From Candidatus Brocadiia bacterium (lineage in GTDB: Bacteria; Planctomycetota; Brocadiia; SM23-32), in assembly GCA_046538485.1 (NCBI GenBank), contig JBKHIT010000003.1:1-64000 (forward strand): a DNA stretch of 64,000 nucleotides, written 5' to 3'. The first letter of the stretch is position 1; each line of letters begins with the position of its first letter. The translations under genes were made by a program, and so were the position numbers. Of this stretch, positions 1 to 64,000 are shown piece by piece. The notes beneath the pieces were generated by a model that ran no database searches, was not told the DNA's origin, and was given only the letters and a program-made list of their open reading frames with translations.

Positions 1-475
1 GGCCCCCGAAACCAGAAAGCTGGTTGCAAGGCCACGCACTTTACCGAATAGTTACGGCGCATCCAGGGTCGGACCATCCGAAGTTGCTTCCGAAACAATA
101 GTTATGACAAAAAGAGCTCCTGTATATGGCTTAGACGGGGCATTTTGGGGGTGCAATGGGGTCGCTAAGCGATTCCCCATGCTCTGCGATGCCCCGTAAA
201 ATAACCCTCGCCGCTCTGCCTGTAGCATCAGATGTTTAATCCTCTGTCATTTTGTCTCCCTCACCGTCCCCTCAAACCCCTAAAAATCGCCCTCAAACGC
301 GTTATAATATCAATGGAAGGGACGGTCGCCCGGAGGTTCTCTTCGGCGAATAGTTGAGCCCGGCAGCTCAAGCCTTTTCGCGGGGCAGTTCGGGTCAGCA
401 TTCCACCGGTCGCAAGTTTACGAACGGGTGCTCTTTGCTCCGACTTTGTCATTGTGTCTCGGCGCGGGAATGCGT

Positions 476-1531
476 TCAGCTCGGCGAAAATGTGCTTCCC
501 GGGTTGTCAGTGACGACCAGTCCCGAACCATGCTCGCCCCGATCGAGGATGAGTTCTTTCAATGCGGCCCGGTGGAGCGTATTGTTGGCTATCACGCAGT
601 TGCTCAGTTCTTCAATCACAATGCCAAATTCGGGGGACCAGCGTCCTTTCCCGCCGTCATCCTGTCCGACGGTCAATGTGTTTCCTGTGAACGTAACCCC
701 CTCGGCTCCTGTCATTCGCACGTGGGCCGAACTGTGGCTACCCTCCTGGGCTGTCCGACCGCTACGATAGATGAGATTCCCGGTCGCCGTGATCTGGCGG
801 CAGGGGGTACCATCACGGCTCTGCAGGTCGATTCCCACTTTGAAAGACCTGTCAATGTAATTTCCGGTGATGTTGTAGTGGCTTCCCCCTCTTAACACGA
901 TTCCTCCGGCCCCGTTCCATTCGATACGGTTCCCGGTCATTGTGACCGATGCGTTTTCATCATAGGCGCCGTAGCCTGCATCTTTATTGCCGCTGAGCCA
1001 GTTGTCCATGACGAATCCGTCCCACCCACGCACACGAAGGCCGCATCCGGTGTTGTGGCTGAGCATGCAATGGCGAACGCTGAACACCCAGACCCGTCCG
1101 AGATGAATGCCGTCTCCGGTGAAATGGCTGATACGACAACGCTCGATGGTGGGGGCATCCTCCTGATCGCCATAGTCGTCTTTATCCATGAGGATACCGT
1201 GAATGTTGCTGCCGAGTTGCTCACCCTCCAGAGACAGGCCGTTAATCGTGACTCCCAGGGCCCCGGTGATGTCCAGCAAGCACCGAGCTTCGGCGTGGGC
1301 GAGTTTAAGAATGGAACCTCCGGGGTTGCGGTAGCTCCAGCCGGGCTGTCCCGAGATAACGACACCGGAAGCGATTTTTAATTCCGAGCACAGATAAGTG
1401 CCTGTCGGAATATTAATTGCCCCCCCGATCTGAGCAGCGCGGTCCAGCGTTTTTTGAAGGGCCTGGGTATCGTCTGTTTCGCCGTCGCCCGCGGCTCCGA
1501 AATCGAGGGGATTCAGCATTGTTTGGACCAT
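476..1531 (-). CDS. Right-handed parallel beta-helix protein (pectate-lyase/GH28-like fold)
   Basis: N-terminal 'NPLDFGAAGDGETDDTQALQKTLD' motif typical of pectate_lyase_3-like proteins, followed by repeated 'xITGNxI' beta-helix rungs. Confidence 0.8.
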   Translation of the reverse strand: MVQTMLNPLDFGAAGDGETDDTQALQKTLDRAAQIGGAINIPTGTYLCSELKIASGVVISGQPGWSYRNPGGSILKLAHAEARCLLDITGALGVTINGLSLEGEQLGSNIHGILMDKDDYGDQEDAPTIERCRISHFTGDGIHLGRVWVFSVRHCMLSHNTGCGLRVRGWDGFVMDNWLSGNKDAGYGAYDENASVTMTGNRIEWNGAGGIVLRGGSHYNITGNYIDRSFKVGIDLQSRDGTPCRQITATGNLIYRSGRTAQEGSHSSAHVRMTGAEGVTFTGNTLTVGQDDGGKGRWSPEFGIVIEELSNCVIANNTLHRAALKELILDRGEHGSGLVVTDNPGSTFSPS

Positions 1532-1567
1532 GACTTTATCCTTTTACGGTTGTTGATACGCAGGAGA

Positions 1568-3061
1568 TCATATTTCGTCACGGGCAGGGAAGAGAATATT
1601 CTGAAAAGTATCCTGTCCTGTGATTTGCCTCAGGAAATCAATATGCGGATGGAAGTCAGCGACCTCTCCGCATTTGTGGGAATCGCTTCCGAGAGCGATT
1701 CGAACATTTTTTCGGATGCATAGCTTGAAAAAATCCGGGTCGGGCTGGTTGCTGTGAAAATTAATTTCAGCGGCGGCGTCGTATTCTTTCAGCAGATCGG
1801 TGACCGGCTCGTAGAGATTCCGTGGAACTGGCAAATCGTTGCGACTGAAAAAACGGAAAGGATGGGCGAGTATCCGGCATCCGTTGGCCAGAAGCGATCG
1901 GGTCCTTTCGAGGTACTCCGAACGCATCGCTTTTTCGGAAGTTACCGATGGCGGGATCCAATGCACGGCGCCAAGCAACAAATCCCAGCCTTCGAGGTCA
2001 TCCGGGTGGGCGCCGGGGCGGCCAGGAAGGTCCGGTTCGACTTCCAGACCGATTTTTACCGTTTCGGTGCGCAACGGTTCCGTGTAGCGCCTGTAATCGG
2101 GCAGACGCTGGCAGTTTGCGGGCCGCGAACGCGCCCAATAATCTGGATGCGTGTAAACATAAGCTTCGTCGTGTTCTTTACGGGTCAGGTAAAGCTGGTC
2201 GGCATGTTCGCTGAGACAGAGTCCTCGAAGTCCGAAAAGCGAAGTCCTTCGGATGGCGTCCGGGGCTGTGATATTATCGGCGCAGTAGGCGTATTGGGTG
2301 TGGCAGTGGACATCGAACAGAGAGTACTTTTCCGGTAGTTTCAAGGCATAGCGCTGGATTTCAACTTTTGGACCGCGAAAACGAGCGATACCATAGGCAA
2401 ATGGCGGTTTGCTCAGAGATGGACACGTCCAGTATGTAACCCCATCGACGGATGTCGGTTCCTGGCCGGGATGATAGTGTCCGCTCAAAGAGGCGGCCAG
2501 AGCGCATTCTGCATACTGAGACATCACGGAAATGTGGTCGTCGAGTATATACGGATAATCGCTTTCTATGGGAGGATAAAGAGGATTATGCTGAAGGGCG
2601 ATTAGAGGTTGATTGGTTCCCTCTGCGACATTGCGGAACCGAGCCATCTGTTCGGCGTTGCGATGACCGACATCATTTTCGTCCCAACTATCGACGAACG
2701 TGTAAAGAAGGTAACCATTGATATCATGGATTCCGGGTTCATCTTCAAACAGTCTCAGCACCGTTTCAGCGTCGGGGTCGTGGTTACCCGGCACGACGAT
2801 GCAGGGCAGTTTCGGAGCCTGTTGTCTGACATTGTCGCGAATTTCAAGAAGATCCGGAATGGCACCGTCCGAGCTGCCATCTTCGACAAGATCTCCGAGC
2901 AGAACAATTGCGTCGAGATTACTGCGACGTTGGGCGTCGCGAAGAGCCCGAGCAACGAGCTCGGCTCCCAGGTCGCATTCTCTGTCGGTCTCGCCGGGAT
3001 TGGACTCGGCGAGATTGAAGTAGTGGATATCGGACAGAATAAGGAGTGAACTTTCTGACAT
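1568..3061 (-). CDS. Calcineurin-like metallophosphoesterase fused to a C-terminal PHP domain
   Basis: N-half motifs SDIH, GDLVEDG, PGNHD, SGHYH; C-half PHP motifs DVHCHT, SEH, GLEVE, AVHW, AHP, EIN, GSDSH. Confidence 0.85.
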   Translation of the reverse strand: MSESSLLILSDIHYFNLAESNPGETDRECDLGAELVARALRDAQRRSNLDAIVLLGDLVEDGSSDGAIPDLLEIRDNVRQQAPKLPCIVVPGNHDPDAETVLRLFEDEPGIHDINGYLLYTFVDSWDENDVGHRNAEQMARFRNVAEGTNQPLIALQHNPLYPPIESDYPYILDDHISVMSQYAECALAASLSGHYHPGQEPTSVDGVTYWTCPSLSKPPFAYGIARFRGPKVEIQRYALKLPEKYSLFDVHCHTQYAYCADNITAPDAIRRTSLFGLRGLCLSEHADQLYLTRKEHDEAYVYTHPDYWARSRPANCQRLPDYRRYTEPLRTETVKIGLEVEPDLPGRPGAHPDDLEGWDLLLGAVHWIPPSVTSEKAMRSEYLERTRSLLANGCRILAHPFRFFSRNDLPVPRNLYEPVTDLLKEYDAAAEINFHSNQPDPDFFKLCIRKNVRIALGSDSHKCGEVADFHPHIDFLRQITGQDTFQNILFPARDEI

Positions 3062-3271
3062 CGGTCCATAACGAGGAAGGAAAACTCAACGTGAACTTTA
3101 ACCCTAACGTTATGATGATATGTGCGTCAAGCGATGCCTTTCGCGCGATCACATTTGCTCTCCCTTGGTCGGTTCTGGTAAGTTCGAGCAATGCCGAAGA
3201 GCGCAAAAAGTTGTTTTCAGCGAAATTGACGTCATTTTGACGTTCACGCGATTGAGACCCTGAAAGGTGAA

Positions 3272-5176
3272 ATGATGGATACGAATGATTTGTTTATTCC
3301 GGAGTGGCGGCGTCCTATCCGGATGCCCGAATCCGCACCGCTGGCTCACGCAGATCCGATTTACGGCTTGGCGGGCGAAAAAGGGACATGGAAACTGATT
3401 TTTCCGATCGACACAAATGTTGCCAGTAACGAGAAACTGCAATTGCAATTGTGGGGCGGTCGCAACAATAAAAGTTCCATGATTGATCCGCAGGTCGATG
3501 CGCCGTCCGATGACGGTTTTTTGTCGGCTTCCGTCGGAGAAATCAAATGCGAAATGGAGTCGACCGATGGGACAGGAACCTTTGCCATTGAGTTGCCGGA
3601 TGCCGGTTTGAAAAAAGGGGATGAGCTTGAAGTGCTGATGGGCGACACATCCGGGGGGGGAGATGGAATCCGCCTGAATAGCGTGCGCATACCCAACAAA
3701 TTTTTTGTTCTTCACCGGGTTCCTTGTGATGAGAGGACCGGGGTTTGGAATGAAGAAAACCAGCATCTGATTATCTCTGTATGCACGATGCATGTTCTGG
3801 GGGGAGAAGTTGATCGTATCCGGGCATTTGCCCCTTCTCAGGTTGTTCCGGGCGACGAATTCTCCATTCTTGTGCGTCCTGAAGATGAGTACGGCAACGT
3901 TTCCTGTGTGCCTTTGGGCGAAGTGAACGTATCGCTGGACGGCGAATCTCTGGAGGTCGAGTGCGAGCAGGTGAAAGGTTCGACGTGTCTGAGTGTCCGT
4001 ACGCAGGTGCCACTCGATGGGGTCCATCGCCTGAAAGTGCAGGACGAAGCAGGAGAGTGGCAGGCTGTAACAAATCCTATTGTGTGCCGGGCTGCTTTGC
4101 CGGCCGGCCGGACATATTGGGGTATGATCCACGGGCACACCGAGATGTCTGATGGCACGGGATCACTCGATCGTTATTTCCATCAGCTCCGAAATGAAGC
4201 GCGGCTTGATTTCGGAGCCCCGGGGGACCACGATCATCTCTGGGAAACGTCCGATGATCTATGGGCGGTGACATGTCAGAAGGTGAAAGAGTGGAATGAG
4301 CCAGGGCGTTTTGTGACGCTTCTGGGTTATGAATGGGCCAAGTGGCGCAAGAACGGTGACGGGGATCGGAACGTTTATTTTCTTGAGGATGATCGCCCGC
4401 TTTATCGGTCGGATGAAGGGGAACATCCCCATCCTCCCGATTTGTTTGAAGCACTGGAAGAAGAAACAGCAACGGTAATTCCGCATCATCCTGCGCACGC
4501 GGGCAACTTTTGCGATTGGAAAGATCACGATCCGGAGCTGGAAAAACTCGTGGAAATCTACCAGATCAGGGGCAGTTACGAATGTTCGGAGGAAGAGGGC
4601 AATCCCTTACCGGAAGAAGGTGATCAAGAACCATTCAGTGACGGGTTCGTCCGGCGGGCTTTGGCAATGGGGTGGAGGGTTGGATTTACCGGTGGGGGCG
4701 ATGATCACAGCGGTGGAGCCGGAACGGGCAGAAATCACGACGGGTTGATGGCCGTTTTTGCTGACGAACTTACTCGGGAAAGCGTCTGGGAAGCCATGCA
4801 AAAACGACGCGTTGTTGCCAGTTCCGGGCCACGTATTTTGCTCACCTACCGGCTCAACGGCCACTTCATGGGATCGGAACTCGATTCAGCGGATTCTCCG
4901 GTTCTGGAGGACCGGCGCGAACTCCGGATCAGTTTTCACGGGACCGCACCGGCCCGGAAGATTGACGTTATCCGCAACAATGAGGTCATTCAGTCGTGGT
5001 CCCCTGGCGAATTGGAGTCTGAGCTGGTATGGGAAGACGAATCGCCGTTACGTCAAGCCCTCATGCCACCTGCGGAGTTTTGCGAAAACCCATTTTGCTT
5101 TTACTACGTGCGCGCATTGCAGGAAGATGGAGAAATGGTCTGGGCAAGTCCGGTATGGATTGATTGTTACTTTTGA
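3272..5176 (+). CDS. DUF3604 / CehA-McbA-like PHP-fold metallohydrolase
   Basis: YWGMIHGHTEMSDG, GDHD, LGYEW, GDRNVYF, IPHH, GFTGGGDDH, and C-terminal 'YYVR...WASPVW'. Confidence 0.75.
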   Translation: MMDTNDLFIPEWRRPIRMPESAPLAHADPIYGLAGEKGTWKLIFPIDTNVASNEKLQLQLWGGRNNKSSMIDPQVDAPSDDGFLSASVGEIKCEMESTDGTGTFAIELPDAGLKKGDELEVLMGDTSGGGDGIRLNSVRIPNKFFVLHRVPCDERTGVWNEENQHLIISVCTMHVLGGEVDRIRAFAPSQVVPGDEFSILVRPEDEYGNVSCVPLGEVNVSLDGESLEVECEQVKGSTCLSVRTQVPLDGVHRLKVQDEAGEWQAVTNPIVCRAALPAGRTYWGMIHGHTEMSDGTGSLDRYFHQLRNEARLDFGAPGDHDHLWETSDDLWAVTCQKVKEWNEPGRFVTLLGYEWAKWRKNGDGDRNVYFLEDDRPLYRSDEGEHPHPPDLFEALEEETATVIPHHPAHAGNFCDWKDHDPELEKLVEIYQIRGSYECSEEEGNPLPEEGDQEPFSDGFVRRALAMGWRVGFTGGGDDHSGGAGTGRNHDGLMAVFADELTRESVWEAMQKRRVVASSGPRILLTYRLNGHFMGSELDSADSPVLEDRRELRISFHGTAPARKIDVIRNNEVIQSWSPGELESELVWEDESPLRQALMPPAEFCENPFCFYYVRALQEDGEMVWASPVWIDCYF

Positions 5177-5234
5177 CGGCCCGCTCAATAGGACATAAAA
5201 CCAATTTTTTATTGGACCTGAAAGATTATTCCCG

Positions 5235-6662
5235 ATGGGCGAAAGGGTCGAAGTTCAAACCGTTGAACGGGGTTGTCGACCGTTCCAATATCTCCGGGAA
5301 GTAGAGAATGCCGGGTACCCGGTTCTGTTGGAAAGTTCGCTTCACAACACAGATTTTGGACGGTATTCCATTCTGTGCTGGGATCCCGTCAAGGTTTTGA
5401 CCTGCAGGGGCTCAAGTGTCGAGGTGGAGAATACGCAGACAGGCGCAAGTCGAAAAGAAGACGGGGCTCCTTTTTCTGTACTATCGAAGGAGTTTCTACC
5501 TCATCGGATCGAGCTTCCGGATAGTTTTCATTTGCCTTTCGCCGGAGGAGCAGTCGGGTATTTTTCCTACGATCTGCGCCACCAGATTGAGAGTCTTCCA
5601 CTCTCGTGCGAATATGATCTGGCCGTTCCCGAGTTTACACTTTGTTTTTATGATAGGGCACTTGTGTTTGATCACCACCGGAATGTCACGGAGTTTGTGG
5701 GACCTGCTGGGTGTGATCCGCCCGATTTCAAACTCGAAGATACCGCGAGGGACAACGCGGGAGCGGTTGCTGAGACGGGGCGATTGCCAGCTATCGAGGG
5801 AGTTGTGCTGGAGTCCAGTTTCAAACCGGGCGAGTATCCGGGAGCTGTGCAGAAGGTGATCGATTACATTGCTGCTGGAGATATTTTCCAGGCAAATCTC
5901 TCGCAACGTTTCGAAGGGTTTTGCCCTGCGGAAGGAATTGAATTGTACGAACGTCTTCGGATGGTGAATCCGGCTCCGTTCTCGGCTTATATGAAATATC
6001 CCGATATCGAAGTAGTGTCCTCGTCCCCTGAACGTTTTCTGCTGGTTGAAGGGGATCGCGTGACGACGCGGCCAATAAAGGGAACGCGGGCCCGGATTGC
6101 GGGCGACGATGTTTTCAACAAGCGGATGGAAGAGGAGTTGCTCAATTCCGAGAAAGATCATGCCGAACTTGCGATGATCGTGGACCTGGAGCGAAACGAC
6201 CTGGGACGGGTTTGCTCGTACGGAAGCGTACGGGTCAAAGAACACGCGGTTCTGGAGACGTACCCCACAGTGTTTCATCTGGTTTCGACCGTGGAGGGAC
6301 GGCTTTTTCGGGAACAGTATGATGAGTTTTCGCTTGTGCGCGCAACATTCCCGGGTGGTTCAATAACCGGGGCGCCGAAAATTCGGGCGATGGAGATTAT
6401 TGAAGAGATTGAACCGTATGCCCGAAACATTTACACGGGCAGTATCGGCTATTTTTCTTTCCATGGCCGGGCCGATCTGAATATTGTTATTCGAACATTG
6501 ATGAAGGCGGGTGGGCGAATTTACATGCATTTCGGCGGAGGAATTGTGGCTGATTCCGATCCACAAATGGAATTCCAGGAGACTCTGGACAAAGGAAAAG
6601 CTCTTTTTCAGGCGGCTGGTGCGGAAAATTTCGAAGAAATAATGGGAATGGCCTATCCATGA
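5235..6662 (+). CDS. pabB: Aminodeoxychorismate synthase component I
   Basis: Chorismate-binding motifs LLES, GAVGYFSYDL, SSPERFL, PIKGT, MIVDLERNDL, FPGGSITGAPK; adjacent to a class IV aminotransferase. Confidence 0.85.
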   Translation: MGERVEVQTVERGCRPFQYLREVENAGYPVLLESSLHNTDFGRYSILCWDPVKVLTCRGSSVEVENTQTGASRKEDGAPFSVLSKEFLPHRIELPDSFHLPFAGGAVGYFSYDLRHQIESLPLSCEYDLAVPEFTLCFYDRALVFDHHRNVTEFVGPAGCDPPDFKLEDTARDNAGAVAETGRLPAIEGVVLESSFKPGEYPGAVQKVIDYIAAGDIFQANLSQRFEGFCPAEGIELYERLRMVNPAPFSAYMKYPDIEVVSSSPERFLLVEGDRVTTRPIKGTRARIAGDDVFNKRMEEELLNSEKDHAELAMIVDLERNDLGRVCSYGSVRVKEHAVLETYPTVFHLVSTVEGRLFREQYDEFSLVRATFPGGSITGAPKIRAMEIIEEIEPYARNIYTGSIGYFSFHGRADLNIVIRTLMKAGGRIYMHFGGGIVADSDPQMEFQETLDKGKALFQAAGAENFEEIMGMAYP

Positions 6663-7531
6663 GTGATGAGGCGTCCGAGCATGTCTATCTTAACGGGAAG
6701 ATAATTCCGAAAGGGAAAGCGTTCATTTCTCCTTTCGATCGCGGGTTCATGTACGGAGATGGTTTTTTTGAGACCACGCGAATTGAAGACGACCGACCTC
6801 TTCAATTTGATCGACATTTCGAAAGGATTGCCAGGTCTTGTCGTCGCACCGGTTGGGAATGGGAGCCGGATGGCAAGATTGTTCGGGCGGCCTGCAAAGA
6901 GTTGATCCTTCGGAACGAAGTTGAGACCGGCTATTTACGATTGACGATCAGCCGTGGGCAAACGGGGGGTTTAATGGATCTTCAGGCCGTGGAACCGACG
7001 GTGCTGATAGTGGCGAAGCCCATGGAATTATCGCCTCTTGATGATTCGCCTGCGTGGATTCTGGCTCGCGCGAAAGGGAAAGTCCCTGCGGATTCCATCA
7101 CAATAGGTTTAAAATCCGCTAGCTACCAGGAAAACCTTCTGAATTTAGCTGAAGGGCGGCGTCGGGGAGCGGATGAAGTCTATTTCTTAAATACAAGAAA
7201 TGAAATTGCAGAATGCAGCATTTCGAACATTTTTGTTGTTGACCGAGGAGTTTTGAAGACACCGTCCGAGAATTGTGGTTTGCTGCCAGGAATTGCCCGT
7301 CAGACGATTCTTGAAATATGCGCACAGCAGAAAATGCCGTGCGAGGCGGTTCGCCTCGACGAGGAGAGTCTGTGCAGGGGGGAAGAGGTATTCTGTTCGA
7401 ATTCACTTCGTGGTGTGATTCCGGTAAAGCAGTTGCTCGATCCAGAGCTTCGGGAGGTGTCTGATTGCGTGGTCACGGCCCGGTTGCAAAAGGAGTACGC
7501 GCGTGTAGCTCGGGAGGAGAGTTACATTTAA
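6659..7531 (+). CDS. pabC: Class IV PLP-dependent aminotransferase, likely 4-amino-4-deoxychorismate lyase
   Basis: DRGFMYGDGFFET, GLKS, ECSISNIF, LLPGIAR, NSLRG; ATGA overlap with pabB. Confidence 0.75.
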   Translation: MSDEASEHVYLNGKIIPKGKAFISPFDRGFMYGDGFFETTRIEDDRPLQFDRHFERIARSCRRTGWEWEPDGKIVRAACKELILRNEVETGYLRLTISRGQTGGLMDLQAVEPTVLIVAKPMELSPLDDSPAWILARAKGKVPADSITIGLKSASYQENLLNLAEGRRRGADEVYFLNTRNEIAECSISNIFVVDRGVLKTPSENCGLLPGIARQTILEICAQQKMPCEAVRLDEESLCRGEEVFCSNSLRGVIPVKQLLDPELREVSDCVVTARLQKEYARVAREESYI

Positions 7532-7557
7532 ATGGACTGTTAAAGTATTGTTTCGGC

Positions 7558-7586
7558 TTGACACCCGAGAAAGGGGTGATTAAACT
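7558..7586 (+). promoter_or_regulatory. Sigma70-type promoter
   Basis: TTGACA (7558-7563), 17-nt spacer, TAAACT (7581-7586), upstream of the lipoprotein gene. Confidence 0.55.
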
Positions 7587-7654
7587 TTTTGATCACGGGG
7601 TTCGAATAACGTGCTTTAAAATGATACGCCCGTGTGGGTTTTGAGGAGGTTTCC

Positions 7655-9001
7655 ATGAGAATCGATCCCAGGTTGATTGCAGGTGGTGTGGTTGTAACAC
7701 TGGCGCTTGTCTGGTGTGGGTGTCAGAGCCCTCAGGAAGAGGCAGATGCGGAGAAAGCCGGTCCCAAAGCCTCGGCGGTTGAAGGCAAGAGTGTGGTTGA
7801 GAAGCCGGGGGCGGCTGCCAAAGAGGCTGAAGGAGGAAAGTCGGTTGCCCGGCCAGAGAAGGAAATTGAAGAGGGGAAAGTAACAAAGAAGGACAAGAGG
7901 AGCAAGAAAGCGAAAAAGGCCAAAAAGGCCAGGAAAGCCAAGAAGGGTACGGAGAAAGCTGCTGAGGTTGAGAAAGCAAAATTGGTTGTTGATCCCGGTC
8001 GAATGGATCTCGATCTGAGAGATCAGGGATTGAAAGTTATCTGGCGGCAGAACCTCGGACACGTTGGCCAGAAAACAAAGCTGGGCAACTTATACGCGTT
8101 GTCAGATACACTTGTTGCTGGGACGCCCGCAGGGAATTTGTTTTTCTTCGACGCTCGTAGCGGCGTTTGGAATGCTACTTCACGACTGAAGGGCGAATTG
8201 TGGGAAGACCCGGCCGGCGACAAGAAGGAAGTATATGTGATAACAGGGCGGGGACTTTCGGTAATTAATGCGGAATCGGGTGTTGTGCGAAAACGCTTTC
8301 GTCTGCGTATCCCCGTTTCGTGCCCCCCGGTGCCGGTTGGAAATGCCTTATTGCTGGGCGGTGCCAATTCTAAAATCACGAAACTTTCGCTGGAAAGTGG
8401 CAAACATCTGTGGAGCGTTTCCCCGGACGGTTCGGTTCAGGCATCACCGGTGGTCAATGATGAAATGTTTTATGGCACCGGGTATAGAGGGGCTGTAATT
8501 GCTGGAGACCTCTCGAACGGGAAGATTCGTTGGCGTTGGAAACCCAAAGAGCCTTCTCAGTTAATGGGTGGCCTGACGATGGGTGAAGGTTTCATTTATG
8601 TGGGCGATAACAGAGGGTACGTTTATTCTCTGCTCGGCTCAGATGGGGTTGCGATGTGGAAATACCCGCTGGGAACTCCCATAACTGATCTCAAATATGT
8701 AGATTCCGGGCATCTGGTGGTGGCCACTCATGAGTCGGGTATAACCCTTTTGTCTCCGGGAGATGAACCTTCTGAGAAGTGGATTTACAAAAGAGGGAAG
8801 AGGATGCTCGCAGCCGGGGAAAACGGGTATTATTTCCTGACACGGAACGGGGACCTGGCATGCGTTAACGTGGAGACAGGAAAAGAAAAATGGCGCTTGC
8901 CAATCGTCAAAGACTATATAATCGCAGTTTCTGGCAAAGAACCCATTATTTTTGTAGGCTGTGCGAGTGGCGAGATAATCGCTTTTCAGGAAATGGACTG
9001 A
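7655..9001 (+). CDS. PQQ-like beta-propeller lipoprotein (BamB-like) with a Lys/Ala-rich linker
   Basis: GAGGAGG RBS before ATG 7655; hydrophobic signal ending LVWCGC; repeated 'G...W' propeller blades (SGKHLWS, NGKIRWR, DGVAMWK, TGKEKWR). Confidence 0.75.
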   Translation: MRIDPRLIAGGVVVTLALVWCGCQSPQEEADAEKAGPKASAVEGKSVVEKPGAAAKEAEGGKSVARPEKEIEEGKVTKKDKRSKKAKKAKKARKAKKGTEKAAEVEKAKLVVDPGRMDLDLRDQGLKVIWRQNLGHVGQKTKLGNLYALSDTLVAGTPAGNLFFFDARSGVWNATSRLKGELWEDPAGDKKEVYVITGRGLSVINAESGVVRKRFRLRIPVSCPPVPVGNALLLGGANSKITKLSLESGKHLWSVSPDGSVQASPVVNDEMFYGTGYRGAVIAGDLSNGKIRWRWKPKEPSQLMGGLTMGEGFIYVGDNRGYVYSLLGSDGVAMWKYPLGTPITDLKYVDSGHLVVATHESGITLLSPGDEPSEKWIYKRGKRMLAAGENGYYFLTRNGDLACVNVETGKEKWRLPIVKDYIIAVSGKEPIIFVGCASGEIIAFQEMD

Positions 9002-9034
9002 CAGGCGCACGAACATCTCGAAAGAAGTACATAA

Positions 9035-9078
9035 AATGAGAGCCCTGACGGATTATTCATTCGCAGGGCTCTCTCATT
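9035..9078. terminator. Hairpin between convergent genes, probable bidirectional terminator
   Basis: GAGAGCCCTG / CAGGGCTCTC perfect 10-bp inverted repeat between the lipoprotein stop and the histone stop. Confidence 0.55.
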
Positions 9079-9210
9079 ACTTGACCCGCTGTTCATAAAG
9101 CGGGCAAAACGCAAAATACTCCTGCCACCTTCATCCCCGACTTTTTCATCTGCCGCAAGAGAACATGTAGAGATGATGCCGGAGAAAAAGCAGACAAGAC
9201 GCTTCCGCGT

Positions 9211-9390
9211 TTAAACGTCTCTTGCCTGTACGGTTTTACGACCATTGGCTTCCGCACGTTTAGCGGCTTTGTCGAGACATTCATAAACGTATTCGTTCAC
9301 TGCTTCAAGCACGTCCTTTGAGCACATCATACCTTTAGATTTGATGTAATCTTTTGTTTTCGAACCAACGATTAATCTTTCTTCAGCCAT
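9211..9390 (-). CDS. Bacterial histone-fold protein, 59 aa (face-to-face / Bd0055-HLp-like)
   Basis: Hand translation: MAEERLIVGSKTKDYIKSKGMMCSKDVLEAVNEYVYECLDKAAKRAEANGRKTVQARDV*. Histone signature A..RA...GRKTV..RD (RxTxxxxD), GGAGG RBS upstream. Absent from the ORF track, whose shortest entries are 60 aa. Confidence 0.9.
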   Translation of the reverse strand: MAEERLIVGSKTKDYIKSKGMMCSKDVLEAVNEYVYECLDKAAKRAEANGRKTVQARDV

Positions 9391-9449
9391 GGAAAACCTC
9401 CCTTTTCAGTAAAAAAAACAAGAAGCCGTTCCCTTGCGACAACGCACAA

Positions 9450-9477
9450 ATCTTAACATTTATGCCGTTTTTGTCAA
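9450..9477 (-). promoter_or_regulatory. Sigma70-type promoter of the histone gene
   Basis: Minus strand reads TTGACA (9477-9472), 16-nt spacer ending in TGn, TAAGAT (9455-9450), i.e. an extended -10. Confidence 0.6.
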
Positions 9478-9657
9478 GCATAAACATGGTTGAAATGCCA
9501 AGAAAACACCATAAAACGCCAAAATTGCCTTTTTGGGAGTGTGTTATTTCTGTTCTTGTGATGATAAAAGTTCGGGGGATCAGACGGCCTTTGCGATCGG
9601 GCCCTGATTCTGCTAAACTGCTTGTTGGTATCGTCTTCTGTCGACAGGGAAAGAAAA

Positions 9658-10653
9658 ATGGCGGATGATCATAAAGAATGGTCTCGTCGGAGATTTTTGA
9701 CTTACGCAGTGGGGGCGGCTACAGGCGCGGGAATATTTCGGTTTTTTGGTGAAAAAAAAGTGCCTTTCCATATCCGCAAAAGGGCGGAGAACGCATTACG
9801 TAGCGGTCTCGCTATTGTTCATGGTAACCACGGGGACCAAAAAACTGAAAGCCAGACCGTATCGCAGATGGCACGTGAGGCCATTCAGCAGCTTGGCGGA
9901 ATGGAGCGTCTCGTGAGGCCAGGGGCCCGAGTTGTGATTAAACCGAATATGGCCTGGCCGCGGCCGCCTCACATAGCGGCCAGCACCAACCCCTATGTTG
10001 TGAGGGCACTGGTGTCTATGTGTCTCGAGGCCGGGGCCGATCGGGTCCGCGTGCTTGACCACACCATAGCGCCCAATCCCGAACCGGCTTATCGTATCAG
10101 TGGCATTGCGGAGCAAGCGCGCGAGGCGGGTGCGCAAGTTGTGACAACGGATCCGGGGCGGTTCCGTGAGGTTGCGATCCCGGGAGGCTTTGAACTGCAT
10201 AAATGGTCTTTTTACGAAGAGTTTATCTCGCGCGAAATGTGTGATGTCCTGATCAACGTCCCGGTTCTGAAGGATCACGGAACCAGCCGTCTGACCATCG
10301 GGCTCAAAAATGCTTTCGGAATGGTCGGGGGAGAGCGAGGGCAACTACATAGCAGGATTCACAGAAAGATCCCCGATCTTCACAGAATTATAAAAGTTGA
10401 CCTTACTGTGATGGATGCTTATCGGGTTATACGACAGAACGGGCCGACTGGTGGGCGGGAGGCGGATGTTGATAATAGCCTGGAGGGTGCCAGACGCATT
10501 GTGGCGTCGGCTGATCCTGTGGCAGTTGACTCCTATGGGGCGAGCATGTTCGGTTTGAGCCCGGACGAAGTGGAGTTCGTGCGGAACGCGGAAAAAGCAG
10601 GACTTGGCGGAGCAGACTGGCATGGTGCAGGGGTGCGGGAGCGGACAATTTGA
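9658..10653 (+). CDS. DUF362 family Fe-S/lactate-racemase-like protein with a Tat signal
   Basis: SRRRFL twin-arginine motif; VVIKPN, TNP, INVPVLKDH, TIGLKNAFG, DPVAVD motifs of DUF362. Confidence 0.8.
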   Translation: MADDHKEWSRRRFLTYAVGAATGAGIFRFFGEKKVPFHIRKRAENALRSGLAIVHGNHGDQKTESQTVSQMAREAIQQLGGMERLVRPGARVVIKPNMAWPRPPHIAASTNPYVVRALVSMCLEAGADRVRVLDHTIAPNPEPAYRISGIAEQAREAGAQVVTTDPGRFREVAIPGGFELHKWSFYEEFISREMCDVLINVPVLKDHGTSRLTIGLKNAFGMVGGERGQLHSRIHRKIPDLHRIIKVDLTVMDAYRVIRQNGPTGGREADVDNSLEGARRIVASADPVAVDSYGASMFGLSPDEVEFVRNAEKAGLGGADWHGAGVRERTI

Positions 10654-10678
10654 CGATTCTGGCCGAAGAAGTTATACT
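10650..10678 (+). promoter_or_regulatory. Sigma70-type promoter of tRNA-Val
   Basis: TTGACG, 17-nt spacer, TATACT, just upstream of the tRNA. Confidence 0.6.
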
Positions 10679-10691
10679 TTCAGTCTTCGGT

Positions 10692-10767
10692 GGGCGCATA
10701 GCTCAGTGGCGAGAGCGCTACCTTCACACGGTAGAAGTCGCAGGTTCAAGTCCTGCTGCGCCCACCA
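10692..10767 (+). tRNA. tRNA-Val(CAC)
   Basis: Acceptor GGGCGCA/TGCGCCC, anticodon arm CTACC-TTCACAC-GGTAG, GGTTCAAGTCC T-arm, encoded CCA. Confidence 0.95.
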
Positions 10768-10886
10768 TTTTCTATAGCGTTTGGCTGGTATTCCCGTGCC
10801 GAGTGCTTGACTTAATACCCCGTCTCTTTTATTGTGAATGGGGTAGTATTTTTGGCGCTTGGATTCTGAAATCGGATAGCGAAGAA

Positions 10887-10961
10887 GCTAGTGTAGCTCA
10901 ACGGCAGAGCAGCGGTTTTGTAAACCGCAGGCTAGGGGTTCGAATCCCCTCACTAGCTCCA
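10887..10961 (+). tRNA. tRNA-Thr(TGT)
   Basis: Acceptor GCTAGTG/CACTAGC, anticodon arm GCGGT-TTTGTAA-ACCGC, GGTTCGAATCC, CCA. Confidence 0.95.
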
Positions 10962-11015
10962 AAGATATGTTCCGATGCGGGACATCAAGTTTTCGTTTTT
11001 CTTTGGCAAGCAGGT

Positions 11016-11101
11016 GGGCAGGTTCCGGAGCGGCCAAACGGGGCAGACTGTAAATCTGCTGGCGATTGCCTTCGGAGGTTCGAATCCTCCCCTGCCCACC
11101 A
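11016..11101 (+). tRNA. tRNA-Tyr(GTA)
   Basis: Acceptor GGGCAGG/CCTGCCC, anticodon arm GCAGA-CTGTAAA-TCTGC, long variable arm, CCA. Confidence 0.95.
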
Positions 11102-11120
11102 TCGGGATTGTTTTATATGA

Positions 11121-11195
11121 GCGGGCGTAGCTCAACGGAAGAGCGCTGGCCTTCCAAGCCAGCCGTTGTGGGTTCGAATCCCATCGCCCGCTCCA
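11121..11195 (+). tRNA. tRNA-Gly(TCC)
   Basis: Acceptor GCGGGCG/CGCCCGC, anticodon arm CTGGC-CTTCCAA-GCCAG, CCA. Confidence 0.95.
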
Positions 11196-11234
11196 TATTG
11201 AATCGGGAGGCATGTGTTTTGCTGGGAATTACAC

Positions 11235-11263
11235 TTGACTTCCTGATTTTTTTGGTGTATTAT
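11235..11263 (+). promoter_or_regulatory. Sigma70-type promoter for tRNA-Thr-tuf
   Basis: TTGACT, 17-nt spacer, TATTAT. Confidence 0.5.
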
Positions 11264-11465
11264 CTATCAATTGACGCTTTCATCGGGTCTAAAGCGCCAG
11301 TCTCCCCTGTTGTGATCCTGCGATACTATACTGGTTCAGGACTTCATATGTTCAGAGTGTTCTGTCCATACGTGTCGGTTCACAGCGCGCGAGTTTTTGC
11401 GACATTTACGGTTTTGTTTTTAGACTCGAAGCGGCTCTTGTTTGAGATATATGTTTTTTGAACGT

Positions 11466-11541
<76 letters not shown>

Positions 11542-11687
11542 TCCGATGTGACGGGGACGGTTCTCTCGGTTCTTCAGTTTTTAGGACCCGGCGAGCGGTT
11601 GCGCGTCGCATCACAGTGTTTGTGTTTTTGTCCATTTGGGAGAACGTTTCTAACCTGCGCTCAGTTGCTGGGAGGCATTGTTGAACC

Positions 11688-12881
11688 ATGGCGAAGGAGG
11701 AATTTCAGCGGACCAAACCTCACGTCAATGTGGGAACCATTGGACACATTGACCACGGAAAGACGACCCTGACGGCGGCGATGACACTCTATCTCAGTCA
11801 GCAGGGCATGGCCGAATACCGCCCGTTTGACTCGATCGACAACGCCCCAGAAGAGAGAGATCGCGGTATTACGATTGCGACTCAGCATGTGGAATACGAG
11901 ACCGACAATCGGCACTATGCTCACGTGGATTGTCCCGGGCACCGGGATTACATCAAAAACATGGTTACCGGCGCGGCTCAGATGGATGGTTCAATCCTGG
12001 TTGTGAGTGCGGCGGATGGGCCTATGCCTCAAACGCACGAACATGTGTTGCTTGCGCGGCAGGTGAACGTGCCGGCGATGGTCGTGTTTTTGAATAAAAC
12101 GGATCAACTTGATGATCCTGAGCTTCTTGAGCTGGTTGAGATGGAAGTTCGAGAGTTGCTCGATGAGCATGAATTCCCGGGTGATGAAGCTCCCGTGATT
12201 AAAGGTTCCGCTCTTGAGGCTCTTGAGGATCCCGAGAATGAAGAGGCAATGGCGCCGATTGCCGAGCTTATTGAGGCGCTCGATGATTATATTCCAGAGC
12301 CTGAGAGAGATATCGACCAGCCGTTCCTGATGCCTGTGGAAGATGTGTTCAGCATCAAAGGCCGCGGAACGGTCGGCACGGGCCGTGTGGAACGGGGTGT
12401 TGTAAAGGTCGGTGACGATATCGAGATAGTTGGGCTTCACGAAGACGTTCGAGAGACTGTTGTGACCGGCGTTGAGATGTTCCGGAAGACCCTCGATACA
12501 GGTCAGGCTGGAGATAATATCGGCGTGCTGCTGCGGGGGATTGAAAAAGAAGAATTGAACCGCGGTCAGGTGCTTGCCGAACCGGGTTCTATTACCCCTC
12601 ACACGAAATTCAACGGTGAGGTTTATGTCCTCACAAAAGAAGAGGGCGGTCGCCACACGCCTTTCTTCTCAGGTTATCGTCCCCAGTTCTATTTCCGTAC
12701 CACCGATGTCACGGGGACAGTAACCTTGCCGGAAGGTCAGGATATGGTTCTGCCTGGCGATAACGTTACGGTCGAGGTCCAGTTGATCGAACCGATTGCT
12801 ATGGAGGAGCAACTTCGCTTCGCAATTCGCGAGGGTGGCAACACGGTTGGCGCCGGTGTCGTTACCGAAGTCCTCGAGTAA
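11688..12881 (+). CDS. tuf: Elongation factor Tu
   Basis: [23 protein letters not shown]; full-length EF-Tu. Confidence 0.99.
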
Positions 12882-12895
12882 ACAGGTTATTGACC

Positions 12896-13039
12896 ATGCG
12901 GGCAGAAGTTACTTTGCAATGTTCGGAATGTAAGCGGCGCAATTATCGCACATCACGGCGCCGCGAAGGCAATGAGAAACTGAAGCTGAAGAAGTACTGT
13001 GCCCATTGCCGAAAACATACCGAGCATAAGGAGGCTTAA
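12896..13039 (+). CDS. rpmG: 50S ribosomal protein L33 (zinc-binding CxxC/CxxC form), 47 aa
   Basis: Hand translation MRAEVTLQCSECKRRNYRTSRRREGNEKLKLKKYCAHCRKHTEHKEA*; usual tuf-rpmG-trnW-secE position; not in the ORF track. Confidence 0.95.
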   Translation: MRAEVTLQCSECKRRNYRTSRRREGNEKLKLKKYCAHCRKHTEHKEA

Positions 13040-13102
13040 CCTGCATTTTATGGATCGGCGAGCCCTTCGGCTATTCGACTGCCAATATCCGGTGTCAGCG
13101 GC

Positions 13103-13180
13103 AGGCCAGTAGCTCAATCTGGCGAGAGCACCGGTTTCCAAAACCGGCGGTTGGGGGTTCGAGTCCCTCCTGGCCTGCCA
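13103..13180 (+). tRNA. tRNA-Trp(CCA)
   Basis: Acceptor AGGCCAG/CTGGCCT, anticodon arm CCGGT-TTCCAAA-ACCGG, CCA end. Confidence 0.95.
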
Positions 13181-13224
13181 ATAATAGAACTTGGGAGTTT
13201 TCCCGCAGAAACCCCCCTACGGAA

Positions 13225-13671
13225 ATGGCTTTAACACCATATAAATCGAATCAGGGTCTTTACGCGCGCGGTGCTACGGGCGTGGCAATCTTAATTCTTG
13301 CCTTGTTTGCCAGTTGGAGATTTAGCGTTCTGCTGGATGTGCAGAGCACCTTTGAAGTGCTCGGAATGAATGTTTCTTATGGTATTGTCGGCGCTGGCAT
13401 TCTGTTTGTTTTGATCGCAGCTGTCGGAGCGTTCATCACGTTTGGAATTCAGACGGGTTTTGAAAGTATCGATTCTGTGGGTCGCTCGTCGGTGGACCTG
13501 CTGGTTGATACGCAGAACGAACTGCAAAAAGTTTCGTGGCCCGGCCCTGAAGAACTGCGGCGTTCTACGATCGTTGTGTTGATATGTATCCTTGTGCTGG
13601 GTAGCTACCTTTCAATGGTAGATCTGCTCGTTTTAATCGTTATGAAAAGGATTCAGGTATTGCCCCCCTGA
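13225..13671 (+). CDS. secE: Preprotein translocase subunit SecE (multi-TM form)
   Basis: ELQKVSWP motif followed by a TM helix; synteny. Confidence 0.9.
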   Translation: MALTPYKSNQGLYARGATGVAILILALFASWRFSVLLDVQSTFEVLGMNVSYGIVGAGILFVLIAAVGAFITFGIQTGFESIDSVGRSSVDLLVDTQNELQKVSWPGPEELRRSTIVVLICILVLGSYLSMVDLLVLIVMKRIQVLPP

Positions 13672-13773
13672 TCTCTTCTTCAGAGAATGGGATATGAAAG
13701 CTATTGGTTAGTTTCTGATAGCCTTCAATTATGCTATTTTTGATACGAAGTTTTGTACGGAAGGAATTTAACA

Positions 13774-14322
13774 GTGGCCAAAAAGTGGTTTGTTCTCAGG
13801 GTGCAGAGCAACCGCGAAGAGTATGTGCGGGATAATCTCGCGCGGGCTGTCGCCCGAGAAGAGAAAGATGATGAGATCCCCAACATACTCGTACCAACTC
13901 AGACGGTTACGGAAATCCGGGGCGGCAAACGAAAACAAATCCAGCGCAAACTCTATCCCGGATATGTTCTGGTCGAAGTGGATGTTGACGACGAGGGTAA
14001 TATTCCGGATTCCCTCTGGTATCTGATCCGTGAGACGAGTGGCGTCGGTGACTTCATCGGTGGAGAAGAACCGTGGCCGATGCGAGAAGAGGAAGTTGCT
14101 CGGCTGCTCGGGGAGGAAGAAGAAGAGGAAGAAGAAGGTCCCGTTCTGGAGATCGATTTCAAAGAAGGCGATATGGTCGAGATAACGGAAGGTCCGTTCA
14201 ACGATATGAAAGGTCAGATTGAGGAGATCAATCCTGCTACCGGTCGTGTCAAAGTTGTTATCAGCGTTTTCAACCGCCAGACGCCTGTGGAGCTCGATTA
14301 CTGGCAGGTTGAATCGGCATAA
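13774..14322 (+). CDS. nusG: Transcription termination/antitermination factor NusG
   Basis: WFVLRV, YPGYVLV, KOW domain GPF...FNRQTPVELDY; GTG start after AAGGA. Confidence 0.97.
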   Translation: MAKKWFVLRVQSNREEYVRDNLARAVAREEKDDEIPNILVPTQTVTEIRGGKRKQIQRKLYPGYVLVEVDVDDEGNIPDSLWYLIRETSGVGDFIGGEEPWPMREEEVARLLGEEEEEEEEGPVLEIDFKEGDMVEITEGPFNDMKGQIEEINPATGRVKVVISVFNRQTPVELDYWQVESA

Positions 14323-14352
14323 TTCAGCACTAAATCCGTCAGGTGAAGATTC

Positions 14353-14844
14353 GTGGCAAAACAACCGAAAGTAACGTTAAAGCTACAGGTTACGGGGGGG
14401 CAGGCCAATCCTGCTCCGCCGCTCGGGCCCGCGTTGAGTCAGCATCGAGTCAATATCGGTCAGTTCATTAGCGAATTTAATGAGCAGACCAGCGACCAAA
14501 TGGGCATCCCGCTACCTGTAGTGGTGCGGATTTACGGCGATGGTTCGTTCGAATTTGATGTAAAAAAACCTCCGGTTTCCTATTTGATCAAGCGGACAGC
14601 CGAAGTTGCTAAAGGAGCGGGGGAAGCCGGAAAAGAAGTTGTTGGGAGTCTCACTGAAGAACAGGTGGAAGAAATTGCCCAGGAGAAAATGGAAGATCTG
14701 AATGCGAGGGATCTTGAGGCTGCGAAAAACATAGTTAAGGGGACTGCCCGTAGCTGTGGGATTGAGGTTATGGCTGAGGGAAAAGAACAAGAACAAGAGC
14801 AGGATAAAGAGGAAGAGGAAGAAGAGCTTGTTGAAACTGAATAG
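14353..14844 (+). CDS. rplK: 50S ribosomal protein L11 with an acidic C-terminal tail
   Basis: GGQANPAPPLGPAL, GTARSCGIEV. Confidence 0.97.
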   Translation: MAKQPKVTLKLQVTGGQANPAPPLGPALSQHRVNIGQFISEFNEQTSDQMGIPLPVVVRIYGDGSFEFDVKKPPVSYLIKRTAEVAKGAGEAGKEVVGSLTEEQVEEIAQEKMEDLNARDLEAAKNIVKGTARSCGIEVMAEGKEQEQEQDKEEEEEELVETE

Positions 14845-14878
14845 CTGTCAAGAGAGCCGTTTTACCCCGGATTGAATC

Positions 14879-15559
14879 ATGGCAAAAAGAAGTCGTCGTT
14901 ACCAGGAAGCTTGCGCCCAGATTGATAAGAGTGCCGTTTATCCCGTGGGCGAAGCGATTGATATTTTGAAGTCGATCCGGAGCGCCCAGTTCGACGAAAC
15001 GGTTGAGCTCCATGTTCAACTTGGGATCGACCCGCGCCAGAGCGACCAGCAAATTCGCACGTCTTTGTCCCTTCCCAATGGAACGGGGCGAAGTCTCAAA
15101 GTGGCGGTTTTTGCGGACGGTGATAATGCCGAGAAAGCCCTTGAGGCAGGAGCTGAGGAGGTGGGGTCTGACGAATTGATCGAACGAGTGGAAGATGGAT
15201 GGATGGACTTTGATGTGGCACTGGCCACCCCCAGTATGATGAGCAAAATCGGGCGCCTCGGTCGGTATCTTGGTCCGCAAGGGCTCATGCCGACTCCCAA
15301 GAACGGAACCGTAAGAGAAGATATCGGCGAGGCTGTTAAGGAATTTAAGGCCGGGAAAGTGGAGTTGCGCAACGACGAAGGTGCTAATATCCACACTCCG
15401 GTCGGAAAAATGTCTTTCAGCAAGGAAGAATTGATGGAAAACGTTCAAACGGTCCTTGAGCATCTACTGCAAAAACGGCCGACGGGATTGAAAGGACGTT
15501 TTTTCCGTAATGTGGTTTTGAGTTCAACGATGTCGCCTGGAATAAAAGTGCAGATATAA
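14879..15559 (+). CDS. rplA: 50S ribosomal protein L1
   Basis: FDETVE, LGPQGLMPTPKNGTV, STMSPG. Confidence 0.98.
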   Translation: MAKRSRRYQEACAQIDKSAVYPVGEAIDILKSIRSAQFDETVELHVQLGIDPRQSDQQIRTSLSLPNGTGRSLKVAVFADGDNAEKALEAGAEEVGSDELIERVEDGWMDFDVALATPSMMSKIGRLGRYLGPQGLMPTPKNGTVREDIGEAVKEFKAGKVELRNDEGANIHTPVGKMSFSKEELMENVQTVLEHLLQKRPTGLKGRFFRNVVLSSTMSPGIKVQI

Positions 15560-15587
15560 TACAAAAATCGTTGTCAGGAAGTGTGAA

Positions 15588-16115
15588 ATGTCGCGGAAAC
15601 TGAAAGAAATGATGGTTTCGGAATTTGCCTTACGTTTCGAGGATATAGAACAACATGGATGTGTTGTGGTGGGGTTCCGAGGTATTGACGCCAATCAATC
15701 GAACGAAATGCGTGCCGCACTGGCGGAAAGAAACGCGCGGATGATGGTTGTCCGGAACCGACTTATGTATCTTGCCCTTGATGCTATCGATGTCCCGGGT
15801 TTAAGGGATGTTTTAAACGGTCCGGCTGCTTTTGTTACCGGCGAAAACCCTGTGGAGGCTGCGAAGGCGGTGGACAGTGCGAGTGAACAGGCTCCCACGT
15901 TGACTGTCCTTGGAGGCTATGCGGAAGGGCAGGTTATCGGGCCCGAAGAGGTTGAAAAGCTGGCCGACTTGCCCGATAGAGAAACGCTGTTGTCTCAGAC
16001 GATCAGCTGTTTGATGGCTCCAGCACAGCGTTTTGTTAACGGTTTGAATAGCACCGCTCAAAAACTGGCTTCAGTTTTACGCCAGATAAAAGAAGACAAA
16101 GAGGAATCCGAGTGA
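15588..16115 (+). CDS. rplJ: 50S ribosomal protein L10
   Basis: VVRNRL, LADLPDRETLL; synteny. Confidence 0.93.
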   Translation: MSRKLKEMMVSEFALRFEDIEQHGCVVVGFRGIDANQSNEMRAALAERNARMMVVRNRLMYLALDAIDVPGLRDVLNGPAAFVTGENPVEAAKAVDSASEQAPTLTVLGGYAEGQVIGPEEVEKLADLPDRETLLSQTISCLMAPAQRFVNGLNSTAQKLASVLRQIKEDKEESE

Positions 16116-16207
16116 TAAGCCACGAGCCCGGAAGGTCCGGGATCTTGAGCTTGGGATCTTAATACAGAAAGTTCATTTGCCCATACGAGTTGAGGAGGTT
16201 GTGACTG

Positions 16208-16672
16208 ATGGCGGAGGCCACCGAGGAAAAAACAGAAGAACAGCAAGAAGAGACGGCTGAAAAGGAGTACTCACCGAAGGTAACAGAAATTCTTGATAAG
16301 GTTGGAGAGTTTACACTGATGGAACTGTCCGAGCTTGTCGAAGCCTTCGAAGATCGTTTCAATGTTCAGGCTTCAGCGATGGCGGCCCCGGTAGCAGCAG
16401 CTTCCGGCGCAGCTGGCGGAGCCGGTGAAGAAGGCGAAGAAGAGGAAGCTGTTGAATTCGACGTTATGCTTAAGGATTTCGGCGATAACAAGATCCAGGT
16501 TATTAAAGCAGTGCGTTCGATGACCAGCCTGGCACTTAAAGAAGCAAAACAGGTTGTGGAGGATGCACCGTCTGCTATTAAAGAGGCTATTGCCAAAGAA
16601 GATGCTGACGAATGTGCGGAAGAACTTGAAGAAGCTGGCGCTGAGGTGGAAGTTAAGCCCCACGGAGGCTGA
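16208..16672 (+). CDS. rplL: 50S ribosomal protein L7/L12 with an acidic N-terminal extension
   Basis: [35 protein letters not shown]. Confidence 0.97.
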
Positions 16673-16876
16673 GTGAACGAAATCCGGAGCATGTTCCGCG
16701 ATTATTACAGGGGAAAGATTTCGGGGGATTTGGGTCAAAGGCCCGGGCAAATCCCGGGTCAAGGGACAGTATGTCGCAGCCAGAATACATTTTGTGTGTT
16801 GCCGAGGCAAAATGCTGTTTGCGAAATTCAATATGTTTTTCCGAATGATTAACTGGTAATCGGAGATAGCTACGTT

Positions 16877-19800
16877 ATGGAAGAACGCTGGTTTTCAAAG
16901 GTTGGCACGGAATTGGAAGTTTCCGATCTGACGCGCATCCAACGCCAGTCCTATGAGCAGTTTCTACAAGCCCAGGTGCCGATGCATGAACGGGAGAGAC
17001 GAGGGCTCCAACAGGTTATCGACGAGATCTTCCCGATCGAAAATGAGAGGCAAGATATCCGGGTTGAATTCGTAGGTTACTCCCTGGGTCGGCCCCGTTA
17101 TAGTCCCGACGAATGCCGTCAGTTGCGTCTGACTTACGGCTATCCTTTTCACATTCGCGTGCGCCTCTACAAAGAGGAAGAAGTCTTCGAGGAAGATGTC
17201 TACCTCGGTGAAATGCCCGTGATGCTCGGTGGGGGGGAGTTCATCGTTAACGGCTCGGAGAGGGTCATCGTTATGCAGTTGCACCGCTCCCCCGGTTGCG
17301 ATTTTTCACAGGAGGCGTCCGGTGATCGCACTCTGTATTCCTGCCGAATCATTCCCGAACGGGGAAGTTGGATTGAGATGGAAACAAACCGCTACGACGT
17401 TCTGCGTTGTCGCCTGGACCAAAGCGGTAAGAATCCGGCCACCCTACTGCTGCGGTCGCTCCTTGAAGAGAATGCTACGGATGCCGATCTTATCGATCTT
17501 TTTTACGAAACCGAGACGATCAAATTTACCACGGGCACGGCTGCGGCCAAGCTACGTGATCGCATAAGTGCGGAGACTGTGGCTCTGGAAGACGGCGATG
17601 TGACGCTGGTGAAAGCCGGCGAAACAGTCACGGACGAGCAAGCGCAGCAACTCGCCGAGGCCGGTGTGAAAAAACTGTCAGTTGTTGAAGAATCTCCGGA
17701 TATGTTGATCGTTAATACCATTCTGGAGGATAAATCCCGGAACCACGAAGATGCGGTGAAAGAATTGTACGGGCGACTTCGCCCCGGCACGCCTTTCAAC
17801 TTCGAAAAAGCCAAAGAGATGCTCTGGGAGAAGTTTTTCGATGAGAATCGGTACCAGCTTGGCGATGTCGGGCGGTTTCGCATGAATCGCAAATTCGGAA
17901 ACAATGTTCCGATCGAGCATCAGACCCTCCGCCCCGAAGACCTTATTGATGCGGTTCAGTATATTCTCAAACTGCGAAACGGAGAGGGAAATGTCGATGA
18001 CATTGACCATCTGGGTAACCGCCGGGTGCGTACCATCGGTGAGCTTGCTCAGGAAGAGATCCGAAAAGGTTTCCTGAAAATGCGGCGGACCATCCAGGAA
18101 CGCCTTAATCTCAAGGATCCGAGCAAATATACGGCCCGAAGTCTTATTAACTCCAAAACAGTGAGCGCGGCCATCAATTATTTCTTCGGCCGGAGCGAGC
18201 TGTCTCAGGTTGTAGACCAGACCAACCCGCTGAGTCAGCTGACGCACGAACGGCGTTTGAGCGCTCTGGGGCCTGGTGGCTTGAACCGGAAACGGGCCAG
18301 TTTTGATGTCCGCGACGTGCATATCTCGCACTACGGGCGAATCTGTCCGATTGAAACCCCCGAGGGTACGAATATCGGACTGATAACGTCGCTTGGAGTT
18401 TACGCCGAAACAGACCGGTACGGATTCCTTGTGACGCCGTACCGTGTGGTGAAGAATGGAAAACTAACAGATGAAATTCACTACCTGCGAGGTGATGAGG
18501 AAGAGGAAGCTTATATCGCACCGGCGGACAAAAAGTTCGATGACATGAAACCGAGCGATATCATTATCGCGCGCCACCAGAGCGATTTTGTGGAGATCAA
18601 ACTTAAAGAACTCCAGTATGTCGACGTGGCGCCGAAACAAATCGTCGGAGTCAGTGCCAGTTTAATCCCTTTTCTCGAGCACAGCGATGCCAACCGGGCT
18701 CTGATGGGCTCAAACATGCAACGGCAGGCTGTTCCCCTGATGCAGACAGAACCTCCTCTGGTGGCCACCGGGATCGAAAAAGATGTGGCTCGAAATAGCA
18801 GCCTCGTCGTGCGCGCCGGAAAAGAGGGAAATGTGACTTACGTTGATAGTCAAAGTGTCGTTATTGATGATGAGGATACGTATCCTCTTAAAAAGTTCCG
18901 CGGGATGAACCAGCGAACGTGCCTCAACCAGCGCCCCACCGTACAGAAAGGGGATAAGGTGAAGGATGGTGATATCATCGCCGACGGCCCCGGGACTTCA
19001 GACGGCGAACTTGCTCTTGGACAGAACCTGCTGGTGGCATTTATGCCGTGGGATGGATACAACTTCGAGGACGCGATTGTGATCAGTGAGCGTGTGGTGA
19101 AGGATGATGCCTATACCTCACTTCATATTGAGTCCTTTGAAACAGAAATTCGCGAGACCAAACTGGGAAAAGAAGAATTCACCCGTGATATTCCAAACGT
19201 TTCCGAAAAACAGCTGGCCAACCTCGATAAAGACGGGTTGATTCGCGAGGGCACCTGGGTGGAACCGGGCGATATACTTGCCGGGAAAGTCTCTCCGAAA
19301 AGCCGGAGCGAACTTGCACCGGAAGAGAAACTTCTTTACGCGATTTTCGGGAAGGCTGGGGAAGATGTCAGAAATGAATCCTTGAGCGTTCCGAGCGGCA
19401 CCGAAGGTGTTGTCATCAGAACGGAAAGGTTCAGCCGCCGTTCCTATCTGAGCGAAGAGAGACGAGAGAAGATTGATGAAGAGATCAAGGAACTGAAAGC
19501 GGATTATCGGGAAGAGATTGCTGGTCTGGTGCGCGAGGGTTTCGAGGCGATAGAAAAAGCGCTCGGTGGCCCCGTGGTTGACCAGACGAGCCAGAAGACT
19601 TTCGAAGTCAATGAAGATATGAGCGACCGCGAGGTGGTGAAGTTCGAGGAAGAATTCGATCCTGAGGAGATTGATTTCGGAGGCAGCCGGATTAACAAAA
19701 AAGCTCTTGCTGCCTGGTCGGAATTTGGTTCCCAGATCAAGAAGTTGAAAGAAGAACGCGACCAGAAAGTGAGCCGGCTGAGCAAGGGAGATGAACTTCC

Positions 19801-20545
19801 CAGCGGCGTACTCGAAATGGTTCGCGTCTACATTGCTACGAAACGTAAGCTCGGCGTCGGAGATAAAATGGCCGGGCGACACGGCAATAAGGGTGTGGTT
19901 TCCCGAACCGTACCAATCGAAGATATGCCGTATCTGGAAGATGGAACGCCGGTTGATGTGATGTTGAATCCGCTCGGTGTGCCCAGCCGAATGAATGTGG
20001 GCCAGATTCTTGAAACCCACCTGAGCTGGGCTGCCAGCAAGCTCGGTTTCCAGGCCATCACACCGGTTTTCGATGGAGCGACCGAAGAAGAGATCCGGGA
20101 ATGTCTCTCGAAAGCCGGCTTGCCAGAGGATGGGAAGACCGTTCTCTATGACGGGCGGACCGGAGAGCCTTTCGATCAGCGTGTGACGGTCGGTTACATG
20201 TATCTTATGAAGCTTGATCACCTCGTTGACGATAAAGTTCATGCTCGTGCAACGGGGCCCTATTCGCTAATTACGCAGCAACCTCTTGGCGGCAAAGCTC
20301 GGTATGGAGGCCAGCGGTTTGGGGAGATGGAAGTATGGGCTCTCGAAGCCTATGGCGCCGCTCACGTGCTTCAGGAACTTCTCACAGTGAAAAGTGATGA
20401 TGTCGATGGGCGGACAAAGATCTATGAGTCTATGGTCAAAGGTTCGAACGTACTGGAAGCCGGAATCCCTGTGGCGTTCGAAGTGCTGTCCAACGAGATT
20501 CGCGGGCTCGGACTGAATATTAGACTTCAACGGGGTTCGTTGTAA
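16877..20545 (+). CDS. rpoB: DNA-directed RNA polymerase subunit beta
   Basis: DDIDHLGNRR, GDKMAGRHGNKG, GGQRFGEMEVWALEAYG. Confidence 0.99.
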   Translation: MEERWFSKVGTELEVSDLTRIQRQSYEQFLQAQVPMHERERRGLQQVIDEIFPIENERQDIRVEFVGYSLGRPRYSPDECRQLRLTYGYPFHIRVRLYKEEEVFEEDVYLGEMPVMLGGGEFIVNGSERVIVMQLHRSPGCDFSQEASGDRTLYSCRIIPERGSWIEMETNRYDVLRCRLDQSGKNPATLLLRSLLEENATDADLIDLFYETETIKFTTGTAAAKLRDRISAETVALEDGDVTLVKAGETVTDEQAQQLAEAGVKKLSVVEESPDMLIVNTILEDKSRNHEDAVKELYGRLRPGTPFNFEKAKEMLWEKFFDENRYQLGDVGRFRMNRKFGNNVPIEHQTLRPEDLIDAVQYILKLRNGEGNVDDIDHLGNRRVRTIGELAQEEIRKGFLKMRRTIQERLNLKDPSKYTARSLINSKTVSAAINYFFGRSELSQVVDQTNPLSQLTHERRLSALGPGGLNRKRASFDVRDVHISHYGRICPIETPEGTNIGLITSLGVYAETDRYGFLVTPYRVVKNGKLTDEIHYLRGDEEEEAYIAPADKKFDDMKPSDIIIARHQSDFVEIKLKELQYVDVAPKQIVGVSASLIPFLEHSDANRALMGSNMQRQAVPLMQTEPPLVATGIEKDVARNSSLVVRAGKEGNVTYVDSQSVVIDDEDTYPLKKFRGMNQRTCLNQRPTVQKGDKVKDGDIIADGPGTSDGELALGQNLLVAFMPWDGYNFEDAIVISERVVKDDAYTSLHIESFETEIRETKLGKEEFTRDIPNVSEKQLANLDKDGLIREGTWVEPGDILAGKVSPKSRSELAPEEKLLYAIFGKAGEDVRNESLSVPSGTEGVVIRTERFSRRSYLSEERREKIDEEIKELKADYREEIAGLVREGFEAIEKALGGPVVDQTSQKTFEVNEDMSDREVVKFEEEFDPEEIDFGGSRINKKALAAWSEFGSQIKKLKEERDQKVSRLSKGDELPSGVLEMVRVYIATKRKLGVGDKMAGRHGNKGVVSRTVPIEDMPYLEDGTPVDVMLNPLGVPSRMNVGQILETHLSWAASKLGFQAITPVFDGATEEEIRECLSKAGLPEDGKTVLYDGRTGEPFDQRVTVGYMYLMKLDHLVDDKVHARATGPYSLITQQPLGGKARYGGQRFGEMEVWALEAYGAAHVLQELLTVKSDDVDGRTKIYESMVKGSNVLEAGIPVAFEVLSNEIRGLGLNIRLQRGSL

Positions 20546-20636
20546 CTGGTGCCCGTGCGCGAAGAACGGAAAAACAAATTAAGATACGAATACTCAGGCG
20601 TTTATCCCTGAGACAATAGTGGAGGTGACATACATT

Positions 20637-23600
20637 ATGGCCGATACGGGATATGACCGGATTAATGAATATGAAAAAGTGAGAATTTCGTTGGCCTCGC
20701 CCGAGGAAATCCGGAGCTGGTCATATGGTGAAGTGAAGAAACCTGAAACGATCAATTACCGTACCTACCGGCCGGAAAAAGATGGGTTGTTTTGCGAGCG
20801 GATTTTTGGTCCGGAAAGAGATTGGGAATGCAGCTGCGGAAAATACCGCGGTATGAAGCACAAGGGTATCGTTTGCGACCGCTGTGGAGTTAAAGTTACT
20901 CATAGTCGCGTGCGACGACGCCGGATGGGGCACCTCAATCTTGCGGCTCCCGTGGTCCATATCTGGTTTTTTAAAAGCATGCCCTGCCGCCTCGGAAATT
21001 TGCTCGGGGTGAAGTCGACAGACCTGCAGCGAGTTGTTTATTTCCAGAATTATGTGGTTACAGATCCGAAAGATACGCCGCTCGAATACAAACAAATGCT
21101 TTCTGAAGAAGAGTACCGGGAAGCTGCATTAGAGTACGGCGAGCGGGCCTTCAATGCGGGTATGGGCGCCGAGTCCGTGAGGGAATTGCTGAAAGATCTG
21201 GACCTGGAACAACTTTGTTCTGAGCTTCGGGTCGAACTCAAAGAAACCGGTTCGAAGCAACGTCGTAAGAAGATTATCAAACAACTCAGAGAAGCGGAAG
21301 CGCTCAGGAAAAGTGACAACAAACCGGAATGGATGGTGCTGAACGTCGTTCCAGTCATACCGCCAGGACTGCGGCCACTTGTCCTTCTGGAAAGCGGCAA
21401 CTTTGCCTCAAGTGACCTGAATGATCTGTATCGACGAATTATCAACCGGAACAATCGGTTGAAAAAACTTATTGAGCTGAATGCACCTGAAGTCATTATT
21501 CGAAATGAAAAGCGGATGTTGCAGCAGGCTGTGGATGCGTTGTTTGACAACAGTCGGTGTAAACGATCTGTTCTGGGCAGCGGGAATCGCCCCTTGAAAT
21601 CTTTGACGGATATGATCAAAGGAAAACAGGGGCGTTTCCGGGAAAATCTGCTCGGCAAGCGGGTCGATTATTCGGCGCGAAGTGTCATTGTTGTTGGACC
21701 GGAACTGAAACTGAATCAATGCGGGCTGCCGAAGAAAATTGCGCTTGAACTCTACCAGCCTTTCATTATCCGTTGCCTGAAAGAAATGGGTGTGGCGGAG
21801 AGTGTGAAGACTGCGAAAAAGGAGTTGGAGAAGAAGACCGACCGTGTCTACGACGTGCTGGAAGAGGTTATAAAAGGCCATCCGGTGTTGCTCAATCGTG
21901 CACCGACACTGCACCGTATGGGGATTCAAGCGTTCCAGCCGGTGCTGGTCGAAGGAAATGCGATTCAGCTTCATCCACTGGTATGCCGTGGTTTCAACGC
22001 CGATTTTGATGGCGACGCGATGGCCGTTCATCTCCCTCTAAGCGTCGAGGCGCAGGTGGAGGCCAAGACAATGATGATGGCCCCCCATAACGTTTTCACT
22101 CCGCAGAGCGGGCGGCCGATCATTACGCCTTCCCAGGATATCGTTCTGGGTTGCTACTATCTCACATTGGAACCTCGGGCAGAAACTGAGAATGTTCGGA
22201 AATATAGCAACACTCAGGAAGTATTTATGGCCTACGACGAAGGTCAGGTCGAAATACATGATCGTGTGATTGTTCGCTGTGAACTGGACACAATTGTGAA
22301 AGAAGAAGGGGCCGATCCGGAGCTGCATGAAGGATTTCTGGAAAGCACTGTAGGGCGTATACTTTTTAATGATGTCCTGCCCGATGGGCTGCCGTTTTAC
22401 AATTACCAGCTGCCCGGCGGAGGCTTGAGCCGGATCATTGATGATTGCTACGAAGTGGCCGGTCGCCAGGCTACGGTAGAGATGCTCGATGCGATGAAGG
22501 ACATCGGTTTCAAAAATGCGACCCGGGCCGGCCTATCCTTTGCGATGACCGATCTTCGTGCTGCTCCCAACAAACAGGAGCTGCTTGATGAGACTCAGGA
22601 GACCGTGGATGAGATTACCGAGCACTTCCGCGAAGGCGCTATCACGGATATTGAGCGGTCTCAACGAGTCATCGATGAGTGGAATGCCACCACCGAAGCG
22701 GTAGCAGAAGAAGTATTCGAGGCATTGCGAACGGACGAGCGCGATGGCGAACCCTACAATAACCCCGTGTGGCTTATGATGGCGTCAGGAGCCCGAGGCA
22801 AAGGACTTCAGATCAGCCAGCTGGCGGGAATGCGCGGGTTGATGGCCAAACCTGGTGGTGAAATTATTGAAGCCCCTATTCGAGCCAATTTCCGTGAAGG
22901 CTTAAGCGTGCTGGAATACTTCAGTTCGACCCATGGTGCACGAAAAGGGCTGGCTGACACGGCTCTTAAAACCGCGGACAGTGGGTATTTGACCCGGCGG
23001 CTTGCGGATGTCGCGCAGAACGTAATTATTAGTGAGATCGATTGCGGAACCGCAAACGGAATGACCAAGGGGCCCGTTATCCGCGGCGACCGGATTGAAG
23101 TTCCATTACGGGATATTATTACAGGACGGATTGCGCGGGATACGTTCGTGCATCCGATCACTGACGAGGTTATCGTCGAAGAAAACCAGATAATTACGGA
23201 AGAAATTGCCCGTAAAATTGAAGAGTTTGACCCACGGATGAAAATTCGAGTGCGCTCGCCGCTTACCTGTGAAAGTTCCAATGGTATCTGTGCTATGTGC
23301 TACGGCATGGACCTTTCGCGGAAACGCCTCGCTGAGCGGGGGCTGGCCGTTGGTATCGTTGCCGCTCAATCGATCGGTGAACCCGGCACACAGCTCACGA
23401 TGAGAACATTCCACATCGGCGGCGTGGCGATGGGGGGCGCGGAAGAAAGCGAAATACGAGCTGCCCGTGGCGGAATTGTTGATCTCGAAGATCTTCGGGT
23501 TGCCAAAGGTCCTGACGGACGGCGGGTCTGCATCAGCCGACAGGGCGAGTTGGCCCTTGTTGATGAGAAAGAACGTGAGGTAGAACGCCATAATATTCCC

Positions 23601-24725
23601 ATCGGCGCAGAATTGATGGTGGAAGAAGGCGATGAGGTGGAAGAGGATGATCTGATCATCCAATGGGATACCCACTACACGCCCATCATCGCCGAAGTGG
23701 GCGGAACGGTTCGCTATGAAGATATCGTTGAAGGAAAAACCTTTAAGATCGAGCACGATATTGTCCACGGAACATCGAGAAAAGTGATCATGGAGCATGA
23801 GGGTGATATGCACCCTCAGATCCTGGTTGAAGGGGAAGGTGAAGAAATCTTGGCCCTTTATCCTATCCCCGAGAAAGCGATTATCGAGGTGGATGAGGGG
23901 GATGAGATTATAGCCGGCACGCGTCTGGCGCGAACTCTGCGAGAGGTGAGGCGTACGCAGGATATCACAGGAGGATTGCCGCGTGTGACCGAGCTGTTCG
24001 AGGCCCGCAAGCCGAAAAATCCGGCTGTTATGAGTGATATTGACGGTGTGGTGACCGATATCGAGCGAAAACGAGGACGGACTGTTATCAGTGTCCAGGA
24101 TCCGGAAACCGATTACGAGTCGGAACATAAAGTTCCCGCTGGTAAACACATGCGCGTCAACCGTGGCGATAATGTAACGGCCGGGGAAGCTCTTGTCGAC
24201 GGACCACTCGTCCTGCAGGATATCCTGAGGATCAGCGGGGAAGAGGCTCTGCATCAGTACATGCTCAGGGAGATCCAGAATGTTTATCGTGCGCAGGACG
24301 TTACCATCAATGATAAGCATTTTGAAATCATCATTCGTGAAATGACGCGCCGTGTACGCGTGAAATCTGCTGGTGATACTGAACTTCTGCCAGGTCGTCT
24401 TGTGGACAAGTTTGAGTTCCGCGACGTGAATCAGGCGGTCGTTGAGGAGGGTGGAGAACCGGCTACGGCCGAACCGGTTCTTTTGGGTATTACAAAAGCT
24501 GCGCTGCGGAGCGAGAGTTTTATCAGTGCGGCCTCATTCCAAAACACGACCCGGGTTCTCACTGAAGCCGCATTGGCCGGGCGAGTGGATCCTCTGCAAG
24601 GTTTGAAAGAAAACGTTATCCTCGGTCATTTGATTCCGGCCGGAACAGGTTTCCGGGAATTTGCCCGTGCGAACGTCGAACAGATCGAAGGACCGGCCGA
24701 GGAACTTGAAGAACCGGGGGAATGA
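20637..24725 (+). CDS. rpoC: DNA-directed RNA polymerase subunit beta'
   Basis: Zn-finger Cys motifs, [35 protein letters not shown]. Confidence 0.99.
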
Positions 24726-24795
24726 CGATAAAATAGCAAATCATGCCCCTCGGGTTACTTCTATACATTTAATATGAGATGGAGGTTGTGAAGCT

Positions 24796-25164
24796 GTGCC
24801 GACCATAAACCAGCTTGTTCGTAAAGGTCGTAAGAAAAAAAGCAAGAAAGAAAAATCTCCGGTTCTGGAGGGATGTCCTCAGAAACGCGGAGTTTGCCTC
24901 CACGTTACGACAAGAACGCCGAAAAAGCCGAATTCCGCTTTGCGGAAAATTGCAAGGGTCCGTTTGAGTAACGGACGCGAGGTAACGGCTTATATCCCTG
25001 GTGAAGCTCATAACCTGCAGGAACATAATATCGTGCTGGTTAGAGGTGGGCGAGTGCGAGATTTGCCGGGAGTGCGGTACCATATCATCCGAGGTACACT
25101 GGATGCTATGGGAGTCGAAGGGCGAAAACGAAGCCGCTCCAAATACGGGGTGAAACAGACGTAA
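24796..25164 (+). CDS. rpsL: 30S ribosomal protein S12
   Basis: [31 protein letters not shown]. Confidence 0.99.
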
Positions 25165-25210
25165 TATTTCTGATTTTAACTGCTGAGCATTGAAGAAGGG
25201 AAACGCCAAA

Positions 25211-25684
25211 ATGGCGCTGAAGTATCGCAGCACTGAACGCTTTCTAAAACCAGACCCGGTCTACGGAAGCAAACTTATCAGTAAGTTTATTGGATGTCTT
25301 ATGGGCGGCGGTAAAAGAAGCGCAGCCGAACGTATCATTTATAAGGCCATGGATATTCTCGGGGAGCGCGTGGACGATGACGATCCACTCGAGGCTTTTG
25401 AAAAAGCAATCGATAACGTGAAGCCTGTTATTGAAGTGCGATCGCGTCGAATCGGTGGAATGACCTACCAGGTTCCGATCGAAGTGACGTCGAAAAGACA
25501 GACATCGCTGGCCATAAGGTGGATTCTTGATGCGGCCGATAGCAAGGAAGGGCGGCCCATGTATCTCTGTCTGGCCGAAGAATTGATTGATGCGTATCAC
25601 AGACAGGGAGCGGCGTACACGCAGCGGGAAAATACCCACCGCATGGCAGAAGCCAACCGAGATTTCTCCCACTTCTCGCGATAA
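25211..25684 (+). CDS. rpsG: 30S ribosomal protein S7
   Basis: PDPVYGS, EVRSRRIGGMTYQVP, HRMAEANRDFSHF. Confidence 0.98.
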   Translation: MALKYRSTERFLKPDPVYGSKLISKFIGCLMGGGKRSAAERIIYKAMDILGERVDDDDPLEAFEKAIDNVKPVIEVRSRRIGGMTYQVPIEVTSKRQTSLAIRWILDAADSKEGRPMYLCLAEELIDAYHRQGAAYTQRENTHRMAEANRDFSHFSR

Positions 25685-25695
25685 TACGATTTTAC

Positions 25696-25739
25696 GAGCG
25701 GGCAGCCTGGTTCAAATACCGGCTGCCCGCTCCTTTTTT
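25696..25739 (+). terminator. Intrinsic terminator between rpsG and fusA
   Basis: GAGCGGGCAGCC ... GGCTGCCCGCTC 12-bp GC-rich stem followed by CTTTTTT. Confidence 0.75.
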
Positions 25740-25774
25740 GTTAAGGTAACTCTGCAATTGAGGACTGGTTGCGT

Positions 25775-27856
25775 ATGGACCTCCATCGTCTTCGTAATAT
25801 CGGTATAGCGGCCCATATCGATGCGGGCAAAACAACTGTTACGGAGAGGATGTTGTACTACACGGGGCGGCTCCACAGGATGGGCAGCGTCGACGAGGGT
25901 ACTGCTACCATGGACTGGAAGCCTCAGGAACAGGAACGGGGAATTACCATCGTCTCGGCTGCCACGAGTTGCTACTGGCAAAACCGTGATGATCGAGCGA
26001 ACGGAAGCCGGGATAAAAAATACCAGATCAATATCATCGATACTCCAGGGCATGTGGATTTTACCGCAGAAGTCGAACGATGTATGCGGGTGCTCGACGG
26101 AGTCGTGGCTGTTTTCTGCGGCGTTGGGGGGGTTGAAGCTCAGAGCGAAACAGTCTGGCACCAGGCCGAACGTTACGATATACCGCGTGTGTGTTTTGTG
26201 AATAAACTTGATCGGCAGGGAAGCAATATGATGAGGGTGGTGGAGGAAATCCGCGAGCGATTGGGAGCGCACCCCGTCCCTGTGCAAATTCCTTTTCGAT
26301 CAAAATCAGAATTTTTGGGGGTGGTTGACCTTATCCAGCGGGAAGTGTGGGTTTACGAAGAGGATTCCCTGGGAGCGACCTATGATGTCCGCGAAATTCC
26401 AGAAAGATACAGGGACGAAACGGAAGTTCTGCGTGAAGAAATCATCGAAACCGTTGCTGAAAACGTGGATTGGGCCGCCGACAAATATATAGTGGAAGAG
26501 ACTCTGACCGAAGATGAGATCCGAACAGGTCTGAGGGAAGCATGTATAGCAGGGGACCTCCAACCCGTCCTCTGTGGAGCGGCCCTTCGTAACCGTGGAG
26601 TTCAACCGTTGCTCGATGCTGTGTGCGATTATCTGCCCTCTCCGCTGGAAACCAAAGCGATCCCCGGTAAAAATCCCAAGACGGGAGAAAAAGAGGAACG
26701 ACATGCTGAATCGGACGATCCGTTCAGTGCTTTGATGTTCAAAATCCAGAGTGAAAGGCACGGGGACCTTTTCTTCATCCGAGTCTACAGCGGCCATTTG
26801 GACGCCAAATCACGTGTATACAATGCTAATCAGAAAAAGACCGAGCGGGTTACACAACTCTATCGAATGCATGCTGATAAGCATGAGCAAATCGAAAAAG
26901 CCGAGCCCGGTTCGATTGTCGCAGCAAAAGGATTAAAGAAAAGTGTGACTGGAGATACATTATGCGATAAAAAGCATCCTGTGGTCTTCGAGAGAATGTC
27001 GTTTCCCAATACCGTTGTTTCGATGGCCATAGAGCCGAAAACCCAGGCTGAGCAAGATAAACTTGATCAAGCTCTGGATGCTCTTGCTCGGGAAGATCCT
27101 ACGTTCCGGGCCCGTGTCTCAGCACAGACCGGGCAACTTCTGGTGAGCGGTATGGGTGAATTGCATCTTGAAATTATTCGTGATCGGCTGTTGCGAGAAT
27201 ACAATGTCGACGCGAACGTTGGGGAGCCACGCGTTTCTTACCGAGAAAGCCTCAAGGAGCCGGTAACAGTTGTCGCGAAATTTGAAAAAGAAGCCGAAGG
27301 ACGTGGCCAATACGCATGGGTTAAAATGCGATTCGAACCCGACGTGGTTCCCGAAGGTATCGAGTTTGAAAATGCTGTGGATCGCGACGTTTTGGCCAAC
27401 CATTTTGTTCGGGCGATAGAGCGATCTTTACAAGAAGGTTCGACAGGGCCGCTTTACGGCTATCCCCTGATTAACGTGAAAGCGGTGTTGCTTGGTGCTA
27501 AAACGCACCCCGTTGATTCAACAGAACTTGCTTTTGAAGCGGCTGCAGGCCTGGCTCTTCGTAATGCTATGGACGAAGGCAAAGCCCAGTTACTGGAACC
27601 CGTCATGCGTCTCGAGATCGTTGTTCCGGAACAATACCTGGGTGATGTTATCGGTCAAATAACGAGCTGTCGGGGGGAGATCAAAGAGGTGGAAACGCGG
27701 GATCAACTTCGCGTTCTCCGGGCGCATGCTCCCCTTGCCGAATTGTTTGGTTTCGCCAGTGATCTGAGATCGATGACACAGGGGCGGGGTACCTACAGTA
27801 TGGAGCCATTTGAATATCAACCGGCTCCGCCTGACGTTCTTGACTTCGGGATGTGA
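25775..27856 (+). CDS. fusA: Elongation factor G (divergent, probably EF-G2/recycling type)
   Basis: AHIDAGKTT, RGITI, DTPGHVDF, NKLDR, GMGELHL; domain IV loop reads KEAEGRGQYA. Confidence 0.93.
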   Translation: MDLHRLRNIGIAAHIDAGKTTVTERMLYYTGRLHRMGSVDEGTATMDWKPQEQERGITIVSAATSCYWQNRDDRANGSRDKKYQINIIDTPGHVDFTAEVERCMRVLDGVVAVFCGVGGVEAQSETVWHQAERYDIPRVCFVNKLDRQGSNMMRVVEEIRERLGAHPVPVQIPFRSKSEFLGVVDLIQREVWVYEEDSLGATYDVREIPERYRDETEVLREEIIETVAENVDWAADKYIVEETLTEDEIRTGLREACIAGDLQPVLCGAALRNRGVQPLLDAVCDYLPSPLETKAIPGKNPKTGEKEERHAESDDPFSALMFKIQSERHGDLFFIRVYSGHLDAKSRVYNANQKKTERVTQLYRMHADKHEQIEKAEPGSIVAAKGLKKSVTGDTLCDKKHPVVFERMSFPNTVVSMAIEPKTQAEQDKLDQALDALAREDPTFRARVSAQTGQLLVSGMGELHLEIIRDRLLREYNVDANVGEPRVSYRESLKEPVTVVAKFEKEAEGRGQYAWVKMRFEPDVVPEGIEFENAVDRDVLANHFVRAIERSLQEGSTGPLYGYPLINVKAVLLGAKTHPVDSTELAFEAAAGLALRNAMDEGKAQLLEPVMRLEIVVPEQYLGDVIGQITSCRGEIKEVETRDQLRVLRAHAPLAELFGFASDLRSMTQGRGTYSMEPFEYQPAPPDVLDFGM

Positions 27857-27927
27857 GCGACGTATAGTTCAGGGCTTTTGTCGCGGGTGGTCATTTCTTT
27901 TCTCTCAATGTCATAAGAAAGTCGATC

Positions 27928-29796
27928 ATGTCCCGAGAAACTTTCCGAATTACGTTCCAACCCGAAGGTCAAAACGTTTTCGTGCTCCAGGGTACTACGC
28001 TTGTTGAGGCTGCCGGGCAGGCCGGAATTATTATCAACACTCCCTGCGGAGGTGAAGGCGCATGCGGAAAATGTAAGATCGAGGTCCGAGGTGACGCACC
28101 GCCGCCATCAGAAGCCGACAAACGGCATTTTAACGATGATGATCTGGGGAAAGGCATGCGTCTGGCATGCCAGTTGAACGTCGATCGGAATCTGGTCGTC
28201 AGTATCCCGGAGGAGACCAGGTTCTTTGAACAGGTTGTGTTGACAGAGGGGAAAGAACACGCTGTTGGTCTTCACCCCAAGGTGCGCAAGTGTTATCTGA
28301 AACTAGTGCCTCCAAGTCAGGATGACCTGCGAAGCGACGTAGATCGCGTCAAAGAAGCCGTGAGTGACACCGAAAATGTAAAGCTGGATATCGCTCTGAT
28401 CCAGACGATGCCGCAAACCCTCAGGAACGAAGAGTTCAGTGTAACGGCAGTTCTCGATGGAAACGAAATTGTTGCTCTGGAGAAGGGAGATACAACTAAT
28501 TCTCTATGGGGAGTTGCTTTCGATATCGGCACTACTACCATAGTGGGAACTCTGGTTGACCTCCAGAATGGCAAAAGAAAAGCAGTCGCCGGCCGCTCCA
28601 ACCCTCAGGTTCATTTCGGCGATGATGTTGTCAGCCGGATTAATTATGCCCGGGAGAATGAGGACGGGTTGCAAACGCTTCATACTCGTCTTGTGATATG
28701 TCTCAATGAAATAATTCAGGAACTTTGTAGTGAGAGCGGGATCCCGAGCACAGATATTTATGAGATTGCGGCAGTCGGGAATACGACGATGACCCACATC
28801 TTGCTCGAGATTGACCCGCGTTCCATCGGACAGGCTCCCTATGTTTCGGTTTTTCGCGAGGCTGTTGACGTTAAGGCCCGCCGTTTAAACATTGAAGTTA
28901 ACCGAAACGCGAACCTTCACGTTTTGCCGAATATCGCTGGATTTGTGGGCAGCGATACCGTGGCGATGGCCCTTGCTTCCCGTATAAATCACAGTGAAGA
29001 GACTCTACTGGCCATCGATATCGGAACGAATGGGGAAATTGTAATCGGCAATAAAGACCGTTGCATTGCGTGTTCAACCGCTGCGGGACCGGCTTTTGAA
29101 GGGGCGAGAATACACTTCGGAATGCGCGCCACCGAAGGAGCGATTAGCAAGGTTGTCGCCAATGAAGAAATTGAAGTAAGTGTTGTTGGTGGAGGACGTG
29201 CTCGGGGGATATGCGGCAGCGGACTTCTCGATGCTGTTGCCGAGTTGCTCAGAGTCGGTGTAATAGATAAAAGCGGCAGGATCCAGATGGCGGAAAAACT
29301 TCCCGAAACTGTCCCGGAGAAAATTGCTGGGGCTATTACGGATTTTGATGGCCAGCCGGCTTTTGAGCTTGTCAATGCAAAAGATAGTAAACTGGACCAG
29401 GCTATTGTTTTGACCCAGAAGGATGTTCGTGAACTTCAGCTCGCAAAGGGAGCAATATGGGCCGGCCTGCAGGTTCTGTCGGCTGAAATGGATGTGAAAC
29501 CCGAGGAAGTCGATCTGGTTCTGTTGGCCGGGGGATTCGGAAATTTCATGCGGCGATCAAACGCTAAAAGAGTTGGTTTATTGCCCGGCATGCCCACCAG
29601 TCAGATCGAATTTATCGGAAACGCCGCTGCCGTCGGTGCGCGGATTGCTCTGTGCTCTCAGGGATGTCGCGAGGAGGCCACTCTGATCAGCGAGCAGACC
29701 GAATACCTCGAACTTGCCAATCGCCCGGATTTTCAGATGCTTTTTGCCGAGGCTATGATGTTCCCCGAGGAAAAAAAGGATAATTCAGACCAATGA
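27928..29796 (+). CDS. 2Fe-2S/ASKHA-domain reductive activator of corrinoid proteins (RACo/RamA-like)
   Basis: N-terminal CGGEGACGKC...RLACQ 2Fe-2S motif; DIGTTT, GDDVVSRI, GFVGSD, DIGTNGE, AAGPAFEG, GICGSG, QLAKGAI, LAGGFG. Confidence 0.9.
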   Translation: MSRETFRITFQPEGQNVFVLQGTTLVEAAGQAGIIINTPCGGEGACGKCKIEVRGDAPPPSEADKRHFNDDDLGKGMRLACQLNVDRNLVVSIPEETRFFEQVVLTEGKEHAVGLHPKVRKCYLKLVPPSQDDLRSDVDRVKEAVSDTENVKLDIALIQTMPQTLRNEEFSVTAVLDGNEIVALEKGDTTNSLWGVAFDIGTTTIVGTLVDLQNGKRKAVAGRSNPQVHFGDDVVSRINYARENEDGLQTLHTRLVICLNEIIQELCSESGIPSTDIYEIAAVGNTTMTHILLEIDPRSIGQAPYVSVFREAVDVKARRLNIEVNRNANLHVLPNIAGFVGSDTVAMALASRINHSEETLLAIDIGTNGEIVIGNKDRCIACSTAAGPAFEGARIHFGMRATEGAISKVVANEEIEVSVVGGGRARGICGSGLLDAVAELLRVGVIDKSGRIQMAEKLPETVPEKIAGAITDFDGQPAFELVNAKDSKLDQAIVLTQKDVRELQLAKGAIWAGLQVLSAEMDVKPEEVDLVLLAGGFGNFMRRSNAKRVGLLPGMPTSQIEFIGNAAAVGARIALCSQGCREEATLISEQTEYLELANRPDFQMLFAEAMMFPEEKKDNSDQ

Positions 29797-30671
29797 TCCG
29801 CACGTTCAAAGAACCTCAACGTGTCCGCCAACAGGTCAGAAAATGGCACCAACACGGACTTTCCGTCGGGCTTGTCCCCACCATGGGGGCATTGCATGAA
29901 GGTCACCTCAGCCTCGTTCGCAAAGCCGTCCAGGAATGCGATCGTACGGTCGTGAGCATTTTCGTAAACCCCACACAGTTCGGGCCAGATGAAGACTTTG
30001 ATGAATACCCGCGGACTCTGCAAAAAGATATTGATTTGCTGGAAATGGAAGGAGCTGATGTAGTTTTCGCCCCCACCGAAAGGCAAATGTATTTTCCTGA
30101 CTCCTGCACTTTCGTTGATCAGGAAGTGCTTACCGATAAGCTCTGCGGTGCCCATCGGCCAGGACATTTCCGTGGAGTGCTGACGATTGTTGCGAAACTG
30201 TTCAATGTTACGGAACCCGATAAAGCCTATTTCGGGCGTAAGGATTTTCAACAGTCAGTGGTGCTTCGAAGAATGTCAAGAGACCTGAATTTCCACGTGG
30301 AAATTCGGGTTGGCCCGACCGTTCGGGAAAGCGACGGCCTCGCGGCCAGCAGTCGCAACGATTATCTGAATGAGGAACAACGGCAACAGGCGACATGTCT
30401 CTACAAAGCTCTGCAGAAAGCGAGGGAAATGTTTTCTGCAGGAGCGCGTTCCCCGAAAAAACTTATCGATGAAATGCGACGAATTATCGAGGAAAGACCG
30501 GCGGCCGAGCTTCAGTATTGCGAAATTGTGTCCTCCGATGATTTGAAACGCGTTGAAAAAGCCGCAGACGATTCAATCGCTGCCCTCGCGGTTTTCCTTG
30601 GGGAGACACGCTTAATCGATAATATGCCGTTGGGTGAGTGCGATGATATCTTCCTCAATCCGGATCAATAA
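29793..30671 (+). CDS. panC: Pantoate--beta-alanine ligase
   Basis: VPTMGALHEGH, SIFVNPTQF, RPGHFRGV, FGRKDFQQ, RLIDN. Confidence 0.97.
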   Translation: MIRTFKEPQRVRQQVRKWHQHGLSVGLVPTMGALHEGHLSLVRKAVQECDRTVVSIFVNPTQFGPDEDFDEYPRTLQKDIDLLEMEGADVVFAPTERQMYFPDSCTFVDQEVLTDKLCGAHRPGHFRGVLTIVAKLFNVTEPDKAYFGRKDFQQSVVLRRMSRDLNFHVEIRVGPTVRESDGLAASSRNDYLNEEQRQQATCLYKALQKAREMFSAGARSPKKLIDEMRRIIEERPAAELQYCEIVSSDDLKRVEKAADDSIAALAVFLGETRLIDNMPLGECDDIFLNPDQ

Positions 30672-30718
30672 TGCCGGTTGAAAAAGCAATTGCATAAAGC
30701 GTGATTCAGGAGAGATTT

Positions 30719-31582
30719 ATGCACCCTTACCTTTTCAACATTCCGGTTCCTTGGGGCGAGGGAATCAGAATTGCTTCCTACGGGTTCATGATCATGTGCG
30801 GGTTCATGGTCTCTTTGTATATTGCCCGACGACGCGCTCGAAAGGTGGGGATTGACCCGGCTAAGATATTTGATCTGGCAGTGGGACTTCTGTTTGGTGG
30901 CATAGTCGGAGCTCGGCTTTTCTACGTGATCCAGTTCTGGGATCAGTTTGCCGATAACCTGTTTCTCATCGCCAGAATCGACCAGGGAGGGCTTGTTTTT
31001 TACGGCGGACTTCTGGGCGGGGGACTCGTCGGACCGGTCATGATGGTGATGAAAAACATGCCTTTGAGGCGGACCCTTGATGTTTTAGGGTCAGTGGTGC
31101 CGCTCGGACATGCTTTCGGGCGCATCGGGTGTTTTTTGGAAGGATGTTGTTTCGGCCATGTAACGGAATCGTGGATAGGTGTGCAGTTCCCCCAGGGGAG
31201 CCCGGCCTGGACCCATCAGATTTATCAGGGGATACTGGAACCAACCGGTGAATGGTCGCGTCCGGTTCATCCCACGCAACTCTATGCCGTTCTGTACAAT
31301 GTCGCCGTTTTCGCGTTGCTGACGTTCTGGTTTCCGCGGCGAAGGCGAAACGGGGAAGTGGCGTGGATTTATGCGTTTGCATACGGGCTGGCGCGATTCG
31401 GGAACGAGTTCATACGGGTAACACAGCCCGTTTTCCTGGGGTTGACAGTGGCTCAATTGATCTGCATCCCGCTGGTGGTCTTTGGCGGGACGATGCTAAT
31501 CAGGGGACGGTTGCTTCCACCCGAGCCGATGCCGCAAACGATCTCTGCGGAACCGAAAGACGCTGACGCTTCTTCGCAATGA
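30719..31582 (+). CDS. lgt: Prolipoprotein diacylglyceryl transferase
   Basis: GARLFYV, GGLVFYGG, GRIGCFLEGCCFG, HPTQLY, RFGNEFIR. Confidence 0.93.
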   Translation: MHPYLFNIPVPWGEGIRIASYGFMIMCGFMVSLYIARRRARKVGIDPAKIFDLAVGLLFGGIVGARLFYVIQFWDQFADNLFLIARIDQGGLVFYGGLLGGGLVGPVMMVMKNMPLRRTLDVLGSVVPLGHAFGRIGCFLEGCCFGHVTESWIGVQFPQGSPAWTHQIYQGILEPTGEWSRPVHPTQLYAVLYNVAVFALLTFWFPRRRRNGEVAWIYAFAYGLARFGNEFIRVTQPVFLGLTVAQLICIPLVVFGGTMLIRGRLLPPEPMPQTISAEPKDADASSQ

Positions 31583-32006
31583 TATGTGGTCATTGTCTTC
31601 CCGCGGGAATGCAGACTCGAGTTCAGCTGAGCGGTAGCGAAGCGGGACTTGAGGCGGACAAATATGGGGTATGGACCACCAGGGGACGGGATCAGGGAGT
31701 AGCGGCATTGGCTCTTTGTTTGAAAGCCGGCTAGCGATCCCAGCGCAACTTCCCGCCGGCCCCTGCCGGCTCGCCCGGCAGGTGAAGAAGATGCAGCGCT
31801 GAGGGCGCACCCGGAGGGTGAATCCTCTCTGTTCGGGCGAAAATACAGGGTGTACCAATAGGAAAGGTCGGGGGATGGCACTTAAGTTATTGACATCACA
31901 GTCGTTATAATAATTCCGTCGTTGGATTCATGAAATATCCGGGCTAAACCGCTAATTCTTACCGATGCAAACTATGAAAAACGGCGCATCCGGCGCGCTT
32001 TTCAAT

Positions 32007-33350
32007 TCACTGTGTACGGGCAGCGCCGAGCCGGTCGGCGATTTTGCGAGTTTCCTGGAGAGCTTCTTCGCGCGAATCGAGCTCGCCTTCCAATTGTTGT
32101 TCCCGGATCTGCCCCAGAATCTCACCGAATGCCGGCCCCGGTTCATAGCCCATTTCAATCAGATCGTGTCCATCTACAAGGGGCTCGGGTTCAATTTCTT
32201 CTTCCGAAAATTCACGTTTTTTCTTCAGGACATAATTGAGGTGGTCCAGGCATTTCCAGCTGGCCATAGCATCGGCCCGCACAATTTCGCATAAATCGTC
32301 GAAGAGTGGTTCAGCGAACAATTTTTTGAGGGTGCTATCTTTCATCTTGTCGGCGTTATTGAAATACATGTGTCTTTTGACCAGCCACGTGATGTTCGCT
32401 GTTTCGTTTTTCGATAGTTTGAGCCGCCTGCATACGTTTTGCGCGATTTCTTCGCCGATACGTTCGTGCTCGGGAAAGTGTTTCGGTTTTTCGCGACTGG
32501 CTGCAGGTTTGCCAATATCGTGCAACAGAGCCGCCATCGCAAGCTCAAAAGAGGGATGAGGCCCGAGCTTTTGGACGGTCAACAGGGTATGGATAAATAC
32601 ATCGCCTTCGGGGTGGTAGTTTTCGGGTTGTTCGCAGCCTTTTGTATCCCGCAGCTCCGGGAAAATTTCGGTGAGCATCCCCAGCTGGTCCATCAAACGG
32701 AGCGAACGCGCGGGATTTTTATCGGTCAGTATAATCTTGAGTTCATCGCGGAGCCGCTCGGCGGAAACTTCTGTCACAAGGTCGCTGAGTTTCCCCAGCG
32801 CCGCACGCGTTTCGGTTTCGATATTCAGATCCAATCTACCGGCGAACCGTACGGCTCGTATGATGCGAAGATGGTCTTCCCGGAACCGTTCTTCCGCTTT
32901 GCCGATCGCCCGGAGAATGCCTTTTTTCAGGTCTTCCCGGCCGCCAATCAGGTCGATGAGCTCTTGGGCGACGGGGTCCCAGTACATGCCGTTGATTGTA
33001 AAATCGCGTCTCCGGGCGTCCTGTTCAAGGTCCGTAAAATTCACGTTTTCCGGGTGGCGGCCGTCGGTGTAGCCGTCTTCGGTCCTGAACGTCGCGACTT
33101 CAAACGCTTTGCCTTCTTTCAGGACGAGCACGACGCCGAATTTGGCGCCCACAGGTTTGGTGCGGGGGAAAATTTCTTGGATCTCTTCGGGACTGGCGTT
33201 TGTGGCGATGTCGTAATCTTTGGGCTTCTCGCCCGTAATAAGATCCCGGACGCATCCTCCGGCGAAAACGGCTTCGAATCCACGGGAGTGCAGATCGCGG
33301 ATAATCTCCCTGGCGGTTCGATAGGAATGGGTTTGTGGTTCGATCAACAT
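32007..33350 (-). CDS. cca: CCA tRNA nucleotidyltransferase / poly(A) polymerase family protein with HD domain
   Basis: GGCVRD, DYDIAT, RRDFTING, EDHLRIIRAVRF, HPEGDV..H, LLHDIGK. Confidence 0.85.
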   Translation of the reverse strand: MLIEPQTHSYRTAREIIRDLHSRGFEAVFAGGCVRDLITGEKPKDYDIATNASPEEIQEIFPRTKPVGAKFGVVLVLKEGKAFEVATFRTEDGYTDGRHPENVNFTDLEQDARRRDFTINGMYWDPVAQELIDLIGGREDLKKGILRAIGKAEERFREDHLRIIRAVRFAGRLDLNIETETRAALGKLSDLVTEVSAERLRDELKIILTDKNPARSLRLMDQLGMLTEIFPELRDTKGCEQPENYHPEGDVFIHTLLTVQKLGPHPSFELAMAALLHDIGKPAASREKPKHFPEHERIGEEIAQNVCRRLKLSKNETANITWLVKRHMYFNNADKMKDSTLKKLFAEPLFDDLCEIVRADAMASWKCLDHLNYVLKKKREFSEEEIEPEPLVDGHDLIEMGYEPGPAFGEILGQIREQQLEGELDSREEALQETRKIADRLGAARTQ

Positions 33351-33437
33351 GCTGATATCCCGCTGAGAATTTAGCGTTAAATCGATTATACACGGCCTGG
33401 ACCGTAGGCCCAAGGACAGGGATTGCCAGGCACCAGT

Positions 33438-33761
33438 TCATCCAGAGCCCAGCCCGATGAGCAGGAGGATGTTTCCGCGATCGGGAAAAAGATTTCTGAT
33501 TCGTTCCTTTTTGAAGATCTGAAAAATCATCAGGAGCAGAACGGCCAGAGTAAGGCTGAAACCGGCCGTGAAAAAAGGTCCTGAATAGAGAATGGCTTTC
33601 TTAAAGAGAGTCCCTGCGAGAGGAAAGAGAGCTGCGCACCCAAGCATAGCCCATCCGCCGCAGTCCCCGACAATGTGGAGGAACGGATCGAAAATGAAGT
33701 TCAGGTTTGATGCATAAGCGCGAGCGTCCTGTCTCTTGAACACGGTCGGGCGAGACTCCAT
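33438..33761 (-). CDS. Small hydrophobic hypothetical protein (possibly a fragment)
   Basis: 107-aa ORF with two hydrophobic segments filling the gap before cca; no recognised motif. Confidence 0.3.
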   Translation of the reverse strand: MESRPTVFKRQDARAYASNLNFIFDPFLHIVGDCGGWAMLGCAALFPLAGTLFKKAILYSGPFFTAGFSLTLAVLLLMIFQIFKKERIRNLFPDRGNILLLIGLGSG

Positions 33762-33815
33762 ACTGGATATTCTGCCATTTGTAACAACCGGAACCTGACA
33801 AACAGGAGGAAGACC

Positions 33816-34520
33816 ATGAAAAGAGCGGTCCCGATGGCGTTGTTATTTTTACTGGCTTTGACCTTTTGGATCGAATGCACGACGGGAGGCAAGAAGATGG
33901 CCGAAGCGGTTGATTTGCCCGAACCAAAAAGCAAAGGAAAAGTGTCGCTTGAGGAAACGCTTGCGGGAAGACGAAGCCGACGGCATTTTAGGGAAAAATC
34001 CATTGCCCTGGGAGATCTTTCGCAGGTGCTCTGGGCCGCCCAGGGGATCACGGGAGCCCAGCACAAGAAACGCACGTGTCCTTCGGCGGGGGCAACCTAT
34101 CCCCTGGAATTGTTTGTCGTCGTGGGCAACGGGGGAGTGAAAGGCCTGGACGCTGGAGTCTACCATTATGAACCTGGCAGTCATTCTCTGAAAAAAGGCT
34201 TTGATCAGGACGTGCGGGAAAAACTCGCGCGAGCCGCGCTGCGGCAGCAATTTATTGGTCAGGCGCCGGTGAATATCGTGATTGCCGCCGATTACAGTCG
34301 GACGACGGGACGATACGGGGATCGGGGGCACCGCTACGTCCACATGGAAGTAGGACACGCCGGGGAAAATATTTACCTGCAGGCGGAATCATTAGGTTTA
34401 GGCACGGTGGCTGTGGGGGCTTTTGAAGACGATGATGTTGGGGAAGTCGTTCGGCTGCCCGATAAACTGGCTCCTCTCTACATCATGCCACTGGGGTATC
34501 CGACAGACCGTTCGCGGTGA
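33816..34520 (+). CDS. SagB/ThcOx-family FMN-dependent nitroreductase-like protein
   Basis: RRSRRHF, LWAAQG, PSAGATYPLE, EVGHAGENIYLQA, GTVAVGAF. Confidence 0.88.
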   Translation: MKRAVPMALLFLLALTFWIECTTGGKKMAEAVDLPEPKSKGKVSLEETLAGRRSRRHFREKSIALGDLSQVLWAAQGITGAQHKKRTCPSAGATYPLELFVVVGNGGVKGLDAGVYHYEPGSHSLKKGFDQDVREKLARAALRQQFIGQAPVNIVIAADYSRTTGRYGDRGHRYVHMEVGHAGENIYLQAESLGLGTVAVGAFEDDDVGEVVRLPDKLAPLYIMPLGYPTDRSR

Positions 34521-34939
34521 TTGAAAGTTGTTTCATGCCGAAGGATGCGGCAACAATTAGCCCTCCGTAGGAAACCCGATGGCGCTGCGCTGTTCTGGGA
34601 TGCGGGGGACCGGATCATTACGTATTTGCACACTTTGGGCGCATGCTGAGCCGTATCCTCTTCCCAGAGTTCCGCGTTCTGAACTCCGGCCCCGCAAAGG
34701 TGGTGCTGAAGTCCAGTCCGCTCATCTGCCAACGCCAGGGGACGGGACACGGGTGTGAACCGTACGGACCGTTGAGCATATGCGGGTCAAAGTTACAACG
34801 TTAGTGGCGAAATGACCCCCTGAATTCCGCCCCCGGATAGCGCGTCGCTTAGCCTTGCAATCGGCGAGAGAACTGTTATCCTGTGCCGGTTGTTATCGGG
34901 CGTTCCGCGCGCCTATCGTGCCACTTATGGATGTGTCCC

Positions 34940-36148
34940 ATGAAGATACGTTTTGTTCCTTTCGAAAAACTTCCCTACAGCGACACCAGCTGGGCTCTCA
35001 TTGAGGGGCCGGACGATTGTGTTTACGCGGCGTCGTGTTGCGAAATGACAGCCGGGGGAACGGTATTTGTCGTTCGGTATGATCCGAAAACCGAGAAGCT
35101 CGAGTACCTGCTGGATGTTGCTGAAGCAGTGGGGCAAAGCCCGCAGAACGATCGGGCGACTCAATGCAAGATTCACTACAGTATGCTGGTGGACGACGAA
35201 GGGGTGATGTACGGGGCGACCCACCTGAGCGGACCCGCAAAATCTCAGCTTCAGTATAATCCCTGGAGCACTTTTGACGACCCCCGGCGCAGTTACGTGG
35301 GATCGCGGATGTTCGCGTACGACTGTGGGGTGGAAAAGGTCCTCTGGACCGATACGCTTATCCCCTGGGAAGGCTGCCGGTGTCTGGCTCTCGATCAGAA
35401 ACGGCGACGTCTCTACGCGGTGGGATATCCGCGGGACCACTTTTATATGTGGGAAATTGATACCCACCAGCGTCACGATCTCGGCCGGATCGGTTCGGTT
35501 AACCCCCAGGCTATCTGGCTGGATTCTCGAGATCGGGCTTACACGACCACAGACTACGGAAAGATACTGGTTTATGATCCTGAAAGGGAAGACTTGAGCC
35601 AGACCGATCTTCAAACGCCGTGCGCGCCTTATCAGAAGGGCTGGCACAACGTTGTTTACGATGCTGTTAAAGTGCCGGGCACCGACGACGTTGTGGGGGT
35701 GAACTGGAACCTGGCTCCGTATCTTTTCCGCTTCAGCCCGGGTGATAAAAGTGGTACCGGGAGATTGCAGAATCTTGGGCCTGCAAGCCCCGGCATCGAA
35801 GGCCGAAAGCTGCGGGGTGTCAATACGGACCACGCAGGAGGGCTTGTTTTCACCGCCGGAGGGGAACTGTTGTTTTCGGTTAGTCGCACACGCGGGGCCG
35901 GCGCCTCGGGGCGCGTAGCCACCTTAAAGAAAATGGATCTGGAGTCGCGGGAAGTGGAAGTTCTGGGGGATCTTGTGGACGAAACTGGTGTTGAGATCGC
36001 ATACATAAGCCGGGCCGTAAGGATCGGCCCTCGCGATCTGGTGATGGGGGTGGTGGGGCGTATCCCGACAGGCATTGTGCATGTCAAACTCGATGAAGAG
36101 CTGGCCAACGGCCCCTATCAGGAAACACAGAGACGATATTGGGGTTGA
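34940..36148 (+). CDS. Hypothetical beta-propeller-like protein
   Basis: Repeated short beta-strand units ending 'YDP', 'DLG'; no signal peptide. Confidence 0.6.
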   Translation: MKIRFVPFEKLPYSDTSWALIEGPDDCVYAASCCEMTAGGTVFVVRYDPKTEKLEYLLDVAEAVGQSPQNDRATQCKIHYSMLVDDEGVMYGATHLSGPAKSQLQYNPWSTFDDPRRSYVGSRMFAYDCGVEKVLWTDTLIPWEGCRCLALDQKRRRLYAVGYPRDHFYMWEIDTHQRHDLGRIGSVNPQAIWLDSRDRAYTTTDYGKILVYDPEREDLSQTDLQTPCAPYQKGWHNVVYDAVKVPGTDDVVGVNWNLAPYLFRFSPGDKSGTGRLQNLGPASPGIEGRKLRGVNTDHAGGLVFTAGGELLFSVSRTRGAGASGRVATLKKMDLESREVEVLGDLVDETGVEIAYISRAVRIGPRDLVMGVVGRIPTGIVHVKLDEELANGPYQETQRRYWG

Positions 36149-36162
36149 ATTGGAGGAGAGAA

Positions 36163-37413
36163 ATGCGCCCGGATCTTGACAATCGCAATTGGCCCGTTCC
36201 GTTCAACCGGCGAGCGAGAAAAGAAGCTCCGAAGCAAGCCGGTTTGTTGCATCAGGCCGGAACGCGTTCGTTTGTTTCGGAAGGTTATGTCCTCGCGAAA
36301 GAGCTGGCAATTAAGGGCACGCTTCGGCCTCTGCCCCCCGGAGAGTCGGCTATTACCGCGCTGGAAGTGGGGCGGAAGTATGTGTTCGGGGCCACTTCGG
36401 GAAGACGAGCACACGTATTTGCATACAATCCTGAACCGGCAAGAGAGGCTGTGATTCCTGTCGCCTGTCTGGAAGAGCATGCGGGTGTGCGCAATTCCCT
36501 CATCTGGCTCGATGGATATGGTCTGGTAGCGGGGACGACCGGTGGCGTCGAGGACGATTCCAAGAGTGGAGAGCTGTTCCGAATTCCCGTGCCGCACGTG
36601 GGAGATGTCATTCAAGAATGGGGCGGAAGTCCTTCCGAACCCGAAGCTCTCGGCGTGCCGGTGAAAGGAGAAGGAATTGCGTGCATGGTGGGCGATCCAG
36701 CCCGACGTATGGCTTATGGGCTGACGGCTGAGACGGGCATGATTTTTGGGTTTGATGCCAAAAATGAGGAGATTCGATGTTACGAACCTGTTGATCAGCT
36801 CGGGCGGTTCAGTCCTCATCTTTTGATGGGGCCCGATGGGTTTCTCTACGGATGTGCGACGGCCGGACAGATCATCCAATGGGATCCTGACCGCGAAGAA
36901 TCACGGGAGACAGGATTGTTTCTGCCCAGCATGGCGGGGCGCTCCAACTACAGCGAAGTGGGGGATTGGGCTCTCGATGTGCAGTCCGGACTCATTTATG
37001 CCGGGGATGTGGCCGATGGGTTGGTCTCGATGATCGATGTGGCCGCGGGTGAAGTTCGTGTGCTCGGAAAACCAACGAGACAGTCGCACGTTCGGGCTAT
37101 TGCCGTCGCGGCGGACGGACGGGTTTACGGTGTTGCGGGCGAGCGGGATAAGATCTGCCACCTGTTTTGCTACCATCCTCCGACCCGGGAGATGCGCGAT
37201 CTCGGCGTGCTTGTTGCCGGAACGGAAAGGCGCTGGTACGGGTATGAATTCGAATGCGCTGTGGCCAGCGCAGACGGACGCGTGTATTTCGGCGAAAGCG
37301 AAAGGGTAAGCCATTTGTTCGTGTATTTCCCGCCGTTGAAACCCGTGACAGGCACGGAGTCAAGCTGCCTCGAAGCCCCGAAAGAAATCGGTCCCTCCGG
37401 CAGTCAGTTATAG
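36163..37413 (+). CDS. Hypothetical beta-propeller-like protein
   Basis: GGAGGAG RBS; repeats 'DGFLYG', 'DGRVYG', 'DGRVYFG'. Confidence 0.65.
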   Translation: MRPDLDNRNWPVPFNRRARKEAPKQAGLLHQAGTRSFVSEGYVLAKELAIKGTLRPLPPGESAITALEVGRKYVFGATSGRRAHVFAYNPEPAREAVIPVACLEEHAGVRNSLIWLDGYGLVAGTTGGVEDDSKSGELFRIPVPHVGDVIQEWGGSPSEPEALGVPVKGEGIACMVGDPARRMAYGLTAETGMIFGFDAKNEEIRCYEPVDQLGRFSPHLLMGPDGFLYGCATAGQIIQWDPDREESRETGLFLPSMAGRSNYSEVGDWALDVQSGLIYAGDVADGLVSMIDVAAGEVRVLGKPTRQSHVRAIAVAADGRVYGVAGERDKICHLFCYHPPTREMRDLGVLVAGTERRWYGYEFECAVASADGRVYFGESERVSHLFVYFPPLKPVTGTESSCLEAPKEIGPSGSQL

Positions 37414-37649
37414 GCTCCGGTTACGAGTCAGGGAGAACCGGGGAAAAGTTCACAGAAAGCTTTTTTCTGTGCTGCAGCGGGTCTTGAGTGTTTGAGGCTC
37501 AGCCCACAGACAGGTAGAATAGGCGCGAAGAGGCCGGGCTATCGGGTTGTTATCCATATTCTTGCAAAAGTTGGGAGAAGATAGATCTTCTCGTAGAATC
37601 TGAAATTTCCAGATTGCGGACGAGTAAAAAGTGGCCGAGGTTCATTTGT

Positions 37650-39515
37650 ATGGATCAAAAGACAACAGGATCAGCAGCGGGTTATTACGCGATTGTGGTG
37701 TTGACAGCTATTGCGCTGTATAGCGCCACTCTGGCCGCTGGATTTGTGTCGGATGATCGCCCTCTGATCCTTGAGAGTAGCAGGATTCACAGTCTTTCGG
37801 AGGTATCAGGGTATTTCCTGGAGCCCTTTTCACAAAAAAGCCAGGTTGGTCGAAGTGCTCAGTACTACAGGCCTGTTGTATCGACCAGTTTCGCGGTGGA
37901 TTATGCGATAGGCGGGCCACGAGGGGCCTGGTGGTTTCATCTCACGAATATGATGGCGTATGGAGCATGTGCAGCGGCGGTTTTCGCTTTGCTGATGTTT
38001 CTGACGGACAATCGAGACGCATCATTTTTCGGGGCAATCGGTTTCGTAGTCTTGCCCGTCCACGTCTCATCTGTGTGCTGGATCTCAGGGCGGACGGATA
38101 TTTTCGCGTTGCTTTTTGCGGCGATGGCGTTGTTGTGTTTATTAGAAGGGCGCGCTGCCGAAAGGAGGCCCACCTCCTGGTTTTTGCTGGCATTTATATT
38201 TTCTCTTCTGGCGATGTTTTCGAAAGAAGTTGCGCTGGTTCTTATCGGTCTTTGGGCTGTTTTCGAAATTGCCATGGGCCGTAAAGAGCGCTTTAATGCC
38301 GGTATTCTGAGGCGTGCTTTTGCTGGAGGAGTTCTTGTGTGCGCGACCGTGATCTATCTGATTTTTCGGTGGCGGGCCATCGGCGCACTGGGAGCTGGAG
38401 ACGCGGCTCGCAATTTTGATGTTATGAGCTTAAAAGGTATTGCGACGATATGTCGGTGTTTGCTTTCGTATCTGGGAAAACTCGCACTGCCTGTGCAGTT
38501 GAGTTTCGGGTATGAATTTGATCCTTACTCGAGCCTTAGCTGGGAGCCGATAGGGATGCTTATCGGTGGCGGTGTCTTGGCATTAATCACCGTTTATGCT
38601 CTGGTGAGACGGCCTCTGGTAGGATTTGGGTTGAGCTGGATTTGGCTGGGCCTAACACCCGCGTTAAATTTCGTGCCGATCAATGAGATTGTTGCTGAAA
38701 GGTTCTTGTTCTTGCCATCGGTTGGTTTCTGTTTGCTGCTGGCGGTGGCCTTGATGGATATTACGCAGAAGAGTAACGAGGGCCTTTCGCGTGCAGCAAT
38801 GATCGCTGGAACCATTTTGATTATAGGATGGGCCACGAGAGCCGTTGCGGCCATTCCGATATGGCGTTCCCAGAGGACTCTGTATTTCTCGACATTACGT
38901 ACAGCGCCGACCCGGCCGCTTTCCCACGTGATGACGGGGGAAATTTATCTGGACGAGGTTCCTGTTCCCAAGCGAGCGGCGGTGCATTATCGTGCGGGGT
39001 TGCGTTATGCCGAAGAGAGGATTGTCGTACGACAACTCGCCCACACTCAACTTGGCAAAATTTACTCCCGGGAAGGGCAGCTTTTTGGAGCAAGCTGCCA
39101 TTTGAGTCGAGCCTACAGGCTCAACCCGACTGGAAGAGGGGCGGCGGATGAACTGGCAGGAATTTATGTCAAAGCGGCGTTCTGGTGTTTGGGACAAATG
39201 AACGATCCGCGCCGAGCGCTTGCTATACTGGCGAAAGCAGAGAAAATGGATTCCGATGCGAGGATGCTGCATTATCTGAAAGGGGTGGCACTCGCGCAGC
39301 TAGGCAAATTAGAGGATGCCAGGGATGCCTTGATATATACGACTCGCAAGCATCCGGATCTGGCTGTGGCTCATCGGCAGCTGGCTGTCGTGTATGAAAA
39401 AATGGGCAAATTGAGTCGCGCATTGCGGGAAGCAGAGCATGCTTTTAAAATAGACCGATCTCCGGAGAGCGAGACGCTTGTTGAGCGCATCAAGGAAAAA
39501 ACAAATTTGCGATAA
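37650..39515 (+). CDS. TMTC-like GT-C membrane glycosyltransferase with C-terminal TPR repeats
   Basis: FVSDD, YYRPV, WISGRTD, FSKE, AERFLFLPSVG, W..+TPR-like helices; multiple TM segments. Confidence 0.75.
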   Translation: MDQKTTGSAAGYYAIVVLTAIALYSATLAAGFVSDDRPLILESSRIHSLSEVSGYFLEPFSQKSQVGRSAQYYRPVVSTSFAVDYAIGGPRGAWWFHLTNMMAYGACAAAVFALLMFLTDNRDASFFGAIGFVVLPVHVSSVCWISGRTDIFALLFAAMALLCLLEGRAAERRPTSWFLLAFIFSLLAMFSKEVALVLIGLWAVFEIAMGRKERFNAGILRRAFAGGVLVCATVIYLIFRWRAIGALGAGDAARNFDVMSLKGIATICRCLLSYLGKLALPVQLSFGYEFDPYSSLSWEPIGMLIGGGVLALITVYALVRRPLVGFGLSWIWLGLTPALNFVPINEIVAERFLFLPSVGFCLLLAVALMDITQKSNEGLSRAAMIAGTILIIGWATRAVAAIPIWRSQRTLYFSTLRTAPTRPLSHVMTGEIYLDEVPVPKRAAVHYRAGLRYAEERIVVRQLAHTQLGKIYSREGQLFGASCHLSRAYRLNPTGRGAADELAGIYVKAAFWCLGQMNDPRRALAILAKAEKMDSDARMLHYLKGVALAQLGKLEDARDALIYTTRKHPDLAVAHRQLAVVYEKMGKLSRALREAEHAFKIDRSPESETLVERIKEKTNLR

Positions 39516-39551
39516 ATCCGAGAAGAATAGCAAGGGGGTTGGAGGAAACGA

Positions 39552-41063
39552 ATGGAAAAAAACAGCGGAGTGACAGCCAAAGATCTTTTTCAGCATGGCA
39601 GGGGCATAACGTACGATGATTTTATTCTCCTTCCCGGATATATTTCCTTCGGGTTGGATGATGTCGATATGGAAACTCAGCTCACCCGTGAAATAAGCCT
39701 GAAGAGACCTGTCGTCAGTTCTCCCATGGACACGGTGACAGAAAGCGAGATGGCTATTCGTCTTGCCCTTCTGGGGGGTATAGGGTTCATACACTATAAT
39801 AACACCGTGGAGGAACAGGTTCAGCACGTCTCCCACGCAAAACGGTTTGAGAACGGCTTTATAACCGATCCGGTGGTTCTTTCGCCCGATGATCGGATCG
39901 AAGATGTGGACCAGATTAAAGAAGAACACGGTTTCAGCGGAGTTCCGATTACCGAGGATGGAGAGCTTGGCAGCCAATTGGTAGGGATTGTGACCCGTCG
40001 AGATGTCGATTTCGAACCGAATCGTCAACGGTTGTTGAAGGAGGTTATGACAAGTGATTTAGTGACGGCGGCGGAGGGAATTACTCTGGAGGAAGGGAAC
40101 CGAATTCTTAAGGAAAGCAAGAAGGGTAAGCTGCCTATTGTGGATGATGATGGGAATTTGGTGTCGCTGATGAGTCGCACCGACCTTCGGAAGAATCAGG
40201 ATTTTCCCCTGGCAAGCAAAGACCCTTCGAAACAGCTGTTGGTTGGCGCGGCGGTAGGAACGCGAGAATGGGACCGGAAGCGCCTTGAAGCCCTCGTTGA
40301 CGCCGGGGTCGATGTTGTTGTATTCGACAGTGCTCAGGGTTATTCATCTTTCCAGACCGAGATTGTGAAATGGGCAAAAAGTCATTTCCCCGATCTCCAG
40401 ATCGTTGGTGGTAACGTTGTGACGGTAGAACAGTGCCGTGGGCTGATCGATGCCGGCGTTGATGCGTTGCGGGTTGGTATGGGCAGCGGTTCGATCTGCA
40501 TAACGCAGGAAACCGTGGCTGTTGGGCGTTCCCAGGGCTGTGCTGTGTACGAATGTGCAGCATTTTCACGGGACAAAGGTGTTCCTGTCCTTGCCGATGG
40601 GGGAGTTCGTTCAATCGGGCATATTGCCCGTGCCCTGGCGATTGGAGCTTCGACCGTTATGATGGGTTCCATGCTGGCCGGAACTGATGAAGCCCCGGGC
40701 GAGTATTTTTACGAAGGTGGAGTGCGACTTAAACGATATCGAGGTATGGCTTCCCTTGAAGCCATGGAAGAAGGTGGGGACAAGCGCTATTTTACGGAAG
40801 ACCAGCCGCTCAAAGTTGCTCAGGGCGTCAGCGGTGCCGTAGTGGATAAGGGATCGGTTGTCGATTACATACCATATCTTATGCAGGGCGTGAAACATAC
40901 AATGCAAGATATGGGTTATCGGACGCTCCAGGAGCTTCATGAGGCGCTGTATAAAGGCGAGCTTCGGTTTGAATCTCGAAGCATGTCAGCCCAGAAGGAG
41001 GGGAGCGTTCACAGCCTGCATTCCTTTAACGAACCACACCGTTTCACTCCGAGAAAAAAGTAA
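39552..41063 (+). CDS. guaB: Inosine-5'-monophosphate dehydrogenase (eukaryote-type) with CBS pair
   Basis: SSPMDTVTE, catalytic [28 protein letters not shown]. Confidence 0.97.
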
Positions 41064-41184
41064 CTTTCGAGTGCCCTCCCGTTTGATGTATCATCGATAG
41101 TGGTTTCCTGCGGCTGTTCCGCGGTCGAAGCGTTATTATTGTATCTGCTTGTTAAATGTGGTTTTAGTGAACACTGGGTAGCGG

Positions 41185-43029
41185 GTGAGGCACGTGTTTC
41201 GAATCCGTATTTGCATTCTTGTTTGTATGTTCCTGCTCGGGGGGGGTGTTTTATTGGCTCGTCTCGGGCAGATGCAAATTGCATGGCACGAGGAGTTTTC
41301 GCCCGAACAGCAGTTGCCCTCAACGCAGGGTCGCCCTCTGCCAACTGTCCGTGGGACAATTTACAGCGCAGATGGGGTTGAACTCGCCTATGACAGACCA
41401 TGTTTCGATCTATCCATCCACTATTCTGAACTGGAGAAAGAAGAATGGATTGACACTGTGGTCGGTTTGATGGAAGTTAACCGGGGAAATTTGAGGAAAC
41501 GAGCCCAATCTATCATCAAACGGGTCGAACGCATTTGGCGCGGAGTGAAGGAACATACCGGGTTAGAAAACCTTCGCATCGTTGAACAGGAGCAATACCA
41601 CCCGGTCGTAAAAGATATCCCCGCTGATGTGGCGGCGGCCGTGAAGGCTTTTCCAGAACGGTTTCCGAAACTTAGTGTTATTTGCCGGGCAAAACGGGTA
41701 TACAGCGAGAAATCGCTGGCCCCTCAGGTCGTCGGCCGGTGCGCCCCAATCTCTGCCGAAAAGTGGCGCGAGTTGAAAGCTGGTGGGAATATATGGACAA
41801 CGGAAATGCCGATTGCCAAAATCGGAAAACGGTACCGCCAGGACGATAGAATTGGGGTGAGCGGGTTGGAAAAATTCTATGAATCCGTCCTGCGCGGCCG
41901 ACGCGGCTACGTCGAGGAAGAGATCTATTTCCGGCCCCTCACTGTGGAAAGAAGAGAAAATGAGATCTCCCCGGAACCGGGCTACAATATTTACCTTACC
42001 CTGCGGGCGGATTTTCAACAGATCGTTAATGATAGCCTTCGGTGGGCCTCTGAGCAACCTCAGCTTGCTTTCAAGAGCGGCGCGCTGGTAATCGTTGGAG
42101 TAAAAACGGGGGCTCTTCTCGCCGCAGGCACATATCCCAGTTGCGATCGGGAACAGTACCGAAAACATTTTAAATCGCTTGTCCAGGCCGAATTTAGTCC
42201 GCTGCTTTTTCGCCCGACCCAAAGCGCGATACCTACTGGTTCCGTCTACAAACCTATCACAGCGATTGCTGGATTGGAAGAGGGGGAAATAACCCTTGCC
42301 ACCAGTTTCCGATGTGAGGGGCGCAAACGCTTCCATGGACGCTGGTTCCACTGTACGGGCTTTCACCGAGATATCGGTCTTTTGAAGGCCATTGAACGTT
42401 CATGCAATATCTACTTCTATGAAGTGGCCAAACGTCTGAAGGGAGAAAAACTGGCCAGCTGGGGCAAGTCTTTTGGCCTAGGACAAAATACGGGCATAGA
42501 TCTGCCATATGAACGGAGTGGTAATCTTCCTACACCGCAGACTCTTTTCGGTCGTTTGAACCTCGCGATAGGTCAGGGCAAGATTCTCTGTACCCCACTT
42601 CAGGTCGCCCGAGTCTACGCGACCATAGCGAATGGTGGAGTTTTAATTCAGCCCCATCTGCTTGACCGTGTTACCGGACCAGAGGGCGAGCTCGTTCGCT
42701 ATTTTGAGCCTGATATGAAAACCATTGACGTGAAAGCTGAGACTATGAAGGCTGTGAAACGGGGAATGTATCGAGTGACGAGTTCGACCGGGACCGCGCG
42801 TCATGCGGACCTGAGGCCATTTGGGGTCGCAGGAAAAACCGGCACAGCCGAGATCGGGATTGAGGGCATCAATCACGCGTGGTTCGCGGGATTTGCACCT
42901 TACGAAGATCCAAAAATTGCCTTTGCCGTGGTCAGTGAGCGTAATCCGGGACACGGAGGTAGCCACGCCGCTCCTATTATTCGGCGGGTCCTGGAGAAGA
43001 TCTGGCCTTCTGTTAAAAAAATGCCTTGA
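41185..43029 (+). CDS. mrdA: Class B penicillin-binding protein (PBP2/MrdA-like)
   Basis: N-terminal TM, RGTIYS, SVYK (SxxK), SCN (SxN), KTGT; exact start uncertain. Confidence 0.8.
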   Translation: MRHVFRIRICILVCMFLLGGGVLLARLGQMQIAWHEEFSPEQQLPSTQGRPLPTVRGTIYSADGVELAYDRPCFDLSIHYSELEKEEWIDTVVGLMEVNRGNLRKRAQSIIKRVERIWRGVKEHTGLENLRIVEQEQYHPVVKDIPADVAAAVKAFPERFPKLSVICRAKRVYSEKSLAPQVVGRCAPISAEKWRELKAGGNIWTTEMPIAKIGKRYRQDDRIGVSGLEKFYESVLRGRRGYVEEEIYFRPLTVERRENEISPEPGYNIYLTLRADFQQIVNDSLRWASEQPQLAFKSGALVIVGVKTGALLAAGTYPSCDREQYRKHFKSLVQAEFSPLLFRPTQSAIPTGSVYKPITAIAGLEEGEITLATSFRCEGRKRFHGRWFHCTGFHRDIGLLKAIERSCNIYFYEVAKRLKGEKLASWGKSFGLGQNTGIDLPYERSGNLPTPQTLFGRLNLAIGQGKILCTPLQVARVYATIANGGVLIQPHLLDRVTGPEGELVRYFEPDMKTIDVKAETMKAVKRGMYRVTSSTGTARHADLRPFGVAGKTGTAEIGIEGINHAWFAGFAPYEDPKIAFAVVSERNPGHGGSHAAPIIRRVLEKIWPSVKKMP

Positions 43030-43117
43030 AATCCGGCGATGACATTAGGCGGCCGGTCGGTTAAACTAATATGGATTTTTGCGGAAAAGGACGTCTCCAA
43101 AAAGGGAGGAACGGACA

Positions 43118-43573
43118 ATGCGTGCATTAAAAGTGTGTCTCTGGATTATAGGCGTGTTGTATCTGCTGTCCGTCGTGGGGTTATTTCTTCCGATGAGCAC
43201 TCTTGAGTCGCTCGCGCACGCGGTGGCAGAAGGTGAAATTCCGCAGTCTCCAGCCTTTGCATATGCGGTACGGGTTTTATCCGGCACTTTTGTGCTGATC
43301 GGTATCTTTTACATTATTCTTGCGCGGGAACCTGAACGATACCCTGTTCTTGTGCCGTTCTCCGGCGTAGGTTCGATAGCCATCGGACTTATATCGGGCG
43401 TCGCAGGGGGACTCGGTCAACTACCCATGGCGTGGTTCCTGGTAGATTGCTTATCTCTCTCAGGTTTTGGAGTTCTCATCCTGATTTTCTGGGGGATTTC
43501 CCAGAATAAGTCCCCGGAAGAACCGGAGCCCGTTGTCGATGAAAGCTTCGATGAACCGGACCTGAGTTGTTAA
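43118..43573 (+). CDS. Hypothetical membrane protein (about 4 TM)
   Basis: GGAGG RBS before ATG 43118; hydrophobic segments. Confidence 0.65.
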   Translation: MRALKVCLWIIGVLYLLSVVGLFLPMSTLESLAHAVAEGEIPQSPAFAYAVRVLSGTFVLIGIFYIILAREPERYPVLVPFSGVGSIAIGLISGVAGGLGQLPMAWFLVDCLSLSGFGVLILIFWGISQNKSPEEPEPVVDESFDEPDLSC

Positions 43574-43639
43574 ACAGGTTTTTACCGGGACCGGTGGGGT
43601 TTCCCGTATCCTGGTGTCATTCAGAAACGGCCAGTTTTT

Positions 43640-45421
43640 CTAACCCGTTGTATCCGTTTTGCCGCCTCTGACCTCGACCAATTCCTGGTCGGCCCACTGG
43701 ATATCTTCGGCACGTAGCTCAACATTGACGCGCCCATTGAAGCTGTTGATTATCGGTTCGAAGGCGAGACAAAAAGGTTCATCGCTTCTTTCCTGAAGAG
43801 GGTTGAGCCAGTCGGCTTTTCTAAAAGCGATGACTTTAAGGGTTGTGTCGTTTTGGCGAACCTTAAAAGATAAATGATTGCGGTGACTTCCCACGAGTTT
43901 AGGATTGCCCACCACTGTGAGATCGGTTGCGGCGAAGAGCGGGTCAGGATTGCCTTTTCCGAAGGGGGCGAGAACTTTGAATTCTTCCACCGCGGGGCGA
44001 GTTAATTGTTGAAGACCAATTTCTCCTTCGAGTTCCAGCTGCGGGACGGGCGGCTCGTCACCGAGTTTCTTCCGGGCCAGAGCGTTCATCTTCTCCCTGA
44101 AGGTATCGAGTTTTTCCAGCGGTAGGGTGAGACCGGCGGCGCCCTCATGGCCACCGAAACGCACCAGAAGCTCTTCGCAGTCGGCAATTGCGTTAAAGAG
44201 ATGAAAGCCAGGTATACTGCGGGCGCTGCCTCGAGCCAGATCTTCTTGTTCGTGGAAGACAAACGTTGGCCGCCAGAAACGTTCGGCCAGCCGTGAGGCG
44301 ACCAACCCCACCACGCCCGGATGCCATTCTTCGCTCGATAGCATGAGGCACCCGATTTGTTCAGGGTTATACTGTGCTTCGACTAACTGCTGAGCTTGTT
44401 CAGTGGCAAGACGCTGGATGCTCTGACGTTTTCTATTTTGTTTCTGCAAATGTTCAGCTATTTCGCTGGCTTCACGCGGGTTATCGGTCACAAACATATC
44501 CACCGCAGCCCGGGCATCGGCGACGCGGCCTGCTGCATTGAGGCGCGGGGCAAGCTGGAAACCTATGTGGTAAGTCGTCAAATTTGATTTGCCGGCAATC
44601 CTTGCTACTTCCATGAGGGCTTGAAGTCCAGGAATTCGTGACTGCGGAAGGATGCGAAGGCCAAAACGGGTGAGTATACGGTTTTCATCGACAAGAGGTA
44701 CGATGTCGGCAACCGTTCCAATTGCCACAAGAGGCAGCATTTCCATCAAATGTTCCCGGTAATCTTCGGGCATGGTTCCCCCGCCGGCGAGACGTTGCCC
44801 AAGAGCCCAGATGAGTTTATATGCGACTCCAACCCCTGCCAGACCTTCGTAACCGAATTCACATTGCCCAAGATGAGGATTGAGTATAGCACGGGCGTTC
44901 GGAAGCTCACCTTTTAGTTCGTGGTGATCTGTGATAATTAGATCGAGACCAAACTCGCTGGCTTTTTTGGCTTCTTTACGTGCTGATATGCCACAATCGA
45001 CGGTCACGACAACATCAGTGCCGCTGGATTTTATCTCCGATAACGCATCGCAGTTGAGACCGTAGCCTTCTTCAAGTCGCCGGGGGATATAATAGTCTAC
45101 TTCAGCGCCCAGGATTTTAAGAGACCGCACTAGAATTGCCGTCGCACAGATACCGTCCGCATCGTAATCACCATAAACGGTGACTTGTTTCCCCTCTTTT
45201 GCGGCGGAAAACAAAAAATCAGCGGCTTCTTTCAAAGCTTCGTGGTCACGGGGATCGTGCAAGTTGTGGAGTGATGGTTCAAGAAAAGCGCGTGCGTCTG
45301 AGAATTCTGTAAGCCCCCGATTCACCAGCAAACGGGCTGTCACTGGAGAGACTCGAAGGCGGTCCTGAAGTTGACGAACCGAGGTGGGCTCCGGGGCCGG
45401 GAATATCCATTTGCGTTCCAT
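43640..45421 (-). CDS. recJ: Single-stranded-DNA-specific exonuclease RecJ
   Basis: YGDYDADG, TVDCG, ITDHH, GTVADIVPL, PRLNAAGR, GSARS, GGHEGAAG. Confidence 0.97.
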   Translation of the reverse strand: MERKWIFPAPEPTSVRQLQDRLRVSPVTARLLVNRGLTEFSDARAFLEPSLHNLHDPRDHEALKEAADFLFSAAKEGKQVTVYGDYDADGICATAILVRSLKILGAEVDYYIPRRLEEGYGLNCDALSEIKSSGTDVVVTVDCGISARKEAKKASEFGLDLIITDHHELKGELPNARAILNPHLGQCEFGYEGLAGVGVAYKLIWALGQRLAGGGTMPEDYREHLMEMLPLVAIGTVADIVPLVDENRILTRFGLRILPQSRIPGLQALMEVARIAGKSNLTTYHIGFQLAPRLNAAGRVADARAAVDMFVTDNPREASEIAEHLQKQNRKRQSIQRLATEQAQQLVEAQYNPEQIGCLMLSSEEWHPGVVGLVASRLAERFWRPTFVFHEQEDLARGSARSIPGFHLFNAIADCEELLVRFGGHEGAAGLTLPLEKLDTFREKMNALARKKLGDEPPVPQLELEGEIGLQQLTRPAVEEFKVLAPFGKGNPDPLFAATDLTVVGNPKLVGSHRNHLSFKVRQNDTTLKVIAFRKADWLNPLQERSDEPFCLAFEPIINSFNGRVNVELRAEDIQWADQELVEVRGGKTDTTG

Positions 45422-45957
45422 AGCCTTGTCAGTATAGCGGGCTCACTGTCCTCAGGCAAGGCGCGCCTGAAATCCGTCATGTTGAGCCTGGAAGATGTTG
45501 TCGAGACCGTTGGTGTCGGCCGGGAAGATGCGACATCTCTTTGCCTGTTCGCGGTGTGAACAGCGCCTGTCCCAGCGAACAATGAAATCTCTCTACAATT
45601 ATTGACTGTGTCCATAAATATTTGCTTGGCATCGGCTTCAGAATGCAGGCCTCAAAGCGGGTTATGAATCCAACGTAAGTTGGATGTTGTTTATCTGTTC
45701 TCTGGTGCCCAATCTCGTCGTTCTGCTGATCCAGTAGAGAGACATTACTCCGGAAGGTACGCCGATTTGTAATGATACTTGAATTTGACTGGCTGATGCT
45801 GACGCGCGCCAATGTGGTTCCACGGTAACATGCCAGCGAGAGACGCTTTCCGCCGGAAGGTTTGTCTGTTATAGTGCTGATACAAAGGAGCGAAAATCGT
45901 CTTTTTAATCACCCGGACTGGGCTTTGCGAACCCTCAGATCTTCAGTGAAATATACA

Positions 45958-48270
45958 ATGCCCGCTCATGAGACATCGAAGATCGTTCTGCGAGGATTTT
46001 CCTGGCCCACGTTGTTCCTGCTGATACTTATTTTTTTATGCATCATGATTTTGACCTGGCGTGCCGTAGCACGTGCGGGGAGCCGTGGGGGGGCAGTGGT
46101 TCTTGTTTTGCTCCGCGGAGTGGCACTGGTTGCTTTATGCCTGGCAATTTTGCAACCGGAAATTGTCAGGAGAAAAACTGAGATTCTTCGAAGCGAGATC
46201 ATTGTTCTTCACGATGGTAGCATGAGCATGAATTTGCCTTCGGGGGCGGAGGCGCTCAGCCGTCAGGAAACCGTCCAAAAAGCCTTCGTGGCGCAGCCGG
46301 ATTTCCTGGATAGTATTCGACGCGATTTCAACGTCAAATTTCTGGAATTTGGCGACAAAGTTCTGGAAGGCGGCGAGGAGATGTTGCTTCGAGCCGAGGG
46401 CGGCAAAATGCCCCGAACGGATCTACAAAAGGCTTTAAAAACCGTGCTGGATGATCATGCGAGCGATGCGCTGGAAGGGATAATTCTCGTGAGCGACGGG
46501 GCCGATACGGAATTGAGCTCTTTGCCTCAGCAAAGACATGACACTCTCGATGGAGAGCTTGAAAGACTGGGCATTCCTGTTTTTACTTTGTGTCCCGTGG
46601 ATGGGACCGCCCTTTCGGATATTGCACTCTCCGGAATTCGGTGTTCCCGACTTGCTTTTGTGCGTTCACGATGGAAGGCTGATGTGCAAATTTCCACTGA
46701 GGGACTCTCAAGTGGTCGCTGCCACGTTGTCCTGCGCCGGAGGGGCAATATTGTTGATATTGCACAACTGAATTTGCGCAAAAACAAGACGCGCTATGAG
46801 GTAAGTCTATCCTTCGTGCCCGATAAGACAGGACGGACACTCCTGTCTTTCGAGGTTCAACCGCACCCCGATGAAAAGTATTACGCTAATAACCGCCTGG
46901 GAGTTGTGTTAAATACTGTCAGAGATAAAATACGGGTGTTACAAGTGGGCGGACGGCCGAGCTGGGATGTACGTTTCCTGCGCCGTTTCTTAAAGCAGAT
47001 TCCGACCGTTGATTTAGTTTCTTTTTTCATCCTGCGGGATCAAAGCGATAGACCTGAGCCCAGGGGCTCTGTGCGTGGAAGCTATGTAAATCTCATTCCA
47101 TTTCCAACGGAGGAATTATTTACGCGTGAACTGAGAACATTTGATATCATCATTTTTCAGAATTTCGACTATCGGATTTTTCTCGGCTATCGGGTCGATT
47201 TCCCGAGCTATCTTGAGAACATTTGTGAACATGTACTGAAACGCGGGGCAGGGTTTATTATGATTGGCGGGAATCAAAGCTTTGACCGCGGGCCGTACGC
47301 GGGGACGGGAATAGCACAAATACTCCCCGTCGATTTGAAAAAAGGTCAGGGTGCGATCGATGAACGTTCTTATAAGCCGGTCCTTACCGATTCTGGACAG
47401 AGTCATCCCATTACGAAAATCGAATCAGGAACAGAAGAAAATGATGAAGCGTGGCAACGCGCACCTGAACTGAACGGTTGTCACGTTCTCCCCGAACTCA
47501 GTAAAGACGCCCTGGTGCTGCTGAGACATCCGTTTTTGAAGGGTGAGCAGGAAGGGGTTCCGATTGTAGCCGTGAGAGAGACGGGAGAGGGCCGAACAAT
47601 GGCAATTTTGACGGACGAACTCTGGCGGTGGAGTTTTCGATCTGTTGCTGAGGGAGCTGGGATCAGCATTTACAACCGTTTTTGGCGCAACGCCTTACGG
47701 TGGTTGCTCGGTGAGACGGGCAAGGATAGGGTGGACTTGCAGGTTCAGGATAGGAAAGTTCATGCGGGCCAGGAAATCCGGGGCAAAGTAGAAATCTATG
47801 GTGCAAATTATAAGCCTGAAAAAAATTCACAAGTAGGGGTTAATTTGTTTAACAGCGAAGGGGATAAAAAGTTTGAGAAAAAGCTTGCAACTGACGAAGA
47901 AGGGAAAAGTTTATTCAGTCTTCCCGGGCAGCCCCATGGCGTTTATAAGATTGAAGCGGGTCGCTTATCGGCCGACAAAGCCGAACAAAGTGCGAGCGTT
48001 TATATCTCCGTTGAGACGGATCCACTTGAGACGCGTCATTTGAGTCCTGATGAGAGGTTGCTGGCGTGGATAGCGGAAGAAAGCGGTGGAAAGTTCTATA
48101 ACGTTGCTCGGGAAGATCTCCCGGCAGATTTACCTTTGGATGGAGGGCATGTCGAGAAGATGGTCGCTCGAGAGACCGATCCGCTCTGGAGCAATTGGGT
48201 GATGTATGGCGTGGTGGCCGCGTGTTTGATGTTCGAATGGTGGTTACGGCGCCGGCGCGGCCTGACATGA
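45958..48270 (+). CDS. Membrane-anchored vWA + glutamine-amidotransferase-like (DUF1355-type) protein
   Basis: N-terminal TMs, DGSMSM MIDAS-like motif, LVSDG, GFIMIGG..F, GRTMA...LWRW, C-terminal EWWLRRRRG. Confidence 0.7.
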   Translation: MPAHETSKIVLRGFSWPTLFLLILIFLCIMILTWRAVARAGSRGGAVVLVLLRGVALVALCLAILQPEIVRRKTEILRSEIIVLHDGSMSMNLPSGAEALSRQETVQKAFVAQPDFLDSIRRDFNVKFLEFGDKVLEGGEEMLLRAEGGKMPRTDLQKALKTVLDDHASDALEGIILVSDGADTELSSLPQQRHDTLDGELERLGIPVFTLCPVDGTALSDIALSGIRCSRLAFVRSRWKADVQISTEGLSSGRCHVVLRRRGNIVDIAQLNLRKNKTRYEVSLSFVPDKTGRTLLSFEVQPHPDEKYYANNRLGVVLNTVRDKIRVLQVGGRPSWDVRFLRRFLKQIPTVDLVSFFILRDQSDRPEPRGSVRGSYVNLIPFPTEELFTRELRTFDIIIFQNFDYRIFLGYRVDFPSYLENICEHVLKRGAGFIMIGGNQSFDRGPYAGTGIAQILPVDLKKGQGAIDERSYKPVLTDSGQSHPITKIESGTEENDEAWQRAPELNGCHVLPELSKDALVLLRHPFLKGEQEGVPIVAVRETGEGRTMAILTDELWRWSFRSVAEGAGISIYNRFWRNALRWLLGETGKDRVDLQVQDRKVHAGQEIRGKVEIYGANYKPEKNSQVGVNLFNSEGDKKFEKKLATDEEGKSLFSLPGQPHGVYKIEAGRLSADKAEQSASVYISVETDPLETRHLSPDERLLAWIAEESGGKFYNVAREDLPADLPLDGGHVEKMVARETDPLWSNWVMYGVVAACLMFEWWLRRRRGLT

Positions 48271-48336
48271 CTTTAGTTCAAGGCTGTGCAATTTTTAATA
48301 GATTTACAGGGACGAGGGAGGTTGTACAGCAGGATT

Positions 48337-50487
48337 TCAGCCGGCACCGAATTGGTCTGTGTTGGGATAGGAGGAAGTATTTGCCCGGACGGCCGGGAGA
48401 TAGCAATGAAGGGTGTAATCCATAACCATTCTGTCCGCGTTGAAGCGCCAGGCCAGCGATTTGATAGCTTGTTTTTGTCTTTCGATCCAGCCTCGCGGGA
48501 TACCATTTTTGTCTCGTTTGTAGAAGAGAGGGACCACGGTAGCTTCCAATGATTCGTAGAGTCGTTTGCTATCGAGGCGATCCTGTTCGTCAGGTACGGA
48601 ATGTTCTGTGCCTTCCCCTATGGCAAATCCATTCTGGCCATCGTAAGCTGAGGCCCACCAACCGGCCAGAATAGAGAGGTTTAAGCCGCCGTTTAGGACA
48701 ACTTTTTGTCCGCTTGTCCCACATGCTTCGAGCGGACGGCGAGGGGTATTTAGCCAGACATCGACCCCCTGCACAAGGTGCCGACAAACGTTGATATCGT
48801 AGTCTTCGAGGAAAAGGATTCGCCCTTTAAATCGGGGATCTTCTGAGGTCTGGATTACTTTTTGTATAACTCGTTTGCCGGGATCGTCCGCCGGGTGCGC
48901 TTTGCCAGCGCAAATAATCTGCACTGGGTTATCCTCATCGTTGATAATGGCGTTGAGTCGGTCGAGATCTTCCAGCAAAAGTTCGGGCCGTTTATAAGTG
49001 GCAAAACGCCGGGCAAAGCCAATAGTAAGAATCTCAGGTTCGAGACGGATGTCCGCATGATCAAGGAGGCGAGAAGCGTGTTTTTGCTGGCAGCACTGCC
49101 GACAGGCACAGCGGTGGATGTAGTGCATTAAATGGGCTTTTTGACTTCGATGTAAATCCCATAGTTCTTCGTCATCTATACGGTCTATATCAGCCCACGT
49201 TTCGGGATAACAGAGATGTTTCTCCCAATTTTGCCCCAGATATTGCGAGTAAAGTTGTGCCATTGGAACTGAGATCCAGGAACGAACATGTACACCGTTT
49301 GTAATGTGTTCGATAGGAACCCGGTTTTGGGGTTTTGCTGGCCAGAGGTGGTTCCACATCGCGCGAGCGACGCGCCCGTGTTGAGCGGAGACCGCATTGA
49401 CGCGATGGGACATTCGCATCCCGAGCGTTGTCATGCAGAGCGGCTCGCCATCGTCCTGAGGATTGGATCGACCCAACGCAAGGAATTCATTCGGAGAAAG
49501 TCCCAGTTTGCGTCGCAGCGGCCGAACAGTGCGTTCGACAAGCTCCGGTGGAAATCTGTCATGACCGGCTTCCACGGGAGTATGAGTAGTGAAGACCGAC
49601 GCAGCCGATGCTCTTTCACGAACATCCCTGAAACTCCGTTTTTCGCGTTCCATCATACTCCGCGCAAGTTCCAGTGCTGCGAAAGCACTGTGACCTTCAT
49701 TGAGATGGAGAACGCCAGGTTGAATGCCCAGGGCTTTAAGCGCCCTCAATCCGCCGACTCCGAGAACGAGTTCTTGCCGGATGCGTGTATCGGTGTTTCC
49801 CCCGTAGAGAGTGACTGTCAGATCGCGATCATCCTGATTGTTATCTTGCACGTCGGTATCCAGAAGAAGCAGGCGATTGCGACCGACCCGGGCAGACCAA
49901 ATGGCAATATGGACTCGGGAATCGCCTGTTTCCACTGCGACCTGCAGAGGTTTACCGTCCTTGTCTTTTTCGCGGTCCAGAGGCATATTAGAGACGTCGG
50001 CTTCCGGATATTTTTCCTGTTGCCAGCCCGTTTCGCCCAGCGCCTGATGGAAATAACCCCGGGCGTAAAACAAACCAACGCCGACAATGGGGATGCCCAG
50101 ATCGGAGGCACTTTTTAGATGGTCGCCTGCCAGAACGCCCAACCCACCGGAATACAATGGAAGCGATTCGTGAATGCCGAACTCAGCGCTGAAATAAGCC
50201 ACGGGGCGGGCCCGCAGGGCGCCGGCATGGTAGGCCCCCCACGTTTGAGATTGTTCCAGGTATTCCCGTAAGAGATGGAAAGCGTGATTGATACGAGCCT
50301 CAAGGGCCAGTTCGCTCGCTTTTTCCTCCAACTTCTCAAAGGAAAAACGCGTAAGAAACGCGATGGGATTGTGATTAACTTCCCGCCAGAGAACCGGATC
50401 AATATCCCGAAAAACATCGATAATTTCCGGTTCCCAGGTCCAGAAAAGGTTCCTGGAAAGTTTACGCAATTCTGCGGCGGTATCCAC
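48337..50487 (-). CDS. glgP: Alpha-glucan (glycogen/maltodextrin) phosphorylase
   Basis: YFSAEFG, YSGGLGVLAGD, HLNEGH, TNGVH, GFARRFATYKR, EACGTSGQK (PLP lysine). Confidence 0.95.
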   Translation of the reverse strand: MDTAAELRKLSRNLFWTWEPEIIDVFRDIDPVLWREVNHNPIAFLTRFSFEKLEEKASELALEARINHAFHLLREYLEQSQTWGAYHAGALRARPVAYFSAEFGIHESLPLYSGGLGVLAGDHLKSASDLGIPIVGVGLFYARGYFHQALGETGWQQEKYPEADVSNMPLDREKDKDGKPLQVAVETGDSRVHIAIWSARVGRNRLLLLDTDVQDNNQDDRDLTVTLYGGNTDTRIRQELVLGVGGLRALKALGIQPGVLHLNEGHSAFAALELARSMMEREKRSFRDVRERASAASVFTTHTPVEAGHDRFPPELVERTVRPLRRKLGLSPNEFLALGRSNPQDDGEPLCMTTLGMRMSHRVNAVSAQHGRVARAMWNHLWPAKPQNRVPIEHITNGVHVRSWISVPMAQLYSQYLGQNWEKHLCYPETWADIDRIDDEELWDLHRSQKAHLMHYIHRCACRQCCQQKHASRLLDHADIRLEPEILTIGFARRFATYKRPELLLEDLDRLNAIINDEDNPVQIICAGKAHPADDPGKRVIQKVIQTSEDPRFKGRILFLEDYDINVCRHLVQGVDVWLNTPRRPLEACGTSGQKVVLNGGLNLSILAGWWASAYDGQNGFAIGEGTEHSVPDEQDRLDSKRLYESLEATVVPLFYKRDKNGIPRGWIERQKQAIKSLAWRFNADRMVMDYTLHCYLPAVRANTSSYPNTDQFGAG

Positions 50488-50691
50488 AGCCCATTTCCTT
50501 CAATCCGGTGTAGTGTTTAAAAATCGAATTTAGCCCCGTTTAGTTACGCGAGTATAGCAAAGCAAGCTTTTGCTCACAAGATCAAGTCATCTATCTTACA
50601 GTGTTGCCCTTGATATGCGAGGGGTCGCAGCCTACACTCTTATGCGAAAGCGAGCTTCGATACAGGAGTTGTTCAAATAGGGGAAGCGTTT

Positions 50692-51165
50692 GTGAAATAT
50701 TGCCCGAAATGCGGAGAGGTTTATCCTGATTCTGCCAGTTTTTGCAAAAGATGCGGCGCGGAACTTGAAGAAGACGGAGGTGTTTTCAGGACCGAACCGG
50801 ACGAGGAAGAAGAAACAATAGCGCTCTGGCAAAGAGGTTTGATTTATTTTTTTGAACTCTTCCCTGGCCTGGCGCGTCCGACCGTTATCCTGGCTGCGGC
50901 GGCCACTTTTGTCCTGGCGGCGGTGGCCATCAGCCTGGGTTTCTTTCTATTGACCCTGCACGTCATATTTGCCTCCTTTGCCATAGGGGCCGGAGGTGTA
51001 ATGCTGTATTGGACGGCTTTGAGCTGGTTGCTATACGGCTATATTTGCCTGCCCGTTGAGGCAATGTCCGAATTCGAGGGTAAACATTGGACCGTTCTTT
51101 TCCTGGCTTCGATACTTCCGGTGACGGCTTTCTTCTGGTATGCAAAAACACAATTGGGGCAGTAG
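50692..51165 (+). CDS. Zinc-ribbon domain membrane protein
   Basis: CPKCG...FCKRCG at the N-terminus, then 3 hydrophobic segments. Confidence 0.7.
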   Translation: MKYCPKCGEVYPDSASFCKRCGAELEEDGGVFRTEPDEEEETIALWQRGLIYFFELFPGLARPTVILAAAATFVLAAVAISLGFFLLTLHVIFASFAIGAGGVMLYWTALSWLLYGYICLPVEAMSEFEGKHWTVLFLASILPVTAFFWYAKTQLGQ

Positions 51166-51230
51166 GTTCTGCCATAAAATAAGCGCGCCTTTCGTGTGAA
51201 AGACGCGCTGAAGTAATGTTGCCCAAATTT

Positions 51231-51608
51231 TTATTCTGATTTCAGGTTGTCAAAATCGATCACGTTTCCCTGGTTCTGAAGATTCATTTCGCCGGGACGT
51301 ACGATTTTGTTTGAGGATTTTTGGCGGGCCTTTTGTAATTCTTGCTGAACTTGCTGGCGCATTTCCTCAATTTTAGGCTCGGCTTCATCGGCGAATTTGT
51401 TAAATGCTTCTTCGATTGAGCTCGCTTTGATTTCGAAACTAACAGGCAGTTGTTGGACGCCGACAGGGGTTTGCATTCCGAGGGCAACTTGGCCGACAAA
51501 CCGCGAATCACTTTCTTCATCAACAGGCTCCATCATTTCAATCCGTTTGACCGGGAATTTGTTATCTTCTTCGTCTTCTTTCACATATTCTTGACGTTTA
51601 TAGATCAT
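51231..51608 (-). CDS. Hypothetical cytoplasmic protein
   Basis: Protein-like composition: 'RFVGQ..MQTPVG..LPVSFEI.A.SIEEAF.KF', coiled coil, 'IVRPG'; start uncertain. Confidence 0.65.
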   Translation of the reverse strand: MIYKRQEYVKEDEEDNKFPVKRIEMMEPVDEESDSRFVGQVALGMQTPVGVQQLPVSFEIKASSIEEAFNKFADEAEPKIEEMRQQVQQELQKARQKSSNKIVRPGEMNLQNQGNVIDFDNLKSE

Positions 51609-51967
51609 GCCATGCCTTTGTTCCAAAAAGAAGAACTTGTCCGAAAACTAGACCATCGACTTTTGCTGACCAAAGATGTGCACGTTGCTCGTTAAAAGGA
51701 TTGATTTTACGAGTAAAAGAAATCCAACCACTCGCATCGATGCAAGGGGTCACTGAGTAGAGGAAGAGAGTTAAGCTACTTTGATGCCACCTGATCTATT
51801 TTACTCTATCGGCCGAAAGATTTAAAACGTAATGCGGTTTTGTTGCGGCCGAGAAAATCTGTGCGTCCATTCCGCTTGTTGCAAAGACAAGGTTTCATTC
51901 GGTATAGTGGATAATTGATTTGTGTTTGCTGTACGCACCGCTGCAAGTATTTCAAAAGGCGGCACTT

Positions 51968-52957
51968 ATGGATTCGTCGGATGTGAAAAAATCCCACCTG
52001 GAGAGCCCTCATGTGAGCATTGTTATCCCTGTGTACAACGAAGAGGGTAATATCGCGGAAGTCAGCGCTGAGATTGTTGAGGTTTTGGGACAACAGGAGT
52101 GGAGTTACGAACTGATCATAGTCGATGATGGCAGTACGGACGCGACTCTTGTCGAGGCGCAGAGGGTAGTGGCAGATCACGAGAGAGCGTGCGTAATCGA
52201 ACTGAGGAGAAATTACGGCAAATCCGCGGCGCTGAACGCCGGTTTCGACCATGCCTGCGGCGAAGTGGTGGTTACGATGGACGGGGATGGTCAGAACGAT
52301 CCCCGGGATATCCCGAAACTTGTTGACCAGTTGGGGGACGGATACGATGTCGTCAGCGGCTGGCGTCAGCACAGAAAAGAAAGATTCTGGCGGCTTATAC
52401 CGAGCCATATGGCAAATCGTCTAATCGGCTGGATAACCGAAGTTCATTTGCATGACTACGGGTGTTGTCTGAAAGCCTATCGTGCGTCTGTTTTGGAGGA
52501 TGTTCGCCTGTACGGGGAGATGCATCGGTTCGTCCCGGCTCTTGTCAGGTGGGTTGGCGGGGAAGTGACCGAACGACCGGTGAACGACCGTGCTCGGCAC
52601 GCGGGGAAGAGCAAATTTGACGGCATGGGACGCACGGTTGAAGTGCTGCTCGATCTTACTACCGTGAAGTTCATGATGCATTATCTTACCAAACCGCTGT
52701 ATTTTTTTGGTCGAATAGGCTTGCTCCTCATGTTTATGGCGTTTACGGTGCTGGGAGTTTTGATCTGGTTGAAGCTTGGGTACAGGATTAACATGACGGG
52801 AAACCCGCTGCTCTATTTGAGTATCACGTTTCTAATCATCAGTGTACAGATCTTCTTGATGGGGCTTATCATGGAGGTGTTAACGAGGACGTACCATGAG
52901 TCGCAAGGCCGTAAAATGTACGCTGTCAGGGAGGTTCATGGAGAGAAGGATGAATAG
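51968..52957 (+). CDS. GT2 polyprenol-phosphate glycosyltransferase (ArnC/DPM-like)
   Basis: SIVIPVYNEE, VDDGSTD, RNYGKSAAL, MDGDGQNDP, HRFVP, two C-terminal TMs. Confidence 0.9.
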   Translation: MDSSDVKKSHLESPHVSIVIPVYNEEGNIAEVSAEIVEVLGQQEWSYELIIVDDGSTDATLVEAQRVVADHERACVIELRRNYGKSAALNAGFDHACGEVVVTMDGDGQNDPRDIPKLVDQLGDGYDVVSGWRQHRKERFWRLIPSHMANRLIGWITEVHLHDYGCCLKAYRASVLEDVRLYGEMHRFVPALVRWVGGEVTERPVNDRARHAGKSKFDGMGRTVEVLLDLTTVKFMMHYLTKPLYFFGRIGLLLMFMAFTVLGVLIWLKLGYRINMTGNPLLYLSITFLIISVQIFLMGLIMEVLTRTYHESQGRKMYAVREVHGEKDE

Positions 52958-52993
52958 AGGCGATTTTCGGTTTTTGGGTCGATTGATTAGCTT

Positions 52994-54163
52994 ATGAACA
53001 TTTTGATTGTGAATTACGAATTCCCTCCCGTTGGCGGGGGAGGAGGGCGAGCTGTTTACAAACTTGCCAGGCAGTGGGCGCGGACGGATAGCGTGGATTA
53101 CGTAACATTGCGGGCGGGAGATTTGAAGTCACGTGAGAATGTCGACGGCATACGATTGCATCGGGTGAGTTCTTTAGGCCGGGAAGATTTGAATGCTGCT
53201 CCTATTCGTTCGCTTCTATGGTACCCGGTAAGCGGCCTGCTACGAGGAATGGAACTGTTGAGTCGGCAAAGATATGACGTCATAAACAGTCATTTTGCTG
53301 TTCCTTCTGGATTGTTGGGCACGTTTCTTTCCGCCATTTGCGGTATCCCCCATGTAGCGTCGATCCACGGCATAGATATCTATGATCCTTCCCGCTGGAT
53401 ATCGCCACACGTTTGTTTTCCAGTCGGAATGGTGGTTCGCTGGGTCCTCCACCGGGCGAACCGAGTGATTGCTCAATCGACAGATACCGCCCAAAATGCT
53501 CAAAAGTATTACGGTAAAGATCTGGCACGAAAAATGGAGATTGTTCCTCTTGCTTTTGATCCAAAGGAACCCGAAAAGCTGGCGGGTGGAAGTTCGGCAA
53601 AACTGGAGGAAATGGGTTTAAGTTCGGATTCAGTTTGTTTGATTGGCGTGGGACGATTGGTGAAACGGAAGGGATTTGCCAATCTTATCCGTTCACTGCC
53701 TGAGTTGCCTGATCAAGTGCAGTTGTTAATCGTTGGTAACGGCCCCCAAAAGGAGGAACTGGTGCGTATTCGGACTTCCCTTGGTTTGGAAAAGCGTGTA
53801 GTGTTGGCCGATCACCTGACAGACAGGGATAAGTACCGATTTTTGAGGGCAGCGGATATATTTGTTTTGCCTTCTGAACACGAGGGTTTTGGCATAGTGT
53901 TGCAGGAAGCGATGTCGGTAGGATTGCCCATAGTTGCGACATCACACGGCGGGCAGACAGATCTCCTTGAAGATGGACTGAACGCCATCCTGATTGATTC
54001 AAGTGAGCCGAAATGCATTGCTGAAGGGATAATGCGATTGATAGAGAATCGTCAGCTCCGACGCCGAATGTCGAAAGCGAATCTCCAGCATATTCGCGAT
54101 TTTAACCCGCCTACAATAGCTTCGCGTTATATAAACATTTTTAGAGAAAACGTAAAAATTTGA
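52994..54163 (+). CDS. GT4 glycosyltransferase
   Basis: NYEFPPVGGGGG, GRLVKRKG, EGFGIVLQEAM. Confidence 0.9.
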   Translation: MNILIVNYEFPPVGGGGGRAVYKLARQWARTDSVDYVTLRAGDLKSRENVDGIRLHRVSSLGREDLNAAPIRSLLWYPVSGLLRGMELLSRQRYDVINSHFAVPSGLLGTFLSAICGIPHVASIHGIDIYDPSRWISPHVCFPVGMVVRWVLHRANRVIAQSTDTAQNAQKYYGKDLARKMEIVPLAFDPKEPEKLAGGSSAKLEEMGLSSDSVCLIGVGRLVKRKGFANLIRSLPELPDQVQLLIVGNGPQKEELVRIRTSLGLEKRVVLADHLTDRDKYRFLRAADIFVLPSEHEGFGIVLQEAMSVGLPIVATSHGGQTDLLEDGLNAILIDSSEPKCIAEGIMRLIENRQLRRRMSKANLQHIRDFNPPTIASRYINIFRENVKI

Positions 54164-54425
54164 CTTCTGCCGGGAATTAAGCTCGATCTTATCAGATTAC
54201 CTCTGCTTGATATGAGATTGTGAAAGCTCAAATAGGAGTAGGGCTTCAATATTTTGATTTTCATGCCGTGGTCGACCAGAATGGCGCGTAAAGGTCGCTG
54301 ACTGGACAGACCACGCGCAGAATGATATGAGGGGTTTAAAACCCGAGTGTAATACTATGTATGAAGGACTTGGAAAACCCAATCGACTGGAGTGGAAATC
54401 CTGTTTTGTTGGGAGTAAACGGGAT

Positions 54426-55763
54426 ATGAAACGCGTACTGATGATCGTATACTATTATCCGCCATGGGGCGGAGCGGGTGTGCAGCGAACGGTGAAGTTT
54501 GCGAAATATCTTCCCTCCTTTGGATGGGAGCCTGTTGTCGTGACGCCAGAACGGCCTCTCTGCACTCTGCCGGTGAAGGACGAGACGCTTTGCGAGGAAG
54601 TTGCTGATGTCAAAGCGTATTACACCCCGACCCTGGAGCCATCGGACATATATCGCCTGTTCCCGCGAGCCGAGAGCGGGGGAAGCGGGGAGGATGAAAG
54701 CTCATCTGGATCGCGGCTGAAAAGATATTTGGCAAAAGGTATTGGTCTCAGTGCGAAGAAAATGGTAAAGAGGCTGTTTTATTCCATTTGCATCCCTGAT
54801 TCGCAGGCCATGTGGTATTTTCTCTCGCGGAACCGGGCCGTGCAGATTGCACGCGAGAATCATGTGGATGCCATCTATTCCAGTTCACCAAAGCCGACAG
54901 TAAATTTGTTGGCGGCGTACGTGAGAAAAAAGACCAAATTACCGTGGCTGGCAGATTTCCGGGATCCCTGGGATTATCAGAAGTCTATGCTCCCGGGTTT
55001 GCGGTGTCTTGACCGGAATTTAGAAAGGACAACGCTTGAAAATGCATCGCACGTATGTGTGGTGCGGAAAAGTCACAAGGAAAGAATGGTTCAAAACTTA
55101 CCATATCTGTTTTCTGACGATGTAACCGTCATCAGGAATGGGTACGATGAAGAGGATTTAGCCTCTGCCGGTACCAGGCAATTTTCTAAATTTACGATCG
55201 TATATGCGGGCGAATTTTACGATGCTCGGTTGCCCGGCCCCCTTTTAAAAGCTGTAAGGAAGCTTCGGAATGATTTCCCTGATATCGGCCGAGATCTCCA
55301 ATTGAAAGTTGTTGGTGAACCAGATCGGCAACTCTTCCGTTTGTGCAAAAAATACGAAGTATCCGATTGTGTCGCACACGAAGGATATAAGACACACGAG
55401 GTCGCATTGTCTTACATGAAAGGTGCTCATCTGTTGTACCTTGATACGATGGGCAATTGCGTTCCGGGGAAAACGTACGAGTATCTTGCGGCCGGGCCAC
55501 CCATTCTTGCTCTTCTCAAAGAAAATACAGAGGTCGCTCAAATGATCCGTGAGGCGGATGCCGGAACTGTGGTGGACCCGAGTGACACCTCTCGCGCATC
55601 AGAAACCATTGCGAGATACTACAGACGTTACAACGCTGGCGAATTGAAAAATAACAGCCGAAAGAATCCGCGAATTAGCCGCTACGAACGGCGTAACCAG
55701 ACACAACGTCTGGCAGGCCTTATGGATCAAATAATCGGAATGCCTGTGCGTGACTCGAAGTGA
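54426..55763 (+). CDS. GT4-like glycosyltransferase
   Basis: YYYPPWGGAGVQR, DFRDPW, NGYD, PGKTYEYL. Confidence 0.85.
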   Translation: MKRVLMIVYYYPPWGGAGVQRTVKFAKYLPSFGWEPVVVTPERPLCTLPVKDETLCEEVADVKAYYTPTLEPSDIYRLFPRAESGGSGEDESSSGSRLKRYLAKGIGLSAKKMVKRLFYSICIPDSQAMWYFLSRNRAVQIARENHVDAIYSSSPKPTVNLLAAYVRKKTKLPWLADFRDPWDYQKSMLPGLRCLDRNLERTTLENASHVCVVRKSHKERMVQNLPYLFSDDVTVIRNGYDEEDLASAGTRQFSKFTIVYAGEFYDARLPGPLLKAVRKLRNDFPDIGRDLQLKVVGEPDRQLFRLCKKYEVSDCVAHEGYKTHEVALSYMKGAHLLYLDTMGNCVPGKTYEYLAAGPPILALLKENTEVAQMIREADAGTVVDPSDTSRASETIARYYRRYNAGELKNNSRKNPRISRYERRNQTQRLAGLMDQIIGMPVRDSK

Positions 55764-55764
55764 G

Positions 55765-56874
55765 CTATTCGCAACTTTTCCTCTCGAGTTCCTTGCAAGC
55801 TTTGTCATACAGTCTGGCGGTCCGCTGCCAGGTCAATTTCTCCGCGCCTCCTCGGGCAGCTTTTCCGTAGCGGCCGCGAAGCTCAGAATCCTGAATGAGT
55901 TTCCGCACGGCCTGCGCGAGAGAGTTTACGTCCCGCGGTTCCACCAGCAGGCCCGTCCGCCCGTTGATAACCGCGTCTTTCAGCCCTGTTATGTCATAGC
56001 CCACAACGGGTTTCCCACATGCAGCGGCTTCCAGCGCGACCTGACCCCAGCCCTCTCGTCTCGAGGGCATGCAGACAAGAATACAGTTCTGAAGCAAACG
56101 AACCTTTTTTTCGCCTTCAACCCAGCCCGGAAAGTCGACCCATTGCTCAATCCCTGCCCGATGAATAAGCTTTTTGAGCTCACGTTCGTCGGGGCCCGTT
56201 CCCCCAATAACAAGGCGAATATCAGGAAAATCTTTCTTTACACGCGCAAATGCTTCGACCAGATGGTTAAGCCCTTTATGGTCGATGTCAATTCTGCCGA
56301 GGTACAAAATGTAGTTTTCGTGGCCTTCCTGGCATTCGAACCGAGAAATATCAATCCCGGGCGGAATAACTTTGATTGCGGGGAAGAAAGGGCACCGCTT
56401 TCTAATATTGGATGCCAAGCTGGATGAAAGGGCAATGCCGCCTTGAAAGTGCCTGAGGTTGTGTTTGAGGCGCGCTCTCAGCAAAGGCGCGGCCCGTGGA
56501 TGCTTTTCCAGTGCCTCGAACGGATCCAAACGAAAGTCCGCGATCGCCGGCTTGCGGGATACGCACGGGGCAAACGTGGGACTGAACGCGCTGATGGTCT
56601 CAACGAGAATATCATACGAGCCCTGACTGACGCGTTCCAGAGACCTCAGGCAGTATCCCAGCCGGCTGCAGAGTTTTCCAGGAAGGCGATACCCGTGGCG
56701 GTATTGCACGCCATTGACCGTGCTGCGCACCGGCCCGCCCGGCCAGCCTGGCGTCACCACTTCGATTTCGTGATTCTCTTTGAGTCCGGAGCAGAGACGA
56801 TTGATCTGATAGGCTTCCCCACCCCCAAACCAGGGGTTATCGGCATGATCGGAACTGAGGAACAGTATTTTCAT
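55765..56874 (-). CDS. GT4 glycosyltransferase
   Basis: GGGE, YLGR...KG, EGWGQVALEAAACGKPVV; converges on the previous gene with a 1-bp gap. Confidence 0.9.
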   Translation of the reverse strand: MKILFLSSDHADNPWFGGGEAYQINRLCSGLKENHEIEVVTPGWPGGPVRSTVNGVQYRHGYRLPGKLCSRLGYCLRSLERVSQGSYDILVETISAFSPTFAPCVSRKPAIADFRLDPFEALEKHPRAAPLLRARLKHNLRHFQGGIALSSSLASNIRKRCPFFPAIKVIPPGIDISRFECQEGHENYILYLGRIDIDHKGLNHLVEAFARVKKDFPDIRLVIGGTGPDERELKKLIHRAGIEQWVDFPGWVEGEKKVRLLQNCILVCMPSRREGWGQVALEAAACGKPVVGYDITGLKDAVINGRTGLLVEPRDVNSLAQAVRKLIQDSELRGRYGKAARGGAEKLTWQRTARLYDKACKELERKSCE

Positions 56875-57171
56875 GGGGTTTTTCCCAATGGCCCCTGATT
56901 AAATTGTGCCGCAAAAAGAGCTTAACCGTCCTATCTCGACATTGATAGCATACTTTAAGCGCCTCACGTTGGGCAAATAGACGCACTGGGCCGCCGAAAA
57001 AACTCTTCTCGAATCAATGCAAAGACGAAATCATCCGGCCATATTGCCAACACATCCGCACGAACTTTTACTCGACTCAGAAAAGCATGTGCATTATTGT
57101 GTTGGAAAGTTCACATTACCTGCACGGACGTTACTTGTCGCGGTATCTCCTTTTCGCAAGAGGCTTTTGCA

Positions 57172-58575
57172 ATGGTGCATCAGGACGAATCGGCGGATTG
57201 CCAGACCCAGGTGCAGGAACCGAATGATCCGCATGACGAAAATCCATGGGGCGGGAAAGAGTTCGGTCTTGCGGTTCTGCTGTTTGCGTTTGTCTTCGCT
57301 CAGCGTGGGATCCAGGGACAGAATGATCTCTCCCGTTTCGTCGCCATCGATAGTCTCGTCAATCGCGGGACCTGGCAGATCGAGGGGTCTGCCTGGGCCG
57401 AAAAGCGTCAAACCCGGGACGGGCGCAGCTACATGCTGATGAACGATGTGGTCAAACATCCGCATAACGGTCACCTGTATTCCAGCAAACCTCCGGTCCT
57501 GAGTTTCATGGCGGCGGGAATACTGCGAATATTTCAATGGGTCGGAGCGCAGTTCCATTTTCAAAGACCATACGATGCCAAACCGACGTTCCTGTTGACG
57601 TGGTTGGTTGTTGGTAGCCTGGTCGCACTGGCATTCTACGGGATGCGCCGGGAAGCTGGCCGCTTGCTCCCATCCCGAACCGCCAACCTGGCGACAGTGT
57701 TGGCTCTGGGAGGCACGCTTTTTCTGGCATATTCCACGACATTCAACAATCATACCGTCGCGGCCACTTTGATCCTGACGGCATTTTTCGGGCTGGGTAT
57801 GGCCGAAGGCAACAAAGAACCCCCGCCGCTGTCGGTTCTGGGCGCCGGGTTCTGTATGGGGTGGGCTCTGGTGATTGATATCCCCGCTGGCGGGGCTTTT
57901 GGCCTGGCCTTCGGCCTCTACATCATTTTTCACCTGCGTTCGATCGGCAAGCTGAGCCTGTTCGGAATCGGCGCATTGCCGGCGTTTCTGCTTCACTGCG
58001 GAATTCAATACCCCATTTGGGAAAGCATCCTGCCGGTTCAAGTTATGGACAATCTCGGCCACCTGGAGGGCAGTTATTGGCAAAATCCCGTCGGACCGGA
58101 TACCTGGAATATTCCCCGCTGGAAATACTGGCTCCTCACGCTGTTCAGCATGCGCGGACTTTTCACCCTCAGCCCGGTCCTGCTTTTTGGGGCCGCCGGC
58201 CTGGCCGATAATATGCGTAACGGAGAGGCAGAAACGCTAAAAGGAACAAGAGGCCAGAAGATTGCGGCCCTTGCGGTTGGGTTTGGAGTATTGGTCAACA
58301 TCATTTATTACAGTTTGGAAGCACCGACCAATTTTGGCGGATCCTGTTTTGGATTCCGATGGTACATTGGATTTACGCCCCTGCTATCCTGGTATGCAAT
58401 ATCTTATTTTGCGTCGCACCGCGATGACGAGCGTGTGCGTCGATTGTTCTACATTCTGGGCCTGATTTCCGTAACCTATGCGCTCATCGGCATGCAAGAC
58501 CCCTGGCAATTGATGGAAAATAATGCTCATCCCGCTGTCCGAATATTATTACTGCTGCGGGGATTCGCAGGCTGA
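57172..58575 (+). CDS. Multi-TM GT-C-like membrane protein (paralog 1)
   Basis: GQNDLSRF luminal acidic motif, YSSKPP, YSTTFNNH, GLFTLSP, GGSCFGFRWY. Confidence 0.6.
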   Translation: MVHQDESADCQTQVQEPNDPHDENPWGGKEFGLAVLLFAFVFAQRGIQGQNDLSRFVAIDSLVNRGTWQIEGSAWAEKRQTRDGRSYMLMNDVVKHPHNGHLYSSKPPVLSFMAAGILRIFQWVGAQFHFQRPYDAKPTFLLTWLVVGSLVALAFYGMRREAGRLLPSRTANLATVLALGGTLFLAYSTTFNNHTVAATLILTAFFGLGMAEGNKEPPPLSVLGAGFCMGWALVIDIPAGGAFGLAFGLYIIFHLRSIGKLSLFGIGALPAFLLHCGIQYPIWESILPVQVMDNLGHLEGSYWQNPVGPDTWNIPRWKYWLLTLFSMRGLFTLSPVLLFGAAGLADNMRNGEAETLKGTRGQKIAALAVGFGVLVNIIYYSLEAPTNFGGSCFGFRWYIGFTPLLSWYAISYFASHRDDERVRRLFYILGLISVTYALIGMQDPWQLMENNAHPAVRILLLLRGFAG

Positions 58576-58644
58576 GATTTGAATAGAAAAAGTTATCAAA
58601 ACCAATTCGTGATACATTAATGCGGTCGAGGATTTGGGGATAAA

Positions 58645-60018
58645 ATGAGAACAAATGGCAAGGAAGAAAGTCGGGGAGTTGAGATCGAGCATGCCCGCCG
58701 GCTTGCCCTGTTCGTCTTGCTATTCCTCTTCGTCTTCACTCACCGAGGCATTTTAGGCCAAAATGACCTCAGCCGTTTTGTAGCCGTTGATAGCATAGTT
58801 AACAGGGGCGTTTTCTATATCGATGACTCCAGATATCTGCAGCAGTCATCGGAAATGGGAAAAGACGGGTCTCTTTTTTTGCACAACATCGCATACAATC
58901 GACAAAATAGCCATTGGTATACCACAAAGTCACCTGTCCTCACGGTTTTGCTGGCCGGAGTGCTTAATATTTTTCGCCTGCTCGGTGCCGAGTTCAGTTT
59001 TCAAGGACATCGGGCAGCGATACCAACATTTGTTTTGACCTGGCTTCTCATCGGTTCTTTAACGAGCCTGGCGGTCTATTTTTTCCGAAGAAACGTTACC
59101 CCTTGGGTTGCCGGCCTCGAAGCGGATCTCGTGGTGGTTTTAACCCTCGGCGGTACCATTTATTTGTCGTATTCAACAACGATGAACCATCATACTTTCG
59201 CGGCGTCTCTTATTTTGATTTCCTTTTTCATTTTGCGTATGCCGGAAGCTTGTGTGGATATTCCGCCGGCCCGGGCGGCCACTGCGGGCCTGCTTATGAG
59301 TCTGGCGACGGTTGTCGGTTGGGCGGACGGTTTAGCTTTTTCACTGGCTTTTGGTCTTTATCTGATTTTTTATGTCCGTTCCTGTCGGTCAATTGCCGCG
59401 TATTGCCTTGGGGCAATTCCGCTGCTGGCGCTTCATTGCGCCCTCCAATACCCGATATGGCGTAATGTTGTTCCATTCGAACTGATTGGGGCCACCGACT
59501 ATCATGCAGGGCCGTATTTGAAACTTTCCTTGCGACAGTTCACCTGGGCGATCCCGCGTTACAAATACTGGTTGCTGACTTTGATCAGTACCCAGGGACT
59601 CTTTGTCTTGAGTCCAATTGTTCTGATTGGTGTGGCGGGGATAGGTGACGCTGTCCGGGGATCCTGGCATGGTTGGCGAGGGGGGGAACGTTCAGATGCT
59701 TCTCGCGGCCATGTCGCACTGACCGTTGTTTTCGGGATTATTCTTCTGGTTTCGTATTACAGTTTCTTCTCCAGTCGGGATCTGGGCGGTGCTTGTTTTG
59801 GATTCCGACAATACATCGGTTTTATTCCGTTGCTGTCCTACTACGCTGTAAGCTATTACTCACGGCACAGGGACGAAACGTATTTCCAGGCGTTTTTTTA
59901 CCTGTTTGGTATAATTTCTTTGATGTATGCCCTTATTGGCATGCAGAAACCCTGGACGCTGATGGAAAACAATATGCATCCCGCTGTTCAGGCTTTGCTA
60001 CGGATTCGGGGTTTTTGA
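58645..60018 (+). CDS. Multi-TM GT-C-like membrane protein (paralog 2)
   Basis: GQNDLSRF, YTTKSP, YSTTMNHH, GLFVLSP, GGACFGFRQY; collinear with paralog 1. Confidence 0.6.
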   Translation: MRTNGKEESRGVEIEHARRLALFVLLFLFVFTHRGILGQNDLSRFVAVDSIVNRGVFYIDDSRYLQQSSEMGKDGSLFLHNIAYNRQNSHWYTTKSPVLTVLLAGVLNIFRLLGAEFSFQGHRAAIPTFVLTWLLIGSLTSLAVYFFRRNVTPWVAGLEADLVVVLTLGGTIYLSYSTTMNHHTFAASLILISFFILRMPEACVDIPPARAATAGLLMSLATVVGWADGLAFSLAFGLYLIFYVRSCRSIAAYCLGAIPLLALHCALQYPIWRNVVPFELIGATDYHAGPYLKLSLRQFTWAIPRYKYWLLTLISTQGLFVLSPIVLIGVAGIGDAVRGSWHGWRGGERSDASRGHVALTVVFGIILLVSYYSFFSSRDLGGACFGFRQYIGFIPLLSYYAVSYYSRHRDETYFQAFFYLFGIISLMYALIGMQKPWTLMENNMHPAVQALLRIRGF

Positions 60019-60055
60019 GTGTGAGGGCACCGGGATGTTTTTTGGTGTAAGTCCA

Positions 60056-60709
60056 TCAAGTATTCTCCGCTTCTGGTTCGGAATTTTTGGCGCCAGGTCC
60101 GGGCAGCGTGGTGACGACGTTCTCGGTCTCTTCAGGGGTCCCAATGCCGGCCGTAAGGCTGGTTTTAAGAAGATCTTCGACCGACATTCCTTCGATTTCT
60201 TGGACGTTTCCTTCCCCTACGTAAACGGTGAAACCACCCAACTGATAGCTCATCGGGAGATAGACGGCAATGCGGCCTTTTTCCGCTTTTCCAACGGTTT
60301 TCTCGGGTTCTTTTTGTGTGATCAATCCGAGCATATGGACGGTATCATCGCGCAGGGAGATCCGGGCCGGGACGCCGCGTGTGCGTGCGTCCGTGCCCCC
60401 GAGGAACTGTAGCAAATCTTTGATACTTGAATAGAGACTTTTAACGAGGGGGATTCGCTCGACTATGGCTTCGCCCAGGCCGACCAGTTTTCTAAAGATC
60501 CAGTTGCGTGCGCCAAGGCCCACAAGATATATTCCGGCGAACGCGAGCACAACACCCAGTCCCGGCACCGCGGGCAGACCAGCTGCTTTCAGAGCAGAAC
60601 GAACTGAACTATCAAGCCAGACCATAGCTCGAAAACAAACGTAAATCGTCAGAACAGCGGGAGTCGTGACAATAATCCCCTGCATGAATGTCCGGAATAC
60701 CGATCGCAT
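60056..60709 (-). CDS. DUF502 family membrane protein
   Basis: RIPLVKSLYSSIKD, AVYLPMSY...G.T. Confidence 0.85.
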   Translation of the reverse strand: MRSVFRTFMQGIIVTTPAVLTIYVCFRAMVWLDSSVRSALKAAGLPAVPGLGVVLAFAGIYLVGLGARNWIFRKLVGLGEAIVERIPLVKSLYSSIKDLLQFLGGTDARTRGVPARISLRDDTVHMLGLITQKEPEKTVGKAEKGRIAVYLPMSYQLGGFTVYVGEGNVQEIEGMSVEDLLKTSLTAGIGTPEETENVVTTLPGPGAKNSEPEAENT

Positions 60710-60852
60710 GATGTGCTCCTACTTTAAAAATTAGCGTTTGCCAGGATCGCGAGATGTAAAGTGACGATTATAATCCAAACCATGTCTTTCCGTTGAGTGC
60801 ATATCCGTCTGAACTGTGCCTCAAAAAGGCTTGATCGATTGCAAAAAAAGTC

Positions 60853-60881
60853 TTGACATCGGGGAATGATTTTTGTAGTAT
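60853..60881 (+). promoter_or_regulatory. Sigma70-type promoter
   Basis: TTGACA, 17-nt spacer, TAGTAT. Confidence 0.55.
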
Positions 60882-61166
60882 TAATCGCCTTCAGGCAAAT
60901 TGATAGCGGTTGAGGTGTCTCTACAGTTACCTGAACGCTATTTTCGGGCGATTGCCTGATATTTTTTGACGGTAAAATTTGCTCGATTGCCGTACGAGAT
61001 TGACAGCTAACACCGCAACGGTGGACGCCTCCACACGCATTTTCCATCCGTTTCTAACAATTTTCCATGTGTTCGACAGTGGAGTGTATGTCCGTCGGAG
61101 TTGTTTATACAGTTGAAGTTTACCTGAGAGTTGAAAAAAAATGATCGGAAGAAGGAGGTGAAGATT

Positions 61167-61376
61167 ATGGGAAAAGGCGAAAACACTTCGGATACCCCGA
61201 AGAACAAGAAAGATCGGTTGCATTTTATCAAACAACGGCATCGGGAGCTGATTCTCGACCGGCGTGAAGGCCTGACTGACGGAATGCTTGAAGACGAAGC
61301 CGATGCTCACCACATGCTGGATGAACGCGAAGATCTACAGTTTATTGAAGAACTCGAAACCCAGGCCCGTATCTGA
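61167..61376 (+). CDS. Small charged hypothetical protein (69 aa)
   Basis: Strong AAGGAGGTGA RBS before ATG 61167; MGKGENTS...ELETQARI. Confidence 0.7.
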   Translation: MGKGENTSDTPKNKKDRLHFIKQRHRELILDRREGLTDGMLEDEADAHHMLDEREDLQFIEELETQARI

Positions 61377-61394
61377 ATTTAGTTTGGGTCTGAT

Positions 61395-62405
61395 TTACCG
61401 GGCGAGAGCGACCAGGAACCCCTCAAACCAGGTTTCTCTTTCCGCCGCCTGAAGCGATTTGGTCTTCAGTTCAACATCGGCTTCCGCCAGCTGGTTGATG
61501 CATTGCGAAAGCCATTCACCAGACCGTTTTCCCACAGCTTTGGCGGCACGTCTGACAGCGAATTGGGGGAGCCCTACCTTATTTGCAATTTGTTTCTGGC
61601 TGGCGCCCGTCGCCCGAAGCCTTTTGACCCGCCATAATGTTCTCATCTGGCTCCCCAAGAAGCCTATCATACCGGTAGGAGTTTCTCCCCGTAAAAGGAG
61701 ATGGTCTGCCAACCGTATGGCGGTAGATACATCTCCACGGGCGATTGCGTGGCTTAAATCAAATATGGATCGAGAGCGGCTTTGGGGCACCAGTTCGGCC
61801 ACATGCTCTTCGGTGAGTGTGTTTTCGGAATCGGCATACAGGCACAGTTTCTCTAATTCTCGACTCAGTGCTGCCAGATCCGCCCCGATTGCTTCCAGGA
61901 GAGAATCTGCAGCGCGCGGTGTGAGCGTCTTCCCTTCACGGGAAGCACGCTCGTTCAACCAGCGTCGGGCTTTTTTCCACCGGAGTTTACTACAATCTAC
62001 AATTGTCGCAAACTCAGCAATGGCTTTTGCACCTTTCCGCCGCCGGTCAAGTTTTTTACAGCACAGGAGCAGAACGCCTTCTGCCGGCGGATTTTCCAGA
62101 TATTCTTGAACCCGATCTCCGTAATCATCAAGGAATTTCTGTCCATCCCGCACGATAACGAGTCTTTTGCCTTCCATGCCCATGAAAGGCCGCGTGTATA
62201 ATTCGTCGAAAACAGTCGGTGCATCCGGAAGATCTTCATGGTCCGTGGTAATACTACCTGGCAGATCTTCGGTTTCAAGAGCCGATCGAATCGCAGAGAG
62301 GCAAGCGGACACGAGAGAGGTGTCTTCACCGACGAGGGCATAAGCGGGACAAAGCCCCTTCTCTTTTAGATGGCGGGCGAAATCAAGCGCTTGTACTTCC
62401 GACAT
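61395..62405 (-). CDS. holA: DNA polymerase III subunit delta
   Basis: YALVGED, PF..KRLVIV, LDRR, ELEKLCLY, SIFDL, LAEADVELKT. Confidence 0.9.
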   Translation of the reverse strand: MSEVQALDFARHLKEKGLCPAYALVGEDTSLVSACLSAIRSALETEDLPGSITTDHEDLPDAPTVFDELYTRPFMGMEGKRLVIVRDGQKFLDDYGDRVQEYLENPPAEGVLLLCCKKLDRRRKGAKAIAEFATIVDCSKLRWKKARRWLNERASREGKTLTPRAADSLLEAIGADLAALSRELEKLCLYADSENTLTEEHVAELVPQSRSRSIFDLSHAIARGDVSTAIRLADHLLLRGETPTGMIGFLGSQMRTLWRVKRLRATGASQKQIANKVGLPQFAVRRAAKAVGKRSGEWLSQCINQLAEADVELKTKSLQAAERETWFEGFLVALAR

Positions 62406-62557
62406 TTTCTTCTCCCGAATGTGACAGAAGAGAATTTTAGCAAAGATATGGGGCATTATAAAAGGAGTTTCCTGATGATTCTATTAAGCACGCTGATATG
62501 TTGATGATACAATGCTATCCAAAAGAGATACAAGCATGTATACGGAAAGGGACGAAC

Positions 62558-63223
62558 ATGGGTTTGGATGTGCAGCTTGAGCCGCTGGCCAATAAAGTTC
62601 TCGACGAAACGATTGCCCGTGTCTTCAGGGAAGTTCTGCGGTTCGTGGATTACCGTCAAAAAAGTCTTTCCCAGGCAGCTGATTCCATATTCAATCAGCC
62701 TGATTCCGGGGACGATTTGGAAAATATCGAGCGAGAACTCCACATTTATTTGCGTGAATGCTGGGATGGACTCGACGGTGTGGGCAGACTGATTAATGCC
62801 TGTCTCTACCCTCGGTTTCCTGAATCGGGTCTCTTGCCGCCTGAAGAGATGACGCGGCAGTGCACATTCTACACAGTGCGGCGCGATCTTCATAATAATC
62901 AAAAAACGCGTGAGCATCCCTTGAGCAATTTGATCTGGACAGAAACCTCGCAGACGCCTGCCTCAGGCTATAAGCGTTTAAGCTACCTCTACAACATCAG
63001 TCTTTTTTTCCCTTTACCCGTTGAGCGATCAGGGCTACTGGCAGGTGTTGCCGATTTGCCAGCCCATTACCGGAGCCTCATCCGCCAGCAGAATTTGGAG
63101 GAGTGTACCGCCAAAGAGGCGGTTAATGAGATTGGAGGATGGTTGAAGGGATTTATTGCCGAATGTTATGCGGAAATAGAGAGGGAATTCGAAAGACGGC
63201 TCGATCCCAATTCGGCGGGTTAA
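62558..63223 (+). CDS. Hypothetical all-alpha protein, possibly a degenerate HEPN (Cthe_2314-like) domain
   Basis: GAAAGGGA RBS; helical pattern 'E...YL...WDGLD...RLIN..L'. Confidence 0.5.
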   Translation: MGLDVQLEPLANKVLDETIARVFREVLRFVDYRQKSLSQAADSIFNQPDSGDDLENIERELHIYLRECWDGLDGVGRLINACLYPRFPESGLLPPEEMTRQCTFYTVRRDLHNNQKTREHPLSNLIWTETSQTPASGYKRLSYLYNISLFFPLPVERSGLLAGVADLPAHYRSLIRQQNLEECTAKEAVNEIGGWLKGFIAECYAEIEREFERRLDPNSAG

Positions 63224-63228
63224 AAAGT

Positions 63229-63516
63229 TCAATCAATGATGGGGGGGACCCGGAAACTGCCTTTTTGGTTTTCGGGGGCGTTTCGGAGGGCCTCTTTTTG
63301 AGATAAGGAAGGACGTTGCTGATCGGGGCGATCGACATTTTTGCGTGGGGCAATATGTATAAGCGGCTCGACATTTTCTGTGTCGAGTTCGTCAAGTTTG
63401 TCGATATAACTCAATATTGAGTCGAGCTGAGCGGCAAACTGTTCCCTCTCAGTATCGGTAAGAGTCAGCCGCGATAGGTGCGCGACGTATTCTACCTGAT
63501 CTTCTGTTATAGCCAT
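63229..63516 (-). CDS. gatC: Asp/Glu-tRNA amidotransferase subunit C
   Basis: V.YVAHLSRL, IL.YIDKL.ELDT.NVEP, NAP....F.VP.I. Confidence 0.95.
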   Translation of the reverse strand: MAITEDQVEYVAHLSRLTLTDTEREQFAAQLDSILSYIDKLDELDTENVEPLIHIAPRKNVDRPDQQRPSLSQKEALRNAPENQKGSFRVPPIID

Positions 63517-63524
63517 CAGATCCC

Positions 63525-63758
63525 TCAGCGCGGCGGTTTTTTTACCCGACCGCTTTTGATGCATTTTGTGCAGGCATGGATGTGTTTCTTGGCGCCATCG
63601 ACCATTGCCCAAACACGTTGAATATTCGGTTTAAACTTGCGTTTCGAGCGGCCCGTTTGCTTGATACCCACGCCGCCTTCACGTTTGGCTCGGCCCCGGC
63701 TCTGGACTTTATTACCATTTCCGGGTCCTTTTCCACATATATCACATTTATGGGACAT
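63525..63758 (-). CDS. rpmB: 50S ribosomal protein L28
   Basis: CDICGK.P..GN, RKFKPNIQ, CTKCIKSG; carries the RGRAKREGGVG insertion recalled from PVC/spirochaete L28. Confidence 0.95.
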   Translation of the reverse strand: MSHKCDICGKGPGNGNKVQSRGRAKREGGVGIKQTGRSKRKFKPNIQRVWAMVDGAKKHIHACTKCIKSGRVKKPPR

Positions 63759-63869
63759 AACTCAACCCCGAATTTAACAGGGAATGGGAACACAGTTAGA
63801 AAGGATTTCAGAACACATTTATAATGGCATAATCGTGGAGAGAATTCAAGTATAAGACCGCGAGCCGGG

Positions 63870-63998
63870 CTATTGATTCATTCTTTCGACCATGTAGGAG
63901 CGGGCTGCACCGATGATACCAGCATCATCACCAAGTTCCGCAAACCGGATTTTTGTTCCACGCCAGCAAGCTTCCATCGTCCGCTTTTTTGCGGTCTG
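63870..63998 (-). CDS. ROK-family sugar kinase/regulator, C-terminal part only (runs off the window edge)
   Basis: Hand translation ...KIRFAELGDDAGIIGAARSYMVERMNQ*; 'LG.DAG.IGAA' is the ROK C-terminal motif. Confidence 0.75.
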   Translation of the reverse strand, partial: QTAKKRTMEACWRGTKIRFAELGDDAGIIGAARSYMVERMNQ

Positions 63999-64000
63999 GC

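What the first reader, a model, noticed from the sequence alone, without database searches (positions are those of the whole stretch)
9211..9390. Unannotated bacterial histone gene (59 aa) in a planctomycete-like genome
Seen: minus-strand ORF MAEERLIVGSKTKDYIKSKGMMCSKDVLEAVNEYVYECLDKAAKRAEANGRKTVQARDV, too short for the ORF track. It has a short alpha1, a long alpha2 and the L2 motif R51-K-T53-V-x-x-x-D58, and it ends right after the Asp, so alpha3 is truncated. Established: RxTxxxxD is the histone-fold signature of archaeal HMf-type histones and of bacterial histones such as Bdellovibrio Bd0055/HBb and Leptospira HLp. From memory, the 'LIV.SK.K.YIKSKG' N-terminus and truncated alpha3 match the Leptospira/face-to-face class. 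Inference: this lineage uses histone-based chromatin, which matters because planctomycetes are known for condensed nucleoids with poorly defined organising proteins. Net charge is only about +2 (12 K/R vs 10 D/E), and two Cys (C23, C38) could allow redox control.
Basis: partly seen in the sequence, partly recalled or inferred. Interest (0 to 1): 0.9.

Follow-up and report, generated by a model that had tools for sequence, protein, structure and literature searches.

The report
Face-to-face bacterial histone, planctomycete
This 59-codon gene of an uncultured planctomycete really encodes a small bacterial histone of the Leptospira HLp ("face-to-face") type, a family already catalogued in this phylum, so it is a sound but ordinary find.

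Summary
The ORF at 9211..9390 (-) is real. It is a histone-fold protein with a truncated alpha3. Its best PDB sequence match is HLp of Leptospira perolatii (E 3.9e-12 alone, 2e-19 as a family profile), ahead of HBb and HTkC. An AlphaFold model (pLDDT 90.8) superposes on HLp at TM 0.87-0.93 and rmsd about 1 A. All five residues that define face-to-face (FtF) histones are present (R45, N49, R51, T53, D58), and the chain ends one residue after the Asp. The gene occurs in 22 of 24 same-family genomes and 132 of 301 sampled Planctomycetota genomes, and it evolves under purifying selection. No expression data were found. The genome also encodes HU. Histones of this type in Planctomycetota are already in print (PMC10627809, PMC11390915, PMC12701072), and this scan has reported them in at least 13 other genomes. 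Verdict: a well-supported new member of a known kind, of modest interest.

The parts
9211..9390 (-). Histone CDS, 59 aa plus TAA stop: alpha1 residues 9-17, L1 18-24, alpha2 25-48, L2 49-55, alpha3 56-58, C-terminus V59
   Evidence: sequence; AF2 model, pLDDT 90.8; HLp best PDB match; Foldseek TM 0.87-0.93 to HLp
9397..9402 (-). Shine-Dalgarno GGGAGG, 6 nt upstream of the ATG
   Evidence: A GGAGG-type site lies within 20 nt upstream of the start in all 24 of 24 unique Brocadiia-type orthologues (my reading of the upstream 20-mers printed).
9450..9477 (-). Sigma-70-like promoter TTGACA-16 nt-TAAGAT with a TG before the -10 hexamer (10 of 12 matches); implies a 5' UTR of about 50 nt
   Evidence: 3 promoter-like sites in the region against 1.1 expected from shuffles; a consensus match only, not shown to function
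9196..9221 (-). Terminator-like hairpin overlapping the stop codon (9 pairs, weak, 3 GC pairs) followed by a T-run
   Evidence: 1 found against 1.3 expected from shuffles, so weak on its own
9031..9073 (-). Perfect 10-bp GC-rich hairpin (9073-9064 pairs with 9047-9038) followed by AUUUUAU: the likely intrinsic terminator of the histone transcript, at the end of a strongly structured 3' region of about 170 nt
   Evidence: direct reading; folds (z -5.2, 0 of 200 shuffles as stable)

Best explanation
The gene encodes a minimal alpha3-truncated histone of the bacterial face-to-face (FtF) class, an orthologue-level relative of Leptospira HLp. By analogy with HLp, two chains form the head-to-tail histone-fold dimer through the antiparallel alpha2 helices. 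Two dimers then close into a torus-shaped tetramer. In that tetramer R45 reaches the C-terminal carboxylate of V59 and N49 bonds R51 of the opposite dimer. The R51-D58 clamp shapes loop L2. DNA is bound without sequence specificity through backbone contacts from the alpha1 N-terminus (G9-S10-K11), alpha1 lysines K13 and K17, loop L1 (C23, K25) and loop L2 (K52, T53). About 60 bp wrap around the tetramer. In the cell it would act as a nucleoid-associated protein beside HU. Shown here: the gene, its expression signals, the fold, the class-defining residues, conservation and purifying selection. Inferred: tetramer formation, DNA wrapping, abundance and a chromatin role.
For: Sequence: PDB phmmer best hit is HLp 9qt0 (E 3.9e-12, 48.6 bits, ungapped over residues 3-58), against HBb at 31.9 bits and HTkC at 30.3 bits. 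With the 21-sequence family profile the scores are HLp 72.6, HBb 54.5 and HTkC 48 bits; HBb needs a 1-residue and HTkC a 2-residue L1 insertion, HLp none. Fold: AF2 pLDDT 90.8; the 9 best Foldseek PDB hits are all HLp, HBb or HTkC chains at TM 0.84-0.93 and rmsd 0.9-1.3 A, while nucleosomal histones follow at E > 0.05. FtF signature: Schwab 2024 names R48, N52, R54, T56 and D61 (HMM numbering) as the strongest conserved FtF residues, with R salt-bridging the C-terminal carboxyl one residue after the Asp. Hu 2025 names R49, N53 and R55 as conserved in tetrameric bacterial FtF histones. Here these are R45, N49, R51, T53, D58 and C-terminal V59. They are invariant in 21 of 21 family members, and the pattern R...N.R.T....D.$ is found in 107 of the 150 best representatives. 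HBb has S and D in place of R45 and N49 and runs 5 residues past the Asp (alignment). DNA contacts: of the 9 HLp contact residues (A13, S14, K15, K17, K21, T27, G29, T56, T57), 5 are identical here (S10, K11, K13, K17, T53) and 2 are replaced by lysine (K25, K52). Gene reality: found in 22 of 24 same-family genomes, the 2 misses being 66% and 72% complete; 132 of 301 sampled Planctomycetota genomes; across 24 unique orthologous CDS the median dN/dS is 0.21 in the 206 of 276 pairs with unsaturated dS; strong SD and promoter-like site.
Against: Three of the six HLp interface residues differ here (S52->A48, T61->R57, F63->V59). The protein has RKT in L2, which Schwab 2024 describes as typical of bacterial dimers and nucleosomal histones rather than the FtF profile. 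Pfam PF00808 (19.2 bits against a cut-off of 21.4) and NCBIfam archaea_histone (20.8 against 50) are below their curated cut-offs. The codon adaptation index is unremarkable (63.5th percentile of long ORFs), so sequence alone does not show high expression. The genome has an HU gene, so the histone need not be the main nucleoid protein.
Confidence: 0.75

Rival explanations
1. It is a histone, but it works like the Bdellovibrio HBb 'bacterial dimer' class: a stable dimer that bends DNA rather than a tetramer that wraps it.
For: HBb is the second-best PDB match (E about 1e-6 alone, 8.7e-14 with the profile) and superposes equally well as a monomer (TM 0.84-0.91). RKT in L2 and lysines at alpha1 positions 11, 13 and 17 match Schwab's description of bacterial dimers. 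Both classes occur in Planctomycetota. No oligomer test could be run.
Against: Schwab 2024 states that bacterial dimers lack R48 and N52. Here the equivalents R45 and N49 are invariant in 21 of 21 relatives. HBb scores 17-18 bits lower than HLp, needs an L1 insertion, and continues 5 residues beyond the clamp Asp, whereas this protein ends exactly where HLp does. In one search the HBb-like representatives (ending ...DGRKTVMxRDx plus extra residues) are clearly distinct from the query's pattern.
Confidence: 0.15
2. It is an FtF-fold protein with a specialised rather than global role, for example a condition-dependent or redox-responsive DNA binder, with HU doing the bulk nucleoid work.
For: HU is encoded in the genome (87.8 bits). 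CAI is average. In archaea with other chromatin proteins the FtF histone can be a minor, condition-dependent component (T. kodakarensis and T. onnurineus). C23 sits at the position of HLp T27, a DNA-backbone contact. C38 sits at HLp L42 in the dimer core.
Against: The gene is kept as a single copy in 22 of 24 same-family genomes with strong SD sites, as expected of a housekeeping gene. The Cys residues are confined to the query's subclade: 9 of 21 sequences in A1 have both C23 and C38, and the rest have S/T at 23 and M, L, I or A at 38. No expression data exist either way.
Confidence: 0.1
3. It is a chance ORF or a non-coding region that happens to be open.
For: It is only 59 codons long, and both Pfam and NCBIfam hits are below their cut-offs.
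Against: Orthologues occur in 31 of 41 related genomes. Non-synonymous divergence is 0.17-0.27 while synonymous sites are saturated. The fold model is confident, PDB matches reach E 2e-19, and there is no Rfam match on either strand.
Confidence: 0.01

Closest known systems
HLp, face-to-face histone of Leptospira perolatii (PDB 9QT0/9QT1/9QT2; Hu et al. 2025, PMC12701072), and its essential, abundant L. interrogans orthologue (Hocher et al. 2023, PMC10627809)
   Same: 50% identity (Foldseek alignment) and an ungapped alignment over 56 residues. Same L1 length and same C-terminal end point. The R49/N53/R55 tetramer triad and the R55-D62 clamp are conserved as R45/N49/R51 and R51-D58. The alpha1 motif SK.K..IKSKG is shared, as is the net charge of +2 over the aligned part.
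   Different: No N-terminal tail (HLp has about 7 disordered residues). L2 reads RKT instead of RTT. Interface residues A48, R57 and V59 replace S52, T61 and F63. There are two cysteines (C23, C38). The genome encodes HU, whereas Leptospira is reported to lack HU and Dps. The gene neighbours differ: here a convergent BamB-like gene and a divergent DUF362 gene, not SMC/MAP.
HBb / Bd0055, bacterial dimer histone of Bdellovibrio bacteriovorus (PDB 8CMP, 8FVX, 9EZZ, 9F0E)
   Same: Alpha3-truncated histone fold (TM 0.84-0.91), RKTV in L2, the RD clamp and the S-K motif at the start of alpha1. It co-exists with HU in its genome.
   Different: HBb has S and D where this protein has R45 and N49. It has one extra L1 residue and 5 residues after the clamp Asp. 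It is a strict dimer that bends DNA (PMC11317129 abstract; PMC12701072 discussion).
HTkC of Thermococcus kodakarensis (PDB 9F2C) and archaeal FtF histones
   Same: Same fold (TM 0.85-0.89), same length (59 aa) and same C-terminal end point; R45 equivalent conserved. Archaeal (mostly DPANN) homologues reach 40-57% identity and share RAxANGRKTVQ.
   Different: HTkC has a 2-residue longer L1 and E in place of N49. Many archaeal relatives are tandem doublets of 115-119 aa. In the tree of 52 singlets the 24 Brocadiia-type sequences form their own clade (support 100/98).

Membership tests
alpha3-truncated histones (Schwab et al. 2024) | Histone fold alpha1-L1-alpha2-L2-alpha3 | tested here: met
   AF2 model with pLDDT 90.8 and helices at 9-17, 25-48 and 56-58. 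Foldseek top 9 hits are HLp/HBb/HTkC chains at TM 0.84-0.93, then eukaryotic and archaeal histones.
alpha3-truncated histones (Schwab et al. 2024) | Alpha3 of only 3-4 residues and an alpha2 shorter than in nucleosomal histones | tested here: met
   Alpha3 is residues 56-58 and the chain ends at 59. Alpha2 is 24 residues and aligns without gaps to HLp, whose alpha2 is one turn shorter than that of HMfB.
alpha3-truncated histones (Schwab et al. 2024) | RxTxxxxD motif / RD clamp in L2 | tested here: met
   R51, T53 and D58 are present and invariant in 21 of 21 relatives.
Face-to-face (FtF) histones | Conserved R48, N52, R54, T56, D61 (FtF HMM numbering); R and N make the dimer-dimer contacts | tested here: met
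   R45, N49, R51, T53 and D58 have the same spacing (i, +4, +6, +8, +13) as R41, N45, R47, T49, D54 of D4GZE0. They are invariant in A1.
Face-to-face (FtF) histones | C-terminus one residue after the clamp Asp, so that the terminal carboxylate can pair with the conserved Arg of the opposite dimer | tested here: met
   The chain ends D58-V59. All 24 unique Brocadiia-type orthologues also end D-x (alignment). 107 of 150 best representatives carry the full signature at their C-terminus.
Face-to-face (FtF) histones | Torus-shaped homotetramer (the feature by which the class was defined) | not testable with these tools
This needs AlphaFold-Multimer/AF3 or SEC-MALS.
Face-to-face (FtF) histones | Sequence nearest to bacterial FtF members rather than to other histone clusters | tested here: met
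   HLp ranks first with the single sequence (48.6 against 31.9 and 30.3 bits) and with the profile (72.6 against 54.5 and 48 bits). No CLANS map was made.
Bacterial dimer histones (HBb type) | Lack of the FtF dimer-dimer residues R48 and N52 | tested here: not met
   R45 and N49 are present and invariant. HBb has S and D at these columns.
Pfam PF00808 CBFD_NFYB_HMF / NCBIfam NF043032 archaea_histone | Score at or above the curated cut-off | tested here: not met
   19.2 bits against 21.4 and 20.8 against 50. These models cover only residues 28-59, which is expected for a truncated, divergent histone.
Principal chromatin protein (as in L. interrogans) | Very high abundance, nucleoid enrichment, essentiality, absence of other NAPs | not testable with these tools
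   No RNA run was listed. One HU gene is present in the genome at 87.8 bits, so the 'no other NAP' condition is not met.

The most novel reading that the evidence does not exclude
In this subclade the histone is redox-switchable. [quoted passage not shown] C38 occupies the alpha2 core position of HLp L42, near the middle of the alpha2 helices that cross in the dimer. Oxidation could therefore weaken DNA binding or cross-link the dimer, coupling nucleoid compaction to redox state in an anaerobic sediment planctomycete. Cys is the commonest residue at position 23 among FtF-signature domains (36 of 128), which hints that this could be a wider, undescribed property of FtF histones.
Probability: 0.07. 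Interest if true: 0.6.

Novelty: new member of a known kind. Interest (0 to 1): 0.25.

Why it matters
Bacterial histones were recognised only recently. Two have been characterised (HBb, HLp), and none of them comes from Planctomycetota, a phylum long noted for condensed nucleoids and once reported to lack histone homologues (PMC3440768 passages). This gene is a clean, minimal, tail-less FtF example. It is kept in 22 of 24 genomes of one Brocadiia-class family and has homologues in 132 of 301 sampled Planctomycetota genomes, so it could serve as a construct for testing whether planctomycete FtF histones wrap DNA as HLp does. It does not change the picture: published surveys already list FtF histones in this phylum.

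Tried and rejected
Complex prediction with 4 copies was not available, so nothing was folded and the dimer-versus-tetramer question rests on residues only.

The look-up of sequencing runs, kind rna: no RNA holder was listed.

Codon adaptation index against tuf, rplJ, rplL, rpsG and fusA: the histone scores 0.764, at the 63.5th percentile of 2,384 long ORFs, and 45% of random 58-codon windows score as high. This is uninformative about expression.

Supplement search of PMC11390915 for 'Brocadi', 'Planctomycetota' and a 9-residue motif: 0 occurrences in the one readable zip. The PDF supplements (Supplementary Figs 6, 8, 9, 13-15) could not be read, so I could not check how that paper classifies the Brocadiia sequences.

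Rfam scan of 8900-9800: no match.

Tree of 52 singlet homologues: the Brocadiia-type sequences form one clade (support 100/98), sister to Scalindua with weak support (85/64). The set was gathered with the pattern NGRKTVQ and contains no Leptospira or Bdellovibrio sequences, and doublets and proteins over 70 aa were left out. No statement on horizontal transfer is made.

Search for a second histone in the genome: only a 14-bit chance-level hit with the protein query, and PF00808 hit only this gene.

Full report
**1. The observation**

The window holds, on the minus strand, an ATG at 9390 and a TAA at 9213-9211.

Expression signals:
- GGGAGG lies at 9402-9397, 6 nt before the start codon.
- The consensus scan finds a promoter-like site TTGACA-16-TAAGAT with a TG extension at 9477..9450 on the same strand. 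It matches 10 of 12 positions, and the region has 3 such sites against 1.1 expected from shuffles.
- Downstream there is a weak terminator-like hairpin over the stop codon.
- At 9073-9031 there is a perfect 10-bp GC-rich hairpin followed by AUUUUAU, inside a 3' region that folds far better than shuffles (z -5.2, 0 of 200).
- No Rfam family matches either strand of 8900-9800.

**2. It is a real gene**

- The word-indexed search found 20 homologues of 60-67 aa at 59-80% identity. JGI names 6 of them 'histone H3/H4'.
- In whole-genome searches the gene is present in 22 of 24 genomes of the same family. The two misses are 66% and 72% complete. It is present in 8 of 16 genomes from other families of the same order or class.
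- With the family profile it is found in 132 of 301 sampled genomes of the phylum, and in 89 of 190 high-quality ones. The distribution is patchy by family: 10 of 10 in some families and 0 of 15 in others.
- I extracted 24 unique orthologous coding sequences from 34 loci. Against the window gene, non-synonymous divergence is 0.17-0.27, and synonymous sites are saturated in 21 of 23 comparisons. Among the 206 of 276 pairs with 0.05 < dS < 2, the median dN/dS is 0.21 and the maximum 0.48.
- All 24 orthologues have a GGAGG-type site within 20 nt upstream of the start.
- The exhaustive phmmer search of 1.84 billion representatives gives 418 clusters at E <= 0.001 and 17 at E <= 1e-10.

**3. The organism**

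Records holding the closest orthologues are titled Candidatus Brocadiaceae, Candidatus Brocadiia or Planctomycetota MAGs, including SM23_32. Scalindua homologues are 45-48% identical.

The window's genome is 5.19 Mb in 143 contigs and 88% complete. It gave no match to the hydrazine synthase alpha family PF18582. It therefore looks like a non-anammox member of the class, with the caveat that the genome is incomplete.

**4. What the protein is**

Curated family models only graze it:
- PF00808: 19.2 bits against a cut-off of 21.4.
- DUF1931: 17.6 bits.
- NCBIfam archaea_histone: 20.8 bits against a cut-off of 50.

Against PDB sequences the picture is clear:

| PDB protein | Single sequence | Family profile | Alignment |
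|---|---|---|---|
| HLp, Leptospira perolatii (9QT0) | E 3.9e-12, 48.6 bits | E 2e-19, 72.6 bits | ungapped over residues 3-58 |
| HBb, Bdellovibrio (8FVX/8CMP) | E about 1e-6, 31.9 bits | 54.5 bits | needs a 1-residue L1 insertion |
| HTkC, Thermococcus (9F2C) | E 3e-6, 30.3 bits | 48 bits | needs a 2-residue L1 insertion |

An AF2 model built on the 21-sequence alignment has pLDDT 90.8 and helices at 9-17, 25-48 and 56-58. Foldseek places it on HLp (TM 0.87-0.93, rmsd 1.0-1.1 A, 50% identity), then on HBb and HTkC (TM 0.84-0.91). Nucleosomal, archaeal HMf and TAF/NF-Y histone folds follow only at E > 0.05. It is therefore an alpha3-truncated histone in the sense of Schwab et al. 2024.

**5. 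Which class: face-to-face tetramer or bacterial dimer?**

Both classes are reported in Planctomycetota. Three lines of sequence evidence point to FtF.

*The defining residues.* Schwab et al. give the strongest conserved FtF residues as R48, N52, R54, T56 and D61 (HMM numbering), equal to R41, N45, R47, T49 and D54 of D4GZE0. In their description N bonds R of the opposite dimer, and R48 salt-bridges the carboxyl group of the last residue, one position after the Asp. Hu et al. 2025 find the same in the HLp crystal: R49, S52 and N53 face F63, T61 and R55, with R49, N53 and R55 conserved among tetrameric bacterial FtF histones. HLp numbering equals this protein's numbering plus 4. The equivalents here are R45, N49, R51, T53 and D58, and the chain ends at V59. 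All of these are invariant in 21 of 21 relatives.

*Contrast with the dimer class.* Bacterial dimers are said to lack R48 and N52. HBb indeed shows S and D in these columns and runs 5 residues past the Asp.

*The pattern across relatives.* Among the 150 best representatives, 107 carry R...N.R.T....D.$ at their C-terminus. The HBb-like ones (…DGRKTVMxRD plus a tail) and a third group (…NGRKTVRxHDFxx) stand apart.

Points against FtF:
- Three of the six HLp interface residues differ here (A48, R57, V59).
- L2 reads RKT, which Schwab et al. associate more with dimers and nucleosomal histones.

I put the FtF tetramer reading at about 0.75 and the dimer reading at about 0.15.

**6. How it most likely works**

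This section is inferred from HLp.
- *Dimer.* A head-to-tail dimer forms through the antiparallel alpha2 helices. HLp's core residues L35, L39, L42 and L47 correspond to V31, V35, C38 and A43 here.
- *Tetramer.* Two dimers close into a rigid torus.
- *DNA binding.* A band of basic and polar residues contacts the DNA backbone. Of the 9 HLp contact residues, 5 are identical here (S10, K11, K13, K17, T53) and 2 are replaced by lysine (K25, K52). C23 replaces T27 and G9 replaces A13.
- *Expected footprint.* HLp wraps about 60 bp and protects 35-72 bp from MNase, and the same is the expectation here.

**7. Role in the cell**

- Unlike Leptospira, which is reported to lack HU and Dps, this genome has one HU gene (PF00216, 87.8 bits). 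It has no second histone. The situation resembles Bdellovibrio, which has both a histone and HU.
- No RNA run was listed.
- The codon adaptation index is uninformative (63.5th percentile).
- The gene's GC3 is 0.37 against a genome median of 0.60. Only 0.42% of random 59-codon windows are as low. rplL (0.44) and fusA (0.50) deviate in the same direction. This is compatible with, but does not show, high expression.
- 'Histone-based chromatin in this lineage' therefore remains a reasonable but untested inference.

**8. Surroundings**

- The gene is monocistronic.
- Upstream and divergent from it is a DUF362 gene (9622-10653).
- Downstream and convergent with it is a BamB-like PQQ beta-propeller gene (7634-9001).
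- About 1.3 kb further on begin five tRNA genes, then tuf, secE, rplJ, rplL, rpoB, rpoC, rpsG and fusA.
- The convergent pairing with the BamB-like gene is kept in 32 of 33 Brocadiia-type loci, although that protein has diverged to 26-41% identity. The one exception is a contig that ends.
- The SMC/MAP neighbourhood of Leptospira hlp is not seen here.

**9. Comparison with what is known, and novelty**

- Hocher et al. [quoted passage not shown]
- Schwab et al. 2024 list Planctomycetota among the main bacterial phyla with FtF and with dimer histones (passages and section 7).
- Hu et al. 2025 repeat this and characterise HLp (sections 6, 7, 9 and 13).
- An older paper had stated that no histone homologue was detectable in planctomycete genomes (PMC3440768 passages). 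That view is now superseded.
- This scan's own notes list at least 13 earlier findings of FtF histones in other Planctomycetota genomes, all judged to be known-kind members.

The present gene is thus a new member of a known kind. Its only mildly unusual features are the two cysteines at a DNA-contact position and a dimer-core position, the low GC3, the structured 3' region and the conserved convergent neighbour.

**10. Verdict**

Interest is 0.25.

Noticed in passing
window 7634-9001 (+) and loci L003-L035: A BamB-like PQQ beta-propeller gene (PF13360) lies tail-to-tail with the histone gene in 32 of 33 Brocadiia-type loci, although it has diverged to 26-41% identity. The window copy carries a Lys-rich low-complexity stretch after its N-terminal hydrophobic segment (translation). 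The reason for the conserved convergent pairing is unknown.
   Followed up: partly
window 9214-9390 (-): The histone CDS has GC 0.42 and GC3 0.37 in a genome of GC 0.54 and median GC3 0.60. Only 0.42% of random 59-codon windows from long ORFs are as low. GC-rich relatives do not show this (their GC3 is 0.72-0.93). An earlier scan note on another planctomycete histone also mentioned an AT-rich cassette.
   Followed up: partly
window 9020-9225 (-): The 3' region of the histone gene is unusually structured (MFE -80.5 against -56.9 kcal/mol for shuffles, z -5.2). It holds a long imperfect hairpin of about 100 nt, a second small hairpin and a terminator hairpin. The whole putative transcript has z -4.75.
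   Followed up: partly
proteins P0001-P0171: Among 128 FtF-signature domains, Cys is the commonest residue at L1 position 23 (36 of 128; the position of HLp T27, a DNA-backbone contact). Cys is also recurrent at positions 21 (19 of 128) and 38 (14 of 128). Several close relatives carry C34 and C38 (CxxxC) on alpha2.
   Followed up: partly
loci L036, L041, L043, L044, L046, L058, L060, L061, L067, L071, L073, L078, L083: Many archaeal (DPANN, Methanosarcinales-labelled) homologues are tandem doublets of two FtF-type histone folds, 115-119 aa long, and each half ends in NGRKT..x.D.. In the exhaustive search many of the best hits also have 2 matched stretches.
   Followed up: no
loci L050, L081: Two singlets from records labelled Woesearchaeota group with the planctomycete (Scalindua plus Brocadiia-type) histones rather than with the other 23 archaeal singlets (branch support 95/99). 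They have the bacterial-type 'VVASKVK' N-terminus. This could reflect transfer or mis-binning.
   Followed up: no
proteins listed: A third C-terminal variant...NGRKTVRxHDF followed by 2-3 more residues, keeps the R...N pair but does not end one residue after the Asp. Its class is unclear to me.
   Followed up: no
window 27928-29796 (+): A RACo-type reductive activator gene (2Fe-2S domain plus RACo linker, middle and C-terminal domains) sits directly after fusA. This suggests corrinoid-dependent (Wood-Ljungdahl-type) metabolism. No hydrazine synthase alpha was found in the 88%-complete genome.
   Followed up: no
window 13768-15463: Between secE and rplJ my longest-ORF picker chose three minus-strand ORFs with no Pfam match. 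nusG, rplK and rplA would be expected there on the plus strand, so these are probably antisense artefacts of the picker.
   Followed up: no
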